DNA from: Thermoanaerobaculia bacterium | GTDB taxonomy: Bacteria; Acidobacteriota; Thermoanaerobaculia; Multivoradales; SZUA-115 | NCBI GenBank assembly: GCA_044869805.1 | Contig: JBIOXV010000207.1 | Coordinates: 8,062 to 72,061 of the forward strand | Reading direction: 5' to 3' | DNA length: 64,000 nucleotides | Shown here: positions 1 to 64,000 of the stretch, in pieces | How positions within the stretch are numbered: the first letter of the stretch is position 1 | Layout: each line of letters opens with the position of its first letter | Made by a program: the position numbers and the translations under genes | Notes under the pieces: model-generated | Database searches by the model: none | The model's input: the letters and a program-made list of their open reading frames with translations, nothing else | Told to the model about the DNA's origin: nothing

Positions 1-454
1 CGACGTCGAGGTCACGGTGGACGAGAAGGACCTGCGCATCGACCGCTACTGCTCCTCCGGCCCCGGCGGGCAGGGCGTCAACACCACCTACTCCGCCGTG
101 CGCCTGACCCACCTGCCCACCGGCATCGTGGTGGCCTGCCAGGACGAGCGCAGCCAGATCAAGAACAAGGCCAAGGCGCTGCGCGTGCTCAAGGCGCGGC
201 TGCTCGAAATCGAGCGCGAGAAAGCACAGTCCGAGGTCTCGGCGGAGCGCCGCCGCATGGTGGGCTCCGGCGACCGCTCGGAGAAGATCCGCACCTACAA
301 TTTTCCGCAGAGCCGGGTCACCGACCACCGCATCGGCGTCACCCTCCATCAGCTCCAGCGGGTGCTCGAAGGCGACCTCGAGCCGCTGATCGAGCCGCTC
401 GTCGCCCACTACGAGGCCGAGCGCATGGAGGAGGCGGCGCGCGGCGGAAACTGA
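1..454 (+). CDS. prfA: peptide chain release factor 1 (5-prime partial, C-terminal part)
   Basis: The ORF encodes the GGQ motif ([12 protein letters not shown]) and a conserved RF1 C-terminus. The window starts inside the gene. prmC lies downstream. Confidence 0.9.
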
Positions 455-464
455 GAGGGGAGGC

Positions 465-1268
465 GTGGTGGCCGAGCTGGACGAAGGGCTGGAAGAGACG
501 CAGGAGCGGCCGTTCTCGCTCGAGTACGCGCGGCCCGACCGCGCGGTCAAGCCGATCTACCTCCTGGCCGACAGCCAGATCCTGTTCTGGAAGCCGGAGG
601 GCAAGCCCTTCCTGGCCGGGGTCAAGGCCCGCATCGAGCGCAGCTCGCCGCGCGCCGCCTACGTCGGCGCCTCGAACGGCGACGACCCCACCTACTACTC
701 GATCTTCGAGGCCGCCATGGAAGAGGTGGGGATCACCGAGCGGCGGATGATCCCGGCCGACCCGGGCGCCGCCGACCTCGACTTCGTGGACGCCGCGGAC
801 CTCATCCTGCTCTCGGGCGGCGACGTCGAGCGCGGCTGGCGGGCCTTCGAAGCCAACGGGCTCAAGCAGGTCCTGGTGCGCCGCTACTACGAGGGGGCGC
901 TCTTGATCGGCATCTCGGCAGGCGCCGTGCAGCTCGGCCTCGGCGGCTGGGGGACGGGCGGCTTCGCCTCCGGCCGCCTGGTCGACACCCTGCGCATCCT
1001 GCCGCACGTGGTGGGCGCGCACGAGGAGGGCGAGGACTGGGCCTCGCTCAAGGCCGCGGTGCTGCACCTGGGCGGCCACGTGCGCGGCTACGGCATCCCG
1101 CTGGGGAGCGGCTTCATCTACCACCCCGACCACGCCGTCGAGCCGCTGCGCCGGCCGCTGATCGAGATCCGGGTGCAGGGCGGCGACCTGCGCCAAGTGG
1201 TGCTCCTGCCCGGCGACGTGCGCGACAGCGACGCGGGCAGCGAGGGCGACGACCCGCTGGTGAACTGA
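465..1268 (+). CDS. peptidase S51 family protein (dipeptidase E / cyanophycinase-like)
   Basis: GISAGA motif (catalytic-serine motif GxSAG) and overall S51/class I glutamine-amidotransferase-like layout. Confidence 0.6.
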   Translation: MVAELDEGLEETQERPFSLEYARPDRAVKPIYLLADSQILFWKPEGKPFLAGVKARIERSSPRAAYVGASNGDDPTYYSIFEAAMEEVGITERRMIPADPGAADLDFVDAADLILLSGGDVERGWRAFEANGLKQVLVRRYYEGALLIGISAGAVQLGLGGWGTGGFASGRLVDTLRILPHVVGAHEEGEDWASLKAAVLHLGGHVRGYGIPLGSGFIYHPDHAVEPLRRPLIEIRVQGGDLRQVVLLPGDVRDSDAGSEGDDPLVN

Positions 1269-1348
1269 GAGCCCTTCTCGGCCTTGTCTCGCCCCCACGG
1301 CCACGGCGCACCTCCTGAGCAAGAGGGCTTCGCGCCCGGAGGGTCGCC

Positions 1349-2710
1349 ATGGCCATATCGCGCTCCCGCGTCGGCGCCTGCCTCGGGCTCCTGCTGCTCG
1401 CCGCCGCCCTGCTCGCAGTGGCTCCCACGGCGACCTCCGAGGGGACGCAGATCCTTCTCTTCCGCCAGGTCCGCGTCTTCGACGGCCGCCACACCATCCC
1501 TTCGACCAACGTGCTGGTGGTGGGCGAGAGGGTGGTCGCCGTCCATCCGCATCTGCCGGCGCCGCCGCACGCCGAGGTGATCGACGGCACGGGCAAGACG
1601 CTGCTGCCCGGGATGATCGACGCCCACGGCCACGCCACGGCGGCGGCGCCCTTCGGGCTGATCGACGCGCTGGCCCTGGGAGTCACCACCGAGCTCGGCA
1701 TGTTCGACGACCCGGCTTACGTCGCCGAGGTGAAGGCCACCCACGTCGACGGCCAGCGGGCGCAGTACCTCTCGGCCGGCATCCTCGCCACCGCGCCGGG
1801 CGGCCACGGCACCCAGTACGGCTTCCCGATCCCCACCGTCGCCGCGCCCGAGGAAGCGCAACCCTTCGTCGACGATCGCCTGGCCGAGGGCTCGGACTTC
1901 ATCAAGATCGTCTACGAGGACTTCCGGCAGCTCGGCTACGACTTTCCCAAGCTCTCGCCGCAGAGCCTGCAGGCGCTGATCCGGGGCGCTCACCGCCGGC
2001 ACCGGCTGGCCGTGGTGCACGTTACCCAGCTCGCGGACGCGCGCACCGCGGTGGGGTTCGGGGCGGACGGTCTGGTCCACACCCTGATGGACGTGTTTCC
2101 CGATCCCGATTTCGGCCGCTTCGTGGCTTCACGCCGGGCTTTCGTCGTTCCCACCCTGACGCTCTACCAGGTGGCGAGCCAGACCACGCTCGGCCTCGAG
2201 CCGCTCGACGACCCGCTCCTCGCGCCCTTCCTCTCGCCGGCCGCCGTCGCGTTGATCGAAGCCCCCTTCCCGCCGGGCTTCGAGCTCACCAACTTCGAGG
2301 CCGCGGTCGAGTCCGTGCGCCAGCTCGCGGCGGCGGGCGCTCCCATCCTCGCCGGCACCGACGCCCCCAACCCGCACACGGCGCACGGCGCCACCATGCA
2401 CCGCGAGCTCGAGATGCTGGTCTACGCCGGGCTCTCGCCTGCCCAGGCCCTGGCCGCGGCCACCGCCGAGCCGGCCCTGCGCTTCGGGCTGCACGACCGC
2501 GGGCGCATCCGCCCCGGGCGCCGCGCCGACCTCTTGCTAGTCAACGGCGACCCCACCGCCGACGTGCTGGCCGCCCGCGACATCGCGGGCATCTGGCAAG
2601 GCGGCGTGCGCGTCGATCGCGACGCCCTGGTCGCCGCGAGCGCGCTCATAGCGCCCTCCTCCAAGCACGGCCACGTCTGCGGGCCGGCTGTGGAGCCGGC
2701 GGGGCGGTAG
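1349..2710 (+). CDS. secreted amidohydrolase family protein
   Basis: N-terminal signal peptide, metal-binding HGH motif (MIDAHGHA), and a C-terminal amidohydrolase-like region. Confidence 0.6.
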   Translation: MAISRSRVGACLGLLLLAAALLAVAPTATSEGTQILLFRQVRVFDGRHTIPSTNVLVVGERVVAVHPHLPAPPHAEVIDGTGKTLLPGMIDAHGHATAAAPFGLIDALALGVTTELGMFDDPAYVAEVKATHVDGQRAQYLSAGILATAPGGHGTQYGFPIPTVAAPEEAQPFVDDRLAEGSDFIKIVYEDFRQLGYDFPKLSPQSLQALIRGAHRRHRLAVVHVTQLADARTAVGFGADGLVHTLMDVFPDPDFGRFVASRRAFVVPTLTLYQVASQTTLGLEPLDDPLLAPFLSPAAVALIEAPFPPGFELTNFEAAVESVRQLAAAGAPILAGTDAPNPHTAHGATMHRELEMLVYAGLSPAQALAAATAEPALRFGLHDRGRIRPGRRADLLLVNGDPTADVLAARDIAGIWQGGVRVDRDALVAASALIAPSSKHGHVCGPAVEPAGR

Positions 2711-2762
2711 GCAGGCGCGGCGCCTTGCGGATTCCGGGGGTGCTAGGCTCCCCGGCAAGCCC

Positions 2763-3671
2763 TTGCCCACCCTCGACCAGCTCGTAGCCTTCGCCCGCGT
2801 CCGCCTGAAAGCCGCTTCCTTTAAGCCTTCGCCGCGCGAGGCCCTGCTTCTCGCCGGCCGGGTGCTTGGGCTGTCGGAGGCGCAGGTGCTGGCGCGGGGT
2901 GGGGAGCAGGTTCCTGATGACGCCGCGGCCGAGCTCGAGGCCCTGCTCTCGCGGCGTCTCGCCGGCGAGCCGGTGGCCTATCTCCTCGGCGAGCGCGAGT
3001 TCTACGGCAGAGTTTTCGCGGTAGACGACCGCGTGCTGATCCCGCGGCCGGAGACGGAGCACCTGGTGGAAGCGGCGCTCGCTTTGCCGCTGCCACCGGA
3101 GCCGCGCATCCTGGATCTGGGCACCGGCTCGGGCATCCTGGCGGTGACTCTCGCTGCCGAGCTGCCGCGGGCGCGGGTGGTGGCGACGGATCTCTCGCCC
3201 GCGGCCCTCGCGGTGGCGGCGGGGAACGCGCGGCGCCACGGGGTGAGCGCGCGCCTGCGTTACATTGCCGCGGACTGGACGGCCTGCTTCCGGCGGCCGA
3301 GCTTCGACCTGGTGGTCAGCAACCCGCCCTACGTCCCGCACGAGGACGCGCCACGGCTCTCGCCCGAGGTGCGGGACTTCGAGCCGGCGGCGGCGCTCTT
3401 TGCCGGCGAGGGCGGCCTCGCGGAAATCCGCCGCTTGCTCGCAGCCGCGACCGCGCTTCCGGAGGGCGCATTCTTCGCCTTCGAGATCGGGGACGGCCAG
3501 CTCCCCGCCGTCGAGGACCTGCTCGCCGGCCGAGATACAGAGAGCGGAAGGTTGCGCGAGGCAGTCGCTCGACCTCCTACACAACGCCCCGTGGGAAGCC
3601 CGTTCTCGCTCGTCGAAGCGCGTGCCGACTACGCGGGAAAAGCGAGAGTTGTGGTACTAAAGCGCGCCTGA
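2763..3671 (+). CDS. prmC: release factor glutamine methyltransferase
   Basis: Class I methyltransferase glycine motif (DLGTGSGIL) plus NPPY. Follows prfA, as in the canonical operon. Confidence 0.85.
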   Translation: MPTLDQLVAFARVRLKAASFKPSPREALLLAGRVLGLSEAQVLARGGEQVPDDAAAELEALLSRRLAGEPVAYLLGEREFYGRVFAVDDRVLIPRPETEHLVEAALALPLPPEPRILDLGTGSGILAVTLAAELPRARVVATDLSPAALAVAAGNARRHGVSARLRYIAADWTACFRRPSFDLVVSNPPYVPHEDAPRLSPEVRDFEPAAALFAGEGGLAEIRRLLAAATALPEGAFFAFEIGDGQLPAVEDLLAGRDTESGRLREAVARPPTQRPVGSPFSLVEARADYAGKARVVVLKRA

Positions 3672-4936
3672 TGGACCGCTTCGTCGTCACCGGCCCCTGC
3701 CGCCTCGCCGGCACCGTGCGCGCCTCCGGGGCCAAGAACGCCGCCCTTCCCGCGCTCGCCGCGAGCCTGCTGACCGACGGGCCCCTGACTCTCGGTCGCG
3801 TGCCACGGGTGCGCGACATCCACACCTTCCTCTCGCTGCTCGAGCACCTGGGGGTGGGCCACGAGGAGGACGCCGGGCGTCTCGCGCTCCGGCCCGCCGG
3901 CACCCGGCACGAGGCCGACGTGGCACCCTACGAGATGGTGAAGACCATGCGGGCCAGCGTGCTGGTGCTGGGACCGCTGGTCGCCCGCCACGGCCATGCC
4001 CGGGTGTCGCTTCCCGGCGGCTGCGCGATCGGCGTGCGGCCCATCGACCAGCATCTCGCGGGCCTCCAGGCCCTGGGCGCGGAGGTGGTGCTCGAGCACG
4101 GCTACGTCGACGCCCGCGCCGCGCGCCTCACCGGCTGCCGCTTCCGCTTCGCGATCCCCACCGTCACCGGCACCGAGAACCTGCTGATGGCGGCCTCCCT
4201 GGCCCGCGGCACCACGGTGCTCGGCAACTGCGCGCGCGAGCCCGAGGTGGTCGACCTCGCCCGCCTGCTCAACGCCATGGGCGCGCGCATCGAAGGGGCG
4301 GGGAGCGAGAGCATCGTGATCGAAGGGGTCGAGACCCTGGCCGGTGCCGAGCACGAGGTGATCGCCGACCGCATCGAGGGCGGCACCTACCTGATCGCCG
4401 CCGCCCTGACCGGCGGCGACGTGACGCTCGAGGGCGCCGACCCCGCCGATCTGGCGCCGCTGCTCGAGAAGCTGGCCGAAAGTGGCGCGCAAGTCGAGCA
4501 GGCGCCCGGCTCGGTGCGCGTCTCCCGCCGCGGCGACCTCGCCCCCCGCGACGTCGCGACCGCTCCCCACCCCGGCTTTCCCACCGATCTCCAGGCCCAG
4601 TACCTGGCGCTGATGACCCAGGCGCAGGGGCTCTCCACGGTCTGCGAGACGGTGTTCGAGAACCGCTTCCAGCACGTGGCCGAGCTCAACCGCATGGGCG
4701 CCGACATCCGGGTGGAGGGGAGCTACGCGCGGGTGCGCGGCGCCACCCCGCTCGCCGGCGCCTCGGTGATGGCCACCGACCTGCGCGCCTCGGCCTGCCT
4801 GGTGCTGGCCGGGTTGGCCGCGCGGGGCGAGACCACGGTCGATCGCATCTACCACCTGGACCGCGGCTACGAGCGTATGGAACTGAAATTGCAGCACTTG
4901 GGAGCCCAGGTCCTGCGGATGCCCGCCCCGGGCTGA
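3671..4936 (+). CDS. murA: UDP-N-acetylglucosamine 1-carboxyvinyltransferase
   Basis: MurA N-terminus (GAKNAALP) and full-length similarity. Its start overlaps the prmC stop in a TGATG arrangement. Confidence 0.9.
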
Positions 4937-4957
4937 AGCCGGCACCCAAGCCCCCCG

Positions 4958-7264
4958 ATGCCTGCCGCCAGTGGCTTTGTCGCGCTCGCCCTGCTCGCCG
5001 CGCCGGGCGACGACCCTCGTGCCGTCGACCTCCGCAAGCTCGACCCGCGGGTGACGTTGGTCGAGAGTCAGCTCGCGGGGCGCTGGGACGCGGCGTTGCG
5101 GGAGACCGAGCGCCTGCTCGCCACCGATCCCGAGCTCTCCCGCCGCGCCGGCCTCCACTACCTGCGCGGGCGCCTCCTCGACCGCCTGCAGCAGGGCACC
5201 GAGGCTTCGAGCGCTTTCCTCGCCGCGATCGCCAGCCATCCCGGCCTCGCCCTCTACAGCTACTACCGCCTGGCTCTCGAGCACGAGCGGCTCGGCCATC
5301 CCGAGATGGCGGCCGGGCTGATCGCACACGTGGTGGGCGCCGACCAGCCGTTCGCCGAGATGCGCATGGCGGTCGAGGTGCTGCGCCGCTCCCTCGCCGC
5401 CGGCGGCGACTGCCGCCTGCTGGGAGGCATCCGCGAGCAGCGCTTCGAGGCCAGGGCGCGGCGCGAGCTGCAACTGACGCGCGCCGAGTGCGCGCTCTCC
5501 GAAGGCCAGCCGGCGCGGGCGGCCGAGATCGTCGCCGCCCTGCTGCGCGAGACGCGAGAGGACGACATCGCCTACCAGGCGGCGCGGCTGGCGACCGACC
5601 AGCTCCTCGGCCGGGCCGGCGCCGGCTTCATGCTGGCGGTGGGCATGACGCTGCACGAGCACCGCGACTTCGCGCGGTCCTCGACGCTCCTCGACCGCGC
5701 GCTCTCCGCCGCCGGCCCGCTGCCGGCGCTGCTCGACGGCGCCGCCTTCGACCACCACTACGCGCGCCAGCGCAACGATTTCTGGCTGGGCGACTACCGC
5801 GCGGCGGCCGGCGGCTTCGGCGCGCTCGCCGAGCGCGCGCCGAGCGCCGAGAAGAAAGCGGACGCGCTCTACCAGGAGGGCCGCTGCCACGAGCTCCTGG
5901 GCGACGCCAGCCGCGCCTCGGCGAGCTTCCGCCGCGCCTACCTCGCCGACCCGGCGTCGGAGTGGGGGCCGCTCGGCCTGCTCTCGGCGCTGCGCGTCGA
6001 GTGGCGGGCCGGCGCCGAGAAGGCGGCGCTCGAGGCCTACGCGCTGCTCGCCACGCTGCGCCACGGGCGCGACCAGGCGGCACGCGGAGCCTTGTTCCTG
6101 GCCGCGTCCGATCTGGTCCAGGGCCGGGCCAACCGCGCCGCGGCCTGGCTCGCCGAGGCCGAGCGCGCGGCGCCCGATCTGGCGAGCGAGATCGGCTACT
6201 GGCGGGGCCGCCGCGCCGAGCTCGCCGGCGAGCGCGAGAAGGCCGTGCTCTCCTACCTCGAGGTGCTGCGCCGCGACGCCTACCAGCCGTTCGCCGCGGC
6301 GGCGCGCGAGCGGTTGGCGGCTCCGGCGCTCGCCCCCGCCGCGCGCGACGTCGGGCTGGGCCTCGCCGCCTCCGAGCGCACCGACGGCCTGTACGCGGCC
6401 TGGCAGCTGCTCGGCGACCGGCATCCGCGGGGCCAGGCGGCGATGGCCGCGCTCGCCCAGCGCCTGGCCCAGGACCCGAGCCTGGTGCCCTTCCTGAAGG
6501 CATTGCCGGTGCCGGTCGGGAGCTGGCCGCTGTGGACCATGCCGCTCGGCCGGCCGGAAGAGGTGCTGCTCGCGCTCGGCCTGTTCGAGGAGGGGGCGCC
6601 GGCCGTGGCGCGGGCCTTCCCGATCTCGGTCCCGATCCTCGCCCTGACCGGCAGCCGCCATCTCGCGGCGGCCGGCGAGACCCGCGAGGCGCTGCGCGTG
6701 GCGGAGGTGCTGGGCGAGCGGCTGCCGCGCACCGCGCCGCATCGCCTGCTGATCCGGCCCTACCGCGAGCTCCTCTACCCGCTGCCGTACCGCGGCCTCC
6801 TCGAGGCCGAGACCGGCAAGCGCGGGGTCGAGCCCATGCTGCTGGCCGCCATCATCCGCGAGGAGAGCCGCTTCGATCCGCGGGCGCTCTCCGGAGCCTC
6901 GGCGCGCGGCCTCACCCAGTTCACCCAGCAGACCGCGCAACGCTTCGCCGAGCGCATCGGCATGCCGACGATCGAGATTGCCGACCTCTATCGGCCGCCG
7001 GTGGCGATCGCGCTCGGCGCCGTCCTGCTGGCGGACCTCGGCCGGCAGTTCCCCGGCGCCGACGCCGCGGTGGTCGCCGCCTACAACGCCGGCGAGGACC
7101 AGGCCCGTCTGTGGCAGCGCTACTGCTTCAGCACCGAGCCGGCCGAGTTCTACACCAAGGTGGCATTCCGCCAGACCCGCGGCTATCTCGGCAAGGTGTT
7201 GACCAGCCGTGCCCACTACCGCGAGATCTACGAGCGGGACGCGGGATACGGAGTCCCCAAGTAA
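4958..7264 (+). CDS. lytic transglycosylase domain protein with N-terminal TPR-like repeats (Slt-like)
   Basis: C-terminal SLT domain motifs (EESRFDPRALSGASARGLTQF, AYNAG), a long alpha-helical repeat region, and a signal peptide. Confidence 0.75.
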   Translation: MPAASGFVALALLAAPGDDPRAVDLRKLDPRVTLVESQLAGRWDAALRETERLLATDPELSRRAGLHYLRGRLLDRLQQGTEASSAFLAAIASHPGLALYSYYRLALEHERLGHPEMAAGLIAHVVGADQPFAEMRMAVEVLRRSLAAGGDCRLLGGIREQRFEARARRELQLTRAECALSEGQPARAAEIVAALLRETREDDIAYQAARLATDQLLGRAGAGFMLAVGMTLHEHRDFARSSTLLDRALSAAGPLPALLDGAAFDHHYARQRNDFWLGDYRAAAGGFGALAERAPSAEKKADALYQEGRCHELLGDASRASASFRRAYLADPASEWGPLGLLSALRVEWRAGAEKAALEAYALLATLRHGRDQAARGALFLAASDLVQGRANRAAAWLAEAERAAPDLASEIGYWRGRRAELAGEREKAVLSYLEVLRRDAYQPFAAAARERLAAPALAPAARDVGLGLAASERTDGLYAAWQLLGDRHPRGQAAMAALAQRLAQDPSLVPFLKALPVPVGSWPLWTMPLGRPEEVLLALGLFEEGAPAVARAFPISVPILALTGSRHLAAAGETREALRVAEVLGERLPRTAPHRLLIRPYRELLYPLPYRGLLEAETGKRGVEPMLLAAIIREESRFDPRALSGASARGLTQFTQQTAQRFAERIGMPTIEIADLYRPPVAIALGAVLLADLGRQFPGADAAVVAAYNAGEDQARLWQRYCFSTEPAEFYTKVAFRQTRGYLGKVLTSRAHYREIYERDAGYGVPK

Positions 7265-7269
7265 GAGCG

Positions 7270-7320
7270 CCCCTCACCCCAGCCCTCTCCCCGCTGCCGC
7301 GGGGCGAGGGGGCCGGAAGG
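7270..7320. terminator. GC-rich imperfect hairpin between the convergent genes (likely bidirectional terminator)
   Basis: CCCCTC..CTCTCCCCGC tgcc GCGGGGcGAGGGGG stem-loop in the 61-bp gap between convergent stop codons. Confidence 0.4.
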
Positions 7321-7325
7321 CGCGG

Positions 7326-8090
7326 TCAGCGCCGGGGGCGCGGTTTCTCGCTGGCGGGTGCCGCGATGGTGTCGACCACCGGCGGCAGGCGGTCGTGCCG
7401 GCGGTCCCAGAGGTTGACGACGTCGGCCGCGCGCTCCAGGTCGGCGGTCCAGCGCACCACCTCCTCGTTCAGCCGCTGCTCGCGGAGCACGGCGCGGACC
7501 TGCTCGCGCACCTGCTCGAGCGGCGGCACGGTCTCGCCCTTGGCGGCCAGGGCCGGCACCATCTCCTCCTCGTAGTACTGGCGGATGTCGTCGGCGCTGA
7601 CGAAAACGCGCGAGCCCAGGCGGCGCTCGATGTAGGCGAGGATGGCGAGCTGGCGCGCCACGAGCTGCTTCAGGCCCGCCTCGGTGAGCGACTGCTCCCG
7701 CAGGCGTTGCTGGTAGGCAGCCTCGTTGGGGAAGCGGCTGCGGATCTCCTCGACCTGGGCCTCGATCTCGGCCACCGGCACCTCGAGTAGGCCCACGCGG
7801 TCGACCTCGTGGAAGCGCAGCCGCTGCTGGATCAGCTCCTCGAGCGCCCGGCGCGACACGGCGTCCGGGGTCTCGCCCGGCTGCGGTGGGTCGACCAGCC
7901 CTAAGCGCAGGGCGCGCTCGACGTCGGAGAGCAGGATCGGGTCCTCGTCGACCACGGCGACGATGCGGTCCTCGAGCTCGAGCGCCGCATCGCGGCCCGG
8001 TGCCTGGCCGTGGGCGGTGGCCGCGACGAGAACCGCGGCGAACATCGTCGCGGCAAAGGGGGCCGCGCGAGAGCGCCGGGAAGCGGCCAT
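7326..8090 (-). CDS. SurA N-terminal domain-containing periplasmic chaperone-like protein
   Basis: Signal peptide and alpha-helical SurA_N-like region. No PPIase domain was seen. Confidence 0.45.
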   Translation of the reverse strand: MAASRRSRAAPFAATMFAAVLVAATAHGQAPGRDAALELEDRIVAVVDEDPILLSDVERALRLGLVDPPQPGETPDAVSRRALEELIQQRLRFHEVDRVGLLEVPVAEIEAQVEEIRSRFPNEAAYQQRLREQSLTEAGLKQLVARQLAILAYIERRLGSRVFVSADDIRQYYEEEMVPALAAKGETVPPLEQVREQVRAVLREQRLNEEVVRWTADLERAADVVNLWDRRHDRLPPVVDTIAAPASEKPRPRR

Positions 8091-8146
8091 GACCGCATGG
8101 TACCATCGCCGCTCTCGCGGCCCGGCGCGAGCTCGACCCTCTCAAG

Positions 8147-8878
8147 ATGGCATCTCCCCGCGGCCGTCTGCTCGTCGTCTCGACCCCGATCGGCAACCTG
8201 GAAGACCTCTCGCCGCGCGCCCGCGCGGCCTTCGAGCGCGCCGACCTGGTGGCCTGCGAAGACACGCGCCACACCGGCCTGCTGCTCTCCAAGCTAGGCA
8301 TCAAGCGACCGCTGGTGTCGCTCCACGAGCACAACGAGCGGCAGCGCCTGCCCGGCCTGCTGGAGGAGCTGGGCCGCGGCCGGGTGATCGCCGTGGCCTC
8401 CGACGCCGGCACGCCCTTGGTCTCCGATCCCGGCTTCCTGCTGGTGCGCGAGGCCGCCGCCCTGGGGTTCGCCGTCGAACCCGTGCCCGGGCCTTCGGCG
8501 TTGCTCGCCGCGCTCGTCGCCTCCGGCCTGCCGCCTCACCCCTTCACCTTCGCGGGCTTCCCGCCGCCCCGCGCCGGCAAGCGCCGCGCCTTCTACCGCG
8601 CGCTCTCCGTTCTGCCCCACACGCTGGTGATCTACGAGTCGCCCCACCGCCTGCTCCCGAGCCTCGAGGATGCGCGCGCCGAGCTGGGCGACCGCCCCGC
8701 CGCCCTCGCCCGCGAGCTCACCAAGCTGCACGAGGAGATGGTGCGCGGCCGGCTGTCGGAGATCGCCGCCGAGCTCGGCTCGCGGCCTTCGATCAAGGGG
8801 GAGATCGTCCTCGTGGTGGCGCCACCCGCCAAAGGCGCGGCGCCGGAAGCGACCGCTACTCCGCGAGACCCGAGCTGA
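8147..8878 (+). CDS. rsmI: 16S rRNA (cytidine1402-2'-O)-methyltransferase
   Basis: RsmI N-terminus (LxVVxTPIGNLxDLSxRA, ACEDTR) and a tetrapyrrole-methylase fold. Confidence 0.85.
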   Translation: MASPRGRLLVVSTPIGNLEDLSPRARAAFERADLVACEDTRHTGLLLSKLGIKRPLVSLHEHNERQRLPGLLEELGRGRVIAVASDAGTPLVSDPGFLLVREAAALGFAVEPVPGPSALLAALVASGLPPHPFTFAGFPPPRAGKRRAFYRALSVLPHTLVIYESPHRLLPSLEDARAELGDRPAALARELTKLHEEMVRGRLSEIAAELGSRPSIKGEIVLVVAPPAKGAAPEATATPRDPS

Positions 8879-9965
8879 TCCAGCAGCCGCCGAGCACTCG
8901 CGTGCCGCGGTAGAAGACCGCGGCCTGCCCGGGTGCGACGCCGCGTTGAGGCTCGTCGAACAGGACCTCGGCATGGCCCTCGGGCAAGGGGCGGACCGTG
9001 GCGCCGACGCCGGGGTGACGGGAGCGGATCTTGACCGTGGCCCGTACCGAGCCGTCCGGCTCGGCGAGGGTCGCGCTGTCGCCGATCCAGTGCAGGCGCT
9101 CGCCCAGCAGGCCGGGAGCCGCGAGCTCGCGCCCGCCGCCGACCACCACGCGGTTCTCGGCCGGCTCCACGGCCAGCACGTAGAGCGGCTCGCGGGCGGC
9201 CACGCCCAGGCCGCGGCGTTGGCCCACGGTGTAGCGGTAGTAGGGCTCGCCGTGGCCCAGGGTGGCGCCGGAGCGGTCGACGATCGTCGCCGGCTCGGGG
9301 GCCGGGGCCGCGAAGCGCTCGGGCCGGGCGGCCGCCTCGCGCTCCACGAACTCCCGCACCCCGCCGGAGACGAAGCAGACCTCCATCGACTCGCCCTTGC
9401 CGGCCACTACCAGCCCGGCCTCGCGGGCGATGTCGCGCACCTCGCGCTTGGTGAGCTCGCCGAGCGGGAAGCGGGAGGCGGCGAGCTGCTCGGGGCCGAG
9501 CTCGAACAGGTAGTAGCTCTGGTCCTTCTCGGTGTCGCGCGCCGCGTGCAGCTCGAGGCCGTGGGGCCCCGGGAGGATGCGCGCGTAGTGGCCGGTCGCC
9601 ACCTGCTCGGCGCCGAAGGCCCGCGCCTTCGCGAGCAGCAGGTCGAACTTGATCCAGGTGTTGCAACGCACGCAGGGCGAGGGCGTGCGGCCCGCCAGGT
9701 AGTCGCCGACGAAAGGATCGACCACTTGGTCGCGGAACTCGCGGTCCAGGCGCAGGGTGTAGTGGGGGATGCCGGCCTGCTGCGCCACGCGGCGCGCGTC
9801 GCCCAAGTCCAGCGCGCCGCAGCAGCGGCCGTTGGACGCCTCCTCGGCGCGGTCCCAGAGCAGCATCGAGAGCCCCACCACGCTCTCGCCTTGTTTGGCG
9901 AGCAGGTAGGCGGTGACCGAGGAGTCCAGGCCGCCGCTCATCGCCACGGCAATCAGATGGCTCAT
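8856..9965 (-). CDS. mnmA: tRNA-specific 2-thiouridylase
   Basis: PP-loop SGGxDSS and conserved CxRCN/WIKF motifs. Confidence 0.9.
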   Translation of the reverse strand: MSHLIAVAMSGGLDSSVTAYLLAKQGESVVGLSMLLWDRAEEASNGRCCGALDLGDARRVAQQAGIPHYTLRLDREFRDQVVDPFVGDYLAGRTPSPCVRCNTWIKFDLLLAKARAFGAEQVATGHYARILPGPHGLELHAARDTEKDQSYYLFELGPEQLAASRFPLGELTKREVRDIAREAGLVVAGKGESMEVCFVSGGVREFVEREAAARPERFAAPAPEPATIVDRSGATLGHGEPYYRYTVGQRRGLGVAAREPLYVLAVEPAENRVVVGGGRELAAPGLLGERLHWIGDSATLAEPDGSVRATVKIRSRHPGVGATVRPLPEGHAEVLFDEPQRGVAPGQAAVFYRGTRVLGGCWISSGLAE

Positions 9966-10003
9966 AGGGGCTTGCTCATTTGGGCCTGCTCATGTGGGCC
10001 TGC

Positions 10004-11206
10004 TCACGCGGCCCCCGCGATCGGCGACTGCGCCGGTGACGCCTCGGCGAGCGGCGCCACCCGGCGCAGTGCTGCGGCTTCGCGGGCAAGGGCGGGCAGG
10101 AAGGCGTCGACCTCGGCCTCGGTGTTGGTCAGGCCGAAGCTGATGCGCAGCGAGGACAGGGCCTCGCGCGGCGACATCCCCATGGCGAGCAGCGCCTTGC
10201 TCGGCTCGACGACGCCGGAGGAACAAGCCGAGCCGGTGGAGACCGCGAAGCCGGCCAGGTCGAGGCGGATGAGCAGCGACTCGGCTTCGATTCCCAGGAA
10301 GGCGACGTGCGAGGTGTGGGGCAGGCGCGGCGCCTGCCGGCAGTGGACGACGGCGCCGGGCACCGCCGCGAGCCCGGCCTCGAAGCGGTCGCGCAGCGCC
10401 GCGAGGTGCCGGTGGCGCTCGGCGAGATCGCGGCGCGCGAGCTCGGCCGCCTTGCCGAGGCCGACGATCGCCGGCACGTTCTCGGTCGAGGCGCGGCGGC
10501 GGCGCTCCTGGCTGCCGCCCACCAGGCTGGCGGCGAACGGCGCCCCCGGCCGCACCCACAGGGCGGCGGCCCCCAGCGGGCCGTGGAACTTGTGGCCGCC
10601 GATCACCAGGTAGTCGACGCCGAGCTCGCCGGCGTCGACGGCGATCTTGCCGGCCGCCTGCGCGGCGTCGCAGAGCACCGGGATGCCCCGGGTACGGCAG
10701 GCGCGGGCCACCTCCGCCACCGGCTGGATGGTGCCGACTTCGTTGTTGGCGAGCATCAGGCAGACGAGACGGGTGTCGCTCCGCAGGGCGGCGGCGACGG
10801 CCGCGGCCGGTACCACTCCTTCGCGTTCTGGGGCGTCTCCGTCCGGGGCCACCCGTGTCGCCTCCATGCCGGCCGCCTCCAGGAGCTCGACGGCCTGGTG
10901 CACGGAGGGGTGCTCGAAGGCGGAGAGCACCAGGTGCCCGCGGTAGCCCGCCACGGCGCCCACCGCGGCGACGACCGCGTTGTTGGCCTCGGTGCCGGAG
11001 GAGGTGAAGACGATCTCCACCGGCCGGACGCCGAGCAGCGCCGCCACCTCTGCACGCGCGGCCTCGACGGCCTCGCGTGCCTGTTGGCCGAAGCGGTGGA
11101 TGGAGGAAGGGTTGCCGTGGCGGCTGCCGAGCCACGGGAGCATGGCCTCGGCCACGCGGGGGTCGAGGGGGGTGGTGGCGTTGTGGTCGAGGTAGACGGC
11201 GTCCAT
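10004..11206 (-). CDS. iscS: cysteine desulfurase (NifS/IscS family), upstream of mnmA on the same strand
   Basis: PLP-lysine region (GGHKFHGP) and SxxSACSS active-site cysteine loop. The sulfur-relay pairing with mnmA fits this call. Confidence 0.85.
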   Translation of the reverse strand: MDAVYLDHNATTPLDPRVAEAMLPWLGSRHGNPSSIHRFGQQAREAVEAARAEVAALLGVRPVEIVFTSSGTEANNAVVAAVGAVAGYRGHLVLSAFEHPSVHQAVELLEAAGMEATRVAPDGDAPEREGVVPAAAVAAALRSDTRLVCLMLANNEVGTIQPVAEVARACRTRGIPVLCDAAQAAGKIAVDAGELGVDYLVIGGHKFHGPLGAAALWVRPGAPFAASLVGGSQERRRRASTENVPAIVGLGKAAELARRDLAERHRHLAALRDRFEAGLAAVPGAVVHCRQAPRLPHTSHVAFLGIEAESLLIRLDLAGFAVSTGSACSSGVVEPSKALLAMGMSPREALSSLRISFGLTNTEAEVDAFLPALAREAAALRRVAPLAEASPAQSPIAGAA

Positions 11207-11381
11207 CAGGGGGCCATTTTAGCCGCTAGGGAGGGCCGCGGGTCCCGGACCCGCCTCGTGAGCTCCCCCCGCGGGCGACGCGGAGACTGTCTAAACTTGC
11301 GTTCGAGCGGCCCGCGGCTTGCATGCCGCGGATGCGCGCACTGAGCCCGTTGTCGTCGCAGCCTCGACTCGGCAGAGAGGA

Positions 11382-13925
11382 ATGATGAGAAGAAGCCACC
11401 TCCAGCTCCTGACCCTTTGTAGCGTGTGCGTCCTGGCTCTGGTCGCGCTGGCGCCGCTCCCCACCATTTCGGCCCACGCCAAGGAAAAGGACGCGGACCG
11501 CATCAAGGCGCTGCCGGCCAAGTACCAGGCGTGGCTCGAGGAGGTGGACGTGCTGATCTCGAAGGAGGAGAAGGCGGCCTTCCTCGAGCTCAAGGAGGAC
11601 TACCACCGCGACGCCTTCATCGCGCGCTTCTGGAAGGCCCGCGACCCGTTCCTGGACACCGCCCGCAACGAGTTCCGCGACCGTTTCGAGCAGACGGTGG
11701 CGCTCGCCCGCACCACGTTCGGCGACCTCAAGGAGGAGCGGGCGCGCATGATGCTCCTGAACGGCGAGCCGGGCGAGGTGCGCAAGGTGCAGTGCCCGAC
11801 CGTGCTGTGGCCGACCGAGATCTGGGCCTACGCCGGCAGCGACCGCGTGAGCTACCAGTTCTTCCTCGTCTTCTACCGCAAGTGGGGTGCCGGAAGGTAC
11901 ACGCTGTGGCGGCCGATCGAGGGCCTCCAGGAGCTGTTCCAGGAGCCGATGGGCGCTGGCGGCACGGGCGGCGGAAACCTGCTGGCCCAGATCCGCGACC
12001 GCTGCTACCGCGGCGACGAGGTGGCGGCCATCCTCGGCTCGATGATCGCCCAGGGCGCCCTCGGTTACGAGACCACCCTCGCCGAGGCGACGGAGAAGCC
12101 TCCTCCGCCCGAGGGCGAATGGGTGTCCACTTTCGAGGCCTACTCGACCGATCTGCCGGCGGGCGCGGCCTCGCTGCCCGCCACGCTCGAGGTTCTCTAC
12201 CCGGGCCGGCGGCAGAACCGCACCGCGGTCGAGGGCGTGATCACCGTGCCGCTGGCCGACGCGGGGCAGGCCGCGCTCGCCGACTACCGCTCTTACAACT
12301 TCGTGCTCACCGGCGAAGTCCTGGCGGGCACCGAGCTCTTCGACTCCTTCCGCTACAAGTTCGACCTGCCGGTCGGCGAGGCCGCCGGCGCGTCGTACCC
12401 CCTGGTCTTCCAGCGCTACCTGCGGCCCGGCTCCTACCGCCTGGTGGTGAAGCTCGAGGACCTGAACGGCAAGAAGTTCTTCCGCTCCGATCGGGCGCTC
12501 GAGGTGCCGGAGGTCGGCGAGGCGCCGCCACCTGCGCCCGACCCCGACACGGCGCGCATCCTGGCCGAGGCCAACGCGGTGCTGGCCACCGGCGAGACCA
12601 CGCTCGCGATCGTCGAGCCCCAGGGCGAGCTGCTCTCCGGCATGCGGCGCATCGACACGCTGGTGACCGGCAGCGGCATCGCCCGCGTGACATTCCGTCT
12701 CGACGGCCGCGAGGTGCTGACCAAGAAGGTGCCGCCCTACTCGGTGGAGCTCGACCTGGGCTCGCTGCCGCGGCCGCGCACCCTCGAGGCCTCGGCCTAC
12801 GACGCCTCCGGCCACGAGCTGGCCTCGGACCGCGCGTTGATCAACGCCACGCCACACCGCTTCGCCGTCCGCCTGACCGAGCCGCGGCGCGGCGCCACCT
12901 ACAAGGGCAGCCTGGTGGCCCGCGCCGAGGTCGAGGTGCCGGAGGGCCGCTCGATCGAGCGCGTCGAGTTCTTCTTGAACGAGACCCGCGTCGCCACCCT
13001 CTACCAGCAGCCCTTCGAGCAGCCGATCGTGCTGCCGGACAACGAGCCGCTGGCCTACGTGCAGGCCGTGGCGTATCTGCCGGACGGCAACTCCACCCAG
13101 GACCTGGTGTTCGTCAACGCGCCCGACCTGCTGGAGGAGATCGACATCCAGTTCGTGGAGCTCTACACCACGGCCCTCGACCGCGACGGACGGCCGAGCT
13201 TGGGCCTCGAGGAGGGCAGCTTCCGGGTCTTCGAAGACGGCGCGCCGCAGGAGATCCGGCGCTTCGAGGTGGTGCGCGATCTCCCCATCCACGCCACCGT
13301 GCTGCTCGACGTCTCTGGCTCGATGGAGGACAGCCTGGACCAGACGCGCGAGGCGGCGCTCGGCTTTTTCCAGCAGATCCTCGAGCCCAAGGACCGCGCC
13401 GCGCTGGTTACCTTCAACGACCGGCCGACGCTCGAGGTCAAGTTCACCAACGAGGTCACCGCCTTGGCTGGCGGCCTCGCGGGCTTGAAGGCGGAGCGCG
13501 GCACCGGGCTCTACGACAGCCTGATCTTCAGCCTCTACTACTTCAACGGCATCAAGGGCCAGCGCGCGCTGCTGGTGCTCTCCGACGGCAAGGACGAGTC
13601 CAGCCGCTTCAAGTACGAGGACGCGCTGGAGTACGCCCGCCGCGCCGGGGTGACGATCTACTCGATCGGCCTGTCGCTGCCCAAGGGCGAGGCGCGCCGC
13701 GAGCTGGCGCATTTCGCGGACCAGACCGGAGGCCGCGCCTACTTCCTCGACTCCGCGGCCGAGCTGCCGGCAATCTATGCCGCGATCGAGGAGGAGCTGC
13801 GCTCGCAGTACCTGATCGCCTACCAGTCGACCAACACCTCGAAGGAGGCCACGTTCCGCAGCGTGGAGGTGAAGATCGAGAAGGCTGGGTTCGAAGCGAA
13901 GACCATTCGTGGTTATTACCCGTGA
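11382..13925 (+). CDS. secreted GWxTD-like N-domain / C-terminal VWA-domain protein, paralog 1 (Acidobacterial VWFA-related family)
   Basis: Signal peptide, N-terminal FWxxRDPxxxTxRNE and GEP..WPxEIWxY motifs, C-terminal VWA domain with MIDAS DxSGS (LLDVSGSM), and a terminal GYYP. Start is at the ATG preceded by GAGAGGA. Confidence 0.7.
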   Translation: MMRRSHLQLLTLCSVCVLALVALAPLPTISAHAKEKDADRIKALPAKYQAWLEEVDVLISKEEKAAFLELKEDYHRDAFIARFWKARDPFLDTARNEFRDRFEQTVALARTTFGDLKEERARMMLLNGEPGEVRKVQCPTVLWPTEIWAYAGSDRVSYQFFLVFYRKWGAGRYTLWRPIEGLQELFQEPMGAGGTGGGNLLAQIRDRCYRGDEVAAILGSMIAQGALGYETTLAEATEKPPPPEGEWVSTFEAYSTDLPAGAASLPATLEVLYPGRRQNRTAVEGVITVPLADAGQAALADYRSYNFVLTGEVLAGTELFDSFRYKFDLPVGEAAGASYPLVFQRYLRPGSYRLVVKLEDLNGKKFFRSDRALEVPEVGEAPPPAPDPDTARILAEANAVLATGETTLAIVEPQGELLSGMRRIDTLVTGSGIARVTFRLDGREVLTKKVPPYSVELDLGSLPRPRTLEASAYDASGHELASDRALINATPHRFAVRLTEPRRGATYKGSLVARAEVEVPEGRSIERVEFFLNETRVATLYQQPFEQPIVLPDNEPLAYVQAVAYLPDGNSTQDLVFVNAPDLLEEIDIQFVELYTTALDRDGRPSLGLEEGSFRVFEDGAPQEIRRFEVVRDLPIHATVLLDVSGSMEDSLDQTREAALGFFQQILEPKDRAALVTFNDRPTLEVKFTNEVTALAGGLAGLKAERGTGLYDSLIFSLYYFNGIKGQRALLVLSDGKDESSRFKYEDALEYARRAGVTIYSIGLSLPKGEARRELAHFADQTGGRAYFLDSAAELPAIYAAIEEELRSQYLIAYQSTNTSKEATFRSVEVKIEKAGFEAKTIRGYYP

Positions 13926-14060
13926 CGGAGCTTCTGCGTGTGCCATCTGCTGGGTCGCGGGTCGCCCCGCCGATCCTCTCGTGCTCCAATGTACGCTCCG
14001 GTCGCCGGGGCGTCCCGCTCCTTGCGCGTGGCTCGCTCGCGACGAGCCGTCCCGTTTGGC
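13926..14060 (+). repeat. copy A of a roughly 140-bp conserved intergenic element (three copies in the window)
   Basis: Shares a core with copies at 26306-26444 and 34754-34899: CTGC.GCG.G.CCA.CTGC.GCGTCGCGGGTC..CCCG...ATCCTC...TGTACGCTCCGGTCGCCGGG.C.TCCCGCTCCTTGC..C....CCGCTCGCGACG. Lies directly after the stop of paralog 1. Confidence 0.6.
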
Positions 14061-16714
14061 GAATTCCGATTCCCATCGCATTCCTTCTGCTCCTGGCGCC
14101 TCTCTCTCCCGCCTCCGCCCAGCCCGTTCTGCGCGAGCCGGCGACGCTCGAGGCGCCGGCGCCGCCCAGCGCCCTGCTGCGGCCGCCGCGCGGCGGGCCG
14201 GAGCTCGAGGCGCTCGCCGAGCCCTACCGGCGCTTCCTCGAGGACGTCGATGTGCTGATCACCGACGCCGAGCGCGCCGCGTTCCTCGCCTTGACCGAGG
14301 ACTACCGCCGAGACGCCTTCATCCGTGAATTCTGGAAGCTCCGCGACGCGGACCCGCGGACGGCGCGCAACGAGCGCCGGGAGGATCACGAGAAGCGCCT
14401 GGCGGAGGCGAAGCGGCTGTTCGGCGTCGCCTCCGACACGCGGTCGCGTGCGATGTTGGTCTTCGGTGTGCCGGACGAGCGCTTCGAGGTCGCCTGCGGC
14501 GGGGTGCTGTGGCCGACCGAGGCGTGGTTCTACCTCGCGCCGCAAGGCTCCTCCGAGGCCCAGCTCGCCTCCGCCAGCTCGGCCGAGCCCCTCGCCTTCC
14601 TCTTCTACCGCCGCTGGGGAGCCGGCCACTGGCAGGTGTGGGACGGCGAGGGCGGTGCGCGGGCCTTCTATCGCGACGACAGCGCCGGCGGCTCCACGGT
14701 GGGCTGCAACTACGAGCAGTTCCAACTCGCCCTGCAGCTCATCGGCAAGCGCGGCCTCGGCTACGTGGTGCTGCTCGCCCAGATCGAGCACCCGCCGAAG
14801 CCCAAGAGCAGCGAGTGGGTCGATACTTTCGCCTCCTACTCGACCGACTTGCCGGCCGGGACGGCGAGCTTCTCGGCGGAGCTCTCGCTCCGCTTCCCCG
14901 GCCGGCACGGCCGGCGGACGGTGGTCGAGGGCGTGCTCACCGTGCCGGTCGACGAGGCCGGGAGGGCGGAGCTCGGCGGGCACGCCTCCTACAACTTCGT
15001 CGTCAACGGCGAAATCCTCGCCGCCGGCGAGGCGGGGCAGGGCGCGCAGCTCTTCGAACGCTTCCGCTACCGCTTCGACGTGCCGGCGGGATCGGTCGAA
15101 GGCGGCGAGATCCCGCTCGTCTTCCAGCGCCACCTGCGGCCCGGGCGCGAGGTGACGCTGCTCGTGCGGCTGGAAGACCTGGCCGCGGGGCGCTTCTTCC
15201 GCGCCGCGCGCCGGCTGATCGTCCCCGAAGTCGACGCCATCGCGCCGCGAGCGCCTTCCGACCCGGAGACGGCCAGGCTCCTGGCGGCCGCGGACGCCGC
15301 CCTGGCCGCCGGCGAGACTACGATCGAGATCGTGCGCCCGATGGGTGCGCTCGCCGCCGGCCTCACCCGGTTCGAGAGCCTGGTGGTGGGCGAGGGGGTG
15401 GAGAAGGTCGCCTTTGCGCTCGACGGCGCCACGGTCTTCACCAAGTCCGGGCCGCCGTACTCGGTGGAGCTCGACCTCGGCCCCTATCCCGAGCCGTGGA
15501 CGCTGCGGGCGACCGCCCTCTCGGCCGCCGGCGAGGAGCTGGCGAGCGACGAGCTGCTGCTCAACGCCGGGGGCCAGCGTTTCGCCGTGCGGCTGACCGA
15601 CCCGGTGCCGGGCCGTCGCTACGACGGCGGGGTGCTCGCCCGCGCCGCCGTGGAGGTGCCCGACGGCGAGCGCCTCGACCGCCTGGAGCTGTACGTCAAC
15701 GAGGGCCTCGCCGCCACTCTCTACGGGCCGCCGCCGGAGGGCTCTTCCTTCGCGCAGCCCCTCGCGCTGCCGCCGGCCGGCGAGCCGGCCTACGTGCGCG
15801 CCGTGGCCCATCTGGCTGGCGACGGCGGGGCGGGAGACGGCGGCTCGGCGGAAGACCTGGTGTGGGTGAACGCCCCGCCCGGCTTCGGGGATTCACTCGA
15901 CGTGAACCTGGTGGAGGTCTATGCCAGCGTGGTCGATCGCCAGCGCCGGCCGGTGGCCGGCCTCGGGGAGCCCGACTTTCAGGTGCGCGAGGACGGCGCT
16001 CCCGTCCGCCTAGACCGCTTCGAGGCGGTGGCCGACCTGCCCATCCACGCTCTCGGCGTGCTCGACGTCTCGGCTTCGATGGCGGAGCTGCTGCCCGCGG
16101 CGCGGCAGGCGGCGCTCGGTTTCTTCGCGCAGCTCTCCAACCCGCGCGATCGCATGGCGCTGGTCACCTTCAACGATCGGCCGCAGCTCGCCGCGCGGTT
16201 CACCCGCGACCTCGCGCAGATCGGCGGCGCGCTCGCCGGCCTCAAGGCGGAGCGCGGCACGGCGCTCTACGACAGCCTGATCTTCGGCCTGTTCTACGCC
16301 GCCGGCTCCTCGCGCGGCAGCCTCCCCGGCCAGCGCGCCCTCGTCGTGCTCACCGACGGCGAGGACGACGGCAGCCGCTACTGCTTCGAGGACGCCCTCG
16401 ACTACGCGCGCCGCTCGGGGGTGACGATCTATGCCATCGGCCTGGGGTTGGCCGAGCCCGACGGGGCGGGCCGGCGCCTCGCCCGCCTGGCTGCCGAAAC
16501 CGGGGGCCGCGCCTTCTTCCCCGGCGCCGCCGCCGAGCTCACGCCGGTCTACGACGCCATCCTCGTCGAGCTGCGCAGCCGCTACCTCCTCGCCTACCAG
16601 CCGCTCCACGCCGAGCGCGACGGCCCCCAACGCGACGGCCCATATCGGAGGGTCGAGGTCGACGTCGACTGCCGCGGCTGCGAGGTGAAGGCCATCCAGG
16701 GTTACTACCCCTGA
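13937..16714 (+). CDS. secreted GWxTD-like/VWA protein, paralog 2 (start uncertain)
   Basis: Same architecture as paralog 1, with MIDAS VLDVSASM and C-terminal QGYYP. The only canonical in-frame starts are GTG at 13919 or 13937, which would make the repeat element part of the n-region. The signal peptide core IPIPIAFLLLLAPLSPASA begins near 14063. Confidence 0.6.
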   Translation, partial: RVPSAGSRVAPPILSCSNVRSGRRGVPLLARGSLATSRPVWRIPIPIAFLLLLAPLSPASAQPVLREPATLEAPAPPSALLRPPRGGPELEALAEPYRRFLEDVDVLITDAERAAFLALTEDYRRDAFIREFWKLRDADPRTARNERREDHEKRLAEAKRLFGVASDTRSRAMLVFGVPDERFEVACGGVLWPTEAWFYLAPQGSSEAQLASASSAEPLAFLFYRRWGAGHWQVWDGEGGARAFYRDDSAGGSTVGCNYEQFQLALQLIGKRGLGYVVLLAQIEHPPKPKSSEWVDTFASYSTDLPAGTASFSAELSLRFPGRHGRRTVVEGVLTVPVDEAGRAELGGHASYNFVVNGEILAAGEAGQGAQLFERFRYRFDVPAGSVEGGEIPLVFQRHLRPGREVTLLVRLEDLAAGRFFRAARRLIVPEVDAIAPRAPSDPETARLLAAADAALAAGETTIEIVRPMGALAAGLTRFESLVVGEGVEKVAFALDGATVFTKSGPPYSVELDLGPYPEPWTLRATALSAAGEELASDELLLNAGGQRFAVRLTDPVPGRRYDGGVLARAAVEVPDGERLDRLELYVNEGLAATLYGPPPEGSSFAQPLALPPAGEPAYVRAVAHLAGDGGAGDGGSAEDLVWVNAPPGFGDSLDVNLVEVYASVVDRQRRPVAGLGEPDFQVREDGAPVRLDRFEAVADLPIHALGVLDVSASMAELLPAARQAALGFFAQLSNPRDRMALVTFNDRPQLAARFTRDLAQIGGALAGLKAERGTALYDSLIFGLFYAAGSSRGSLPGQRALVVLTDGEDDGSRYCFEDALDYARRSGVTIYAIGLGLAEPDGAGRRLARLAAETGGRAFFPGAAAELTPVYDAILVELRSRYLLAYQPLHAERDGPQRDGPYRRVEVDVDCRGCEVKAIQGYYP

Positions 16715-16735
16715 CGTAGAGTCCTCGAGGCACAG

Positions 16736-19273
16736 ATGAACCGAGATCGACTGCTCGTCCTGCTCGCCGCCTCGCTCTTCACGGCCACGTTCCTCGCCGC
16801 CCGCGTCCCTGCGGCGCAGGACCCCGAGAACCGGGTGGAGGCGGCGCAGGCGCAGGCCGCCACCGCGGAGAGCCTGCTGCCTCCTCAGTACCGGCAGTGG
16901 CTGGAAGAGGTCACGGTGCTGATCACCGACGAGGAGCGCCAGGCCTTCCTCGCCCTGCAGAAGGACTACCAGCGCGACGCCTTCATCGACCGCTTCTGGC
17001 GCGAGCGCGACCCTTACCCGGACACCGGCAGGAACGAGCTGCGTGAGCGCTGGGGCGAGCGGGTGAAGGTGGCGCGCGCTGGATTCCGCCGCCTCGACGA
17101 CGCGCGCGCCAAGGTGCTGCTCTTGAACGGCGAGCCCGAGGTGCGGCGCGGCATCCGCTGCCGCGCCGCGTTCTGGCCGCTCGAGCTGTGGTTCTACCCC
17201 GGCGGCAGCGACCTCTTCCGCTCGCGCTTCGTGGTGGTCTTCTACCAGCCGGGAGGCGCCGGGCCGTACCGCATCTGGCACCAGAGCTTCGGGCGCCAGG
17301 AGCTGGTGAGCTTCGACACCGGCGCGAGCTGCCTGCCCGAGGACGTGGAGCTGATTCGCATCGCCCTGCGCTGGATCGACGAGGAGGGCGAGATCGGCTA
17401 CATGACCGTGCTCGAGCGGGTGTCCTCGCCGCCCAACCTGGGCGGCCGCGAGTGGGTGGCGACCTTCAACTCCTACTCCACGGACCTGCCGGCCGAGGCC
17501 GCCACCTTCCCCGCCGAGGTGGCGCTCGACTTCCCCGGCTTCCACCAGAACCGCACCGTGGTGCAGGGCGCGGTGCTGGTCTCGGCGGAGGCGGTCAAGG
17601 CCGCCGAGCTGGGCGGCGAGCGCAGCTACAACTTCGTGCTCACCGGCGAGGTGCTGCAGGGGCCGACGCTCTTCGACTCTTTCCGCTACAAGTTCGACCT
17701 GCCGGCCTCGGTCACCGCCGCGGACGGACGGATGCCGCTCGTCTTCCAGCGCTACCTGCGCCCCGGCGGGCCCTACACCCTGGTGCTCAAGCTTGAGGAC
17801 CTGGCGGCGCAGCGCTTCTTCCGCTACGAGCGGCCCTTCGAGGTGCCGCGGGTGACCGAGCCCGAGCTGGCGCCGCCGCTCGACCCGCGCCTGGCCGAGG
17901 TGCTGGCCGAGGCCAACGCCGCGCTCGCCGCCGGCGAGACCACGGTCAAGCTGGTGCCGCCGATCGGCGAGCTGCTGACCGGCCTGGTGCGCTTCGACAC
18001 GGTGGTCACCGGCGGCGACGTGCAGCAGGTGCGGTTCGAGCTCGACGGCGAGGCGATCCTCACCAAGACCCGGCCGCCGTTCTCGGTCGAGCTCGACCTC
18101 GGCGATTTCCCCCGCCCCCACACGCTGCGCGCCACGGCCTCCGCCGAGAGCGGCGAGGAGCTCGCGAGCCACGAGCTGCTGGTCAACCTGCCGGGAAGCC
18201 GCTTCCGCGTGCGGCTCACCGAGCCTCACCGCGGCGGGAAGTACGAGCGGAGCCTGCGCGCCCGCGCCGAGGTCGAGGTGCCCCAGGGCGAAGCCTGCGA
18301 ACGGGTGGAGATCTACTTGAACGACACCCGCGTGGCGACCCTCTATCAGCCGCCCTACGTACAGCCGATCGTGCTGCCGGAGGAGGCGCAGTCGCTCTTC
18401 GTGCGCGCCGTGGCCTACCGCACCGACGGCGGCTCTTCCGAGGACGTGGTGTTCATCAACACCCCCGGCTACGGCGAGGACATCGCCATCCAGCTCGTGG
18501 AGCTCTACACCTCGGTGCTCGACCGCCAGGGGCGACCGGTGCCGGGCCTGGCGCAGGCCGATTTTCGCGTCGAGGAGGACGGCGTCGAGCAGGAGATCTC
18601 GCGCTTCGAGCAGGTGCGCGACCTGCCCTTCCACGCCGCCATCCTGCTCGACACTTCGGCGTCGATGACCGAACGCATCGAGGCGGCGCGCGCCGCGGCG
18701 CTGCAGTTCTTCGAGCACTCGATCCGGCCCCGTGACCGCGCGGCGCTCATCGCCTTCAACGACCGGCCCTACCTGACCGTGCCCTTCACCAGCGACCCCA
18801 GGGTCTTCGGCCCGGGGCTCGCGGGCCTCAAGGCCGAGCGCGGCACGGCGCTCCACGACAGCCTGATCTACTCGCTCTTCTATTTCACCGGCGTCACCGG
18901 GCAGCGGGCGCTGATCCTGATCTCGGACGGCAAGGACGAGTCGAGCCGCTTCGAGTTCGAGCAGGCCCTGGAGTACGCCCGCCGCGCCGGCATCACCCTC
19001 TACACCATCTCGCTCGGCCTGGAGAAGAAGGAGGGGGCCGCGAGGAAGGCCCTGACCCGCCTCGCCGACGAGACCGGAGGCCGCAGCTTCTTCCTCGACT
19101 CGATCGCCGAGCTACCCGCCGTCTACGCGACGATCGAGGACGAGCTGCGCTCCCAGTACCTCCTCGCCTACCAGTCGAAGAACACTGCGCGCGACCGCGC
19201 CTTCCGCTCGATCGACCTCGAGGTCGACCGCCGGGGCGTGGAGGTGAAGACGCTGCGAGGGTACTACCCGTGA
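16736..19273 (+). CDS. secreted GWxTD-like/VWA protein, paralog 3
   Basis: Signal peptide, FWRERDPYPDTGRNE motif, MIDAS LLDTSASM, terminal RGYYP. Confidence 0.7.
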   Translation: MNRDRLLVLLAASLFTATFLAARVPAAQDPENRVEAAQAQAATAESLLPPQYRQWLEEVTVLITDEERQAFLALQKDYQRDAFIDRFWRERDPYPDTGRNELRERWGERVKVARAGFRRLDDARAKVLLLNGEPEVRRGIRCRAAFWPLELWFYPGGSDLFRSRFVVVFYQPGGAGPYRIWHQSFGRQELVSFDTGASCLPEDVELIRIALRWIDEEGEIGYMTVLERVSSPPNLGGREWVATFNSYSTDLPAEAATFPAEVALDFPGFHQNRTVVQGAVLVSAEAVKAAELGGERSYNFVLTGEVLQGPTLFDSFRYKFDLPASVTAADGRMPLVFQRYLRPGGPYTLVLKLEDLAAQRFFRYERPFEVPRVTEPELAPPLDPRLAEVLAEANAALAAGETTVKLVPPIGELLTGLVRFDTVVTGGDVQQVRFELDGEAILTKTRPPFSVELDLGDFPRPHTLRATASAESGEELASHELLVNLPGSRFRVRLTEPHRGGKYERSLRARAEVEVPQGEACERVEIYLNDTRVATLYQPPYVQPIVLPEEAQSLFVRAVAYRTDGGSSEDVVFINTPGYGEDIAIQLVELYTSVLDRQGRPVPGLAQADFRVEEDGVEQEISRFEQVRDLPFHAAILLDTSASMTERIEAARAAALQFFEHSIRPRDRAALIAFNDRPYLTVPFTSDPRVFGPGLAGLKAERGTALHDSLIYSLFYFTGVTGQRALILISDGKDESSRFEFEQALEYARRAGITLYTISLGLEKKEGAARKALTRLADETGGRSFFLDSIAELPAVYATIEDELRSQYLLAYQSKNTARDRAFRSIDLEVDRRGVEVKTLRGYYP

Positions 19274-19327
19274 GGCGGTCACTTCTCTGGCGGCGACGCT
19301 ACTCGCGCAAGCTCCCCGGGCTCAGGC

Positions 19328-20299
19328 TCAGAGCCAGCCCTTGCGCTTGAAGAACACGTAGGGAAGGATCGCCGCCGCCAGCATCAGGCCGAGCGAGAGC
19401 GGATATCCCAGCCGCCAGTGCAGCTCGGGAAAGACATCGAAGTTCATGCCGTAGATGCTCGCGATCAGCGTCGGCGGGAGGAAGACGACCGCCAGCACCG
19501 AGAAGAGTTTGATGATGGTGTTCTGCTCGGAGTTGATCCGCCCCAGCGTGGCGTCGAGCGCGAAGTTCACCTTGCCCGAGAGGAAGGTGGCGTGCTCGGT
19601 GAGCGCGGTGACGTCTTTGGCCACGGTCGCCCAATGCTGGTCGAGCGGCTCGCTCTCCACGCGGTTGGCCTCGAAGAAGCTCAGCAGGCGCCCAGCGCTG
19701 ACCATGCTCTCGCGCGCGCCGGCGGCGCGTTCGCCGTCGTGGCCGATGCGAGTGAGGATCTCGTTGTAATCCACACCCGATGCTGCGCCGCGGGCCGGCG
19801 AGCCTCCGAACACGACGCGGGAGATGGCGTTCACGTCCGCCGCCACCAGCTCGAGGATGTCCGCCGCCCGGTCGACGATCTCGTCGATCAGGCCGAGGAA
19901 GACGCGCTGGGCGGTGGAGAAGCTCTGCGGCGTGCGCTGCAGCTTGGCGGGGAAGGTCCGCAATGGAGCGGGCTCGGCGAAGCGTAGTGTGACCAGGCGC
20001 TCCCGGCCATAGGCGAAGGTAATGGGGGTCGTCTCGGGGCTCGTCGTATCGGCGTGGAGGAGGACGGTCAAGGTCATGAAGACGACCCCGCCTTCGACGT
20101 AGAGGCGGCTCGACACCTCGATCTCCTGGGCTTCCTTGCGGGTGGGCAGCTCGAGACCGAGGATCGCTTCGACCGCCCCTATCTCCTCGGCCGCAGGCTC
20201 GAGCAGGTCGATCCAAAGGGCCTGCTGCAGCAGCAGCGCGGCATCGGCCGCCGTCGCGTCCACCGAGTGGAATCCGGTTGGCAAGAAGGCCTTGATCAT
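19328..20299 (-). CDS. corA: magnesium/cobalt transporter CorA
   Basis: C-terminal TM hairpin with the YGMNF signature. 323 aa from an ATG preceded by GGGGAT. The longer upstream extension in the ORF track is a GC artefact. Confidence 0.85.
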   Translation of the reverse strand: MIKAFLPTGFHSVDATAADAALLLQQALWIDLLEPAAEEIGAVEAILGLELPTRKEAQEIEVSSRLYVEGGVVFMTLTVLLHADTTSPETTPITFAYGRERLVTLRFAEPAPLRTFPAKLQRTPQSFSTAQRVFLGLIDEIVDRAADILELVAADVNAISRVVFGGSPARGAASGVDYNEILTRIGHDGERAAGARESMVSAGRLLSFFEANRVESEPLDQHWATVAKDVTALTEHATFLSGKVNFALDATLGRINSEQNTIIKLFSVLAVVFLPPTLIASIYGMNFDVFPELHWRLGYPLSLGLMLAAAILPYVFFKRKGWL

Positions 20300-20365
20300 C
20301 TTGATCCCCGCGGTCTGGGCTGATCGGTCTGGCACCCTCGTGCCGTCGCGCGCGGAGCGTAGCGC

Positions 20366-21673
20366 GTGCCGCGGAAGGTTGTCGAGGACGAGTATCATCC
20401 CGAGCGAGCCATGGCAGAAAGGAAGCCGACGCTGGTTCGCCGCCTGCTGCGGGCCTTGGGTCCGGGACTCGTCACCGGCGCCGCCGACGACGATCCGGCC
20501 GGGATCGCCACCTACTCGATCGCCGGCGCCCGCTTCGGGACCGGGCTGCTGTGGCTGGCGCCGCTGACCTGGCCGCTGATGGCGGCCGTCGAGGGCATGT
20601 GCGCCCGGGTGGGGATGGTGACCGGCGGCGGCCTCATGGACGCGCTGCGCCGGAAGCTCCCTCGGCCTGTCCTCTTCCTCGCGGCGGCAGCACTCTTCGC
20701 CGCCAACACTTTCAACGTCGGAGCCGACCTCGCCGGGATGGGCGATGCGGCCGAGCTGCTGACCGGAGTCGACTCGCGCGCCTGGGTCGTGGGCTTCGGG
20801 CTGGTCATCGCCTGGGCGACCATCGCCCTGCGCTATGCGGCGATCGCCCGGATCTTGAAGTGGCTGGTGCTGGTGCTCTTCGCCTACGTGGTGACCGCGA
20901 TCTCCATCGGCCCGGACTGGGGCGAGGTCCTGCGCGCGACCTTCGTGCCGAGCATCCCGCGGGGCGAAGGCGCCTGGGCGACCATCGTCGCCATCCTGGG
21001 CACCACGATCAGCCCCTACCTCTTTTTCTGGCAGGCGTCGGAAGAGGTCGAGGAGGAAAAAGCCCAGGGGCGCAAGGTCCTCGGCGAGCGGGTCGGCGCC
21101 ACTCGCGAGGAGATCGTGACCCGTTCTGTGGACGTCGGCGTGGGCACCTTCTTCTGCAACCTGACGTTCTTCTTCATCATCCTGACGACCGCACTGACGC
21201 TCCACCGGCACGGGATCACGCAGCCGGAGACCTCGGCGGAGGTCGCGTCGGCGCTGCGGCCACTCGCGGGCCCGTTCGCCACTGTCCTCTACACGGTTGG
21301 CATCGTGGGGTTGGGTGCGCTGGCGATCCCGACGCTCGCCGGGTCGGCGGCCTACGCGCTCTCCGAGCTGTTCGGGTGGAGGGAGGGGATCGACGAGCGG
21401 CTGCGAGGGGCGCCGGGCTTCTACAGCGTCTTCGCCCTCTCCATCGGCTGCGCCGTGGCGATGGACTTCGCCGACTTCAGCGCCGTGCGCGCGCTCTACT
21501 TCTCCGCGATCATCAACGGCATCCTCGCGCCCTTCCTGCTGGCCGGAATCCTCGCCGTCGCCTCCGACCGCAGGATCATGGAGGGGCAGCCCAGCTCACG
21601 ACTCGGCCAGGCGACCGTCTTCGTCACCATGCTCGCCATGCTGGCGGCAGCGGCGGCGATGTTCCTCGTCTGA
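20366..21673 (+). CDS. mntH: NRAMP family divalent metal (Mn2+/Fe2+) transporter
   Basis: GPGLVTGAADDDPAGIATYSIAGA matches the Nramp signature, and the protein is polytopic. An alternative ATG start lies at 20411. Confidence 0.75.
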   Translation: MPRKVVEDEYHPERAMAERKPTLVRRLLRALGPGLVTGAADDDPAGIATYSIAGARFGTGLLWLAPLTWPLMAAVEGMCARVGMVTGGGLMDALRRKLPRPVLFLAAAALFAANTFNVGADLAGMGDAAELLTGVDSRAWVVGFGLVIAWATIALRYAAIARILKWLVLVLFAYVVTAISIGPDWGEVLRATFVPSIPRGEGAWATIVAILGTTISPYLFFWQASEEVEEEKAQGRKVLGERVGATREEIVTRSVDVGVGTFFCNLTFFFIILTTALTLHRHGITQPETSAEVASALRPLAGPFATVLYTVGIVGLGALAIPTLAGSAAYALSELFGWREGIDERLRGAPGFYSVFALSIGCAVAMDFADFSAVRALYFSAIINGILAPFLLAGILAVASDRRIMEGQPSSRLGQATVFVTMLAMLAAAAAMFLV

Positions 21674-21704
21674 CTCGCACCCGACGTTCAAGGCCGCAGA
21701 TCGC

Positions 21705-22760
21705 CTAGAACAGCGGCGGCTGGGCGCTCTCCTGCTCGTTTTCCTCATCGCTCGCCGCGCGGGATTCGCCGCCGTTGTCGTCCCCGGCCGCGATCGAGGC
21801 TTCGTCCGTCAGGCCGTCGAGGTAAAGGTGGCGGCCGAAGCCCTTGAGGTACTGCAGGCCCGTGCCGTGCTCGCGCGCGACCTTGATCTGGTTGAGCTTG
21901 GCGTCGAGGTCGTCGATGAAGTGCAGCACCACGGCCTCGGCGGTCATCGGTTCGACCACCGCCGAGAACTCCTTTTTGCCCTGGTGTGAGAGCACGAGGT
22001 GCTCGAGCTGAAGCTTGAGGTCGGCCGGAAAATCGGGGATCGCGGCCACCCGCTCGAGTAGCAGGTCGCGGCCGATCACCACGTGGCCCACCAGCCGGCC
22101 CTCGACGGTGTAGTCGTTCGAGGGGAAGCCGCCCAGCTCGCGGATCTTGCCGAGGTCGTGGAACAGCACGCCCAGGAGCAGCAGGTCGCGGTCGAGCTCG
22201 CGGTAGTGGGAGCTGACGGAGAGGGCCAGCTCCGCCATCGACACTACGTGCTCGAGCAATCCCCCACGGTAGGCATGGTGCATGGACTTGGCAGCCGGGT
22301 GCTTGCGCAAGGCCTCGCCGTAGATCGCCAGGGTGTCGCTCGCCAGCAGGGCGAGGGCGGGGCGGGAGATCTCCTCGCGAAACACCCGTAGGAGCCGGCG
22401 CCAGAGTTCATCCACGTCCTCGCGTGTGGACGGGATGAGCAGGGCCTCGTCGAAGCCGTGGCGACGGTCCTCGTCGGTTGCCTGCCGGCATTCGTCGATG
22501 GAGAGCTGCAAGGCATCGCGATAGAGCTTCACGGAGCCTCGGAAGGCCACGAAGTTGTAGGCCTCGAAGCGGCCGTCGAGGGCCGGGCTGTCGCTCCAGA
22601 TCTTGGCCACCATGCTGCCGCTCGAGTCGGCCACCTCGAGGTCCATGTAGGAGCGGCCGTTGCGGTCCTGGCGCGTCTCCTTGCGGGTCAAGAGCGCGAA
22701 GCCCTGCACCTGGTCTCCCGCCAGCCAGGTGGCGATCGGAACGTTCTTGCGCATGGGCAT
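21705..22760 (-). CDS. YhaM-like 3'-5' exoribonuclease (OB-fold plus HD domain)
   Basis: N-terminal OB-like region and an HD-domain motif (VLFHDLGK...HQGK). Start is taken at the internal ATG (MPMRKN). Confidence 0.55.
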   Translation of the reverse strand: MPMRKNVPIATWLAGDQVQGFALLTRKETRQDRNGRSYMDLEVADSSGSMVAKIWSDSPALDGRFEAYNFVAFRGSVKLYRDALQLSIDECRQATDEDRRHGFDEALLIPSTREDVDELWRRLLRVFREEISRPALALLASDTLAIYGEALRKHPAAKSMHHAYRGGLLEHVVSMAELALSVSSHYRELDRDLLLLGVLFHDLGKIRELGGFPSNDYTVEGRLVGHVVIGRDLLLERVAAIPDFPADLKLQLEHLVLSHQGKKEFSAVVEPMTAEAVVLHFIDDLDAKLNQIKVAREHGTGLQYLKGFGRHLYLDGLTDEASIAAGDDNGGESRAASDEENEQESAQPPLF

Positions 22761-22945
22761 GGTCGTGGCCGCTGCGCATCCGCCGGCCGCGGCCGGAAGA
22801 CGGAGGCTGGGGCTGCCGGCAGAGTGTATGGCGGATGCGGGCGGGCGCCAAGGCGAAGCGTTACCTGTCCGCCGCCTGGCGCGCCTGCCGTCTGGCGTGC
22901 CTGGCATCTGGCGTGCCTGGCATCTAGCGTGCAGAGGCCGGCCCC

Positions 22946-25579
22946 ATGCTTTCCACCGCCCGCAGCAGCACTGCCCTCCTCCTGGTGGGCCTCGCCTCGA
23001 TAGTGTGTGCTTCGCCGGCCTCCGGCCAGGAGGCCGGCCCCTGGCCGGAGGCCGACCGCAGCTTCTTCTACGACGGCCCGGGCTGGCTGTTGGCGCCGGG
23101 GGAGCGGGAAAAACTCCTCACCACGGACGCCGCCAGCCGGGCGGCGTCGATCGCGGCGTTCCTCGACCACGACCCCATCCCGGAGACCGCCGAGCAGGAG
23201 CTCCAGGAAGGCATCCGGCGCCGACTCGAGCTGGCACGCTCGCTGTTCCTGTCGCCGGCCGACCTCCGCTACCAGCTCGTGTTCTTGAACGGCCCGCCGG
23301 CCGAGCGCATCGTGGTCGACTGCGGCCAGGCCTACAAGCCGCTCGAGGTCTGGAGCTACCCGCCGGCCACCGGCCCGGGCGCGCGTGGCATCGAGGCCCA
23401 GCAGGAGTCCGGGGCGGAGCCCGACACAGGCGAGGTCAAGGGCCGCTACCTGCGCCGGCGCTCGCGCTGGTCGGAGGAGCCGATGCTGGTGCTCTACCGC
23501 TCGACGCCGGTCGAGCCCTACCGCCTGTGGCGGCCCGACGACGGCAAGCGGGCCCTCTACACGCGGGAGATGGAGTACCTGCTCGAGCAGTACGACGAGC
23601 TGCGCAACTTCATCGTCGGCATGCGCTTCGATCTCCAGGCCTGCGACGAGGCACGCAAGATCGATCGCGCCACCGGCGTCGAGGGGCTCTCCGGGTTCCT
23701 GCGCGGCCGCCCGACCACGGCCGCCGTCGACGCCTTCGTGGGGCCGCCCAAGGACCTCGCCGCCTGGGCCCGCGAGGCTGCCCAGACCGTGCTCCCGCCC
23801 TCCGACAAGCCCACCCTCACGCTAGCGCCGCTGGCGGTCGAGTTCCCGCACTTCGCCGGCGAGCGCATGCTGGCCCGCATGATGGTGACACTGCCGGCGG
23901 GCGACCCGCTCACCGCCAACGCCGACGGCGACCTCGAGCTGATGGTCGAGGGCATTCTGTCGAGCGAAGGCCGGATCCTGGGCCAGGCCCGGCTGCGCTT
24001 CGAGATCGAGCCGCCGCCGGCCGGCCAGCAGATCAAGCTCGCCATCGACGAGCCGTTGCGCACCGGCATGCCGGTGATGGCTCACTTCAAGGTCTGGGAT
24101 GCGACCAGCGGCGCCACGGCGTGGGTGGCGAGCGGGTTCCGGGTGCCCAAGAGCCCGACGCCCCCGGAGGGCACCTCCGGCCTGATGACCGCCGCGGCGC
24201 AGGGCGAGAAGCTCGCCGCGGAGGCCGCCGCGGTCGCCCGCGACAGCCTGATGCTCGCCCCGCCGCTCGAGGGCCAGGTGGTGCTCGGGCTGTGGCGCGC
24301 CATCGCCCTGGTCACCGGCGAAGGGATCAAGAAGGTGGTCTTCAAGGTCGACGGCGTGGCGCAGGTGACGCGGGTGACCGAGCCCTGGGAGGTCGAGCTG
24401 CGCCTGGCGACCTACCCCACGGAGCAGATCGTGCGCGTCGAGGGGCTCGACGGCGCCGGCAACCTGATCGCTTCCGACGAAGTGATCCTCAACCAGCCGC
24501 GCGGCGCCTTCCGGGTGCGGATCGTCGAGCCCAAGCGCGGCGCCCGGCTGGCGGGCGAGGTCACGGCGCGGGCCGAGGTGGTGGTGCCGGACGAGCGCAC
24601 GGTGTCCAAGGTCGAGTTCAAGGTCAACGACCAGATGATCGCCACGCTCGAGAAGCCGCCGTGGACGGTGAAAGTAGTGGTGCCGGGCGCGGGCCAGACG
24701 GCCTACGTCGCGGCGACCGCCTTCCTCGACGACGGCCGCCAGGCGGAGGACGTGCGGTTCCTGAACGCGCCCGACTACGTGGAAGAGGTGGACGTGCGGT
24801 TGGTGGAGCTCTACACCACGGTGGTGGACCGCTCTGGCCGCCTCGCCCGCGGCCTGACCGACGCCGACTTCGAGGTGCAGGAGGATGGCCGCCGCCAGCA
24901 GATCACCAAGTTCGAGCTGGTCGAGAACCTGCCCCTGATCCTGGGCATCACGATCGACACCTCGGGCTCGATGGCGAGCTCGCTCGCCGAGGCGCAAGAG
25001 GCGGGCCGCAACTTCTTGAGCGAGGTGGTCCGCCCCACCGATCACTGCTTCGTGGTCGCCTTCTCCGGCAAGCCGACCCTGGTGATGCCGCCGACCGACG
25101 ACGAGGGGGCCTGCATGCAGGGGCTCGACGGCCTGCAGGCCGTGGGCTGGACGGCGCTGCACGACGCGGTGGTGACCAGCCTCTACTACATGCGGGAGCT
25201 CGAGGGCCAGCGCGCCCTGGTGCTGCTCTCCGACGGCGACGACACCGCCAGCAGCATCCGCTGGGAAGAGGCGCTCGAATACGCCAAACGCAGCGGCGTG
25301 GCGGTGTTCCCGGTCGGCCTCGGGGTCGGCGCCGCCGACCTCCGCATCCGCGGCAAGCTCGGCGATCTGGCGCGGGAGACCGGCGGGCGCCTGTTCTACA
25401 TCGACCGCGCCGAGGAGCTGGCGAGCGTCTACGACGAGATCGAGAGCGAGCTGCGCAGCCGCTATCTCATCGCCTACGCGCCGGACAGGAGCGACGAGAC
25501 CGGCGCCTTCCACCTGATCGAAGTCAAGGTGAAGAAGGACGGGTTGAAAGCGCGCACCATCCGTGGCTACTATCGGTGA
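22946..25579 (+). CDS. secreted GWxTD-like/VWA protein, paralog 4 (most divergent)
   Basis: Signal peptide, PGWLL..GEREKLL N-domain variant, MIDAS TIDTSGSM, and a C-terminal RGYYR. Confidence 0.65.
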   Translation: MLSTARSSTALLLVGLASIVCASPASGQEAGPWPEADRSFFYDGPGWLLAPGEREKLLTTDAASRAASIAAFLDHDPIPETAEQELQEGIRRRLELARSLFLSPADLRYQLVFLNGPPAERIVVDCGQAYKPLEVWSYPPATGPGARGIEAQQESGAEPDTGEVKGRYLRRRSRWSEEPMLVLYRSTPVEPYRLWRPDDGKRALYTREMEYLLEQYDELRNFIVGMRFDLQACDEARKIDRATGVEGLSGFLRGRPTTAAVDAFVGPPKDLAAWAREAAQTVLPPSDKPTLTLAPLAVEFPHFAGERMLARMMVTLPAGDPLTANADGDLELMVEGILSSEGRILGQARLRFEIEPPPAGQQIKLAIDEPLRTGMPVMAHFKVWDATSGATAWVASGFRVPKSPTPPEGTSGLMTAAAQGEKLAAEAAAVARDSLMLAPPLEGQVVLGLWRAIALVTGEGIKKVVFKVDGVAQVTRVTEPWEVELRLATYPTEQIVRVEGLDGAGNLIASDEVILNQPRGAFRVRIVEPKRGARLAGEVTARAEVVVPDERTVSKVEFKVNDQMIATLEKPPWTVKVVVPGAGQTAYVAATAFLDDGRQAEDVRFLNAPDYVEEVDVRLVELYTTVVDRSGRLARGLTDADFEVQEDGRRQQITKFELVENLPLILGITIDTSGSMASSLAEAQEAGRNFLSEVVRPTDHCFVVAFSGKPTLVMPPTDDEGACMQGLDGLQAVGWTALHDAVVTSLYYMRELEGQRALVLLSDGDDTASSIRWEEALEYAKRSGVAVFPVGLGVGAADLRIRGKLGDLARETGGRLFYIDRAEELASVYDEIESELRSRYLIAYAPDRSDETGAFHLIEVKVKKDGLKARTIRGYYR

Positions 25580-25624
25580 GCCCCGCGCCGGCCGCGCCCT
25601 CGTGGCCGGCGCCGGGCGACGATC

Positions 25625-26305
25625 ATGCGCCTCCCGACTCGCACCGTAGCCCTCGCCGCCTTCCTTTCTCTGGCCGGTGCCGGAGTCTTCGCCGTGGGGG
25701 CCTTCGCCGCGGAGACCGGGGTCTTCGAGCTGGGGTCACTCAACAAGCGGTACGACCACCTGACCTCCGACCTGGCGCCGATCGAGACCGGCGGCATCAA
25801 GGTCCAGCTCTCCTCACCGCAGCACGAGCTCTCCCTGTTGTCGAACCGCTTGGTGCTGCGGCCCCTCGGCCCCGGCAGTTACGACCTCGCCCTGCAGATC
25901 GAGTTCGGCGGCAGCGGCTCGCTGATCGCCGACCTCGACGTCTCGGGCGCCGCCTCCAGGCTCACGGACGAGCTCGTGGTGCCGGCCCAGCGGCGCACGG
26001 TGCTCGCCAAGGTGAAGATCGCGCGCTCCCGCTCGGGCTACCTCATCACGCCGCTCGAGCTGCCGAGCGACTTCCAGGTCGAGATCGAGAGCCGCCTGGG
26101 CTCGCAGCTCGTCGCCGCCTGCCGGCCGCTCGGCCTGCTGATGCCGCTCAACTGCGACGACCTCGAGCGCGCGCTGACGCTGGTCTCGATCCCCATGCCG
26201 GCGCCGGGCGAGACCTACCTGTTCGAGAGCGAGCGCCTGGCGGAGAGCGAGCGCCGCGACCTGGACGCCTATCTGAAGCGCACCGGCGCTACGTTCCTCG
26301 AGTAG
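25625..26305 (+). CDS. secreted hypothetical protein, likely co-transcribed with paralog 4
   Basis: Signal peptide, 46-bp gap after paralog 4, same strand. I recognise no domain. Confidence 0.45.
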   Translation: MRLPTRTVALAAFLSLAGAGVFAVGAFAAETGVFELGSLNKRYDHLTSDLAPIETGGIKVQLSSPQHELSLLSNRLVLRPLGPGSYDLALQIEFGGSGSLIADLDVSGAASRLTDELVVPAQRRTVLAKVKIARSRSGYLITPLELPSDFQVEIESRLGSQLVAACRPLGLLMPLNCDDLERALTLVSIPMPAPGETYLFESERLAESERRDLDAYLKRTGATFLE

Positions 26306-26444
26306 CCTGGAACGAAACCTACTGTGCGGTCCATCTGCTGCGTCGCGGGTCCTCCCCGCGATCCTCACGTACTGACGTGTACGCTGCGGTCGCCGGGTCC
26401 TCCCGCTCCTTGCACCTAGACCGCTCGCGACGGTTTCGTTCCAG
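26306..26444 (+). repeat. copy B of the roughly 140-bp conserved element, with a perfect 14-bp terminal inverted repeat
   Basis: The arms CCTGGAACGAAACC ... GGTTTCGTTCCAGG flank the conserved core. The element fills the whole gap between two convergent stop codons. Confidence 0.65.
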
Positions 26445-26446
26445 GC

Positions 26447-29400
26447 TCAGATCGCGCGGCCAGCTCCCGGGGCCGCCGGCCAGGTCAGGCCCTCCTGCGT
26501 GGCCAGGGCGACGATCTCCTGGTGCTCGCGGACCCGGAAGAGGAAGGTGTGCCGCTCCGTGGGGCTGAGGCCGTCGGCCTTGGCGAGCAGCAGCCGATAG
26601 GCGAGGCGCAGGTGCGGCAGGGCGCCGCGCGGCCGGCTGTCGCGGCGGGCGAGCCAGGCGAGGGCCTGATAGAGGCGTAGCTCGCCGATCTCGCGGCGCT
26701 CCAGGTGCAGGCTCTCCCCGAGGAACGCCCCGAGATCGGCGGCGAGGCGCTCGACCCTGGCCTCGTCCGCGGCCGCCATCGCGAGGTCCAGCCAGGCTGT
26801 GAGGTCGAGCAGGATCGCCTCGCGATCGCCTACCCGTCGGTGCGCCGCCACCGCCTCGGCAAACGCCGAGGCGGCCTCGCTCCATTGGCGCTTGGCGAGC
26901 AGCACCTCGCCGATCAGTCGCTGGGCGTCGCCAAGGGCGGCGTTCAAGGAGCTCTGCAGCCGCAGGTCGAACTGCGCCCTGCGAGCTTCCTCGAGCGCGC
27001 TGTCGAAGCTCTCGAGGTGGAAGTAGTTCTCGGCCACGGCGAGCCGGGCGATGGCCGCGCCCGAGGCATCCTCGCTCGCTTCGCGCAGCGCCAGCGCCCG
27101 CCGCAAGGGGGCCGAGGCGGTGGCGAAGTCACCCAGGCGGGAGAGGGCCTTGGCGATGCCGAGCAGCGCAAAGCCGACTTCGGCGGGGTCCCCCGCGGCC
27201 GCCAGCACGCTTTCGGCTTCCCGGTAGTGGGCCAGGGCGGCGGGGTAGCGGCCCTCGAGCAACGCGATCCGGCCCAGGGCGGAGAGCGAGCTGCCGACGG
27301 CCTTCGGCTTGTCGAGGTGGCGGCGGATGGCGAGCGCCCGCTCGTGGAGCTCGAGGCCGTCGCGCAGCCGGCGCTGGTGCACGGCGACATTGCCGAGGTG
27401 GAAGAGGCAGCTCGCGGCGAGCGAGGAGGTGTCGGCCGGCCCGAGGTGGGGAAGCACCCGCTCGAGCAGCTCGCCGGCCTCCTGGTGGTGCTCCTGGCGG
27501 ATCAGCAGCCGCGCCAGGTGGAGCACCAGCACGGCGCCGGCCAGCGGCTCGCGGGCGCCGGGCCCCGAGAGCGCCTGGCGAAGGGTCGCCTCGGCATCCG
27601 CCAGGCGCCCTTCCTGCTCCTCGAGCTCGGCGGCGAGGCCCGCCAGGGCCAGCGCCTTCCTGGAGTCGCCCTGGGCCAGGGCGCGGGCGAGAGTCAGCTC
27701 GTCGGCGAGGTCCCGCAAGCGCCCCAGCTTTCTGGCCAGGGGCAGGAGGTGCCAGAGGATCAGCAGCTCGAGCTGCGGCTGGCCGCTCGGCAGGTCCTTG
27801 GCGCGCTTCCGCAAGGCGTCGAGCTCAGCGGCGAGGGCCTGGAAGAGCGCTTCGGGCGGCGCCCCTCCCTCCGCCACCGCCTCGAGCAGCGCCGTGAGCC
27901 CCAGCGGCGAGGTGGCGAGCAGCGCGTAGCGCGGCCAGGCAGCCTGCGGCACCGCCGGCAGCGTCTTCCCCAACGTCAACCGGAGGCGGGCGGCCTCCGC
28001 GCCGGGAAGGGTGGCGCGCAGCGCCGCGGCCAGGGCCGGGCAGGCGAGCACCAGGCCGGGGCCCCAGGCCGACGGGGCCGCCTCGGCCCAGCCCTCCTTC
28101 ACCCACGCTCCTGCCCAGCCGGCCGCGAGCGCCTCGCCCCCGGCCGCGGCCAGGGCCTGCGGCGGCACCGGCAGGCCGGCGACGGCCAGCAGGCGGGAGG
28201 CGAGCGGCCCGCCCAGGCGGCGGGCCTCGGCTTCCGCGTGCTGCACCAGCCGCTCGGAGGGAAGGTAGGTCGTCGCTTCGCTGCCACCGAAGAAGAAGCT
28301 GCCGAGCACCTGGCGAATCAGGCCGGCCTGGACCATCGCCGTCAAGCCCTCCTCCAGTGCGAACGGGTTGCCGTGCGCCACCTCCAGCAGGGTGGTCTGC
28401 ACGGCGGCGGGAAGCGACAGGCTGGCGCCGAGCCGCGAGAGCGTAGCCGCGAGGTCGGCGGCAGGCAGCGGCTCGACGCGCGCCCCCAGCGCGGAGGAGC
28501 GCCTGAGGCCAGCCGGCAGCGAGCGGCCGGCCGCGACCAGGCGGAAGCCGCCCTTCGCGGTGGCCGTCTCGGCCAACCATGCGAGGAAGGCGAGATCCTC
28601 CGCGGTCGCCCCTTCGAGGCCGTCCACCACCACGACCGGCGGCCGGCCCGCCGCCCGGCCCAGCTCGGCGAGGAGGCCGGGCAGGGCGGGCCCGACCCGC
28701 TGGTCGTCGACGCCGAGGTCCGCCAGCCCTTGAAAGGCCGCGCCCGCCGCGGTGCCGGCGGCCAGCATGCGGAGGAGGAGCTGGGTGGTGAGCGTCGGCC
28801 CCGCCTGCCGTGCCGGCCTCGGACTCGTCCACAGCACGGGAGCGCCGGCGCCCGCCAGAGCCTCCCAGACCGCACGCGTCTTGCCGCAGCCTGCCGGGCC
28901 GGTCACCACCACCCGCGGTGCCGGGGAGGCCAGCACCTTGTCGAGCTCCGGCCGGGGCACGTAGGCCGAGCGGCGCTTGAGCGGGCGGGGGTTCCGGTAG
29001 GGTGGCGCTTCGGTGTCCTCGCCGAGGGCCTGGACCAAGGGCACCCGCAGGCCACCGAGCCCCTGGAAGGTCCCGGCCGGCCGCAGCTTGCGGCGCACCT
29101 CCAGGCGGGCCGCGGCGTGCGTGGTGAGGAAGACCTTGCCCGCTTCGAGGGCCGGCGCCCGCCGCTCCGTCTCCTCGAGCAGGGGGTTGGCCACTACCGC
29201 GGCGGCGGGGAGCTCGATCTGCCCGGGCAAGAGCAGGAAGCGCAGGCCGCCGCCCCGCGGGCCGGGGCCACCGCCGGCGGCGGCGGTGGCGGAAAGCAGC
29301 TCGGCGGCCACCACCAGGGCGGCATCGAAGACCGCCGGGTCGCCGGCCTCCGGCACCACGGCGCAGAGGTTGGGCCGTGGCCAGAGCACCCCGGGGCGCT

Positions 29401-29524
29401 CGCGCACCGCGCCGCGTGCCGCCGCCAGGGTCTCGGCCCGGCCGTGCTCCTCCCACACCCGGAGCAAGGCGGCGGGCACGATGAGGCGGGGCTCAGGGGC
29501 GCGGTCCTGGTCCATGGTCGCCAC
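26447..29524 (-). CDS. STAND-type P-loop NTPase with C-terminal TPR-like repeats
   Basis: Walker A (VVTGPAGCGKTR), a long alpha-helical TPR-like C-terminal region, about 190 aa of uncharacterised N-domain, and no HTH found. Confidence 0.55.
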   Translation of the reverse strand: MATMDQDRAPEPRLIVPAALLRVWEEHGRAETLAAARGAVRERPGVLWPRPNLCAVVPEAGDPAVFDAALVVAAELLSATAAAGGGPGPRGGGLRFLLLPGQIELPAAAVVANPLLEETERRAPALEAGKVFLTTHAAARLEVRRKLRPAGTFQGLGGLRVPLVQALGEDTEAPPYRNPRPLKRRSAYVPRPELDKVLASPAPRVVVTGPAGCGKTRAVWEALAGAGAPVLWTSPRPARQAGPTLTTQLLLRMLAAGTAAGAAFQGLADLGVDDQRVGPALPGLLAELGRAAGRPPVVVVDGLEGATAEDLAFLAWLAETATAKGGFRLVAAGRSLPAGLRRSSALGARVEPLPAADLAATLSRLGASLSLPAAVQTTLLEVAHGNPFALEEGLTAMVQAGLIRQVLGSFFFGGSEATTYLPSERLVQHAEAEARRLGGPLASRLLAVAGLPVPPQALAAAGGEALAAGWAGAWVKEGWAEAAPSAWGPGLVLACPALAAALRATLPGAEAARLRLTLGKTLPAVPQAAWPRYALLATSPLGLTALLEAVAEGGAPPEALFQALAAELDALRKRAKDLPSGQPQLELLILWHLLPLARKLGRLRDLADELTLARALAQGDSRKALALAGLAAELEEQEGRLADAEATLRQALSGPGAREPLAGAVLVLHLARLLIRQEHHQEAGELLERVLPHLGPADTSSLAASCLFHLGNVAVHQRRLRDGLELHERALAIRRHLDKPKAVGSSLSALGRIALLEGRYPAALAHYREAESVLAAAGDPAEVGFALLGIAKALSRLGDFATASAPLRRALALREASEDASGAAIARLAVAENYFHLESFDSALEEARRAQFDLRLQSSLNAALGDAQRLIGEVLLAKRQWSEAASAFAEAVAAHRRVGDREAILLDLTAWLDLAMAAADEARVERLAADLGAFLGESLHLERREIGELRLYQALAWLARRDSRPRGALPHLRLAYRLLLAKADGLSPTERHTFLFRVREHQEIVALATQEGLTWPAAPGAGRAI

Positions 29525-29676
29525 GCACGTAGGACTGCCGTGGGGAGCGCCGGGGCCTCAGGGCTTGCTCAGCGAGAAAACTGCGATATTCTAGGGGCCG
29601 GCCTGGAAGCTGAAGGGCCGACCGCCGTCGTCGCCTCGCACCCTGAATCCCAGCCCAGATCGCCGTCCCCCAGACG

Positions 29677-30267
29677 GTGAATCTGCTTGCGGCAATTCGC
29701 GTCGGAGGAAAACTGAGCATGCGCTCCCGCCGTCTAATGAATCGGCTCTATTATTTCACAATTGAAGACGAAAGCATCCTCGCCGAGGCGTTCGGCAAGC
29801 TCGAGGATGACGTCTACGCCATCACCTACAAGGTCACCGGCACCGACGACGTCTTCGTCACCACCCGCGAGACCAAAGACGCGATGGATCGCAACGACGT
29901 CTCCTACAACCTCCTGGCGGAGGAGGACGCGTCGCGCATCTCCATCTATCACTCGCCGCTGTCGCGCGAGGAGCTGTCCGACTACGAGGACGCGATCCGC
30001 GCCCTCGCCCTCGCCCACCGCGCCATCGCGCTCGCCTGCGTCGGCGTCAACGGCGAAACCAACCTTGGCTTCGACCTTTCTGAAGGTCCGAAGCAGTACA
30101 CGTATTTCTCGGCTCCGGGCGGCCACACCTTCATCTGGCGCCTGTTCTTCGAGCGCGAGGACGCGCAGAGCTTCCTCGAGCGCTGGACGTTCGGCGAGAA
30201 GCGCGCCCTGGAGTGGGCCGCTTCGATCCCGCTCGTCTCGGCGAGCGAGCTGCGGTCGTATCATTGA
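29677..30267 (+). CDS. hypothetical protein (start uncertain; alternative ATGs at 29719 and 29740)
   Basis: ORF in a locally lower-GC patch. Its stop overlaps the xseA start. I recognise no domain. Confidence 0.4.
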   Translation: MNLLAAIRVGGKLSMRSRRLMNRLYYFTIEDESILAEAFGKLEDDVYAITYKVTGTDDVFVTTRETKDAMDRNDVSYNLLAEEDASRISIYHSPLSREELSDYEDAIRALALAHRAIALACVGVNGETNLGFDLSEGPKQYTYFSAPGGHTFIWRLFFEREDAQSFLERWTFGEKRALEWAASIPLVSASELRSYH

Positions 30268-31673
30268 CGTACCCGGCGGCCGATACCACTCACTCCGTCT
30301 CCGAGCTCTGCGACGGCATCCACGCCCTCCTCGCGGAGGCCTTCCCGTCGTTGTGGGTGGCGGGGGAGGTGCAGCGGGTCCGGCGTAGCCAGCGCGGCCA
30401 CCTCTACTTCGAGCTCGTCGAGAAGGGCGCCGGCGACGAGGTCGCGGCCAAGCTCGACGCCGTGATCTGGCGCACCGACCTCGAGCGCATCAGCCGCCTG
30501 CTCGCCGCCTCGGGGCAGTCGATCGCCGAAGGGGTGGATCTGCGCTGCCGGGCCGGGGTGGACTTCTACCCGCCCGGCGGCCGGCTGCAACTCGTGGTGC
30601 GCGAGGTCGACCCGCTGGCCACCCTCGGCCTGCTCGAGCGCCGCCGCCAGCAGACGCTCGCCGAGCTGGCCGCGGCCGGCCTCCTCGACAAGAACCGCGG
30701 CCTGGCCCTGCCCGATCTCCCGCTCGAGGTGGCGCTCGTCACTTCGCACGGCAGCGCCGCCTACCACGACTTCCTCTCTACCCTGCGCGAGAGCGGCTAC
30801 GGCTTCCGGGTGCTCTTCGTACACGCCTCGGTGCAGGGCAAGAACGCGGAGCGCGAGATTGCCTCGGCCCTCGCGGCGCTGGCCGGGTCCGGCGCGCGCC
30901 TGGCCTGTGCCGTGCTGGTGCGCGGCGGCGGCTCGCGCTCCGACCTCGCCGTATTCGACAGCCGCGAGGTCGCCCTCGCCGTGGCCGGCGCGCCCTTCCC
31001 CGTAGTCACCGGGCTCGGCCACGAGATCGACCAGGCGATCGCCGACCGCGTGGCCCACACCGCGGTGAAGACCCCCACCAAGGCCGCCGAGCTGCTGGTG
31101 GAGATGGTGGCACGCGCCGAGCAGGGGCTCGCCGCGCTCGCCGGCGGGCTCAAGTCCGCTGCCCTGCTGCCGCTCGACCGCGGGCGGCACCGCCTGGCGC
31201 TTGCCGAGCACGGGGTGACGCGCGCCCGGCACCGCTTGGCGCTCGCGGGCTCGCGCCTGGCCGAGCTGCACCGTTCGCTCGGCCGCGCCGGCCTCGTTCT
31301 ACTGCGCACCGCCGCCCACCGCCGCCGGGCTCTGGCCGAGCGGCTGCGCGACGCCTCGCCGCGCCTACTCGATCGCCGGGACGGAGAGCCGCGGCTTGCC
31401 GCGGCACGGCTCGCGTCCGCGTCGCGCGGCCAGCTCCGCGCGGCCTCGCGCGTCCTCTCCGGGCTCGAGCGCCTGTGCCTGGAGCTCGGCCCCGGCCGTA
31501 CGCTGCGCCGCGGGTTCACCATCACCCGCACGGCGGGCGGCGCGCTGATCCGCTCCCCGGCGGCGCTCGAGGCGGGCGAGCGCATCGTCACCGAGACGGC
31601 CGGCGGCACCCTGGCGAGCCGCGTCGAGAGCGCCCTCGCCCAGGCCGCCGGCGTGGAGGCCCGTGCCGTATGA
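30264..31673 (+). CDS. xseA: exodeoxyribonuclease VII large subunit
   Basis: OB-fold N-terminus and an ExoVII_L catalytic and coiled-coil region. The probable TTG start overlaps the upstream stop (ATTGA). xseB overlaps its stop. Confidence 0.8.
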   Translation: MTYPAADTTHSVSELCDGIHALLAEAFPSLWVAGEVQRVRRSQRGHLYFELVEKGAGDEVAAKLDAVIWRTDLERISRLLAASGQSIAEGVDLRCRAGVDFYPPGGRLQLVVREVDPLATLGLLERRRQQTLAELAAAGLLDKNRGLALPDLPLEVALVTSHGSAAYHDFLSTLRESGYGFRVLFVHASVQGKNAEREIASALAALAGSGARLACAVLVRGGGSRSDLAVFDSREVALAVAGAPFPVVTGLGHEIDQAIADRVAHTAVKTPTKAAELLVEMVARAEQGLAALAGGLKSAALLPLDRGRHRLALAEHGVTRARHRLALAGSRLAELHRSLGRAGLVLLRTAAHRRRALAERLRDASPRLLDRRDGEPRLAAARLASASRGQLRAASRVLSGLERLCLELGPGRTLRRGFTITRTAGGALIRSPAALEAGERIVTETAGGTLASRVESALAQAAGVEARAV

Positions 31674-31930
31674 GCTCCGAAAAGACGAACCAGCCGGCTG
31701 CGAGCGCCGCCTCCGAGGCGCCGGCACCGAGCTTCTCCGAGGCGATGGCCGAGCTGGAGTCGATCCTGGCGCGTATCGAGAGCGAGGAGATCGACGTCGA
31801 CGACCTCGCCCACGAGCTGCGGCGGGCGAGCGAGCTGCTGGAGATCGCGCGCGGCAAGATCCGCAAGGCCGAGGTGGAGGTCACGCAGATCGTGCAGGCG
31901 CTCGACGCCGAAGAGCGCGACAGCGAGTAG
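31670..31930 (+). CDS. xseB: exodeoxyribonuclease VII small subunit
   Basis: 86-aa helical protein (FSEAMAELESILARIESEE..). Its ATG overlaps the xseA stop (ATGA). Confidence 0.85.
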   Translation: MSSEKTNQPAASAASEAPAPSFSEAMAELESILARIESEEIDVDDLAHELRRASELLEIARGKIRKAEVEVTQIVQALDAEERDSE

Positions 31931-32029
31931 CGCGCCTGCGGCGTCAGGTCACGACACAACGGCGAAGGTCGACCAGGGCGCCGCAACGCCGGCCTTGCCA
32001 GCGCTCCCGCCCGTCCGTAGGATGGGCCG

Positions 32030-34753
32030 GTGCGTCTTGCTTCCGTGCGCGGCCCGCTCGCGGGCTGCCTGCTCGCCGCCCTAGCCGTCTCCGCCGTCGA
32101 AACCCCGGCGCCCGAACCGGCGCTCTCCGACCCGCCCGCCAAGTACACTGCCTGGCTCGCCGAGGTGGCGGTCCTGATCTCGGACGCCGAGCGCCAGGCG
32201 TTCCTCGCCCTGGGCAAGGATTTCCAGCGCGAGGAGTTCATCCGCCGTTTCTGGCAGGCGCGCGATCCCTACCCCCAGACGGCGCGCAACGAATTCCGAG
32301 AGGGATGGAACGAGCGGGTGGAAGAGGCGCGCAAGCGCTTCGACGGGCTGGAGGGAGCCCGCGCGCGGATGCTCCTGGCGCTGGGGCCGCCGGAGTCCAC
32401 AGTGCGCGCCTCCTGCAGCGAGCTGCTGCGGCCGCTGGAGATCTGGTGGTACTCCCGGGTGCGCGGCGTGCGCGATTCCTTCGCCCTCGTCTTCGTGGCG
32501 CCCACCGGCGCGCCGGGAGGGCCGTTCGAGCTCTGGCACCCGACCCAGGGCCTGCAATCGCTGCTCTCGCCGTCGAGTCAGGCCTTCTCCGAGCCTGCGC
32601 CGAGGGACCTGCTCGTGCCCGGCGGCGCCGCGCGGGGGCGCGCCAGCTCGCGGGGGAACGACGGCGAGGGAATGGGCGCCTCGGGGTTCGGGTCGGCCCC
32701 TGCTTTGGGAGCTTTGGGGGCGGGAAGCGAGCCCGGCCGGGTCTTCGCGGCCATCGCCGAGCGCTGCAGCCGCGGCGACGACATCCTCTCCGGCCTGGCG
32801 AGCGCCGTCGACCTGGGAGCGGCCGGCGTCGAGCGCGCGCTGCTGCCGCGGCCGAGCGATGAGTGGCTGCGCACCTTCGTGGCCTACTCGACCGACCTGC
32901 CCGCCGGCGCCGCCATCTTCGAGGCCGACCTCGCCGTCGCCTTTCCCGGCCGCCAGCAGAGCCGCACCGTGATCCAGGGCCTGCTCTCCGTGCCAGTGCC
33001 GGAGGGGGTGCCAGTGCCGGAAGGGGTGCCAGTGCCGGAAGGGGAGGGAGGCGCGGCGCGCCAAGGCTACGTGCTCGACGGCGAGGTGCTGCGCGGCGAG
33101 GAGCTGTTCGAGCACTTCCGCTACCGGTTCCAGATGGGCGCCGCGGACCGGGTCGAGGGTCGCTGGCCGCTCCTGTTCCAGCGCCTGCTGCGGCCCGGCG
33201 AGTACACTTTGATCCTCAAGCTCGAAGAGCAGGGCAGCGGCCGCTTCTTCCGCGCCGAGCGGCAGCTCTCGGTGCCGGCCGAGACGGGACCCGCGACGGT
33301 GCCGGCGGGGCCAGCGGCCGCCGCCTCGGAGCTGACGGGTGCCGGCCCGGCAGCCCCCGCGCGCGACCCCCGGGCGCCGGTGCTCGCCGAGGCGAACGCG
33401 GCGCTCGCCGGGAGCGACAGCGCCGTCGAGCTGCTGGCGCCGCCGGCGCGCCTGCTCACCGGGCGCCAGCGCTTCGAGGCCCTGGCGGTGGGCGCTACGG
33501 TCTCGCGGGTGCGCTTCGACCTCGACGGCAAGCCGGTGCTCACCAAGCGCGAGCCGCCGTTCAGCGCCGAGGTGGACCTCGGCCCCGCGCCGCGCATCCA
33601 TCGGCTGCGGGCGGTGGCGCTCGACACCGAGGCGCGCGAGCTCGCGACCGACGAGCTGATCGTCAACGCCGGGCCGCACCGCTTCGCCGTGCGTCTGATC
33701 GAGCCGCGGCCCGGCGAGCGCTACACGGCGAGCGTGCCGGCCGCCGCCGTGGTCGAGGTGCCGGAGGGCGAGGTGCTCGAGCGCCTCGAGCTCTACCGCG
33801 GCGAGGCCCTGGTCGCGACCCTCTTCCAGTCGCCGTTCTCGCAGCCCATCCTGCTCCCCGCCGGCGAGGAGGCGGCCTACGTGCGGGCGGTGGCGCATCT
33901 CGCCGGCGGCGGCTCGGCCGAGGACGCCGTGCTGATCAACAGCCCGCAGTTCGGCGAGAGCGTGAAGGTGCGCTTCGTCGAGCTCTACACCGCGGTCGTC
34001 GATCGCCGCGGGCGGCCGGTCGAGGGCCTGGCGCGCGACGACTTCCGGGTGTTCGAGAACGGTGCCGAGCAGAGCGTGATGCGCTTCGAGAAGGTGCGCG
34101 ACCAGCCCATTCACGCCGGCATCCTGCTCGACACCTCGGCCTCGATGCTCGAGGAGCTCGACGACGCCGAGGCGGGCGCCCTCCAGTTCTTCCGCTCGGT
34201 TCTGACGCCGAGGGACCGCGCCGCGGTGATCACCTTCAATGACGGGCCGCGCCTCGCCGTGCGCTTCACCAGCGACCCCGAGGTCCTGGCCGGCGGCCTT
34301 TCCGGCCTGACCGCCGAGGGCGAGACGGCGCTCTACGACAGCCTGATCTACGCCCTCTACTACTTCAGCGGCCTGTCCGGAAAACGCGCCCTGATCCTGC
34401 TCTCCGACGGCGAGGACTCCTCCAGCCGCTACCGCTTCGAGGAGGTGGTCGAGTACGCCCGCCGCACGGGCGTAGCGATCTACCCGATCGGCATCGATCT
34501 CGCGAGCCGCCAGAACGAGTTCCGCCTGAAGCTCTCGCGCCTGGCGCGGGAGACGGGGGGGCTCGCCTTCTTCACCGAGGGCGCGAGCGGCCTCGGCCGT
34601 GCCTACGACGCGATCGCCGCGGAGCTGCGCTCGCAGTACCTGCTCGCCTACCAGTCGGCGAGCGAGGGGAGAGACGAGGCGTTCCGCGAGATCGAGGTGA
34701 AGATGCGGGAGGCGGGGCTGGATGCGAAGACGATCCTCGGCTACTACCCCTGA
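32030..34753 (+). CDS. secreted GWxTD-like/VWA protein, paralog 5
   Basis: GTG start, signal peptide, FWQARDPYPQTARNE motif, internal VPVPEG x3 tandem repeat, MIDAS LLDTSASM, and a terminal LGYYP. Confidence 0.7.
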   Translation: MRLASVRGPLAGCLLAALAVSAVETPAPEPALSDPPAKYTAWLAEVAVLISDAERQAFLALGKDFQREEFIRRFWQARDPYPQTARNEFREGWNERVEEARKRFDGLEGARARMLLALGPPESTVRASCSELLRPLEIWWYSRVRGVRDSFALVFVAPTGAPGGPFELWHPTQGLQSLLSPSSQAFSEPAPRDLLVPGGAARGRASSRGNDGEGMGASGFGSAPALGALGAGSEPGRVFAAIAERCSRGDDILSGLASAVDLGAAGVERALLPRPSDEWLRTFVAYSTDLPAGAAIFEADLAVAFPGRQQSRTVIQGLLSVPVPEGVPVPEGVPVPEGEGGAARQGYVLDGEVLRGEELFEHFRYRFQMGAADRVEGRWPLLFQRLLRPGEYTLILKLEEQGSGRFFRAERQLSVPAETGPATVPAGPAAAASELTGAGPAAPARDPRAPVLAEANAALAGSDSAVELLAPPARLLTGRQRFEALAVGATVSRVRFDLDGKPVLTKREPPFSAEVDLGPAPRIHRLRAVALDTEARELATDELIVNAGPHRFAVRLIEPRPGERYTASVPAAAVVEVPEGEVLERLELYRGEALVATLFQSPFSQPILLPAGEEAAYVRAVAHLAGGGSAEDAVLINSPQFGESVKVRFVELYTAVVDRRGRPVEGLARDDFRVFENGAEQSVMRFEKVRDQPIHAGILLDTSASMLEELDDAEAGALQFFRSVLTPRDRAAVITFNDGPRLAVRFTSDPEVLAGGLSGLTAEGETALYDSLIYALYYFSGLSGKRALILLSDGEDSSSRYRFEEVVEYARRTGVAIYPIGIDLASRQNEFRLKLSRLARETGGLAFFTEGASGLGRAYDAIAAELRSQYLLAYQSASEGRDEAFREIEVKMREAGLDAKTILGYYP
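32990..33043 (+). repeat. three 18-bp tandem repeats encoding (VPVPEG)x3 inside paralog 5
   Basis: GTGCCAGTGCCGGA(A/G)GGG repeated three times. Confidence 0.7.
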
Positions 34754-34899
34754 GAGCCCATGAGGAAACCTGCTGCGCGGGCCACCTGCAGCGTCGCGGG
34801 TCCTCCCGGGAATCCTCACAGGCTGTCGTGTATGCTCCGGTTCCCGGGCCCTCCCGCTCCTTGCATCTGGCCCGCTCGCTACGGTTTCCTCACGGGCTC
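34754..34899 (+). repeat. copy C of the roughly 140-bp conserved element, with a 17-bp terminal inverted repeat (16/17)
   Basis: The arms GAGCCCATGAGGAAACC ... GGTTTCCTCACGGGCTC flank the conserved core. Lies directly after the stop of paralog 5 and before maf. Confidence 0.65.
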
Positions 34900-34905
34900 T
34901 TCACC

Positions 34906-35520
34906 TTGCTGCCCCGCCTGATCCTTGCCTCCGGCTCGCCGCGGCGGCGGGAGATGCTCTCCAGGCTCGGCCTGGAATTCACCGTGCGGGCGATCGACCT
35001 CGACGAGACGCCGCTCGCCGGCGAGCCGGCCGAGGCCATGGTGCGCCGGCTGGCTCTCGCCAAGGCGCGGGCGATCGCCGAGAGCGGGGAGCTGATCCTG
35101 GCGGCCGACACCGTGGTGGTGCTCGAGGGCGATCTGCTCGGCAAACCGCGCGACAGCGCGGCGGCCGTGGCCACACTCACCCGGCTGGCTGGCCGCGAGC
35201 ACACGGTCGCGACGGGTGTGGCCCTCTTCGAGCCGGACGCCGGCGGCGGCCGCGAGAGGGTGACCGTCGAGGTTTCGAGAGTGCGGATGGCGCCGATGAA
35301 CGAGCTCGAGGTCGCGTGGTACGTGGGCACCGGCGAGCCGCTCGACCGGGCCGGGAGCTACGCCATTCAGGGACATGGCGCACTCTTCGTCGACGCCGTC
35401 GACGGCAACTACAGCAACGTGGTGGGGCTGCCGCTGCCGGCGACCTACCGGCTGTTCCGGGAGATGGGCTACGACCTGCTGCAGTGGGCTGCCGGCGACG
35501 GCCTCAGTCGCCCACCTTGA
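34906..35520 (+). CDS. maf: Maf-like nucleoside triphosphate pyrophosphatase
   Basis: LILASGSPRRREML N-terminus and the Maf fold. The TTG start at 34906 is preferred over the ATG at 34828, which lies inside the repeat element. Confidence 0.75.
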   Translation: MLPRLILASGSPRRREMLSRLGLEFTVRAIDLDETPLAGEPAEAMVRRLALAKARAIAESGELILAADTVVVLEGDLLGKPRDSAAAVATLTRLAGREHTVATGVALFEPDAGGGRERVTVEVSRVRMAPMNELEVAWYVGTGEPLDRAGSYAIQGHGALFVDAVDGNYSNVVGLPLPATYRLFREMGYDLLQWAAGDGLSRPP

Positions 35521-35815
35521 TCGGATCGCCGAGCTGATTCAACGCAAAGTTGGCCATGATCTGGTGGCCGTTGAAATCGAGCACCCGGATATCCTGCGCC
35601 TTCTCGAGATCGGCCGCGATCGAGGCGAAGGAGTGGCTGTAGCGCTGGCGGACGGCTTCCAGGTCCACCTCGTAGGCGATGAACTTGTCGATGCCCTTGT
35701 ATCGCAGCTTCTCGACCAGCCGCTCGTCGGTGAGCTGGGGGAAAGTCGAGAGCACCAGGATCGGCCCGGTGCCGGTGAAGATCAGGTATGCGCGGGTCGA
35801 GGCGTGGACGCTCAT
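35504..35815 (-). CDS. small hypothetical protein (103 aa)
   Basis: Clean ORF with a purine-rich RBS. Convergent with maf and overlaps its end. I recognise no domain. Confidence 0.35.
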   Translation of the reverse strand: MSVHASTRAYLIFTGTGPILVLSTFPQLTDERLVEKLRYKGIDKFIAYEVDLEAVRQRYSHSFASIAADLEKAQDIRVLDFNGHQIMANFALNQLGDPIKVGD

Positions 35816-35887
35816 GGCTTTCTCTCTCGAGGGACGGCGGGAAGCTAACGCCCCCGGTGGGGCCTGTCAAGGCGACGGGAGCGGCGC

Positions 35888-36661
35888 GTGAGCCCTCGCC
35901 GCGCCGCCGGGGCGGCGCCCCCTGCCGTGGTCCTCGTGCGGCCGCAGGAGGAGGGCAACGTGGGCGCGGTGGCGCGCGCCATGGCCAACATGGGCCTCGA
36001 ACGGCTGCTGCTGGTCGAGCCGGCGGTGCCGCTCGGCTCGATGGCCCGGGCCCTGGCCGTCAAGGCGCGGGGCATCCTCGCCGGCGCAGAGCGGTTCCCC
36101 TCGCTCGCCGAGGCGGTGCGGCCTTTCCAGCGGGTGGTGGGCACCACCGCCAGCCGGGGCCGCCGGCTGCCGATGGCCCCGCTCGCCCCCCGCGAGCTCG
36201 GCGCGGCCATCGCCGCCGAACCCGAGGTCGGTACGGCGCTGGTCTTCGGCCCGGAAACGAGCGGGCTCACGCTGGAAGAGCTGGCGCTCTGCGGCGCCGT
36301 GGTGGGGGTGCCGGCCGCGGCGCGGCACCCGACCCTGAACCTCGCCCAGGCGGTGCTGATCGTCGCCTACGAGCTCTTTCTGGCGCGCCGGCCGCGGGCC
36401 ACCGGTGAGAGCACCGAACGGCCCGCTCCACCCGAGGCCCCGGCCAGGGCGGAGCAGGTCGAGGGGCTGTTCCGGCAACTCGAGCCCCTGCTCGCCGCCA
36501 TCGGCTTCGCTCGTGACGAGAGCTTCGCGGGGGTGCTCCGCGACCTGCGCCGGCTGGCTGCCCGAAGCGAACTCACGGAGCGGGAGGTAGCGATCCTTCG
36601 GGGCATCTGCCGGCGTGCCGGCGTGCGGCTGGCGCACCAGCCGAAATTGGGGGCGGGCTAG
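35888..36661 (+). CDS. SpoU/TrmH-family RNA 2'-O-methyltransferase (TrmJ-like)
   Basis: VVLVRPQEEGNVGAVARAMANMGL N-terminus typical of TrmJ, plus a SPOUT knot region (GPETSGL). Confidence 0.7.
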   Translation: MSPRRAAGAAPPAVVLVRPQEEGNVGAVARAMANMGLERLLLVEPAVPLGSMARALAVKARGILAGAERFPSLAEAVRPFQRVVGTTASRGRRLPMAPLAPRELGAAIAAEPEVGTALVFGPETSGLTLEELALCGAVVGVPAAARHPTLNLAQAVLIVAYELFLARRPRATGESTERPAPPEAPARAEQVEGLFRQLEPLLAAIGFARDESFAGVLRDLRRLAARSELTEREVAILRGICRRAGVRLAHQPKLGAG

Positions 36662-36673
36662 CCCCAAGAAGGG

Positions 36674-38035
36674 CTAGCGGGGAGCGCCGGCGTGCGCTTC
36701 CTCGGTGCTCCTGCGCACGCGCCGGGAGAGGCCGCGCAGCATGGCGACCGTGACGCGCTCGGCCGTCGCCGCTTCCTGGAACAGCAGCAGGGCGGTGAGG
36801 GCCTCGCGCTCGATGTCCAACGCCTGGAAGATGGGCAGGATCTCTTCGGCGAGCTGCTTGATCTCGGCGCTGCGCCCCTGGCGGGCGTAGACCTCGGCGA
36901 GGTCGAGCGAGATCACGGCGGCATACGCGCTCATCCCCTGGGCAACGAAGGTGTTGCGGGCCCGCTCGAGGAGGGCCTCGGCCTGTTGCTCCTGGCCCAA
37001 GCCGGCGGCGATCCTGCCCTGCAGCCAGACGAGCTTGTGGCGGAGAAGCGGGTCGGCGTAGCGGTCGTAGAGCTCGCGGCTCTTGACCAGCAGGGAGCGT
37101 GCCTCCATGTAGCGCCCGGCTTCCGCGAAGAAGTCGATGAGGTTGTGGCGGGTACCGAGAGCGAGCTTGGGCTCGCGCTCCAGGTCCAGGACCTTCATCG
37201 CCTTCTGCAGGGTGGCGATCGCGCGGTCGGGCTCGAATCGCAGTCTGTGGAGCTCCGCCAGAGTGAGCATCACGCGGCCGGCCAGATGCGGGTCGCCGAT
37301 CCGGCGGAAGGCGGCGATGGCGCGCCGCAGCAGCGGCTCCGCCTCGGCCATGCGCCGCTGGTAGAGGTGCAGCGTGGCGCGGCGATGCAGGTACAGGGCC
37401 CACTCCACCGGGTCCTCGGTGCCGGCGGCGAGCAGCTCGCTGGCGCGATCGAAGGCCTCCTCCGCGCCTTTGAGGTCGGTCGCGATACGCCGGCAGTTGC
37501 CGATCGAAACCCAGCAGCGGCCCTTGAGGTCGTTCAGGATCCGTTCCTGGTAGAGCGGCGGCTCGAACTGCTCGGCGATGGCCAGGGCCAGCAAGGCGAG
37601 CTCCTCGGCCTGGCGGGAATCGGTGGACCAGGCCTGGGAGCAGCGCTCGATCAGGTGCTGAGCCAGCCCCCAGCTCTGGTAGCGGCGGGTGTTGCGCACC
37701 AGCACGGTCTGCCGCGCCGCCGGGTGGCGGGCGAGATCGGCGTAGAGGAGCGGTGCCTGCTCGCGCTCCCGCTCCAGGCTCGCCTGACGCTCGGCCAGCA
37801 CCTCCAGGGTTCTCGAGATGGCGGATTCGTAGGCGTGGCTCTGCCGGTCGGGCTCGGCCAGCAGCGTGGCGCGCAGGTCGGCCGCCAAGGCGCGGCCGGG
37901 CTCGGTGGCCTCTACCCGTTCCCGGCATTCGGAGCAGTTGAACAGATGCCAGCCGATCTGCAGCTTCGCCCGGCGCTCCAGACCGCCGGCGACGAAGCGC
38001 TGCAGGGCGTCCGCGTCAGGATGATTCCTGGGCAT
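36674..38035 (-). CDS. zinc-finger (zf-HC2-like HxxxCxxC) plus TPR-repeat protein
   Basis: N-terminal HLFNCSECRERV motif as in anti-sigma zinc fingers, and a long TPR-like helical region. Confidence 0.45.
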   Translation of the reverse strand: MPRNHPDADALQRFVAGGLERRAKLQIGWHLFNCSECRERVEATEPGRALAADLRATLLAEPDRQSHAYESAISRTLEVLAERQASLEREREQAPLLYADLARHPAARQTVLVRNTRRYQSWGLAQHLIERCSQAWSTDSRQAEELALLALAIAEQFEPPLYQERILNDLKGRCWVSIGNCRRIATDLKGAEEAFDRASELLAAGTEDPVEWALYLHRRATLHLYQRRMAEAEPLLRRAIAAFRRIGDPHLAGRVMLTLAELHRLRFEPDRAIATLQKAMKVLDLEREPKLALGTRHNLIDFFAEAGRYMEARSLLVKSRELYDRYADPLLRHKLVWLQGRIAAGLGQEQQAEALLERARNTFVAQGMSAYAAVISLDLAEVYARQGRSAEIKQLAEEILPIFQALDIEREALTALLLFQEAATAERVTVAMLRGLSRRVRRSTEEAHAGAPR

Positions 38036-38128
38036 TCAGGCTCCGTCCCGCGTCAAAAAGTACATGACCTCCCCTCGCGAGAGTGCAGACCGGGGTCGCA
38101 GTCGTAACATGGCCGTGCTCGGACGGCC

Positions 38129-38134
38129 ATTATA
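38129..38134 (-). promoter_or_regulatory. perfect TATAAT -10 hexamer upstream of the zinc-finger/TPR gene, followed by a 22-nt hairpin
   Basis: TATAAT on the minus strand about 95 nt upstream of the 38035 start. Next to the palindrome ATGGCCGTGCTCGGACGGCCAT. The -35 is weak (TGGATT). Confidence 0.3.
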
Positions 38135-38207
38135 CGCGTCCTCTCATTTTAATCCAGCCGCAACTCCTGGCAGGACGCGCCCAGGCGCTGCAGATGCCTC
38201 TACAGGC

Positions 38208-38519
38208 TTAGTCGTTGGGGTCCCAGCCAGGGCTGACCTGGATGATCTCGCCGCCGCTGTCCGGGTCCCTGGGGGCCAGGTCGTTGGGGTCCCAACCAGG
38301 GCTGACTTTCGCTGCTTCTTCTCGCTGGCCGCCGAGCCAGCGGGCGAGCGGCGAGTCGAGCAACCAGTCGATCGCCGCCTCCAGGAAGCCGACGGCGAAA
38401 ACCGGCTCTTCGCGGCCCGGAGCGCGGGGCGCTGCCCAGGCCGGGGACACAGCCGCGAGACAAAGAGCTACCGCCAAAGAGAGGGACAACAGTCTACGGG
38501 TGGAGGGGTACATGGACAT
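38208..38519 (-). CDS. small secreted protein with C-terminal tandem repeat (VSPGWDPND x2)
   Basis: GAGGAG RBS, signal peptide (LLSLSLAVALCLAAVSPAWA), and a 27-bp direct repeat spaced 69 bp apart at the 3-prime end. Confidence 0.5.
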   Translation of the reverse strand: MSMYPSTRRLLSLSLAVALCLAAVSPAWAAPRAPGREEPVFAVGFLEAAIDWLLDSPLARWLGGQREEAAKVSPGWDPNDLAPRDPDSGGEIIQVSPGWDPND

Positions 38520-38808
38520 CGGTGCTCTCCTCAGGATCGGGCCTGGATTGGATGAGTGGGTGGGTCCCACGGTCGACTCTCCCTTTCTCAGCCTGTGGCC
38601 ATTCTGAGGCCCGCCGGGCTGGCTGGGCACTGACATCGCTGCTCGGACGGCCGCCACTCGAGGAGCGCGATTCATACAGTCTCTTCAAAAAGAGCAGAAG
38701 CCAACTGAGACATGATGAGCCCTCTTCTAGGAAGAGTCTCCAGGTCGGCTTAGGGTGACAACTCCGGCCCATGGCGTGCGCGATCGCGATGATAGACTGC
38801 CGTGTCTA

Positions 38809-39459
38809 ATGCTCGTCGCAGCTCCTGCTAAAGCCCAGATCGCCCACAGCCTGGCCCGCGCTCCCGTGATCGGCGTCGTCCGCACCGCCTCCTTCGAGGA
38901 CGGGCGGGCGCAGGCGGAGGCCTTTCTCGACGCCGGCCTCGAGCTCGTCGAGATCACCTTCAGCGTACCCCGGGCAACGGCGCTGGTGACTGAGCTTCAG
39001 GCCCGCCGCGGCGCCGGCCCGCCCTGGATCGGCATGGGGACGGTGACCGGCCCGGGCCGCGTGGCCGCGGCCGTGACCGCGGGGGCGGAGTTCCTGGTCA
39101 GCCCCAATGCCGGCCGGGAGCTGCTGCAGGCGGCACGCGAGAGCGGGCTGTACCTGGTGGCCGGAGCCTTGACGCCCACCGAGATCGTGGCGGCGAGCGA
39201 GGGCGGCGCCGACCTGGTGAAGATCTACCCGTTGCCGCCGGTGGGTGGGCCGCGGTACCTGGCCACCATCCGCCAGCCGCTGTCCGACATTCCGATGCTG
39301 GCGGCCGGTGGCTTCGGGGTCGAGGAGATTCCCGAATACCGCGGCGCCGGAGCGGTTGCCTTTGGCCTGGGATCGCCCTTGCTCGGGGACGATCGGGAGG
39401 AGACGCGGCGGCGCGTCGCGCGCGCCTTGAGGCTGGCGCGCGGAGAGGAGGCTCGATGA
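38809..39459 (+). CDS. eda: KDPG/KHG aldolase
   Basis: Eda-family TIM barrel (VIGVVR..., GMGTV, KIYP lysine region). Confidence 0.8.
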   Translation: MLVAAPAKAQIAHSLARAPVIGVVRTASFEDGRAQAEAFLDAGLELVEITFSVPRATALVTELQARRGAGPPWIGMGTVTGPGRVAAAVTAGAEFLVSPNAGRELLQAARESGLYLVAGALTPTEIVAASEGGADLVKIYPLPPVGGPRYLATIRQPLSDIPMLAAGGFGVEEIPEYRGAGAVAFGLGSPLLGDDREETRRRVARALRLARGEEAR

Positions 39460-39875
39460 GCACAACGACACCCCCTCGGCACGTCGTTTTCGACGCGACG
39501 CCCGAGATCTTCGCGACCGACAGCAACGGCAGCTTCTCTTTTCCGCTGGTGGTCGGCGGCAATGCCGTGATCCCTTCCAGCGACTACGACGAGGCCCGGT
39601 TCGTGGTCTCCATCTGGCACCCCTCGGGCCAGCGCTCGATCGACCTCGACCGCGCGTACGTCGAGCTGCGCGCCTGCTTCGATCAGGAAGACCAGCACTG
39701 GATCAAGCTCGCCGAAATCGAGCCGGTGGTGCCGCCGTACTCCGGCGGAGAGAGCTTCGACGGCTGGGTGGTGCTGCCGGTGATGGCGGCGGAGAGCTCG
39801 TTCGCCGTGGTCGGCAGCGGCTTCGACTCCCGGGCGCGGGTGCAGGTGCGGGCGAGCGTGTACCTGGTGGCGTGA
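39456..39875 (+). CDS. hypothetical protein (139 aa), translationally coupled to eda (ATGA)
   Basis: ORF with coding-like composition. I recognise no domain. Confidence 0.4.
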   Translation: MSTTTPPRHVVFDATPEIFATDSNGSFSFPLVVGGNAVIPSSDYDEARFVVSIWHPSGQRSIDLDRAYVELRACFDQEDQHWIKLAEIEPVVPPYSGGESFDGWVVLPVMAAESSFAVVGSGFDSRARVQVRASVYLVA

Positions 39876-39898
39876 GGCGCCGCAGAGACCAGCGGCGC

Positions 39899-41122
39899 AT
39901 GGATCACCTGCAGCTCCTCGCCCGTCTCGCCCAGCCGGCAGAGAGCAAGCTCGTCCTGCTGGTGCTCGACGGCGTCGGCGACATCGCGACCGACGAGCAG
40001 CCAGAGACGGCCCTCGGCCGCGCCCGGCTTCCCAACCTCGACGCGCTGGCCGGCCGCTCGGCCCTGGGGCGGATCGTGCCGGTGGCGACCGGCATTACGC
40101 CCGGCAGCGGCCCCGGCCACCTGGCGCTCTTCGGCTACGACCCCTTGAGCCGCGAGGCCGACATCGGCCGCGGCGTGCTCGAGGCCCTGGGCTCCGGCCT
40201 GACCCTGAAGCCGGGGGAGGTGGCGGTGCGCGGCAACTTCGCGACCGCCGACGCGGCCGGCAACCTGACCGACCGCCGCGCCGGGCGCATCCCCACCTCC
40301 GAGTGCGTGCGCCTGGTCGGCCGGATGCGGGAAGCGATCGCCGCCCGTCCGGTCTCCGGCCTCGAGGTCGAGATCGAGCCGGGCGAGGGCCATCGCTTCG
40401 TCCTGGTGCTCAAGGGGGAGGGCCTCTCGGCCGCGGTCTCCGACACCGACCCCCAGCAGCTCGGCGTGCCGCCGCTGCCGCCCGAGCCCCTGACCCCGGA
40501 GGCCGCCTCCACTGTCGAACGGCTGCGCCGGGCCCTGCCGGTGCTCGAGGCGGCGATCGCCGGCGAGCCCCAGGCCAACCGGCTGCTGCTGCGCGGCTTC
40601 TCCGTGCTGCCCCACCTGCCGCAGATGGGCGAGCTCTATGGCCTGCGGCTGGGGGCCTTCGCCGGCTATCCGCTCTACCGCGGCGTGGCCGGCGCCTGCG
40701 GCATGGAAGTGGTGCCCTGCGGCAAGCGGATCGGCGAGATCCTCGACACCGTGGCCGAGCACTGGCAGCGCTTCGACTTCTTCTTCCTGCACGTCAAGCA
40801 GACCGACCAGGCCGGTGAGGATGGCAATCTGGCGGCCAAGGTCGAGGTGCTGGAGGAGGTCGACGCGGCGCTGCCACGGCTGCTGGCGCTCGGGCCGGAC
40901 GTCCTCGCGGTCACCGGCGACCACTCCACCCCGGCGCCGCTCAAGGCCCATAGCTGGCACCCCGTGCCGCTCCTCCTGTACTCGAGAGTCTGCTTCCGCG
41001 ACGGCGGGCAGGACTTCTCGGAGCTGGCCTGCACGGCGGGGCATCTGGGGACCTTTCCGTCGCGCGAGCTGCTCGGCCTGATGCTGGCCAACGGCGGGCG
41101 GCTCAAGAAGTTCGGGGCATAG
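39899..41122 (+). CDS. apgM: 2,3-bisphosphoglycerate-independent phosphoglycerate mutase, archaeal-type
   Basis: Metalloenzyme-superfamily motifs (LVLDGVGD, TGDHSTP) in the ApgM arrangement. Confidence 0.8.
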   Translation: MDHLQLLARLAQPAESKLVLLVLDGVGDIATDEQPETALGRARLPNLDALAGRSALGRIVPVATGITPGSGPGHLALFGYDPLSREADIGRGVLEALGSGLTLKPGEVAVRGNFATADAAGNLTDRRAGRIPTSECVRLVGRMREAIAARPVSGLEVEIEPGEGHRFVLVLKGEGLSAAVSDTDPQQLGVPPLPPEPLTPEAASTVERLRRALPVLEAAIAGEPQANRLLLRGFSVLPHLPQMGELYGLRLGAFAGYPLYRGVAGACGMEVVPCGKRIGEILDTVAEHWQRFDFFFLHVKQTDQAGEDGNLAAKVEVLEEVDAALPRLLALGPDVLAVTGDHSTPAPLKAHSWHPVPLLLYSRVCFRDGGQDFSELACTAGHLGTFPSRELLGLMLANGGRLKKFGA

Positions 41123-41160
41123 GGCTTGGTATCATTGCTCGCGGAGGGCGCCAGGGAGAG

Positions 41161-41712
41161 ATGAGCGAGGCTACCGAGAAACGGCTGTCTCTCGAGCTCG
41201 ACGGCACCGTCCTCGAGCTCGTCGAGGGCGATATCAGCGAGCTCGAGGTCGAGGCCCTGGTCAACCCTGCCAACGAGTCGCTCAAGTTGGGCACCGGGGT
41301 GGCGGGCGCGATCAAGAAACGCGGCGGGCCCTCGATTCAGGAGGAGTGCGACCGCATCGGCGGTACGCCGGTCGGCACCGCGGTGATGACCGGCGCCGGC
41401 AAGCTCAAGGCCAAGCGGGTGATCCACGCCGTGGGCCCGCGCATGGGGGACGGCGACGAGGACCGCAAGCTCGCCGCCGCGGTGCGCGCCGCGCTCGCCC
41501 TGGCGGACAGGAACGGCCTGCGCTCCATCGCCCTGCCGGCGATCTCGACCGGCAACTTCGGCTTCCCCATCGACCGCGCTGCCCGCATCATGCTGACCGA
41601 GATCCACCGTTACCTGCAGGGCGGGACGAAGCTCGACCGGGTCATCGTCTGCCTGTGGGGCGACGACGCCTTCGACACCTTCCGGCGCGAGCTGCGGCGC
41701 GGCTTCCGTTGA
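41161..41712 (+). CDS. macro domain protein (O-acetyl-ADP-ribose deacetylase-like)
   Basis: Macro-domain motifs (VNPANESL, GGTGVAGAI, ISTGNFGFP). Confidence 0.8.
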   Translation: MSEATEKRLSLELDGTVLELVEGDISELEVEALVNPANESLKLGTGVAGAIKKRGGPSIQEECDRIGGTPVGTAVMTGAGKLKAKRVIHAVGPRMGDGDEDRKLAAAVRAALALADRNGLRSIALPAISTGNFGFPIDRAARIMLTEIHRYLQGGTKLDRVIVCLWGDDAFDTFRRELRRGFR

Positions 41713-43634
41713 TGCTCTCCGAGCTGAAGGGCGATCTCGCCGGCCGCCTCGCGGCCCGCATCCGCGAGCTCTACGGCTTGGAGCAGCAGCCGGCGCTGGA
41801 GGTGCCGCCGCGCCGGGACCTCGGCGACCTCTCTTTCCCCGGCGCCCTGCAGCTCGCCAGGACGCTCAAGAAGAACCCGCGCGCCATCGCCACCGAGCTC
41901 GCCCAGGGTCTGGAGCTGCCGCCCCGGGTCGCCGAGCTCAAGGTCGAGGGCGCCGGCTACCTCAACTTCTACCTCCACCGCCCGGCGGCCGTAGCCCGGC
42001 TGCTGGCCGAGGAGGTCCTGGCACCCGCGCCGCGGGCCGGCAAGGTGGTGGTCGAGCACACCAACATCAACCCCAACAAGGCGGCGCACATCGGCCACCT
42101 GCGCAACGCCGTGCTCGGCGACGTGCTGGTGCGCTGCCTGCGCGCACTGGGCTTCGCGGTCGAGACCCAGAACTACATCGACGACACCGGCGTGCAGCTC
42201 GCCGACGTGGTGGTGGGCTTCGCCGACTTGCGCGGCATGGGCGCCGCCGAGGTCGCGGCGCTGCCCGAGCCCTTCGACTTCTACTGCTGGGACCTCTACA
42301 GCGAGGTCGGCCGCTGGTACGAGGCCGACCCGGCGCGCCGCGAGCTGCGCCAGGCGACGCTCCACGGCCTCGAGTCCGGGCACGGCGAGCGCGCCGAGCT
42401 CGGCCGCCTGGTGGCGCGGCGGGTGCTCCGCCGCCACCTCGCCACCATGCGCCGGCTGGGGATCGGCTACGACCTGCTGACCCGCGAGAGCGAGGTGCTG
42501 GCCCGGCAGTTCTTCACCCGTGCCTTCGAGCTGCTCGAGGCCTCGGGCGCCGTGCGACTGGAGGAGGAGGGCAAGAACCGGGGGTGCTGGGTGATGCCGC
42601 TCGCGGGGAGCGAGGAGTTCGCCGGCCTCGAGGACCCCGACAAAGTGATCGTGCGCTCGGACGGCACGGTGACCTACGTGGGCAAGGACATCGCCTACCA
42701 GCTCTGGAAGTTCGGCCTCCTGGGCTGCGATTTCAGCTATCGCTTCTGGGAGGAGGAGGGCGTCTGGGAGACTGGTGCGGACGGGGTGGCCGACCATCCA
42801 AACTTCGGCGGCGCCTCGCGGGTGATCAACGTCATCGACGCGCGCCAGAGCTACCTGCAGAAAATCGTGCGCGCCGGGCTCGAAGCCCTCGGCCACCGCG
42901 AGCAGGCGGCGGCCTCCGTGCACTTCGCCTACGAGATGGTGGCGCTCTCGCCGGCCACCGCCCGCCAGCTCGGCTTCGCGGCCGAGGAGGAAGGCGAGGC
43001 CGGCAAGGCGCTCGAGATGTCCGGCCGCAAGGGCATCGGGGTCAAGGCCGACGATTTGCTCGACCAGTTGATCGAGAAGAGCCGCGAAGAGATCGCGGAG
43101 CGCAATCGCGAGCTCCCCGAGGAGGATCTCGCCGACCTGGCCCGCCAGATCGCCACCGCCGCGCTGCGCTTCTTCATGGTCAAGGCGACGACCACGCGCG
43201 TCATCGCTTTCGACTTCGAGGAGGCCCTGGCCTTCGAGGGCGAAACCGGGCCCTACTTGCAGTACTCGTCGGTGCGGGTGCGCAACATCCGCCGCAAGCT
43301 CGCCGAAGCGGGGCTCGCCCCGCGGGTGACGGCGGCCGAGGTCGAGGCCCTGCCTGCCGGCCGCCTGTCGGACGACCTCTGGGACCTGGCGCTCGGCGTG
43401 GCGCAGATTCCCGAGGTGGTGGAGCGGGCGGCAGAGACGCTGGAGCTCTCGGCCGTGGCCCGTCACGCCCTGGAGCTCGCCCAGCGCTTCAACGCCGTCT
43501 ACCACCGCCATCCCATCCTGCAGGAGGAGGACCCCGAGGTGCGCACCGCCCGCCTGGCCGCGGTCGAGGTCTTCGAGCGCGGCTTGCAAGCGCTGACCGG
43601 CCTGCTGGGCGTGCCCCTGCCGGAGCGGATGTAG
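41712..43634 (+). CDS. argS: arginine--tRNA ligase
   Basis: HIGH-class I motif (PNKAAHIGHLRN), ArgS N-domain and anticodon-binding domain. The ATG overlaps the upstream stop (ATGA). Confidence 0.9.
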   Translation: MLSELKGDLAGRLAARIRELYGLEQQPALEVPPRRDLGDLSFPGALQLARTLKKNPRAIATELAQGLELPPRVAELKVEGAGYLNFYLHRPAAVARLLAEEVLAPAPRAGKVVVEHTNINPNKAAHIGHLRNAVLGDVLVRCLRALGFAVETQNYIDDTGVQLADVVVGFADLRGMGAAEVAALPEPFDFYCWDLYSEVGRWYEADPARRELRQATLHGLESGHGERAELGRLVARRVLRRHLATMRRLGIGYDLLTRESEVLARQFFTRAFELLEASGAVRLEEEGKNRGCWVMPLAGSEEFAGLEDPDKVIVRSDGTVTYVGKDIAYQLWKFGLLGCDFSYRFWEEEGVWETGADGVADHPNFGGASRVINVIDARQSYLQKIVRAGLEALGHREQAAASVHFAYEMVALSPATARQLGFAAEEEGEAGKALEMSGRKGIGVKADDLLDQLIEKSREEIAERNRELPEEDLADLARQIATAALRFFMVKATTTRVIAFDFEEALAFEGETGPYLQYSSVRVRNIRRKLAEAGLAPRVTAAEVEALPAGRLSDDLWDLALGVAQIPEVVERAAETLELSAVARHALELAQRFNAVYHRHPILQEEDPEVRTARLAAVEVFERGLQALTGLLGVPLPERM

Positions 43635-43643
43635 AGTCCGCGG

Positions 43644-44174
43644 GTGGACATCCCGCGCGCCACCCGAGTTGTCGCCGCTCATTTCGAGGGCCGAGGCGCT
43701 CCCTTCGCCGTGATCGGCGGCCTGGCACTGCACGCCTATGGCCTGCCTCGTGCCACATTCGACGTTGACTTCGCGACCGACGCGGCCAACCAGACGGAGC
43801 TGATCGAATTCCTGGAGTCGCTTGGCTACAGGACCCTTCATCGCTCCGCGGGCTACTCCAATCATCTCCATGACGATCCGGCCTGGGGCCGGGTCGACGT
43901 CGTGTATGTGCGAGACGAAACCAGCCGGCGCCTATTCACCGACGTACGCCGGCTGGAGCTGCTTCCCGGCCTGGTGGCTCCCGTTCCACGTCCGGAGCAT
44001 CTGATCGCGATGAAGGTGCACGCCATGGCGAACAGCCCCGAGCGCAGCTTCCAGGAGCTGGCGGATATCCGGTACTTGCTCACGCTTCCTGGAGTCGACG
44101 AGGGCGAGGTCCGAGAGGCCTTCGCCAAGAGAGGTTTGGCCCATCGCTATGACGACCTCGGCCGGTCGATCTGA
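43644..44174 (+). CDS. nucleotidyltransferase-fold protein (minimal nucleotidyltransferase/AbiEii-like)
   Basis: GGLALHAYGLPRATFDVDF resembles the GS...D.D motif of minimal nucleotidyltransferases. Confidence 0.45.
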   Translation: MDIPRATRVVAAHFEGRGAPFAVIGGLALHAYGLPRATFDVDFATDAANQTELIEFLESLGYRTLHRSAGYSNHLHDDPAWGRVDVVYVRDETSRRLFTDVRRLELLPGLVAPVPRPEHLIAMKVHAMANSPERSFQELADIRYLLTLPGVDEGEVREAFAKRGLAHRYDDLGRSI

Positions 44175-44355
44175 GCCGCTCGACCTGGAGCGCGACCTGC
44201 CGACGAGCCCCGAGGACGTCGCGGCGCTGGCCGCCGCCCGGCGGATACCGGTGTCGCCGGCCGCCTACGAGCAGTTCCTGAGATCGCTGGGTGACTTGCC
44301 CTACGAGGAGTTGCTGCATCGCCGCGGGCCGCGGGGCGAGCCTTTCGAGCTCTAG
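44149..44355 (+). CDS. small hypothetical protein (68 aa) whose 3-prime end is duplicated at 49455-49590
   Basis: Overlaps the end of the upstream gene. Its last 30 codons have a diverged paralogous copy downstream of the island. Confidence 0.3.
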   Translation: MTTSAGRSEPLDLERDLPTSPEDVAALAAARRIPVSPAAYEQFLRSLGDLPYEELLHRRGPRGEPFEL

Positions 44356-44634
44356 GAGCATTGGTGAAGGCCGTTGCCTGCGATCCGGGGTGCGCCCACT
44401 CTGTACAGCGCGAGCAGATGTGGCCTGAATGCTTGTTTCTGTGAGACCATCTGCTACTGCTCTGTACATACGACACCGTAACCTGCTGAGTGCGCTTCAG
44501 AACGAGCACTTTCGGGCCCGAGTAATGTGAAACCAGAAGAAGCCCATGCTCGCAGCTTATGAAGACAGGGTCGCCTTGAGCTGGCTCAGAGTTGTCGGCC
44601 TTCAGGCGGCCCAGGAAGAGCAGACGAATCAGCG

Positions 44635-45813
44635 ATGAGAGGGCGCCAGCCAGACGCGGCGGAACGACTACGGTCCGCTCTCGTTTCGGCGAAGTACACA
44701 GCCGGCAGGACCCATAGCTTCTACCTGTACCCTGCTCGGTTCTCACCCGAGATCGCGAAGGCTGTGGTCGAGTCCTTCACGGAGCCAGGTGACTGTGTCC
44801 TGGACCCATTTATGGGTGGTGGTACGGCTGTCGTAGAGGCGCTCAGCATTGGGCGGTCCGTGCTCGGTGTCGACCTGAACGCCCTAGCGCACTTCGTCGC
44901 TGAAGTAAAGACTCGACCTCTGTCGGGCCGGGACGAGGACGCCATCCAATGGTGGGCCTGCGGTGCCGCTCGGGGTCCGCGGTGGGCGCCGTCCGAGTCC
45001 ATGGCCGACGTCCAGAATCTCCCGGTCTCGATGAGGCGACTTCTCTCAGCGGCTCTCGCTCGGACAGAGGATCTCGACTTTCCGCGACAGCGCGCTTTTG
45101 CCCGCGGTGTGCTCTTGCGCCTTGGTCAGTGGGCTCTGGATTGTCGGGACGATTCGGCTCCAAGCAGACAGGACCTCGCGGAGAAGCTGCCGGAGCTAGC
45201 GGATCAGATGCTCGTGGGCCTGCGCGAGCTTGTTGAGTCGTGTCAGGCCGCGGGTATCCCGAAGAACCGCATAGTTGGGAAGCGACGGCTGTTGTGCCGC
45301 AATGCCGCTGGGCTTCATAAAGATCCGCGCATTGAACAACTCCGCGTGCGGCCACGCCTCGTCTTCACGTCTCCACCGTACCCGTGTGTCCATGTCCTCT
45401 ATCACCGTTGGCAGGTGCGCGGCCGTCGAGAGACCCCAGCCCCCTATTGGATCGCCCAGGTGCCGGATGGCTTCTACGCGAGCCACTACACGGGGGGGAG
45501 CCGCACGCCGACTGGAGAACGAAACTACTTCTCGATGATCCGGGCCGTGTTCACGTCGGTGCGACAAATTATCGCGCCCGACGCCGTCGTCATTCAGCTG
45601 GTGGGGTTCGCCGATTTCAAGCGACAACTCCCGCTCTACTTGTCCACGATGGCGGAAGCGGGCTTCGATACCGACGCCAACGCTGCGGGCAGCGGCCTAG
45701 TTCGGAACGTGCCCAACCGCAAGTGGTACGCAAAGCTCCAAGGGGACGTTGATGCCTCCTCGGAGGTGCTGCTGTTCCACCGGCCGCGTCGGGAGTGCAG
45801 GTCCCTGCACTAG
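44635..45813 (+). CDS. DNA methyltransferase (amino-MTase, N6A or N4C; motif I ... TRD ... motif IV order)
   Basis: Motif I DPFMGGGT near the N-terminus and motif IV TSPPY at about aa 245. Confidence 0.6.
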   Translation: MRGRQPDAAERLRSALVSAKYTAGRTHSFYLYPARFSPEIAKAVVESFTEPGDCVLDPFMGGGTAVVEALSIGRSVLGVDLNALAHFVAEVKTRPLSGRDEDAIQWWACGAARGPRWAPSESMADVQNLPVSMRRLLSAALARTEDLDFPRQRAFARGVLLRLGQWALDCRDDSAPSRQDLAEKLPELADQMLVGLRELVESCQAAGIPKNRIVGKRRLLCRNAAGLHKDPRIEQLRVRPRLVFTSPPYPCVHVLYHRWQVRGRRETPAPYWIAQVPDGFYASHYTGGSRTPTGERNYFSMIRAVFTSVRQIIAPDAVVIQLVGFADFKRQLPLYLSTMAEAGFDTDANAAGSGLVRNVPNRKWYAKLQGDVDASSEVLLFHRPRRECRSLH

Positions 45814-45822
45814 GTGGCGCAG

Positions 45823-48168
45823 CTATGGTCCGGCGGCCTGCGGGCCTCGGTAGAGGGTTCGGATCATCGGGATGATGATCCGCGCGATCCCGTCACAGTA
45901 GAGGCTGACGCGCCTCAGCTCGTCGACCTCACCTTCTTCCTCCGTTTCAGCGTTGCCATTCTTGGCCTCAGCCTTGGCCTCAGCCCTGTCCTGCAATTCC
46001 TTCTGCATTCCGAGGGCGCAGAGCAAGAGGCCATACTTGAACCAGTACTCGATGAGCGGATGGTCTTCCTCCTTCGCGCGGACGAGAGCATCTGTGAGGT
46101 ATGCGTTCTTCCTGTTGGCGAAGTACTCGAGCCCCCCGCTGTCGTCGTGCAGGATCTTGAGCGAGACCCCAGAGTCGTCGTAGTCCTTCCACTTGATCTC
46201 CGGGATGGCAAGGGTCGGCGCCTGACTCCGAGTTCCAGGCTGGCTGCGAGGGCCGCGTTGGTTCGGCCCCGGCGGCCTCGGATCCGACTCGGGTTCGGCC
46301 ACCAGAGTGAATCGGGACACGAAGGGCGAATCCCGTGTCTCAGTCTGGAGGTCCTCCACGCGGACCTCCACATCGATACGGTCGCCAGGCTTGGCGTCCC
46401 ATGGGACTCGCAGCAGGGCGTTCCAGCGCCCGTTCCAGAGGTTCTGGTGCTCAACGAGGTTCGGTGGCGAGACGCTTAGCGACCCCGGTGAGTCGCTTCT
46501 CCTGAAGTAGTCGTTCACGGCATCGGTTTCGAACTCTACGCGGCACGTCAGGTTGACCGGACAGGACTTCACCAGTCCACTTGGCGGGTTCTTTGTCAGG
46601 CGGAAGTAGGTCGGGAATTTCCTCCCAGTGAAGGGGGCCTCAGGGTCGGGGCCGGCCTTGGTGATCAGCCGGTCGCCGCTCCCGAAGAGCCGTGCGAGCA
46701 AGGGGTCAGACTTCAGGAGCTCGCTGAAGAGGTTCTTGGTTTCGTCCTCGTTGCTGAGGGTGTCCTCGATCTCCTTCTTCCGGCGTGAAGCGTTGAGCTG
46801 GCGAAGGCCAGCGTGGTCCCGCAGCACTTCCTTGAGCCGGTCGACTACCTCGTCGTAGATGTCGTTCTTCCTCACCCGGTCGCGCGACGCCATGAAGAAG
46901 TCCTCTCTTACCCCCGGGTCCATCGCTGTGCAGTCGATCGAGACGAGGAGGTGGTCCTTCAGGTAGTCCCACTTCAACCGGCGTGCGACGAAGTCCGAGG
47001 GAAGGCCGCCGTGCACCTGGCCGTTGACGGTAAAGAACACACCGTGTGGAATGTGGCGGGGCCTCACAGATTCGCGGAACACGGCGATTCGATAGGGCAG
47101 CAGCCCGATCCCCAGGAGGTCAAGGTCCGCGTAAGCTGGGAAGCCTACTTCGACCTTCGAGTCCTCCGGCGCATCATCCGACCCGATCGTGGCCCAGATT
47201 CCGGCCACGGTCGTGCTGAAGTAGTTGGCCCGGTAATCCCGGGTCTCAGTGAGTCGGAAGGGGAGGCAGGGTGAGTGCAGGAATCGCTCGAGCTCGTAGC
47301 GTGCCTCGAGTGTCGCGATTCCCCTCCCGCCCTTCCACTCGAAGTTGTACAGCTTGACGCACGTGCCGTATGGCAGATCGAGCATGTACGGCCTGGGCTG
47401 CGCTGTGCTCCGATCCTCGGGAAGCACCTTCACCGCCGCCGCGGCAAAGCGAGGCACTCTACCTCCCGGAGCGAGATAGACGTACATCGAGCTCGGGCGG
47501 GAGGGAGACGGCATCATGCGCCGGACGATCGTGAACCCCCAGAGGTCCTTCGAGGAGTCTCCTGGCCGTACTGGTAGGTCTGGGTGCCTGCGCGACAGGA
47601 TGAGCTGCATCTTGTGCTTACCGCAGAATGGAAGCGCGCCGGTGCCGCCGCAGTTGTACTTCCCCTGGACGAAGGGGATGCCCACCTTGTTCATGCGGAT
47701 CAAGGAGAGGAAGGTGCTCGGGAACTCGTCGGGAGTCTGGCCCTCGCCCTTGTCGATGACCAAGTATGACGGAGAGGCCTTCTCGCCGAGCACGACGACG
47801 TGGAGCCTCTTCGCCAGCTCTGTCTGTTCCTTGGCCACGAGGTTGGAGAGGAGCCCATCCTTCACTTGGAAGAACTCACCGACTGCTCGGGCCATGCTCT
47901 CCGGCGCGGCCGAGCTCTTGGGGTCGATGCCGCGCTTGAGGCACTCCGCCATCAGGAGCGCGTCGATGCCATTGACGATCTTCTCGACGAAGGCAGCGGT
48001 TGCCTCTGTCTGCTGATTCGTGACTACCGATCGGTTGTTCGGCATGTCCCCGAGCGGATGCCAGACCTCTTCGTTCTCGAGGCCGTACCCGGCCCGGGCG
48101 AGGATCTCATCCGCGCGGTCTTCGGCTTCAGCGTGGAGCAGGTGATCGAAGAGCGTAGTCTCGTCCAT
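45823..48168 (-). CDS. large protein with an N-terminal GHKL (MORC/MutL-like) ATPase motif set; unknown C-terminal 500 aa
   Basis: N-box EKIVNGIDA (ExxxNxxDA), G1 box DKGEG (DxGxG), and G2-like GKYNCGGTGA, at the spacing expected for GHKL ATPases. In an operon with the DGQHR gene. Confidence 0.4.
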   Translation of the reverse strand: MDETTLFDHLLHAEAEDRADEILARAGYGLENEEVWHPLGDMPNNRSVVTNQQTEATAAFVEKIVNGIDALLMAECLKRGIDPKSSAAPESMARAVGEFFQVKDGLLSNLVAKEQTELAKRLHVVVLGEKASPSYLVIDKGEGQTPDEFPSTFLSLIRMNKVGIPFVQGKYNCGGTGALPFCGKHKMQLILSRRHPDLPVRPGDSSKDLWGFTIVRRMMPSPSRPSSMYVYLAPGGRVPRFAAAAVKVLPEDRSTAQPRPYMLDLPYGTCVKLYNFEWKGGRGIATLEARYELERFLHSPCLPFRLTETRDYRANYFSTTVAGIWATIGSDDAPEDSKVEVGFPAYADLDLLGIGLLPYRIAVFRESVRPRHIPHGVFFTVNGQVHGGLPSDFVARRLKWDYLKDHLLVSIDCTAMDPGVREDFFMASRDRVRKNDIYDEVVDRLKEVLRDHAGLRQLNASRRKKEIEDTLSNEDETKNLFSELLKSDPLLARLFGSGDRLITKAGPDPEAPFTGRKFPTYFRLTKNPPSGLVKSCPVNLTCRVEFETDAVNDYFRRSDSPGSLSVSPPNLVEHQNLWNGRWNALLRVPWDAKPGDRIDVEVRVEDLQTETRDSPFVSRFTLVAEPESDPRPPGPNQRGPRSQPGTRSQAPTLAIPEIKWKDYDDSGVSLKILHDDSGGLEYFANRKNAYLTDALVRAKEEDHPLIEYWFKYGLLLCALGMQKELQDRAEAKAEAKNGNAETEEEGEVDELRRVSLYCDGIARIIIPMIRTLYRGPQAAGP

Positions 48169-48184
48169 TGGCGGGGTCCCCCTC

Positions 48185-49306
48185 CTACGTCCGCGCCAAG
48201 GCTTTGCCGGCCTTAGGCGCTCCAGGAGGGATCAGTCGCTGGTGCTCCCTGGCAGAGACGCTGAGGCCAAGAACGCGCTTCAGGACGGCCAGGGTTTGCA
48301 CTCTCGCTTGCCGGTTCGAGACCACGGAGCCCGCGGTGATGCACACGTTGTCCCAAACGGGATTGACCTTCGAGCCGACCGACTTCCGCCAGTCGAGTTC
48401 CCGCAAGGGCTCGAGTCGCGCCTGCCAGTCACGCGGGCGCTCCTCGATGAGCGATCGCCCTGCGCCTCCGAGTGCTCGCATCACCACGGCATGTGTGTTG
48501 ATCCTCTCCTGGCGCAGCTCGGGCGCCTTGAGGTCGCCAGCCGCGACCTTGCGCCAGTCGGTGATCACTGTGCTCAGGGCCGTCCAGTACTCCACTGCGA
48601 GGCTGAGCCTCAATTCGTAGTCCTGACTGCCACGCTTATCCACTTTCTGACCAACGAGTTCCTCGTTCGCGTCGTAGAGCGTGGACAGCGTGAAGAGCTT
48701 CGGCGATCGAATCGGGATCGTGATCTTCTCCTTGTCGACCATGCCCCGGAACACGTCGACCTTCTCGGAGACATCCATGGTCAAGGCTGAGAGGTTGTCG
48801 CGGTGGTCGTAGAGGACGTCGAGCGACTTGGACGTCTTGTGCGCGTAGCGGTTGAGATCCGTGAACATCTGTTGCAGTCGCTCGAGGTTCTCCATCGGGA
48901 ACAGGAGAACCGAGATCTTGTCCTTGCCTAGGGCGGGGTTCTCCTTGATTGCTGCTGCGATGCCAGCGGACCTGTGCTGACCGTCATTGATGACCAGCTC
49001 GAGGTTCTCGAGCTCCATCTCGAGAGTGCCCAGATCCAAGTTCTCGGCGATCGGGAGGAACTTCACCTCGGAGGAGTAGGAAGCGGTGATCGAGGAGAAC
49101 AGGTAGCCGTCCTCGTTATCGAGGATGTACTTCATGATGTCGGGTACGCGACTCCTGTTCAGGACGCGCTGGGCGCGGAGCTCGGGCGTGCACTGCTCCC
49201 AGTCGTTGAAGCGGAACAACCGAGGAACCTCGGCGAGCGACACCGAGATCGTGAAGTACTGCCGCCCGCCCATTAACCCTCGGATGGCTGGGATGAAGAC
49301 CCTCAT
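48185..49306 (-). CDS. DGQHR-domain (DndB-like, ParB/Srx fold) protein
   Basis: Literal motif LVINDGQHRSAGIAAAI. The size (373 aa) matches the DndB-like family. Confidence 0.7.
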   Translation of the reverse strand: MRVFIPAIRGLMGGRQYFTISVSLAEVPRLFRFNDWEQCTPELRAQRVLNRSRVPDIMKYILDNEDGYLFSSITASYSSEVKFLPIAENLDLGTLEMELENLELVINDGQHRSAGIAAAIKENPALGKDKISVLLFPMENLERLQQMFTDLNRYAHKTSKSLDVLYDHRDNLSALTMDVSEKVDVFRGMVDKEKITIPIRSPKLFTLSTLYDANEELVGQKVDKRGSQDYELRLSLAVEYWTALSTVITDWRKVAAGDLKAPELRQERINTHAVVMRALGGAGRSLIEERPRDWQARLEPLRELDWRKSVGSKVNPVWDNVCITAGSVVSNRQARVQTLAVLKRVLGLSVSAREHQRLIPPGAPKAGKALART

Positions 49307-49345
49307 TGTTTGCCCTCCATATCCGAGCTCTCAACGGATGTCGCC

Positions 49346-49443
49346 AGAGCTGTCACGAGATAGTGTAGGAGCTGAGGATTACAAATGTCAAGAGCTGTCT
49401 GGCATGTAGTTGAGAGCTGTCAACTTGAGGTTAGAGAGCTGTA
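49346..49443. promoter_or_regulatory. four direct repeats AGAGCTGT(C/A), spaced 45/22/22 bp, in the upstream region of the DGQHR-GHKL operon
   Basis: Copies at about 49346, 49391, 49413 and 49435, lying between the DGQHR gene start (49306) and the island boundary. Confidence 0.5.
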
Positions 49444-49593
49444 GGGTTAGCCACCCGCCGACTTCAAACAGTTCCTGAGAACGCAGGGCGATCTGTCCTA
49501 CGAAGCGCTGCTCACGCGCCGCGGGCCTCGCGGCGCGTTTCGAGCCCTTGGGTCCTCCTTGACGGGGATACAGGAATACGGTTTACTGGCCCC

Positions 49594-49893
49594 ATGAAGG
49601 CTACGATCGAAGTACCGGACGATCTCTACCGCCAGGTAAAGGCAAAGAGTGCCCTCGAGGGACGAGCTGTGCGAGACGTGGCGGAGGAGCTGTTTCGCGG
49701 CTACGTGAGCCGCGAGCCTCCCCGGGCGAGCGAGGACCAGCAGGACGCTGGCACCTCCAGGACGCGGGACGAGGACCCGATGCCTCCCTGGTTCGGCGTC
49801 TTGCGGAAATACGCGCGTCGAGTCCAGCAGCACGACATGGATGCGATCCGCAAGAGCATCGCCGCGGGCGTTGCCAGGGAGCGTGGCCTCTGA
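49594..49893 (+). CDS. vapB: VapB-like antitoxin
   Basis: Small protein with an MKATIEVPDDLYRQVKAKSA N-terminus, directly upstream of a PIN gene with a 2-bp gap. Confidence 0.55.
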   Translation: MKATIEVPDDLYRQVKAKSALEGRAVRDVAEELFRGYVSREPPRASEDQQDAGTSRTRDEDPMPPWFGVLRKYARRVQQHDMDAIRKSIAAGVARERGL

Positions 49894-49895
49894 AC

Positions 49896-50294
49896 GTGGG
49901 TCTCGACACCTCGGTCGTGGTGCGGGTCCTCGCGGGCGAACCGGAAGGGCTCGCTCTCGCCGCCCTACGGTTCCTGCAGGAGCGCCAGCGAGCGGGCGAC
50001 CGCGTCCTGATCTCCGACTTGGTGCTCGCCGAGACCTACCACGCGTTTCAACATCACTACGGCGCCTCGAAGAAGGACACGCTGGCCGCCCTTCGAGCCT
50101 TCCTGGCGACTCCGGGAGTCGAGGGCACGGGCGAGGCGCCGAGAGTGCTGGTCGCTCCAGGCCTGGAGTCCGCCAAGCCGGGCTTCGTCGATCGAGTCAT
50201 CCATCGGGACTATCTGCGATCGGGTGCCGAGCAGGTGGCGACCTTCGAGCGAGCCTCCGCCAAGCTGATCGAGGTGGCGGTGCTGGGAGTCTGA
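49896..50294 (+). CDS. vapC: PIN-domain toxin VapC
   Basis: GLDTSVVV..D.LVLAE PIN acidic residues. GTG start. Confidence 0.75.
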   Translation: MGLDTSVVVRVLAGEPEGLALAALRFLQERQRAGDRVLISDLVLAETYHAFQHHYGASKKDTLAALRAFLATPGVEGTGEAPRVLVAPGLESAKPGFVDRVIHRDYLRSGAEQVATFERASAKLIEVAVLGV

Positions 50295-50302
50295 GCGAAG
50301 CC

Positions 50303-51574
50303 CTACCCTGGCTCCTCGAATCTCGCCAACCCGAAGAACGGATCCACCGCGCGCTCGCCGAGCACGGTGGCGGCGACGCGCTCGCCCCAGGCCGGCGCGA
50401 ACTTGAAGCCGTGGCCCGAGCCGCCGCCGACCAGCCAGCAGTTCTCCGCTTGCGAGTGGCGGTCGAGGATGAAGTGCGCGTCCGGCGAGTTCTCGTACTG
50501 GCAAACGCGGGTTTCGAGGAGCGGCGAGCCGGCGAGGGCGGGAAAGCGCCGCGCCAGCAGCTCGCGCGCCCGCGCCAGCGCCGTGGCGGTGGTGACCCGC
50601 TCGCCGGCGGTGGGGTCGAAGGCCTCGCCGCGAGTGTCGTCGGCCACCTTGAAGCCGCGGTGCTCGTTTCCGGGGATGCCGTAGAAAAGCCGCTCGCCGA
50701 CCTCGATCCAGATCGGCAACGAGCCTTCCTCGAAGCGCGGGTCGCCGGCCGGGGTGCCGAAGTAGAACACCTCCTGCCGCGTCGGTCGGATGCGCTCGCC
50801 GACCTCCTCGGGAAAGAGCCTCCCCAGCCACGGGCCGCAGCAGAATACGTAGGCGTCGGCCGCCAGGCGCGAGCCGTCGCCTAGCTCTACGGCCTCCATG
50901 CCGCCGGCGCCGAGCCGGCCGGGCCGCACCTCGGCCTGGCGGTACTCGCCTCCCGCGGCCACCAGTGCCTCGACCGCCGCCGCGCAGGCGCGGCGCGCCA
51001 GCAGGTAGCCGGCCCGGGGCTCGAAGAGCGCCCAGCCGATGCCCTCGAAGCGGATCTGCGGGAAGCGGCGGGCGGCCTCCGCCGCCGAGAGCTCCTCGAA
51101 GGGAAACCCCAGCTCCTGGAGGTGCGGTTGCGCGGCGCGCACGAAGTCGGCCGGCCCGCTCGCCATCCACAGCGCGCCCGTGGAATGGTAGAGGCGGCGC
51201 TGCCAGCGCGCCTCGAGCTCCTGCCAGCGGGTCAGGGCCTCGGCCGCCAGCTCGACGTAGGCGCGGTCGGCGTAGACGCCGCGGATCACCCGCGTCTCGC
51301 CGCCCGAGCTCGCCCGCGCGTTGCCCGGGCCCCAGGCGTCGAGCAGCGTGACTCGCGTCCCCCGGCGCGCCAGCGCCAGCGCCGTGAAGCTGCCGAAGGC
51401 GCCCGCGCCCACCACCACCACGTGACGGCGCGGGCCCTGGCGCGGCTCCACCCTGGCCGCGGGCTCGGCGGCGGCTGGTCCGGCATCGCTCCGGACGGCC
51501 AGCGCCGCGGGCACCGCCGCGAGCGTGGTGAGGACGGCGCGACGGGAGAGGCCGGGGTCGGGTGTCTTGGTCAT
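50303..51574 (-). CDS. FAD-dependent oxidoreductase (DAO family) with Tat signal
   Basis: SRRAVLTTLAAVPAALA twin-arginine leader, VVVVGAGAFG dinucleotide-binding motif, and a DAO-like C-terminus (HGFKFAP). 423 aa from an ATG. Confidence 0.75.
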   Translation of the reverse strand: MTKTPDPGLSRRAVLTTLAAVPAALAVRSDAGPAAAEPAARVEPRQGPRRHVVVVGAGAFGSFTALALARRGTRVTLLDAWGPGNARASSGGETRVIRGVYADRAYVELAAEALTRWQELEARWQRRLYHSTGALWMASGPADFVRAAQPHLQELGFPFEELSAAEAARRFPQIRFEGIGWALFEPRAGYLLARRACAAAVEALVAAGGEYRQAEVRPGRLGAGGMEAVELGDGSRLAADAYVFCCGPWLGRLFPEEVGERIRPTRQEVFYFGTPAGDPRFEEGSLPIWIEVGERLFYGIPGNEHRGFKVADDTRGEAFDPTAGERVTTATALARARELLARRFPALAGSPLLETRVCQYENSPDAHFILDRHSQAENCWLVGGGSGHGFKFAPAWGERVAATVLGERAVDPFFGLARFEEPG

Positions 51575-51592
51575 GACAGGCCCGCCGGTATT

Positions 51593-51677
51593 TGTCACTC
51601 CGAGCGCAGCGAGGGACTTGGGGGCGGCCCGGGCATCCGGCCCGCCCAGATCCTTCGCTTCGCTCAGGATGACAATC
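51593..51677. repeat. inverted pair of about 26-bp palindromic-motif repeats (GTCA(C/T)(T/C)C(C/T)GAGCG(C/A)AGCGA(G/A)GGA)
   Basis: Copy 1 on the plus strand at about 51593-51619 and the reverse complement at about 51650-51677. Lies in the leader of the oxidoreductase gene and could form a long hairpin. Confidence 0.5.
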
Positions 51678-51793
51678 ACAATAGAGTCTAGCCTCAACTC
51701 GACCGAGCAAGGGGCCCGCGCGGAACATCCACCGGCGGAGCGCGTAGGGACCTGCAGAAGGTCCCGCAGGTCAATCCGACAGGAGGCCTCCCC

Positions 51794-52513
51794 ATGTCTC
51801 AGCCCTCGAAGTCGACCTCGCCCTGGGTCTGGGTGGCCGCCGGCTGCGGCTGCGCCGTGCTGGCCGGGGTGTTCGCGATCGGCGGCATGGGCTTCTTCGG
51901 CTACCGCTGGGCGAAGAAGATCGAGAGCGAGATCAGCGACCCGGACCAGCGCCGGGCCAAGGTGCTCCAGGTGCTGGGCGCCGAGCGGCTCCCCGAGGGC
52001 TACTACCCGGCGATGGGCCTGTCCATCCCCTTCATCATGGAGATGGCGATGCTCTCGGACCACGAGCTGCCACCGGGGAAGGACTTCGGCGGCCAGGGGC
52101 ACGAGATGTTCGGCGAGCGCGGGTTCATCTACACCAAGATGATCCAGAGTGGCCGCGATCAGCAGCGCATCCAGGACTACTTCGACGGCAAGACCGACGA
52201 CCTCGAAGCCCTGCGCCACGCGGGCATGAACCTCGGGCGCGGCGAGGTGCTGCGTAAGGGATCGCTTGAGCTTGCGGGCGCCGAGGTCCGCTACGTGGCC
52301 CAGCGCAGCAATGTCTCGTTCCACTCCGGCGGTGGCGGGCGGAGCATCACCGTCACCACCCTGATCGACTGCCCCGAAGACAAGCGGATGCGACTGGCGA
52401 TCTGGTTCGCTCCCGACCACACGCCGCAAGCGGAGGAGGCGCCGATCGAGTCGCTCGACCTCGCCGGCACGCCGGCACGCCGGCCGACGAGGCGGCGCTC
52501 GCCGCGTTCCTAG
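51794..52513 (+). CDS. hypothetical membrane-anchored protein
   Basis: N-terminal TM segment (WVWVAAGCGCAVLAGVFAIGGMGFFGY). No recognised domain. Confidence 0.4.
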   Translation: MSQPSKSTSPWVWVAAGCGCAVLAGVFAIGGMGFFGYRWAKKIESEISDPDQRRAKVLQVLGAERLPEGYYPAMGLSIPFIMEMAMLSDHELPPGKDFGGQGHEMFGERGFIYTKMIQSGRDQQRIQDYFDGKTDDLEALRHAGMNLGRGEVLRKGSLELAGAEVRYVAQRSNVSFHSGGGGRSITVTTLIDCPEDKRMRLAIWFAPDHTPQAEEAPIESLDLAGTPARRPTRRRSPRS

Positions 52514-52538
52514 GGCACTTCCGGTTCTGCGGGGCTGG

Positions 52539-53435
52539 CTAGTCTTCCCCGTAGTCGATCTCCATCCGCTGGATCCTCCAGCCGGAGAGCAGCAGCAACA
52601 CGGCGGAGAACACCAGCAGGCCGGTCACTGAGATCCAGGCCGGGGTGGGATCGACCGGCAGCGCGAAGGTGCCGTCGGAGACCGGGACCGGCAGCAGCGA
52701 CTTCAGGTAGTGGATGACGGAGAGCTTCTTCAGCAGCGCCGGCAGCAGGAAGTTGAGCCACTCCCAGAGGTAGATCAGGATCGCTGGCAGGATGGGGTTC
52801 TTGAGGTAGAGGCCGAGCAGCAGGAAGATGGAGCCGTAGCCCAGGCAGGCGAGCGCGATGATCCCCAGGTAGGCCGCGAGGTGGCCGAGCCCCGGCCCCT
52901 CGAAGAGGTGCTGGCGGATCGCCTCGGTGCCGAAGGGGAGGCGGAACATCAAGTAGGACACCGCCGTCGAGCCGCCGAAGAGCAGCCCCGAGGCCAGGAG
53001 GCCGGCGAGAAACTTCCCCGCCACCAGCACCTGCCGCCGCACCGGGGAGAGCAGGTAGTAGTGGAGGCTCTTGTCCAGTACCTCGCCACGGAACAGGTTG
53101 ATGAACACCCAGGCGCAGCCGAAGTAAGTCACCGTGCGCAGCACCAGGCCCTCGAAGAGGCCGGCGTAGATGCCGCCCGCCCAGTGGATGGTCTCGCCGC
53201 CGATGGTCTCGTTGCGATCGATGAGCAGGGCGACCAGCGCGAAGAGAGTGGTGCCGGCCACCGGCAGCAGGGCCAGCAGGTAGAGCAGCAGGGCGCGCCG
53301 GCCGAGGAAATTCTTGCGCGCCTCGAGGCGCAGGATGGCGGCGATCTGGCGCCGCCAAAGGGCCCAGGGCCTCGGCCCGGAGGAGGGCCGCGGCGCGATG
53401 CCGCGCTTCGCCGCGGCGGTCTCGGTGGTCGTCAT
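52539..53435 (-). CDS. ABC-2 type transporter permease
   Basis: Polytopic membrane protein, overlapping the upstream ATPase gene by 4 bp. Confidence 0.6.
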
Positions 53436-54376
53436 GCCTGCCCTCCCTCGCCGCCGATCAGGTAATCGTAGACCGCCTGCACGTCCTCGTCCGCCGGCCC
53501 CACGGCCTCGACCGAGAGGCCCTCCTCGAGTACCGCGCGGTTGAGCAGCAGGTGGAAGCGGTCGGCGTCGCGGGTGCGGGCCGAGAGGCCCTGACCGTCG
53601 TCGTGGATTCTCACCTCCACCACTTCGGGCAGGCCGAACAGCCTCGCTGCCAGCACCTGCGGCCGGTCGCAGCGCACGAAGACCTGGATCGGGTGCTCGT
53701 GCATCTCGGTGCGCACGCCCTCGATCACTCCCTCGGCGACCACGTAGCCGCTGTTGAGGAGGATCACGCGGTCGGAGATCAGGTCCACCTCGTGCAGGAT
53801 GTGGCTCGAGATGATGACGTGCTGGCCCTCGGCCGCGAACTTCTGGAACAGGGCGATGACCTCGGCGCGGGCCATGGGGTCGAGCCCGTTCAGGGGCTCG
53901 TCGAGCACCAGCACAGTGGGCTTGTGGGCGAGAGCCTGGGCGAGGCGGATGCGCTGCCGCATGCCCTTGCTGTAGGCCGCCACCTTGCGGTGCGCGGCGT
54001 CGGTGAGGTTGACGCTCTCGATCGCCTCTTCGGCGAGCGAGCGCGCCTCGGCGGCCAGGTAGCCGTGGACCAGCAGGTAGGAGTAGACGAGCTGGAAGCC
54101 GGAGAGGCCGCGCGGAAAGGAGTCGACCTGGGTGGCGTAGCCCACTCGGCGAAACATCTCCTCGGGCTCGTCCGGCGTCAGGCCAAGGACGTTCACGCTG
54201 CCGTGGGTCGGCCGCAGCAGCCCGGTCATCAAATTCATCAGCGTGCTCTTGCCCGCGCCGTTGGGGCCCACCAGCCCGGTGATTCCGGGCGCGATCTTGA
54301 GGTTGACCCGGTTGACCCCGAGCACCTCGCCGTAGAACTTGGAGACGTTGTCGAAGACGATGGCGTCGGCGCTCAT
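53432..54376 (-). CDS. ABC transporter ATP-binding protein
   Basis: Walker [10 protein letters not shown], signature-like YSKGMRQR, Walker B VLVLDEP. 314 aa from the ATG at 54376. Confidence 0.85.
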
Positions 54377-55248
54377 CGCTCCACCTCGTAGGCGCGGATG
54401 CGGCGCGCGAGCACCGCGACCGAGAGCGCGCAGACCAGCGCGAAGGCTACCCAGGCGGTGACCGGCGAAGGCAACCCCGCGGTGAGCGGCAGCCGGAACA
54501 GCCCCGCCCACAGCGAGCGCAGCAGGTCGCCGACCTGCAGCACCGAGGCCGATTCGGTGCGGAAGCTCAGGTTGAGGACCACTCCCAGTGCCTGCAGCAC
54601 CAGCGGCGCGGCAAAGAAGAAGAGCCGCGCCACCGGCTTCCACTTGACGGTGGCCGAAACGGCGAGCGCCACCAGCGAGAGGGCGAGGATCCATACTGCC
54701 GAGGACACCACGATCGAGCCGGCGAGCCAGAAGTTGTCGGCGAACCACCCGAAGCCTTGGAGGAAGCACTGGAGAAGGAACAGCGCCAGACCCGGCACCC
54801 AGGTGACGGCGGAGAGCAGCACCACGAGCACGATGAGCTTGCCCAGCACGTAGTCGCGGCGGGTGATCGGCCGCCCCAGGTAGAGGGGCATGGCGTTGTT
54901 GCGCAGGTCGGGCGAGATCAGCGCCGGCCCGACGATCATCGCCACGAAGAAGGCCATGAAGCTCTGCGGCGCCATCACCCAGTTGCGGAAGAAGGCCGGC
55001 TCGATGGCGAACAGCCGGTTGATGATGTCGCCGGGGAGCCGCAGGATGTTGATCGCCTCGGTGTTGTGGGCGAGGTAGATGCGGATGCTGGCGATCAGCG
55101 GCGCCACGAAGCAGAGCACGAAGAAAGCGAGGAAGAGCTTGGAGTTGAACAAGTCCTTGAGCGCGTAGCGCGGGATCACCCAAAGCCGTGAGCGCTCGGG
55201 CGTCAGGGCGCCGGCGTAGGCGCGGTAGGTGCGTCCGTAGACCGCCAC
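54373..55248 (-). CDS. ABC-2 type transporter permease
   Basis: Polytopic membrane protein in an operon with the ATPases. Confidence 0.6.
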
Positions 55249-55250
55249 GA

Positions 55251-56174
55251 TCAGCTCTCCATGGCCTTCAGGAAGATGTCCTGCAGCGAGTCGCGCTTGT
55301 AGTCGAGGCGGCGGATCTGGATCTCTTTCTCGGCCGCAATCTTGAACAGCTCGCGGATCTCGAGCCCCTGCGGCAGCACCATCTTGAGCCGCCGCTGGCC
55401 GGAGAGCGCCACCTCGGCGCCGGCGGCCTCGGCGGCGGCGGCAAAGGTGTCACGGTCGCCGCCCCGGGTCTCGACCAGCAGGAACTTGCGGTTGGTGCGC
55501 CGCTCCTCCTCGAGGTTGCAGTAGGTGGCGATCTTGCCCTCCTTCAAAACCAGCACCTCGTCGCAGCACTCTTCGACGTCGCGCAGCAGGTGCGAAGAGA
55601 GGATGACGTGCGCCGTGCCGCTGTCGCGCACCTCGCGGATCAGGCGCAACATTCGCGAGCGGTGCGGCGGGTCGAGGCCGTTGGTGGGCTCGTCCAAGAG
55701 CAGCAGCTTGGGCCCGTGCACGATGGATTGCGCGAACTTGGCGAGCTGCTTCATGCCGAAGGAGTAGGTCTCGAGCCGCCGGTAGCGGGCCTCGCCCAGG
55801 CCGACGTAGAAGAACGCCTCGTGGGTACGCTCCATGGCCTCGGCCGGCGGCAAGCCGGAGAGCTCCGCCATCATGCGCACGAAGCGCACGCCCGAGAGGC
55901 CGGCGATGAACGAGTCGCGCTCCGGCATGTAGCCGATCAGGCGCCGCACCTCGCGGCCTTCTCCGGTGATGCTCTTGCCGAACACCCGCGCGCCGCCCGC
56001 GGAGGGCGGATGAAACCCCAGCAGGGTGTGCAGCAGCGTGGTCTTACCGGCGCCGTTGGGCCCCAGCAGGCCGATGGCCCGCCCGCCGACCTTGGTGGTG
56101 AGGCGGTCGAGGATCAGGCGGGCGCCAAAGCGGACGGAAAGCCCGTCGAGCTCCAAGACAGGAGGTTGGGTCAT
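55251..56174 (-). CDS. ABC transporter ATP-binding protein
   Basis: Walker [10 protein letters not shown], signature-like SFGMKQ, Walker B LLLLDEP. Confidence 0.85.
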
Positions 56175-56258
56175 GGATCGAAAGCTTTCCCCCGCGCGAC
56201 CGTGCTGCGTTCGAAGGTAGGCGAGGCCCCGATGCGCCGGGGCCTCGCGCGCGCTGCG

Positions 56259-58964
56259 TCACTGACCTACGGTCGCGGCCTCCGCCGGGTTTCGGGCGCC
56301 GCCGAGCAGCGTACCGAGCCCCAGGAAGCCGGCGAGCCGCGAGCCCAGCAGCCCCCCTTGCGCAGTCGACACCAGCCGGATGCGTTCGCTCTCGCCGTAG
56401 GCGCAGGTCAGGAACGGCGCCCCCAGGTCGAGGTCGGCCACCGCCTGCTGCTGGTCCGGCGTCAGGCCGGGCTGCACCATCGCCAGCATCTGGCTGCCGA
56501 GCGGCCCGAGGTTCCCGTAGACCACGGCCGAGAAGTCCAGATAACCGTCGGTGGGCAGCAGAGCCTTGAAGCCCGGCGCGTCCGGCAGCGAGTACTGCGA
56601 GTCGCGCACCGCCAGCGCCCGGTCGACGAGCGCCCGGCTGGGGGCCGCGATGAAGTATCCGCCGTCGAACGTGTAGTGTACTTCGATCAACACGTTCGGC
56701 GACGAGATGCGGTAGTAGGTGCGGCCGTTGGCGGTCTCCTGCCCGAGGGTCACGCCCGGCTTGCCGGCGGCGGCCGCCAGCCGGTCGATCTCCGCCGTGG
56801 CCCACTCGATCGCCTGCTGCAGCCGGGCCGTGTCGTAGACCTCGGCCACCACCTTCCAGGCCGGCAGCGGCAGGCTCGGCCCGTCGATGGCGAAGGCGAT
56901 CTCGCCGCCCAGCGGTGCCGCGAGGTCGTCGACCACGTCCACCCCGTGCTCGCGCTCGAAGGCCGCGAGGTGGTCGGCGAAGCCCGGGCTGACCCCCTCG
57001 ACGAAGCGGAAGGTCTGGCCCAGGATGGTCGCCGGGTCCTCCACCACGAAGGCGGCGGCGAAGTTGGCGTCCGGGGAGACGAAATCCAGGCTGCCCATCG
57101 CCGCCGGCGCCGCCAGCCACGCGAGGGCGCCGGTGCGCGGCCCGTCGAAGTGGAGCACGCCACCAGTGTGGGCCACCTCACCGTTGGCCTTGTGCTCGAC
57201 GATCACGTGCTCGACGTGGTCGAGGCCGGTAAAGGCCAGGGCCTGCTGGCCGTGGGCACCGTGCGCCGAGGTCTCGTCCTCCGCGCGGTCGAGGAGGGAC
57301 GCCAGGTCCACGCCGCCCAGCCACTGGGCGCCCTGCGAGTACGCCTCGACGAGGCGGCTAGCGAAGGCCGTCTCGGCGAAGCCGGCGGCACCGGGCGAGG
57401 CCAGGCGTGCGGCCAGGGCCTGGAGCGCGGCGAGGTCCGGGGTGGCGGCGAACAAGTCGCCGGCCGGCCACAGCAGGAGCTCGTGCTCGCCGGCCGGGGC
57501 GGCGGTCGCCGGGTCGGCGACGATGCGCAGCGTGACCTCGTGCCCTGGGTCGGCGTTGAGGCGCTCGACCTCGCTCGCCAGCACGGCGGCGAACGACGCC
57601 GGGTTGGCCACCTCGGCCAAGAGCAGCGGCGCGTGCGGCTCGCTGTCCTCGTCCAGGTCGAGGGCGATCACGATCTCTTCGCCCAGGTGCTGGCCCAATC
57701 CCGCCAGCCGGTCGATCATCTCGGCGATCTCGCGGTCGGTCCCCGAGCCACCCACCTGCTGCCGCCACCACTCGGCCAGCACCTCGTTGGCGGCCAGGCG
57801 CTGCTCGAAGAGGTGGTAGGCGTCGGCCAGCTCGGTGGTCACGTTCGGCAGCCCCAGGTAGATCGCGGTGTCGGCCGGAACCAGCGGCAACAGCCGGCTG
57901 TCGTAGCGCAGGCCGGTGGCGGCCAGGGCGCGGCTGACGTCCCGATCCAGCGCCTTGAGCTCGGAGAGCAGGGCGATGTAGCGCTCGCGGTCGCGGCTCC
58001 AGGAGAACTCCGTTTCGACCGAGGCCGCGGTGCCGCCCTCGCGGGTCGCCGCCTGGTCGCCGGGATGGAGCACGCGCTCGTCGTCGCCGTGCTCGACGTG
58101 CACCTCGCCCTCGATCACCGCCACCCGCGAGCCCTTGGTGCCGTGGTTGACGGAGAAGATGGTGCCGGTCACCGAGACCAGGCAGTCCTCGGTGGCCACG
58201 TAGAGGTGCCCGTGCTGCTCGGCCGCCTCGACGATGATGCCGCCGCGGGCCACGCGAATGGTGGTGTCCCCGCCGCGCTCGGCCAGGGAGAGGGCCGAGC
58301 GCTCGCGCATCTCGATCCGCGAGCCGTCGGCGAGCCGCACCACCGCGCCCGAGTCCTTGCCGGTGCGGACCTCCTGGCCCTCGGCGATCGCCTCGCCGGG
58401 CGCCAGCGGCCGCGGCTCGTCCCCGACCAGGCGGAAGAGCTGGCCGTCGACCGCCGCCACCTGGGCGATCGCGGTGTTGTTGCCCAGGAAATCACCCCAG
58501 CGCACCACGCCGGCGATGCCCACCGTCAGGAGCACGGCGGCGGCGACCGCCAGCCAGGGCGAGCGCTGCCAGCCCGTGACGTTTGCGGCAGGGCGGCGGA
58601 CGGCGAGCTCCGCGGCGCCGGTGCGGGCGGCCTTCAAGGCCCGCCGGCAAGTCAGGCACTCTCGGCTGTGGTCCTCGAGCAGCAGCGCCTTGGCCGGCGT
58701 CAGCGCTCCCTGGAGGTAGGCCGGGATCAGGGCCTGGAAGTCGGCGCAGGCGGCGAGGTGGGCGCCGGCCACGATCTCCGGCGTGCCGGGGGCCATGGCC
58801 GGGCCGTGCACCTCGGGGGTCGCCTCGCGGGCCAGGCGCTCGCGGACGCGGGCGGCGGCGGCGTGCTCCACCTCGGGGGGCAGCTCGGCCGAGGCCGCGG
58901 CCTCGATGGCCGCGTCGAGCGCGGCGTCGGCATTCTTGGGCAGATCGAAGTCACGCAGTTTCAT
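56259..58964 (-). CDS. large anti-sigma factor (zf-HC2 zinc finger, TM segment, FecR-like domain, about 600-aa periplasmic extension)
   Basis: [12 protein letters not shown] zinc-finger motif, a TM helix ([18 protein letters not shown]), and a FecR-like beta region. Overlaps the sigma gene by 4 bp. Confidence 0.6.
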
Positions 58965-59563
58965 AGGGTGGTACCTCCGAGCAGGGGCTCGAGCTCACGA
59001 CCCAGCCGGTGCCGGGTGCGGTGCAGGATGACGGCGACCGCGGTCTGCGAGGTGCCGAGCATCTCGGCGATCTCGCGGTTGCCGTGGCCTTCGAAATAGC
59101 GCAGGGAGAAGATCTCGGCGGCGCGGGGTGAGAGGGCCGCCACCTTCGAGCGCAGCCAGCCGGCCAACTCGCGGCGGCGGCGGTCGCCCTCGGGGCCGGC
59201 CTCGGGTGCCTGGGCCAGGTCCGGGGCGACCTCGTCGAGGTCCACGGCACGCGCTCGTTTTCTGGCTCTCAACAGGTCGAGGGCCGCGTTCACCGCGGCC
59301 CGGTGGAGGTAGCTGGCGGCGCCGGCCGAAAGGTCGACGTCCTCCTCGCGCCGGACGAGCCGCACGAACACGGTCTGCAGCACGTCCTCGGCGTCGGTGG
59401 AGTTGCCGGTGATGCGGTAGGCGGTCCTCAGGATACGGGAGTGGTGCTGCTCGAAGAGCTCGCCCACGGTGGCCCCTGGCGGTCCCGGCTGGGGTGGGGG
59501 GGCGTGGGCTGGTAGCTGGACGGCGGCGATCAATGGCTCCTCCTTCCTGTCGTCTGCACCCAT
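58961..59563 (-). CDS. ECF-family RNA polymerase sigma factor
   Basis: Sigma-70 region 2 (ILRTAYRITGNSTDAEDVLQTVFVRL) and region 4 (REIAEMLGTSQTAVAVILHRTRHRL). 200 aa with a GGAGG RBS. Confidence 0.85.
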   Translation of the reverse strand: MGADDRKEEPLIAAVQLPAHAPPPQPGPPGATVGELFEQHHSRILRTAYRITGNSTDAEDVLQTVFVRLVRREEDVDLSAGAASYLHRAAVNAALDLLRARKRARAVDLDEVAPDLAQAPEAGPEGDRRRRELAGWLRSKVAALSPRAAEIFSLRYFEGHGNREIAEMLGTSQTAVAVILHRTRHRLGRELEPLLGGTTL

Positions 59564-59597
59564 AGAACGCCTCCGGTCGGACTTTCTTAACACCCCG

Positions 59598-59622
59598 GGA
59601 ACCCGGGCCGTGGCCCCCGTAA
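59598..59622 (+). promoter_or_regulatory. ECF-type promoter motif GGAAC-N15-CGTAA oriented toward the downstream secreted-protein gene
   Basis: GGGAACccgggccgtggccccCGTAAcg sits about 130 nt upstream of the 59754 start, in the divergent region next to the ECF sigma gene. Confidence 0.4.
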
Positions 59623-59753
59623 CGAACGGCACGGCCGGAGGCCCGTAGAGGGAATCTCCTGCGACTCCTGTCCCCGCTTCCAGCCCGAGCGCGGAGAGTG
59701 CAGCGAAGGAACTACGTGCCAGCCCCCATTTTCTCTCTTTTAAGGAGAGGTCC

Positions 59754-60605
59754 ATGAAATACAGGACTTGGGTCCTGCTCGCCAGCCTCGCCCTGCTGCC
59801 GGCCGCCGCCCGGGCCGACCGGGCGCAGACCTTCATCGGTAGCACGGTGGTGGGCGGCCTCTGGCAGCGGCCGATCGCCAACGGCTCCGCGATCTCTGGC
59901 CAGCAGGGGCCGATGCGATTCATCGCCCAGGAGTTCAAGGTCACCGGCACCGCGACCTGCAGCGTCTTCAGCTCGCAGGAGTTCGACGGCGTGATCTTCC
60001 TCTACCGCAACAGCTTCAACCCCTCGAGCCAGCTCACCAACTTCCTGGCCGGCAACGACGACGGGCCAGTGGGCGACTCCCCGCCCGAGCTCCAGAGCTC
60101 GGCGATCGAGAACGTGGTGCTCGACGGCGGCGGAGTCATTGGTGGGCGCACCTTCGTGCTGGTCACTACCGGCTTCAACAACACCCACCAGGGCTCCTAC
60201 CAGAACTTCATCCAATGTGACGACAACGTGCAGCCAGTCCAGGGATCCTGCGGCGCTTTCTCCAACATCGCGGTCAACAACGCCATCTGCCTGGCCGATC
60301 GCTTCCTGGTGGCGATCGACAACATCTCGAACCACCCCACTGGCATCGGCACGCCGGTGCGCACCGGCTCGACCGACACCGGCATCTTCTGGTTCTACAA
60401 CGATCGCAACTGGGAGGTGATGGTCAAGGTCGTCAATGGTTGCGCGCTCAACGGCAGGTGGTGGGTCTTCGCCGGCGCGCTCACCAACCAGCGCTACCGG
60501 ATCATTGTCCACGATACCGCCACCGGCGCCCAACACGGGTACAGCAACGCCCAGGGCGTGCGTGCGCCGGCGGTCGCGGACACCACGGCTTTCGACTGCT
60601 TCTAG
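59754..60605 (+). CDS. secreted hypothetical protein (283 aa) in a lower-GC patch
   Basis: Signal peptide (LLASLALLPAAARA), a beta-rich Asn/Gly/Thr-rich composition, and GC of about 60%. Confidence 0.45.
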   Translation: MKYRTWVLLASLALLPAAARADRAQTFIGSTVVGGLWQRPIANGSAISGQQGPMRFIAQEFKVTGTATCSVFSSQEFDGVIFLYRNSFNPSSQLTNFLAGNDDGPVGDSPPELQSSAIENVVLDGGGVIGGRTFVLVTTGFNNTHQGSYQNFIQCDDNVQPVQGSCGAFSNIAVNNAICLADRFLVAIDNISNHPTGIGTPVRTGSTDTGIFWFYNDRNWEVMVKVVNGCALNGRWWVFAGALTNQRYRIIVHDTATGAQHGYSNAQGVRAPAVADTTAFDCF

Positions 60606-60696
60606 GCTGGGCGGGGGAGCCCCGATTGCCGGCGCACGGGCTCTCCTGTACGCTCGCGATGCGCGGTCGCGCATGGGAGGGAGGGGAGGCGCAATC

Positions 60697-61572
60697 ATGA
60701 GACAAAACGGCGTTCGGCTGCGCAGGGCGTGCATCGCCCTGCTCGGCATCGCCCTCGTCGCCACGCCGGCGGCACGGGCCCAGGAGGAGGAGAAGCTCGG
60801 CTGGTCCGATACCGCGGAGGTGGCGGTGGTCGCCACCGCCGGCAACTCGGAGTCGTCCACCATCGGCCTCAAGAACACCCTCTTTCACGGCTGGGAAACG
60901 GCCCGCTTCCAGCTCGACCTGGGTGCCCTGCGGGCCAAGACCACCACCTTCAGCCGCACCGCGGTCGGCAGCGGCCCGGCCGACTTCGTCCTCGTCGAGG
61001 ACGAGGACAGCCGCACCACGGCCGAGCACTACTTCCTGCGCGGCCGCTACGAGCGAGACCTGGCCGCCGGCTTCTACTGGTTTGCCGGCGCCGGCTGGGA
61101 GCGCAACGAGATCGCCGGCTTCGAGAGCCGCCTCTCGGCGGTGGGAGGTGTCGGCCGCCGGTGGCTCGACACCGAGGCAGCGCGGTTCAAGACCGACGCC
61201 GGCCTCACCTTCACCGATCAGGACGACGTGGTGGACGACCCGGCGGCGGACTCCCAGTTCCTCGGCGCCCGCCTCTCCTACGACTACTGGCACAGGCTCA
61301 CCGCTTCGACCGAGCTCGCGAGCGTGCTGATCGTCGACCTGAACGCCGACGACACCGACGACCTCCGTGCCGACTTCACCAACTCGGTGGCGGTGTCGAT
61401 GTCCGAGCGCCTGGCCTTGAAGGCCGGGCTGCAGCTCCTCTTCGACGACCAGCCGGCGCTGGTGGCGGTGCCGATCACCCGGCCGGACGGCACGCCGACC
61501 GGCGCCGTGGCCTTCGCCGACCTCGACGACCTGGATTCGATCTTCACGGTCTCCCTGGTGGCGAGCTTCTAG
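60697..61572 (+). CDS. outer-membrane beta-barrel protein (DUF481/YdiY-like)
   Basis: Strong RBS (GGGAGGGAGGGGAGG), signal peptide, alternating amphipathic beta-strand pattern, and a C-terminal aromatic residue (F). Confidence 0.5.
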   Translation: MRQNGVRLRRACIALLGIALVATPAARAQEEEKLGWSDTAEVAVVATAGNSESSTIGLKNTLFHGWETARFQLDLGALRAKTTTFSRTAVGSGPADFVLVEDEDSRTTAEHYFLRGRYERDLAAGFYWFAGAGWERNEIAGFESRLSAVGGVGRRWLDTEAARFKTDAGLTFTDQDDVVDDPAADSQFLGARLSYDYWHRLTASTELASVLIVDLNADDTDDLRADFTNSVAVSMSERLALKAGLQLLFDDQPALVAVPITRPDGTPTGAVAFADLDDLDSIFTVSLVASF

Positions 61573-61578
61573 CCGGCC

Positions 61579-64000
61579 CTACTCCCGCCCCAGCGCGTCG
61601 ACCGGGTCGACGGCGGCGGCGCGCCGCGCCGGCAGGTAGGCGGCGGCGACCGCCACCGCCAACAGCACCGCGGCGACCGCCGCCAGGGTCGGCGGATCGG
61701 TGGGCTCGACCTCGAAGAGCAGGCTCTTCATCCAGCGCATGAGGCCCAGGGCGGCGCCGAGGCCCATGACCACCCCGGCGGCCGCCACGCCGAAGCCCTG
61801 GCGGAGCACCATCCCCACTACCTCGCGCCGCGCCGCGCCGAGCGCCATGCGCACGCCGATCTCCCGCGTACGCTGCGACACCAGGTAGGAGATCACGCCG
61901 TAGATGCCCACCGCGCCGAGCAGCACCGCGGCGCCGGCGGCGATCGACAGCAACAGCAGCGTGAAGCGGGTGCGGGCCATGGAGGCGGCCACCACCGCGT
62001 CCATGGGGCGCAGGCTGGCGATCGGCACCTTGGGGTCGATGGCCCACACCGCCTGGCGCACGGCCGGCGCCAGGCTTTCGGGAGCCAGTTTGTGCGCGCC
62101 CTGCGAGGCTTTGACGGTGATCGACATCAACCGCGGCAGCCAGCCGGCCGGCCCGCCATCGGGCGCCCGGACGGGGAGATAGACCATCTCGACCGGCGCC
62201 TCGGTGAGCGACTGGTGACGCACGTTGCCCACCACCCCGACGATCGTGAACCAGCTCTCGCCCTCGTTCAGCCCGGGATGGATGCGCCGGCCGAGCGCCG
62301 ACCGTCCGGGGAAGTACTTCTCGGCGAAGGCCTGGCTCACCACCATGGCGCCGGTCAGGTCGGCGGTGTCCGCCGGCTCGAGGGTACGGCCCTCGACGAG
62401 CCCGATCCCCATGGCCTCGAAGTAGCCGGGCGTGGCGCGCAGGTTGGGGACGATCGGCGGCAGGTCGTCGGCCGAACGCGGGTAGTCCTCGAAGGCCATG
62501 GCCGACCAGGAGCTGCCGCTGGTGAGCGGCACCGAGGAGGCGGCGCCTGCCTGGACCACGCCCGGGAGGGCGCGCAGGCGCTCGAGCACCTGGCTGTAGA
62601 AGCGGTCGACGGCGGCGGCGTCGCCGTAGTCGACCTCGTTCAGGGCGACGCGCAGGGTCAAGACGCCGCGCGGCTCGAAGCCGGGGTCCACCCCCGAGAG
62701 GCGTGCGAAGCTCTTGAGCATCAGCGCCGAGCCCGCGGCCAGGACCAGCGCCAGGGCGAGCTGCGAGGCCACCAGCACGTTCCTCGCGCGGTGCCGCTCG
62801 CGCCCCACGGTGGCGCCGCGGCTGCCATCGCGGAGCGTCGAGTTGATCCGCGCGTCGCCCTGGCGCAGGGCCGGGAAGGCGCCGAAGGCGAGCCCCGAGA
62901 CGAGCGATAGCACCGCGGTGAAGGCGAGCGCGCGGCCATCGATCCCGATCTCGTCGAGGCGAGGGATGTTGCCGGGGTCGAGGGCCACCAGCGCCGCCAG
63001 GCCCAGCCGCGCGAGCAGCAGGCCGAGGAGGCCCGCGGCGAGCGTCAGCACCAGGCTCTCGAGCAGGAACGAGGCCGCGATCTGCCGGCGGCCGGCGCCC
63101 AGCGCGGTGCGCACCGCCACCTCCTTGCCGCGGCCCTCGGCACGCACCAGGAAGAGGTTGGCGACGTTGGCGCAGGCGATCAGGAGGATCAGCCCGACGC
63201 TCCCCAGGAGGATCCACAGCAGCGTGGTCGCATCGCCCACCACCTCGCCGGCCAAGGGGTCCACGAGCGTCTTCATCTGCGCCTTTTCCATCTGCTCCCG
63301 GGTGATGTCGCCGGGGTAGATCTCGGGCAGGCGAAGCAGCAGCGGATCGAGCTCGGCTTTCGCCGCCTCGGCGGTCACCCCGGGCTTCAGGCGGGCCACG
63401 CCACGGTAGGTGAAGTTGCTTTCCACGGGCCTCGCCAGGTCGATCGTGAGGGGCGTCCAGATCTCGACGTCGCGGGACGGGAACCGGAAGTCGGCGGGCA
63501 GCACCCCGACGACGCGGTGGGACACGCCGTCGACCAGGAGCGTCTTGTCGAGGATCGCCGGCTGGCCGCCGAAACGCCGGCGCCAGGCGCGCTCCGAGAC
63601 CAGCACCACCGGCTCGGCGCCCGGCCTCTCCTCGTCCTCGCGAAACAGCCGGCCGAGCTCCGGCTCGACCCCGAGGACGTTGAACAGCGAGGCGGTCGTC
63701 GCCGTCGAGGGGATGCGCACCGGTTCGCCCTCGCCGGTCACGTTCGAGCTCTGCTCGGCAAGGATGGCGATGTCCTCGAAGGAGCGGTTGTGCTGGCGGA
63801 AGAGGAGGTAGGTGGCCTCGCTGTGCTCGAACTTCGGCATGTTGACGCCCGGCGCCGAATTCCACACGCCGACCAGCCGCCCGGCGTCGCGGAAGGGCAG
63901 GGGCTTGAGCAGCACCGAGTTGACGACGCTGAAGATGGCGCTGTTGGCGCCCAGCCCCAGAGCCAGCGTGAGGACGGTGACCAGCGTGAAGCCAGGGCTG
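61579..64000 (-). CDS. ADOP-family (Acidobacterial duplicated orphan permease) FtsX/MacB-like permease, 5-prime partial (start beyond the window end)
   Basis: The N-terminal [32 protein letters not shown] consensus continues past nt 64000. MacB-like periplasmic domains and FtsX TM bundles are duplicated. Confidence 0.8.

Follow-up and report, generated by a model that had tools for sequence, protein, structure and literature searches.

A mobile cassette of an amino-methyltransferase, a GHKL ATPase and a DndB-like protein as a candidate restriction-modification-like defence system in a Thermoanaerobaculia genome

Background

Type II restriction-modification (R-M) systems controlled by a C protein, such as Esp1396I and PvuII, are among the closest described systems to the locus reported here, and in Esp1396I the C-R operon is convergent with the M gene. 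Their controller is an HTH protein of 80 aa, and a classical type II R-M system has a restriction endonuclease with a nuclease fold.

GHKL ATPases have been linked to DNA methylases and to defence more than once. Prokaryotic MORC and paraMORC proteins combine GHKL and S5 domains, associate with DNA methylases, and have a patchy, lateral spread; links between paraMORC4 and TIR proteins were predicted early (Iyer, Abhiman and Aravind 2008, PMC2292703). In Shedu type I-D (paraMORC3; VcSduA), an N-terminal GHKL ATPase and a predicted clamp-like middle domain precede a C-terminal DUF4263 PD-(D/E)xK nuclease, no methylase is needed, and the ATPase motif is required for anti-phage defence (PMC12137116). 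Ambrosia, a validated defence system, joins an XRE-type regulator, a type II-like amino-methylase, and an Hsp90/histidine-kinase-like ATPase, and depends in addition on a REC response regulator and an HNH endonuclease (bioRxiv 10.1101/2025.09.30.679545).

In Dnd and Dpd (7-deazaguanine) systems, a DGQHR protein of the DndB family heads the modification or defence operon. DndB has a published description as ParB-like plus HEPN (PMC3632139), and nucleotide-controlled DNA nicking is reported for ParB/Srx proteins (PMC12839542). Experiments on Salmonella DndB showed autoregulation through binding to repeats in the promoter of its gene (PMC4507180). In SspABCD-based phosphorothioation systems, the restriction partner is SspE (DUF262 + DUF1524) or SspFGH, with Walker-A and FtsK-like SspF and SspH, and none of them is a GHKL protein; 84% of sspBCD clusters lack a known partner (PMC8092258).

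Here we analysed a locus within a 64-kb stretch of DNA (hereafter, the window), for which an initial annotation had proposed a three-gene defence module. We compared it with homologous loci from 46 species-level genomes of more than 10 phyla, archaea included; nearly all homologues came from MAGs.

Results

Layout and mobility of the cassette

The ORF listing of the window placed the three genes exactly where the initial annotation had put them (Table 1), with the same 9-bp convergent gap (45814-45822) between the methyltransferase and ATPase genes. The DndB-like gene comes first in a two-gene operon on the minus strand and is separated from the ATPase gene by 16 bp. The three domain assignments of that annotation also held: Pfam and NCBIfam models identified two of the proteins, whereas motifs and fold identified the ATPase.

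Table 1. Coordinates of the cassette and its features in the 64-kb window
Feature	Positions	Strand	Basis
Mobile cassette, extent	44578..49399	.	blastn of the closest relative (L008) against the window; GC trough
DNA amino-methyltransferase, 392 aa	44635..45813	+	ORF; Pfam N6_N4_Mtase; PADLOC MTase_II
GHKL ATPase with S5-like transducer, 781 aa	45823..48168	-	N-box, G1 and G2 motifs; fold
DndB-like DGQHR (ParB/Srx-fold) protein, 373 aa	48185..49306	-	Pfam DndB; TIGR03187; TIGR03233; PADLOC DndB
Operator-like array, six [C/G]AGCT[C/G] hexamers	49325..49441	-	22-23 bp phasing; spans the promoter
Sigma-70-like promoter (TTGACA, 18 nt spacer, TACACT)	49362..49391	-	Consensus scan, 10/12

The cassette, about 4.8 kb in length, is the only stretch common to the window and its closest relative, a Thermoanaerobaculia MAG contig (L008), to which it is 87% identical at the nucleotide level by blastn. 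The flanks are unrelated between the two contigs, and the whole trio moves as one unit. Its GC content is 0.62-0.64 (a trough at 44-50 kb) versus about 0.72 in the flanks. Neither a tRNA nor an integrase was found in the window as a marker of the insertion site.

DNA amino-methyltransferase

The initial annotation had recognised a DNA methyltransferase from DPFMGGGT and TSPPY, and the Pfam N6_N4_Mtase model confirmed it (50 bits for a cut-off of 26.7, 4.7e-13), together with PADLOC MTase_II (2e-17). Motif I (DPFMGGGT) is N-terminal and motif IV (TSPPY) is C-terminal, as expected for N6/N4 amino-DNA-methyltransferases, and TSPPY is kept in 40/40 orthologues. This enzyme is the modification component of the cassette. 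The best matches among PDB sequences were N4-cytosine methyltransferases, for the motif I region only; with the SPPY signature, they are suggestive of N4-cytosine (m4C) specificity. The least conserved part of the protein is a variable TRD-like region (aa 101-240), which probably supplies sequence specificity. The variability of the system sits in this region, and the ATPase is conserved over its full length.

GHKL ATPase

The N-box, G1 and G2 boxes noticed earlier in the 781-aa protein are those of the GHKL superfamily: E62/N66/D69 (E-x3-N-x2-D), D139/G141/G143 (D-x-G-x-G) and G169/G174/G175 (glycine-rich) are invariant in 49 homologues of 51-78% identity. A Bergerat fold and, after it, an S5-like transducer domain occupy aa ~55-430. 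The initial annotation had called the protein MORC-like, a label that found support for GHKL but no specific support for MORC: HATPase_c_3 and MORC sequence models did not match it, and its resemblance to MORC is no greater than to Hsp90, GyrB and MutL.

The C-terminal half, where a nuclease fold had been considered, runs instead from a helical linker (436-494) through an Ig-like beta-sandwich (~520-625) and a small beta unit to a long helical hairpin (658-772). Fold searches with the full-length and C-terminal models retrieved only GHKL and Ig-like matches, and we saw no conserved nuclease-like motif in the protein. The PADLOC REase models found nothing in the cassette, nor did the DUF4263 and Shedu models of Pfam and PADLOC match the ATPase. 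This lack of a nuclease fold or motif counts against the 'restriction' part of the R-M-like reading proposed below.

At the sequence level, the protein had no match at E <= 0.01 in Pfam, NCBIfam or PADLOC, and none among PDB sequences with either the single sequence or a profile of the 49 homologues. At 50% identity, the family accounts for at least 2,659 clusters, and it is at present unnamed, unannotated and not covered by a domain model. Phage genomes yielded no homologues.

DndB-like protein

For the 373-aa protein, read before as a DndB-like ParB-fold protein from its literal DGQHR, the profile matches were strong: Pfam DndB (PF14072) at 1.4e-104 over aa 5-348, PADLOC DndB at 2.1e-108, and TIGR03187 (DGQHR) with 225 bits for a cut-off of 58.9. 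TIGR03233 (DndB) passed just above its cut-off (334 vs 328 bits). DGQHR (residues 108-112), DLNR and R265-x6-H272 are invariant among the cassette DndB proteins, and the invariance of DGQHR and Rx6H indicates that DndB is probably more than a repressor. By sequence, these proteins are a subgroup of their own, with 50-93% identity to one another and ~37% to the canonical dndB product encoded beside dndCDE. The DndB-like and ATPase genes overlap in one locus (L003), which together with the 16-bp spacing in the window suggests co-translation.

Promoter and operator-like array

The six hexamers of the array are located at -135, -113, -91, -68, -46 and -24 relative to the ATG of the DndB-like gene. 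All four copies of ACAGCTCT in the 64-kb window fall within the array. The -35 element and one operator copy are fused (ACAGCTCTTGACA), and this junction is also present in L005, L009, L011 and L013.

The array of CAGCT[C/G] sites, with its strict 22-bp phasing, was also upstream of the DndB-like gene in 14 out of 19 further DndB loci that we inspected (15/20 when including the window). Across DndB loci, we observed 69 array sites for 5.1 expected, versus 2 for 3.0 expected in loci without DndB. The loci with a cluster-8 upstream gene presented a different palindrome (AAGAAGTTGACTTCTT) over their -35 element. A phased array over the promoter that is restricted to DndB loci argues that DndB is a controller-like autoregulator, and the DndB-like protein would bind this array. 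The initial annotation had described DndB-like proteins as regulators or nickases: the regulator part is retained, at least partly as a promoter-binding autoregulator, and a defined nickase is not favoured.

The CAGCT core could also be the target of the methylase, instead of or besides an operator. We rejected the idea that the host avoids CAGCTC as a restriction target, with 159 sites in the window versus ~80 expected, a count that is confounded by codon usage.

Distribution, gene order and partners

Distribution was wide and patchy over bacteria and archaea, ANME/Methanoperedens included. An orthologous methylase adjoins the ATPase gene in ~40 of the 46 genomes, in shuffled order: 28 convergent, 9 upstream on the same strand, 2 divergent, and 1 downstream on the same strand. 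DndB was found in 19/46 genomes, and the complete trio recurred in 17 genomes besides that of the window. Elsewhere, at least three unrelated upstream genes replace DndB, so the upstream partner is swapped among at least four families; these alternative partners are either small proteins or predicted wHTH/RHH-type proteins, and none shows a nuclease signature. The methylase is missing within 8 kb at some loci: two from Chloroflexota, which have DndB and the ATPase, and a single archaeal one, which has the cluster-8 gene and the ATPase.

Pairwise identities of the ATPase and the methylase correlate (r 0.52, Mantel p 0.001), and r was 0.35 for DndB-ATPase and 0.70 for methylase-DndB. All-against-all clustering of the neighbours at the 46 loci, in search of a further universally conserved gene, retrieved nothing beyond the methylase, the ATPase, and the alternative upstream genes. 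Thus, the conserved core is the methylase plus the GHKL ATPase, and at least four upstream partners, DndB among them, can take one another's place. From the three-gene module proposed initially, the methylase-ATPase pair stands and DndB as a fixed member does not.

Gene decay and defence neighbours

The ATPase gene was interrupted by IS481 and DDE insertion sequences in three genomes and frameshifted or truncated in about four more. For the methylase, all 40 matches were single near-full-length tblastn alignments, none of them visibly disrupted. The asymmetry (~7 vs 0) is statistically weak, since the ATPase gene is twice as long (p ~0.06 on a length-only null).

A TIR gene lies directly 3' of the ATPase gene in three Verrucomicrobial loci (L031, L046 and L050), and most loci, the window among them, have neither TIR nor SIR2 genes. 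AbiE, CBASS and MmeI-type R-M genes are occasional neighbours. Enrichment of defence genes was modest and is to be read qualitatively, and many neighbours are housekeeping genes. The earlier proposal of a defence module is supported as a candidate, in the form of a conserved unit.

Links to phosphorothioation

No DndC/D/E or SspB/C/D was detected by tblastn in the 64-kb window, and dpdA was also absent, in agreement with the initial annotation, which had reported no phosphorothioation genes nearby. An IscS-like cysteine desulfurase is encoded at 10136-11200, 33 kb from the cassette. The cassette thus travels independently of dnd and ssp genes. Distant homologues of the ATPase (21-32% identity) on Ensifer, Devosia and Hymenobacter plasmids adjoin SspA/B/C/D genes, and the Hymenobacter one is also beside SIR2 and DUF262 genes. 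We discarded these plasmid homologues as SspFGH: SspF and SspH are Walker-A and FtsK-like proteins, and no PADLOC model matched the homologues.

Discussion

The cassette is most likely an unnamed R-M-like defence system. Neither PADLOC-DB 2.0 (2.0.0), Pfam and NCBIfam nor the open-access and bioRxiv literature gave a name for it, and the initial annotation had likewise recognised no named system in this combination. We propose the ATPase as a restriction-side engine or sensor without a recognisable nuclease, and the DndB-like protein as an autoregulatory controller and possible enzymatic cofactor. That the three genes form a self-contained, horizontally mobile, R-M-like immune module with these roles of mark, ATPase and controller is a reading that we hold with slightly better than even confidence.

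In such a module, the methyltransferase would mark host DNA, with m4C as the mark predicted from its SPPY motif. The ATPase may act as an ATP-driven dimeric clamp of the MutL/MORC/Hsp90 type that engages unmarked DNA, probably together with the methylase, and the clamped DNA would then be blocked directly or passed to an effector. The only candidate effector here is the DndB-like ParB/HEPN-type protein, and in other lineages TIR or SIR2 proteins could take this place. Binding of the DndB-like protein to the 22-bp-phased CAGCTC array over its own promoter would autoregulate the dndB-ATPase operon in a C-protein-like manner.

The architecture is in line with that of C-protein type II R-M systems: a methylase is convergent with an operon in which the second component follows an operator-binding autoregulator, the operator lies over the promoter, the unit is mobile and GC-atypical, and the 'R' gene decays while the 'M' gene persists. 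The components differ. The 'R' of the cassette is a 781-aa GHKL + S5 ATPase in which we recognised no nuclease, so there is no restriction endonuclease of the classical kind; the controller is a 373-aa ParB/Srx-fold DndB with enzymatic motifs instead of an 80-aa HTH protein, and six sites with 22-bp phasing make up the operator array.

With prokaryotic MORC and paraMORC systems (PMC2292703), the cassette shares GHKL and S5 domains, DNA methylases, patchy lateral spread and an occasional TIR. However, the 781-aa family matches neither HATPase_c_3 nor any other Pfam model, its C-terminal Ig-like/helical module is distinct, SF-II helicases and nucleases of the Vsr, HNH or RE-fold types are absent from its linked genes, and a DndB/ParB partner is not described in that work. 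Shedu type I-D has a similar N-terminal ATPase and predicted clamp, whereas its nuclease domain has no counterpart in our ATPase. Ambrosia has the same kinds of regulator, amino-methylase and ATPase, but the cassette has no XRE-type regulator, REC or HNH, and neither a REC nor an HNH family was among the conserved neighbours at the 46 loci. Like Dnd and Dpd operons, the cassette operon is headed by a DGQHR protein; unlike them, it lacks dndCDE, sspBCD and dpdA, and a SAM-dependent methylase takes the place of their modification enzymes. Ssp genes are absent from the window; the plasmid-borne distant homologues next to SspABCD, on three plasmids, are where an unrecognised restriction partner would be expected.

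Cutting could instead reside in DndB. The DndB-like ParB/Srx-HEPN protein would be the nuclease or nickase, the GHKL ATPase its ATP-dependent clamp or activator (MutL-MutH-like), the methylase would protect self, and the promoter array would amount to incidental autoregulation. The invariant DGQHR, DLNR and R265-x6-H272 residues, the suggested co-translation, the nucleotide-controlled nicking by ParB/Srx proteins (PMC12839542) and the ParB-like and HEPN description of DndB (PMC3632139) fit this two-part machine. We nevertheless find it rather unlikely: DndB is absent from 27/46 genomes, where its substitutes carry no nuclease signature, so it cannot be the universal effector of the family, and it co-varies less with the ATPase than with the methylase. 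Unlikelier in our view is that the ATPase is a sensor that switches swappable effectors (TIR, SIR2, DndB/HEPN) or triggers abortive infection and, where no effector is present, entraps or silences DNA non-nucleolytically as MORC does. The three loci with a TIR gene after the ATPase, the SIR2/DUF262 genes by the Hymenobacter homologue, the lack of a nuclease in the ATPase searches, and the paraMORC4-TIR prediction (PMC2292703) point that way. Yet most loci and the window have no TIR or SIR2, signalling nucleotides are unsupported, and entrapment would be a pure analogy with eukaryotic MORC.

Two further explanations are less likely still. One does without immunity: the cassette would serve a mobile element in epigenetic regulation or addiction, with an orphan-like methylase, an ATPase and a regulator that control gene expression or maintenance of the element. 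This is consistent with the mobility of the cassette, its many housekeeping neighbours, the loci without methylase, and the failure to identify a nuclease. We consider it improbable given the R-M-like architecture in which the controller can be swapped, a decay that affects the ATPase gene and not the methylase gene, the variants tied to TIR/SIR2 and Ssp modules, and the wide, patchy distribution across bacteria and archaea. As for a remnant or satellite of dnd phosphorothioation, with a DndB that regulates dndCDE elsewhere and two unrelated genes next to it, the DndB equivalog cut-off that was just passed (334 vs 328 bits) and the IscS-like gene at 10136-11200 speak for it. It is hardly credible against a 64-kb window with no DndC/D/E or SspB/C/D, a trio that recurs in 17 further genomes and moves as one 4.8-kb unit, and cassette DndB proteins far closer to one another (50-93% identity) than to canonical dndB (~37%).

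Conclusions

Beyond this cassette, we tentatively suggest that the GHKL family may be the common reader and engine of an unrecognised and very widespread modification-based immunity, although such a broad reading may well prove wrong. It would discriminate unmodified DNA whatever the mark, methyl here and phosphorothioate in distant relatives, and would act without its own nuclease, either by ATP-driven entrapment or silencing of DNA, as a prokaryotic counterpart of MORC in function, or by switching on interchangeable effectors (DndB ParB/HEPN, TIR, SIR2); DndB-family proteins would then be general controllers of modification immunity and not factors confined to phosphorothioation.

If confirmed, the R-M-like reading would add a defence system whose signature protein, spanning at least 2,659 clusters at 50% identity, has gone unannotated. 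Defence catalogues that draw on cultured genomes give poor coverage of its carriers, which belong to many bacterial phyla and to ANME/Methanoperedens archaea. It would also place DndB-family proteins at work outside phosphorothioation. Since the NCBI DndB equivalog model just accepts the 373-aa protein, carriers are probably mis-annotated as 'DNA sulfur modification'.

Finally, confirmation would provide a testable GHKL clamp ATPase as the restriction side of a methylation-based system without an obvious nuclease, with a bearing on how MORC-type ATPases read epigenetic marks, and would offer candidate missing restriction partners for many 'orphan' SspBCD clusters.

Results

The three open reading frames of the cassette have the coordinates, strands and 9-bp convergent gap assigned to them in the initial annotation. 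The two operon genes lie 16 bp apart, and the block forms a GC trough (0.62-0.64 vs. ~0.72 in the flanks). The closest relative, from a Thermoanaerobaculia MAG, aligns with the window only at 44578-49399 (87% nucleotide identity) and has unrelated flanks; thus, the three genes move as one 4.8-kb unit.

Features of the cassette, its surroundings and related loci (L numbers, loci or contigs of other genomes with ATPase or DndB homologues)
Feature	Location	Strand	Basis or remark
DNA amino-methyltransferase, 392 aa	window 44635-45813	+	ORF; Pfam N6_N4_Mtase above threshold
GHKL ATPase, 781 aa	window 45823-48168	-	ORF; invariant GHKL motifs
ATPase N-box	E62-x3-N66-x2-D69		invariant, n=49
ATPase G1	D139-x-G141-x-G143		invariant, n=49
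ATPase G2	G169...G174-G175		invariant, n=49
DndB-like DGQHR protein, 373 aa	window 48185-49306	-	ORF; PF14072, TIGR03187, TIGR03233
Hexamer array	window 49325-49441		six [C/G]AGCT[C/G] sites, 22-23 bp phasing
AbiEii-like nucleotidyltransferase, 176 aa	window 43644-44174	+	Pfam AbiEii 2.4e-08
VapB-like antitoxin (probable), 99 aa	window 49594-49893	+	
VapC-like PIN-domain toxin, 132 aa	window 49896-50294	+	Pfam PIN 4.4e-05
tRNA-Gly(CCC)	window 6460-6555	-	96 nt per ARAGORN
IS in ATPase gene	L029 10226-11203		IS481-family; adjoining methylase gene intact
IS in ATPase gene	L032 9834-10817		DDE transposase; adjoining methylase gene intact
IS in ATPase gene	L051 4478-7861		DDE transposase; adjoining methylase gene intact
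TIR gene	L031 10328-11317		directly 3' of ATPase gene
TIR gene	L046 10341-11327		directly 3' of ATPase gene
TIR gene	L050 8609-9559		directly 3' of ATPase gene
Ssp-linked ATPase homologue	L054, Ensifer pC		~31% identity
Ssp-linked ATPase homologue	L055, Devosia plasmid		~31% identity
Ssp-linked ATPase homologue	L056, Hymenobacter plasmid		~31% identity
Divergent ATPase paralogue	L018 4698-6068	-	24% identity over aa 36-470
DndB relative and neighbours	L057 6839-13355		Neorhizobium sp. SOG26, 15-kb plasmid

The methyltransferase also matches PADLOC type II methylase models. Between its motif I (DPFMGGGT) and the later motif IV (TSPPY) lies a variable region, and this order, a circular permutation relative to the Pfam model, explains why the two align over the motif I region only. 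Judging by the SPPY motif and the nearest solved relatives, its mark is probably m4C. The least conserved part is a TRD-like segment (aa 101-240), whereas the ATPase is conserved over its whole length, which suggests that sequence specificity sits in the methylase.

Searches of Pfam, NCBIfam, PADLOC and PDB sequences returned no match for the 781-aa protein, whether it was queried as a single sequence or as a 49-sequence profile. The GHKL boxes noticed at the outset are invariant among 49 members (51-78% identity), and Foldseek searches with AF2 models of moderate confidence returned GyrB43, Hsp90 and TopoVI-B (E ~1e-9). Together these lines identify a GHKL plus S5-type ATPase, for which the label 'MORC-like' was too specific. 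A nuclease was sought in this protein, and none was found. The family is large and annotated throughout as 'hypothetical', with >2,260 clusters at 90% identity in a word-limited search and, at 50% identity, 2,659 representatives with E <= 1e-3 (953 with E <= 1e-30). One Acidobacteriota locus (L018) has a second, highly divergent ATPase paralogue between its methylase and DndB genes.

Profile searches place the 373-aa protein unambiguously in the DndB/DGQHR family, as first proposed (PF14072, 1.4e-104; TIGR03187, 225 bits; TIGR03233, 334 bits vs. a cut-off of 328). Since it clears the NCBI DndB equivalog cut-off, though narrowly, automated pipelines will give it the name 'DNA sulfur modification protein DndB'; where a genome has no phosphorothioation genes, this name is likely a systematic mis-annotation. 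Cassette DndB proteins are ~37% identical to the canonical dndB products accompanying dndCDE. DGQHR, DLNR and an HEPN-like R265-x6-H272 are invariant, and a published description of DndB gives it a ParB-like and an HEPN domain (PMC3632139); from its motifs, the cassette protein probably does more than transcriptional repression. Its nearest plasmid relative (46% identity, Neorhizobium, L057) adjoins methylases rather than dnd genes. Next to it are genes for a CopG regulator and for two large N-6 DNA methylases, on its other side is a TIR gene, and dndCDE are absent; here too, the setting of a DndB-family protein is methylation and not phosphorothioation.

Contigs with ATPase homologues at 52-73% identity keep the same DndB-ATPase order and convergent methylase. 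Scanning a single genome per species gave 46 loci, nearly all from MAGs, in Acidobacteriota, Chloroflexota, Actinomycetota, Verrucomicrobiota, Planctomycetota, Bacteroidota, Pseudomonadota, Methylomirabilota, Latescibacterota, Elusimicrobiota and Calditrichota, and in two archaeal lineages (Methanophagales and Methanoperedenaceae). By tblastn and clustering of all neighbours, an orthologous methylase with an invariant TSPPY lies beside the ATPase gene in ~40/46 (28-88% identity over the full length, 36-88% without locus L039), placed convergently in 28, upstream on the same strand in nine, divergently in two and downstream on the same strand in one. ATPase and methylase pairwise identities co-vary (r 0.52, Mantel p 0.001). 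DndB was found in only 19 of the 46; the upstream gene encodes an unrelated ~375-aa protein in 11 (cluster 8; apparently RHH-like N-terminus, only a weak winged-helix match), a 70-130-aa protein in seven and a ~218-aa protein in two Planctomycete loci. Thus, of the three-gene module first proposed, methylase and ATPase form the core, and the upstream position is filled by any of at least four interchangeable partners, DndB among them. No methylase was found within 8 kb of the ATPase gene in L022 and L023 (Chloroflexota) or L048 (Methanophagales). In the former two, DndB is divergent (33% identity) and the promoter motif differs; in L048 the ATPase gene is followed by genes for a 790-aa protein, a 707-aa HATPase_c_3 protein and a RAMA-domain protein.

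The hexamers upstream of the DndB-like gene, at -135, -113, -91, -68, -46 and -24 from its ATG, extend across a sigma-70-like promoter, and one of them is fused to its -35 element as ACAGCTCTTGACA. ACAGCTCT occurs four times in the 64-kb window, each time no more than 100 bp upstream of this gene. The same phased array precedes the DndB-like genes in 14 of 19 other DndB loci from different phyla (15/20 with the window), often with the ACAGCTCTTGACA junction, and sites in DndB loci numbered 69, against an expectation of 5.1 based on the remainder of each locus. Variants are CAGCTG (L030, L035), CAACTC (L027) and GATGTC, likewise with 22-bp phasing (L015). The array is missing from loci without DndB (2 sites vs. 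3.0 expected). In cluster-8 loci the -35 element is instead overlaid by a palindrome, AAGAAGTTGACTTCTT, which looks like the operator of the ~375-aa protein itself. The palindrome is conserved in L031, L033, L046 and L052 (and L047), where it lies ~40-60 bp ahead of the cluster-8 gene.

Three unrelated genomes have an ATPase gene broken by an insertion sequence, and ~4 further genomes have it frameshifted or truncated; all 40 methylase matches were single near-full-length tblastn alignments. This is the pattern expected if the restriction side is costly and the methylase protective, although the asymmetry is statistically weak (p ~0.06 after allowing for gene length). A TIR-domain gene (Pfam TIR_2, 2.3e-29) comes directly after the ATPase gene in three loci, all Verrucomicrobial.

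Distant ATPase homologues (21-32% identity over aa 2-600) occur on plasmids of cultured organisms. Those of Ensifer adhaerens, Devosia neptuniae and Hymenobacter adjoin bona fide SspA/B/C/D phosphorothioation genes (PADLOC SspB 1.5e-112, SspC E = 0, SspD 1.9e-116). In Ensifer and Devosia they are accompanied by a second HATPase protein of ~780 aa, annotated 'sensor histidine kinase', and by a 635-680-aa hypothetical protein; in Hymenobacter, by SIR2 and DUF262 genes. The wider ATPase family is thus repeatedly paired with modification modules of two chemistries. No restriction partner is known for 84% of sspBCD clusters (PMC8092258), and these homologues may be an unrecognised one.

AbiEii-like and VapBC genes flank the window cassette. 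The former directly follows argS, with no AbiEi antitoxin ORF seen adjoining it; the latter lie immediately past the promoter side. In locus L008, too, the cassette has an AbiEii-like gene at its side, AbiE pairs flank it in 3-4 other loci, and the Ensifer plasmid homologue has a VapBC pair nearby. AbiE, CBASS and MmeI-type R-M genes are occasional cassette neighbours; many others are housekeeping genes. Elsewhere in the window, the tRNA-Gly(CCC) is unusually long for a bacterial tRNA-Gly and may be insertion-bearing or a miscall.

Discussion

In C-protein-controlled type II R-M systems such as Esp1396I, a controller-restriction operon is convergent with the methylase, and the cassette has the same overall layout. 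For Salmonella DndB, experiments have demonstrated autoregulation through binding to repeats in its own promoter (PMC4507180). Given this and the promoter arrays and palindromes, the most economical reading is that the upstream gene, of whichever family, would be an autoregulatory controller of the ATPase operon. Of the two roles named initially for DndB-like proteins, regulator or nickase, the evidence favours the first, at least in part. As a partner, DndB is facultative and controller-like.

A dnd, ssp or dpd system was rejected, with no DndC/D/E or SspB/C/D genes in the 64-kb window, as initially noted, and a DndB so distant from the canonical one. Lacking the DUF4263 nuclease, the cassette is not Shedu type I-D/paraMORC3; lacking REC and HNH genes, it is not Ambrosia. 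Neither the 781-aa protein nor its plasmid homologues matched any system in PADLOC-DB 2.0 (2023 version), the combination of components was not found in open-access literature and bioRxiv, and the paraMORC survey of 2008 (PMC2292703) mentions no ParB/DndB partner. In these sources the cassette has no name, in line with the initial view.

We give slightly better than even credence to a mechanism in which the methylase would mark self DNA and the GHKL plus S5 ATPase, probably as a dimer, would engage unmarked DNA in an ATP-dependent clamp cycle, recognising sites probably together with the methylase, and then block that DNA or deliver it to an effector. The ATPase would thus be the restriction-side component, a reading based on the decay of its gene, the TIR genes, the pairing of distant homologues with Ssp modules and the occasional defence genes among the neighbours. 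Through the phased array, the DndB-like protein would autoregulate the operon; it may also contribute ParB/HEPN-type enzymatic activity. What we observe is the identity of the domains, the linkage, the conserved motifs and the operator pattern, and all the rest we infer.

There are three main rivals. DndB could be the true nuclease and the ATPase its motor; the HEPN-like motif speaks for this reading, the loci that carry another upstream gene against it. The ATPase could be a sensor that switches on swappable effectors; the TIR genes speak for this, the lack of TIR and SIR2 genes at most loci against it. Finally, the cassette could be a non-immune epigenetic or addiction module; the many housekeeping neighbours speak for this, the decay of the ATPase gene against it. 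The initial observation is confirmed and its interpretation largely right, needing refinement. The cassette is an R-M-like, GHKL-associated kind of system in a new form and a strong candidate for experimental testing.
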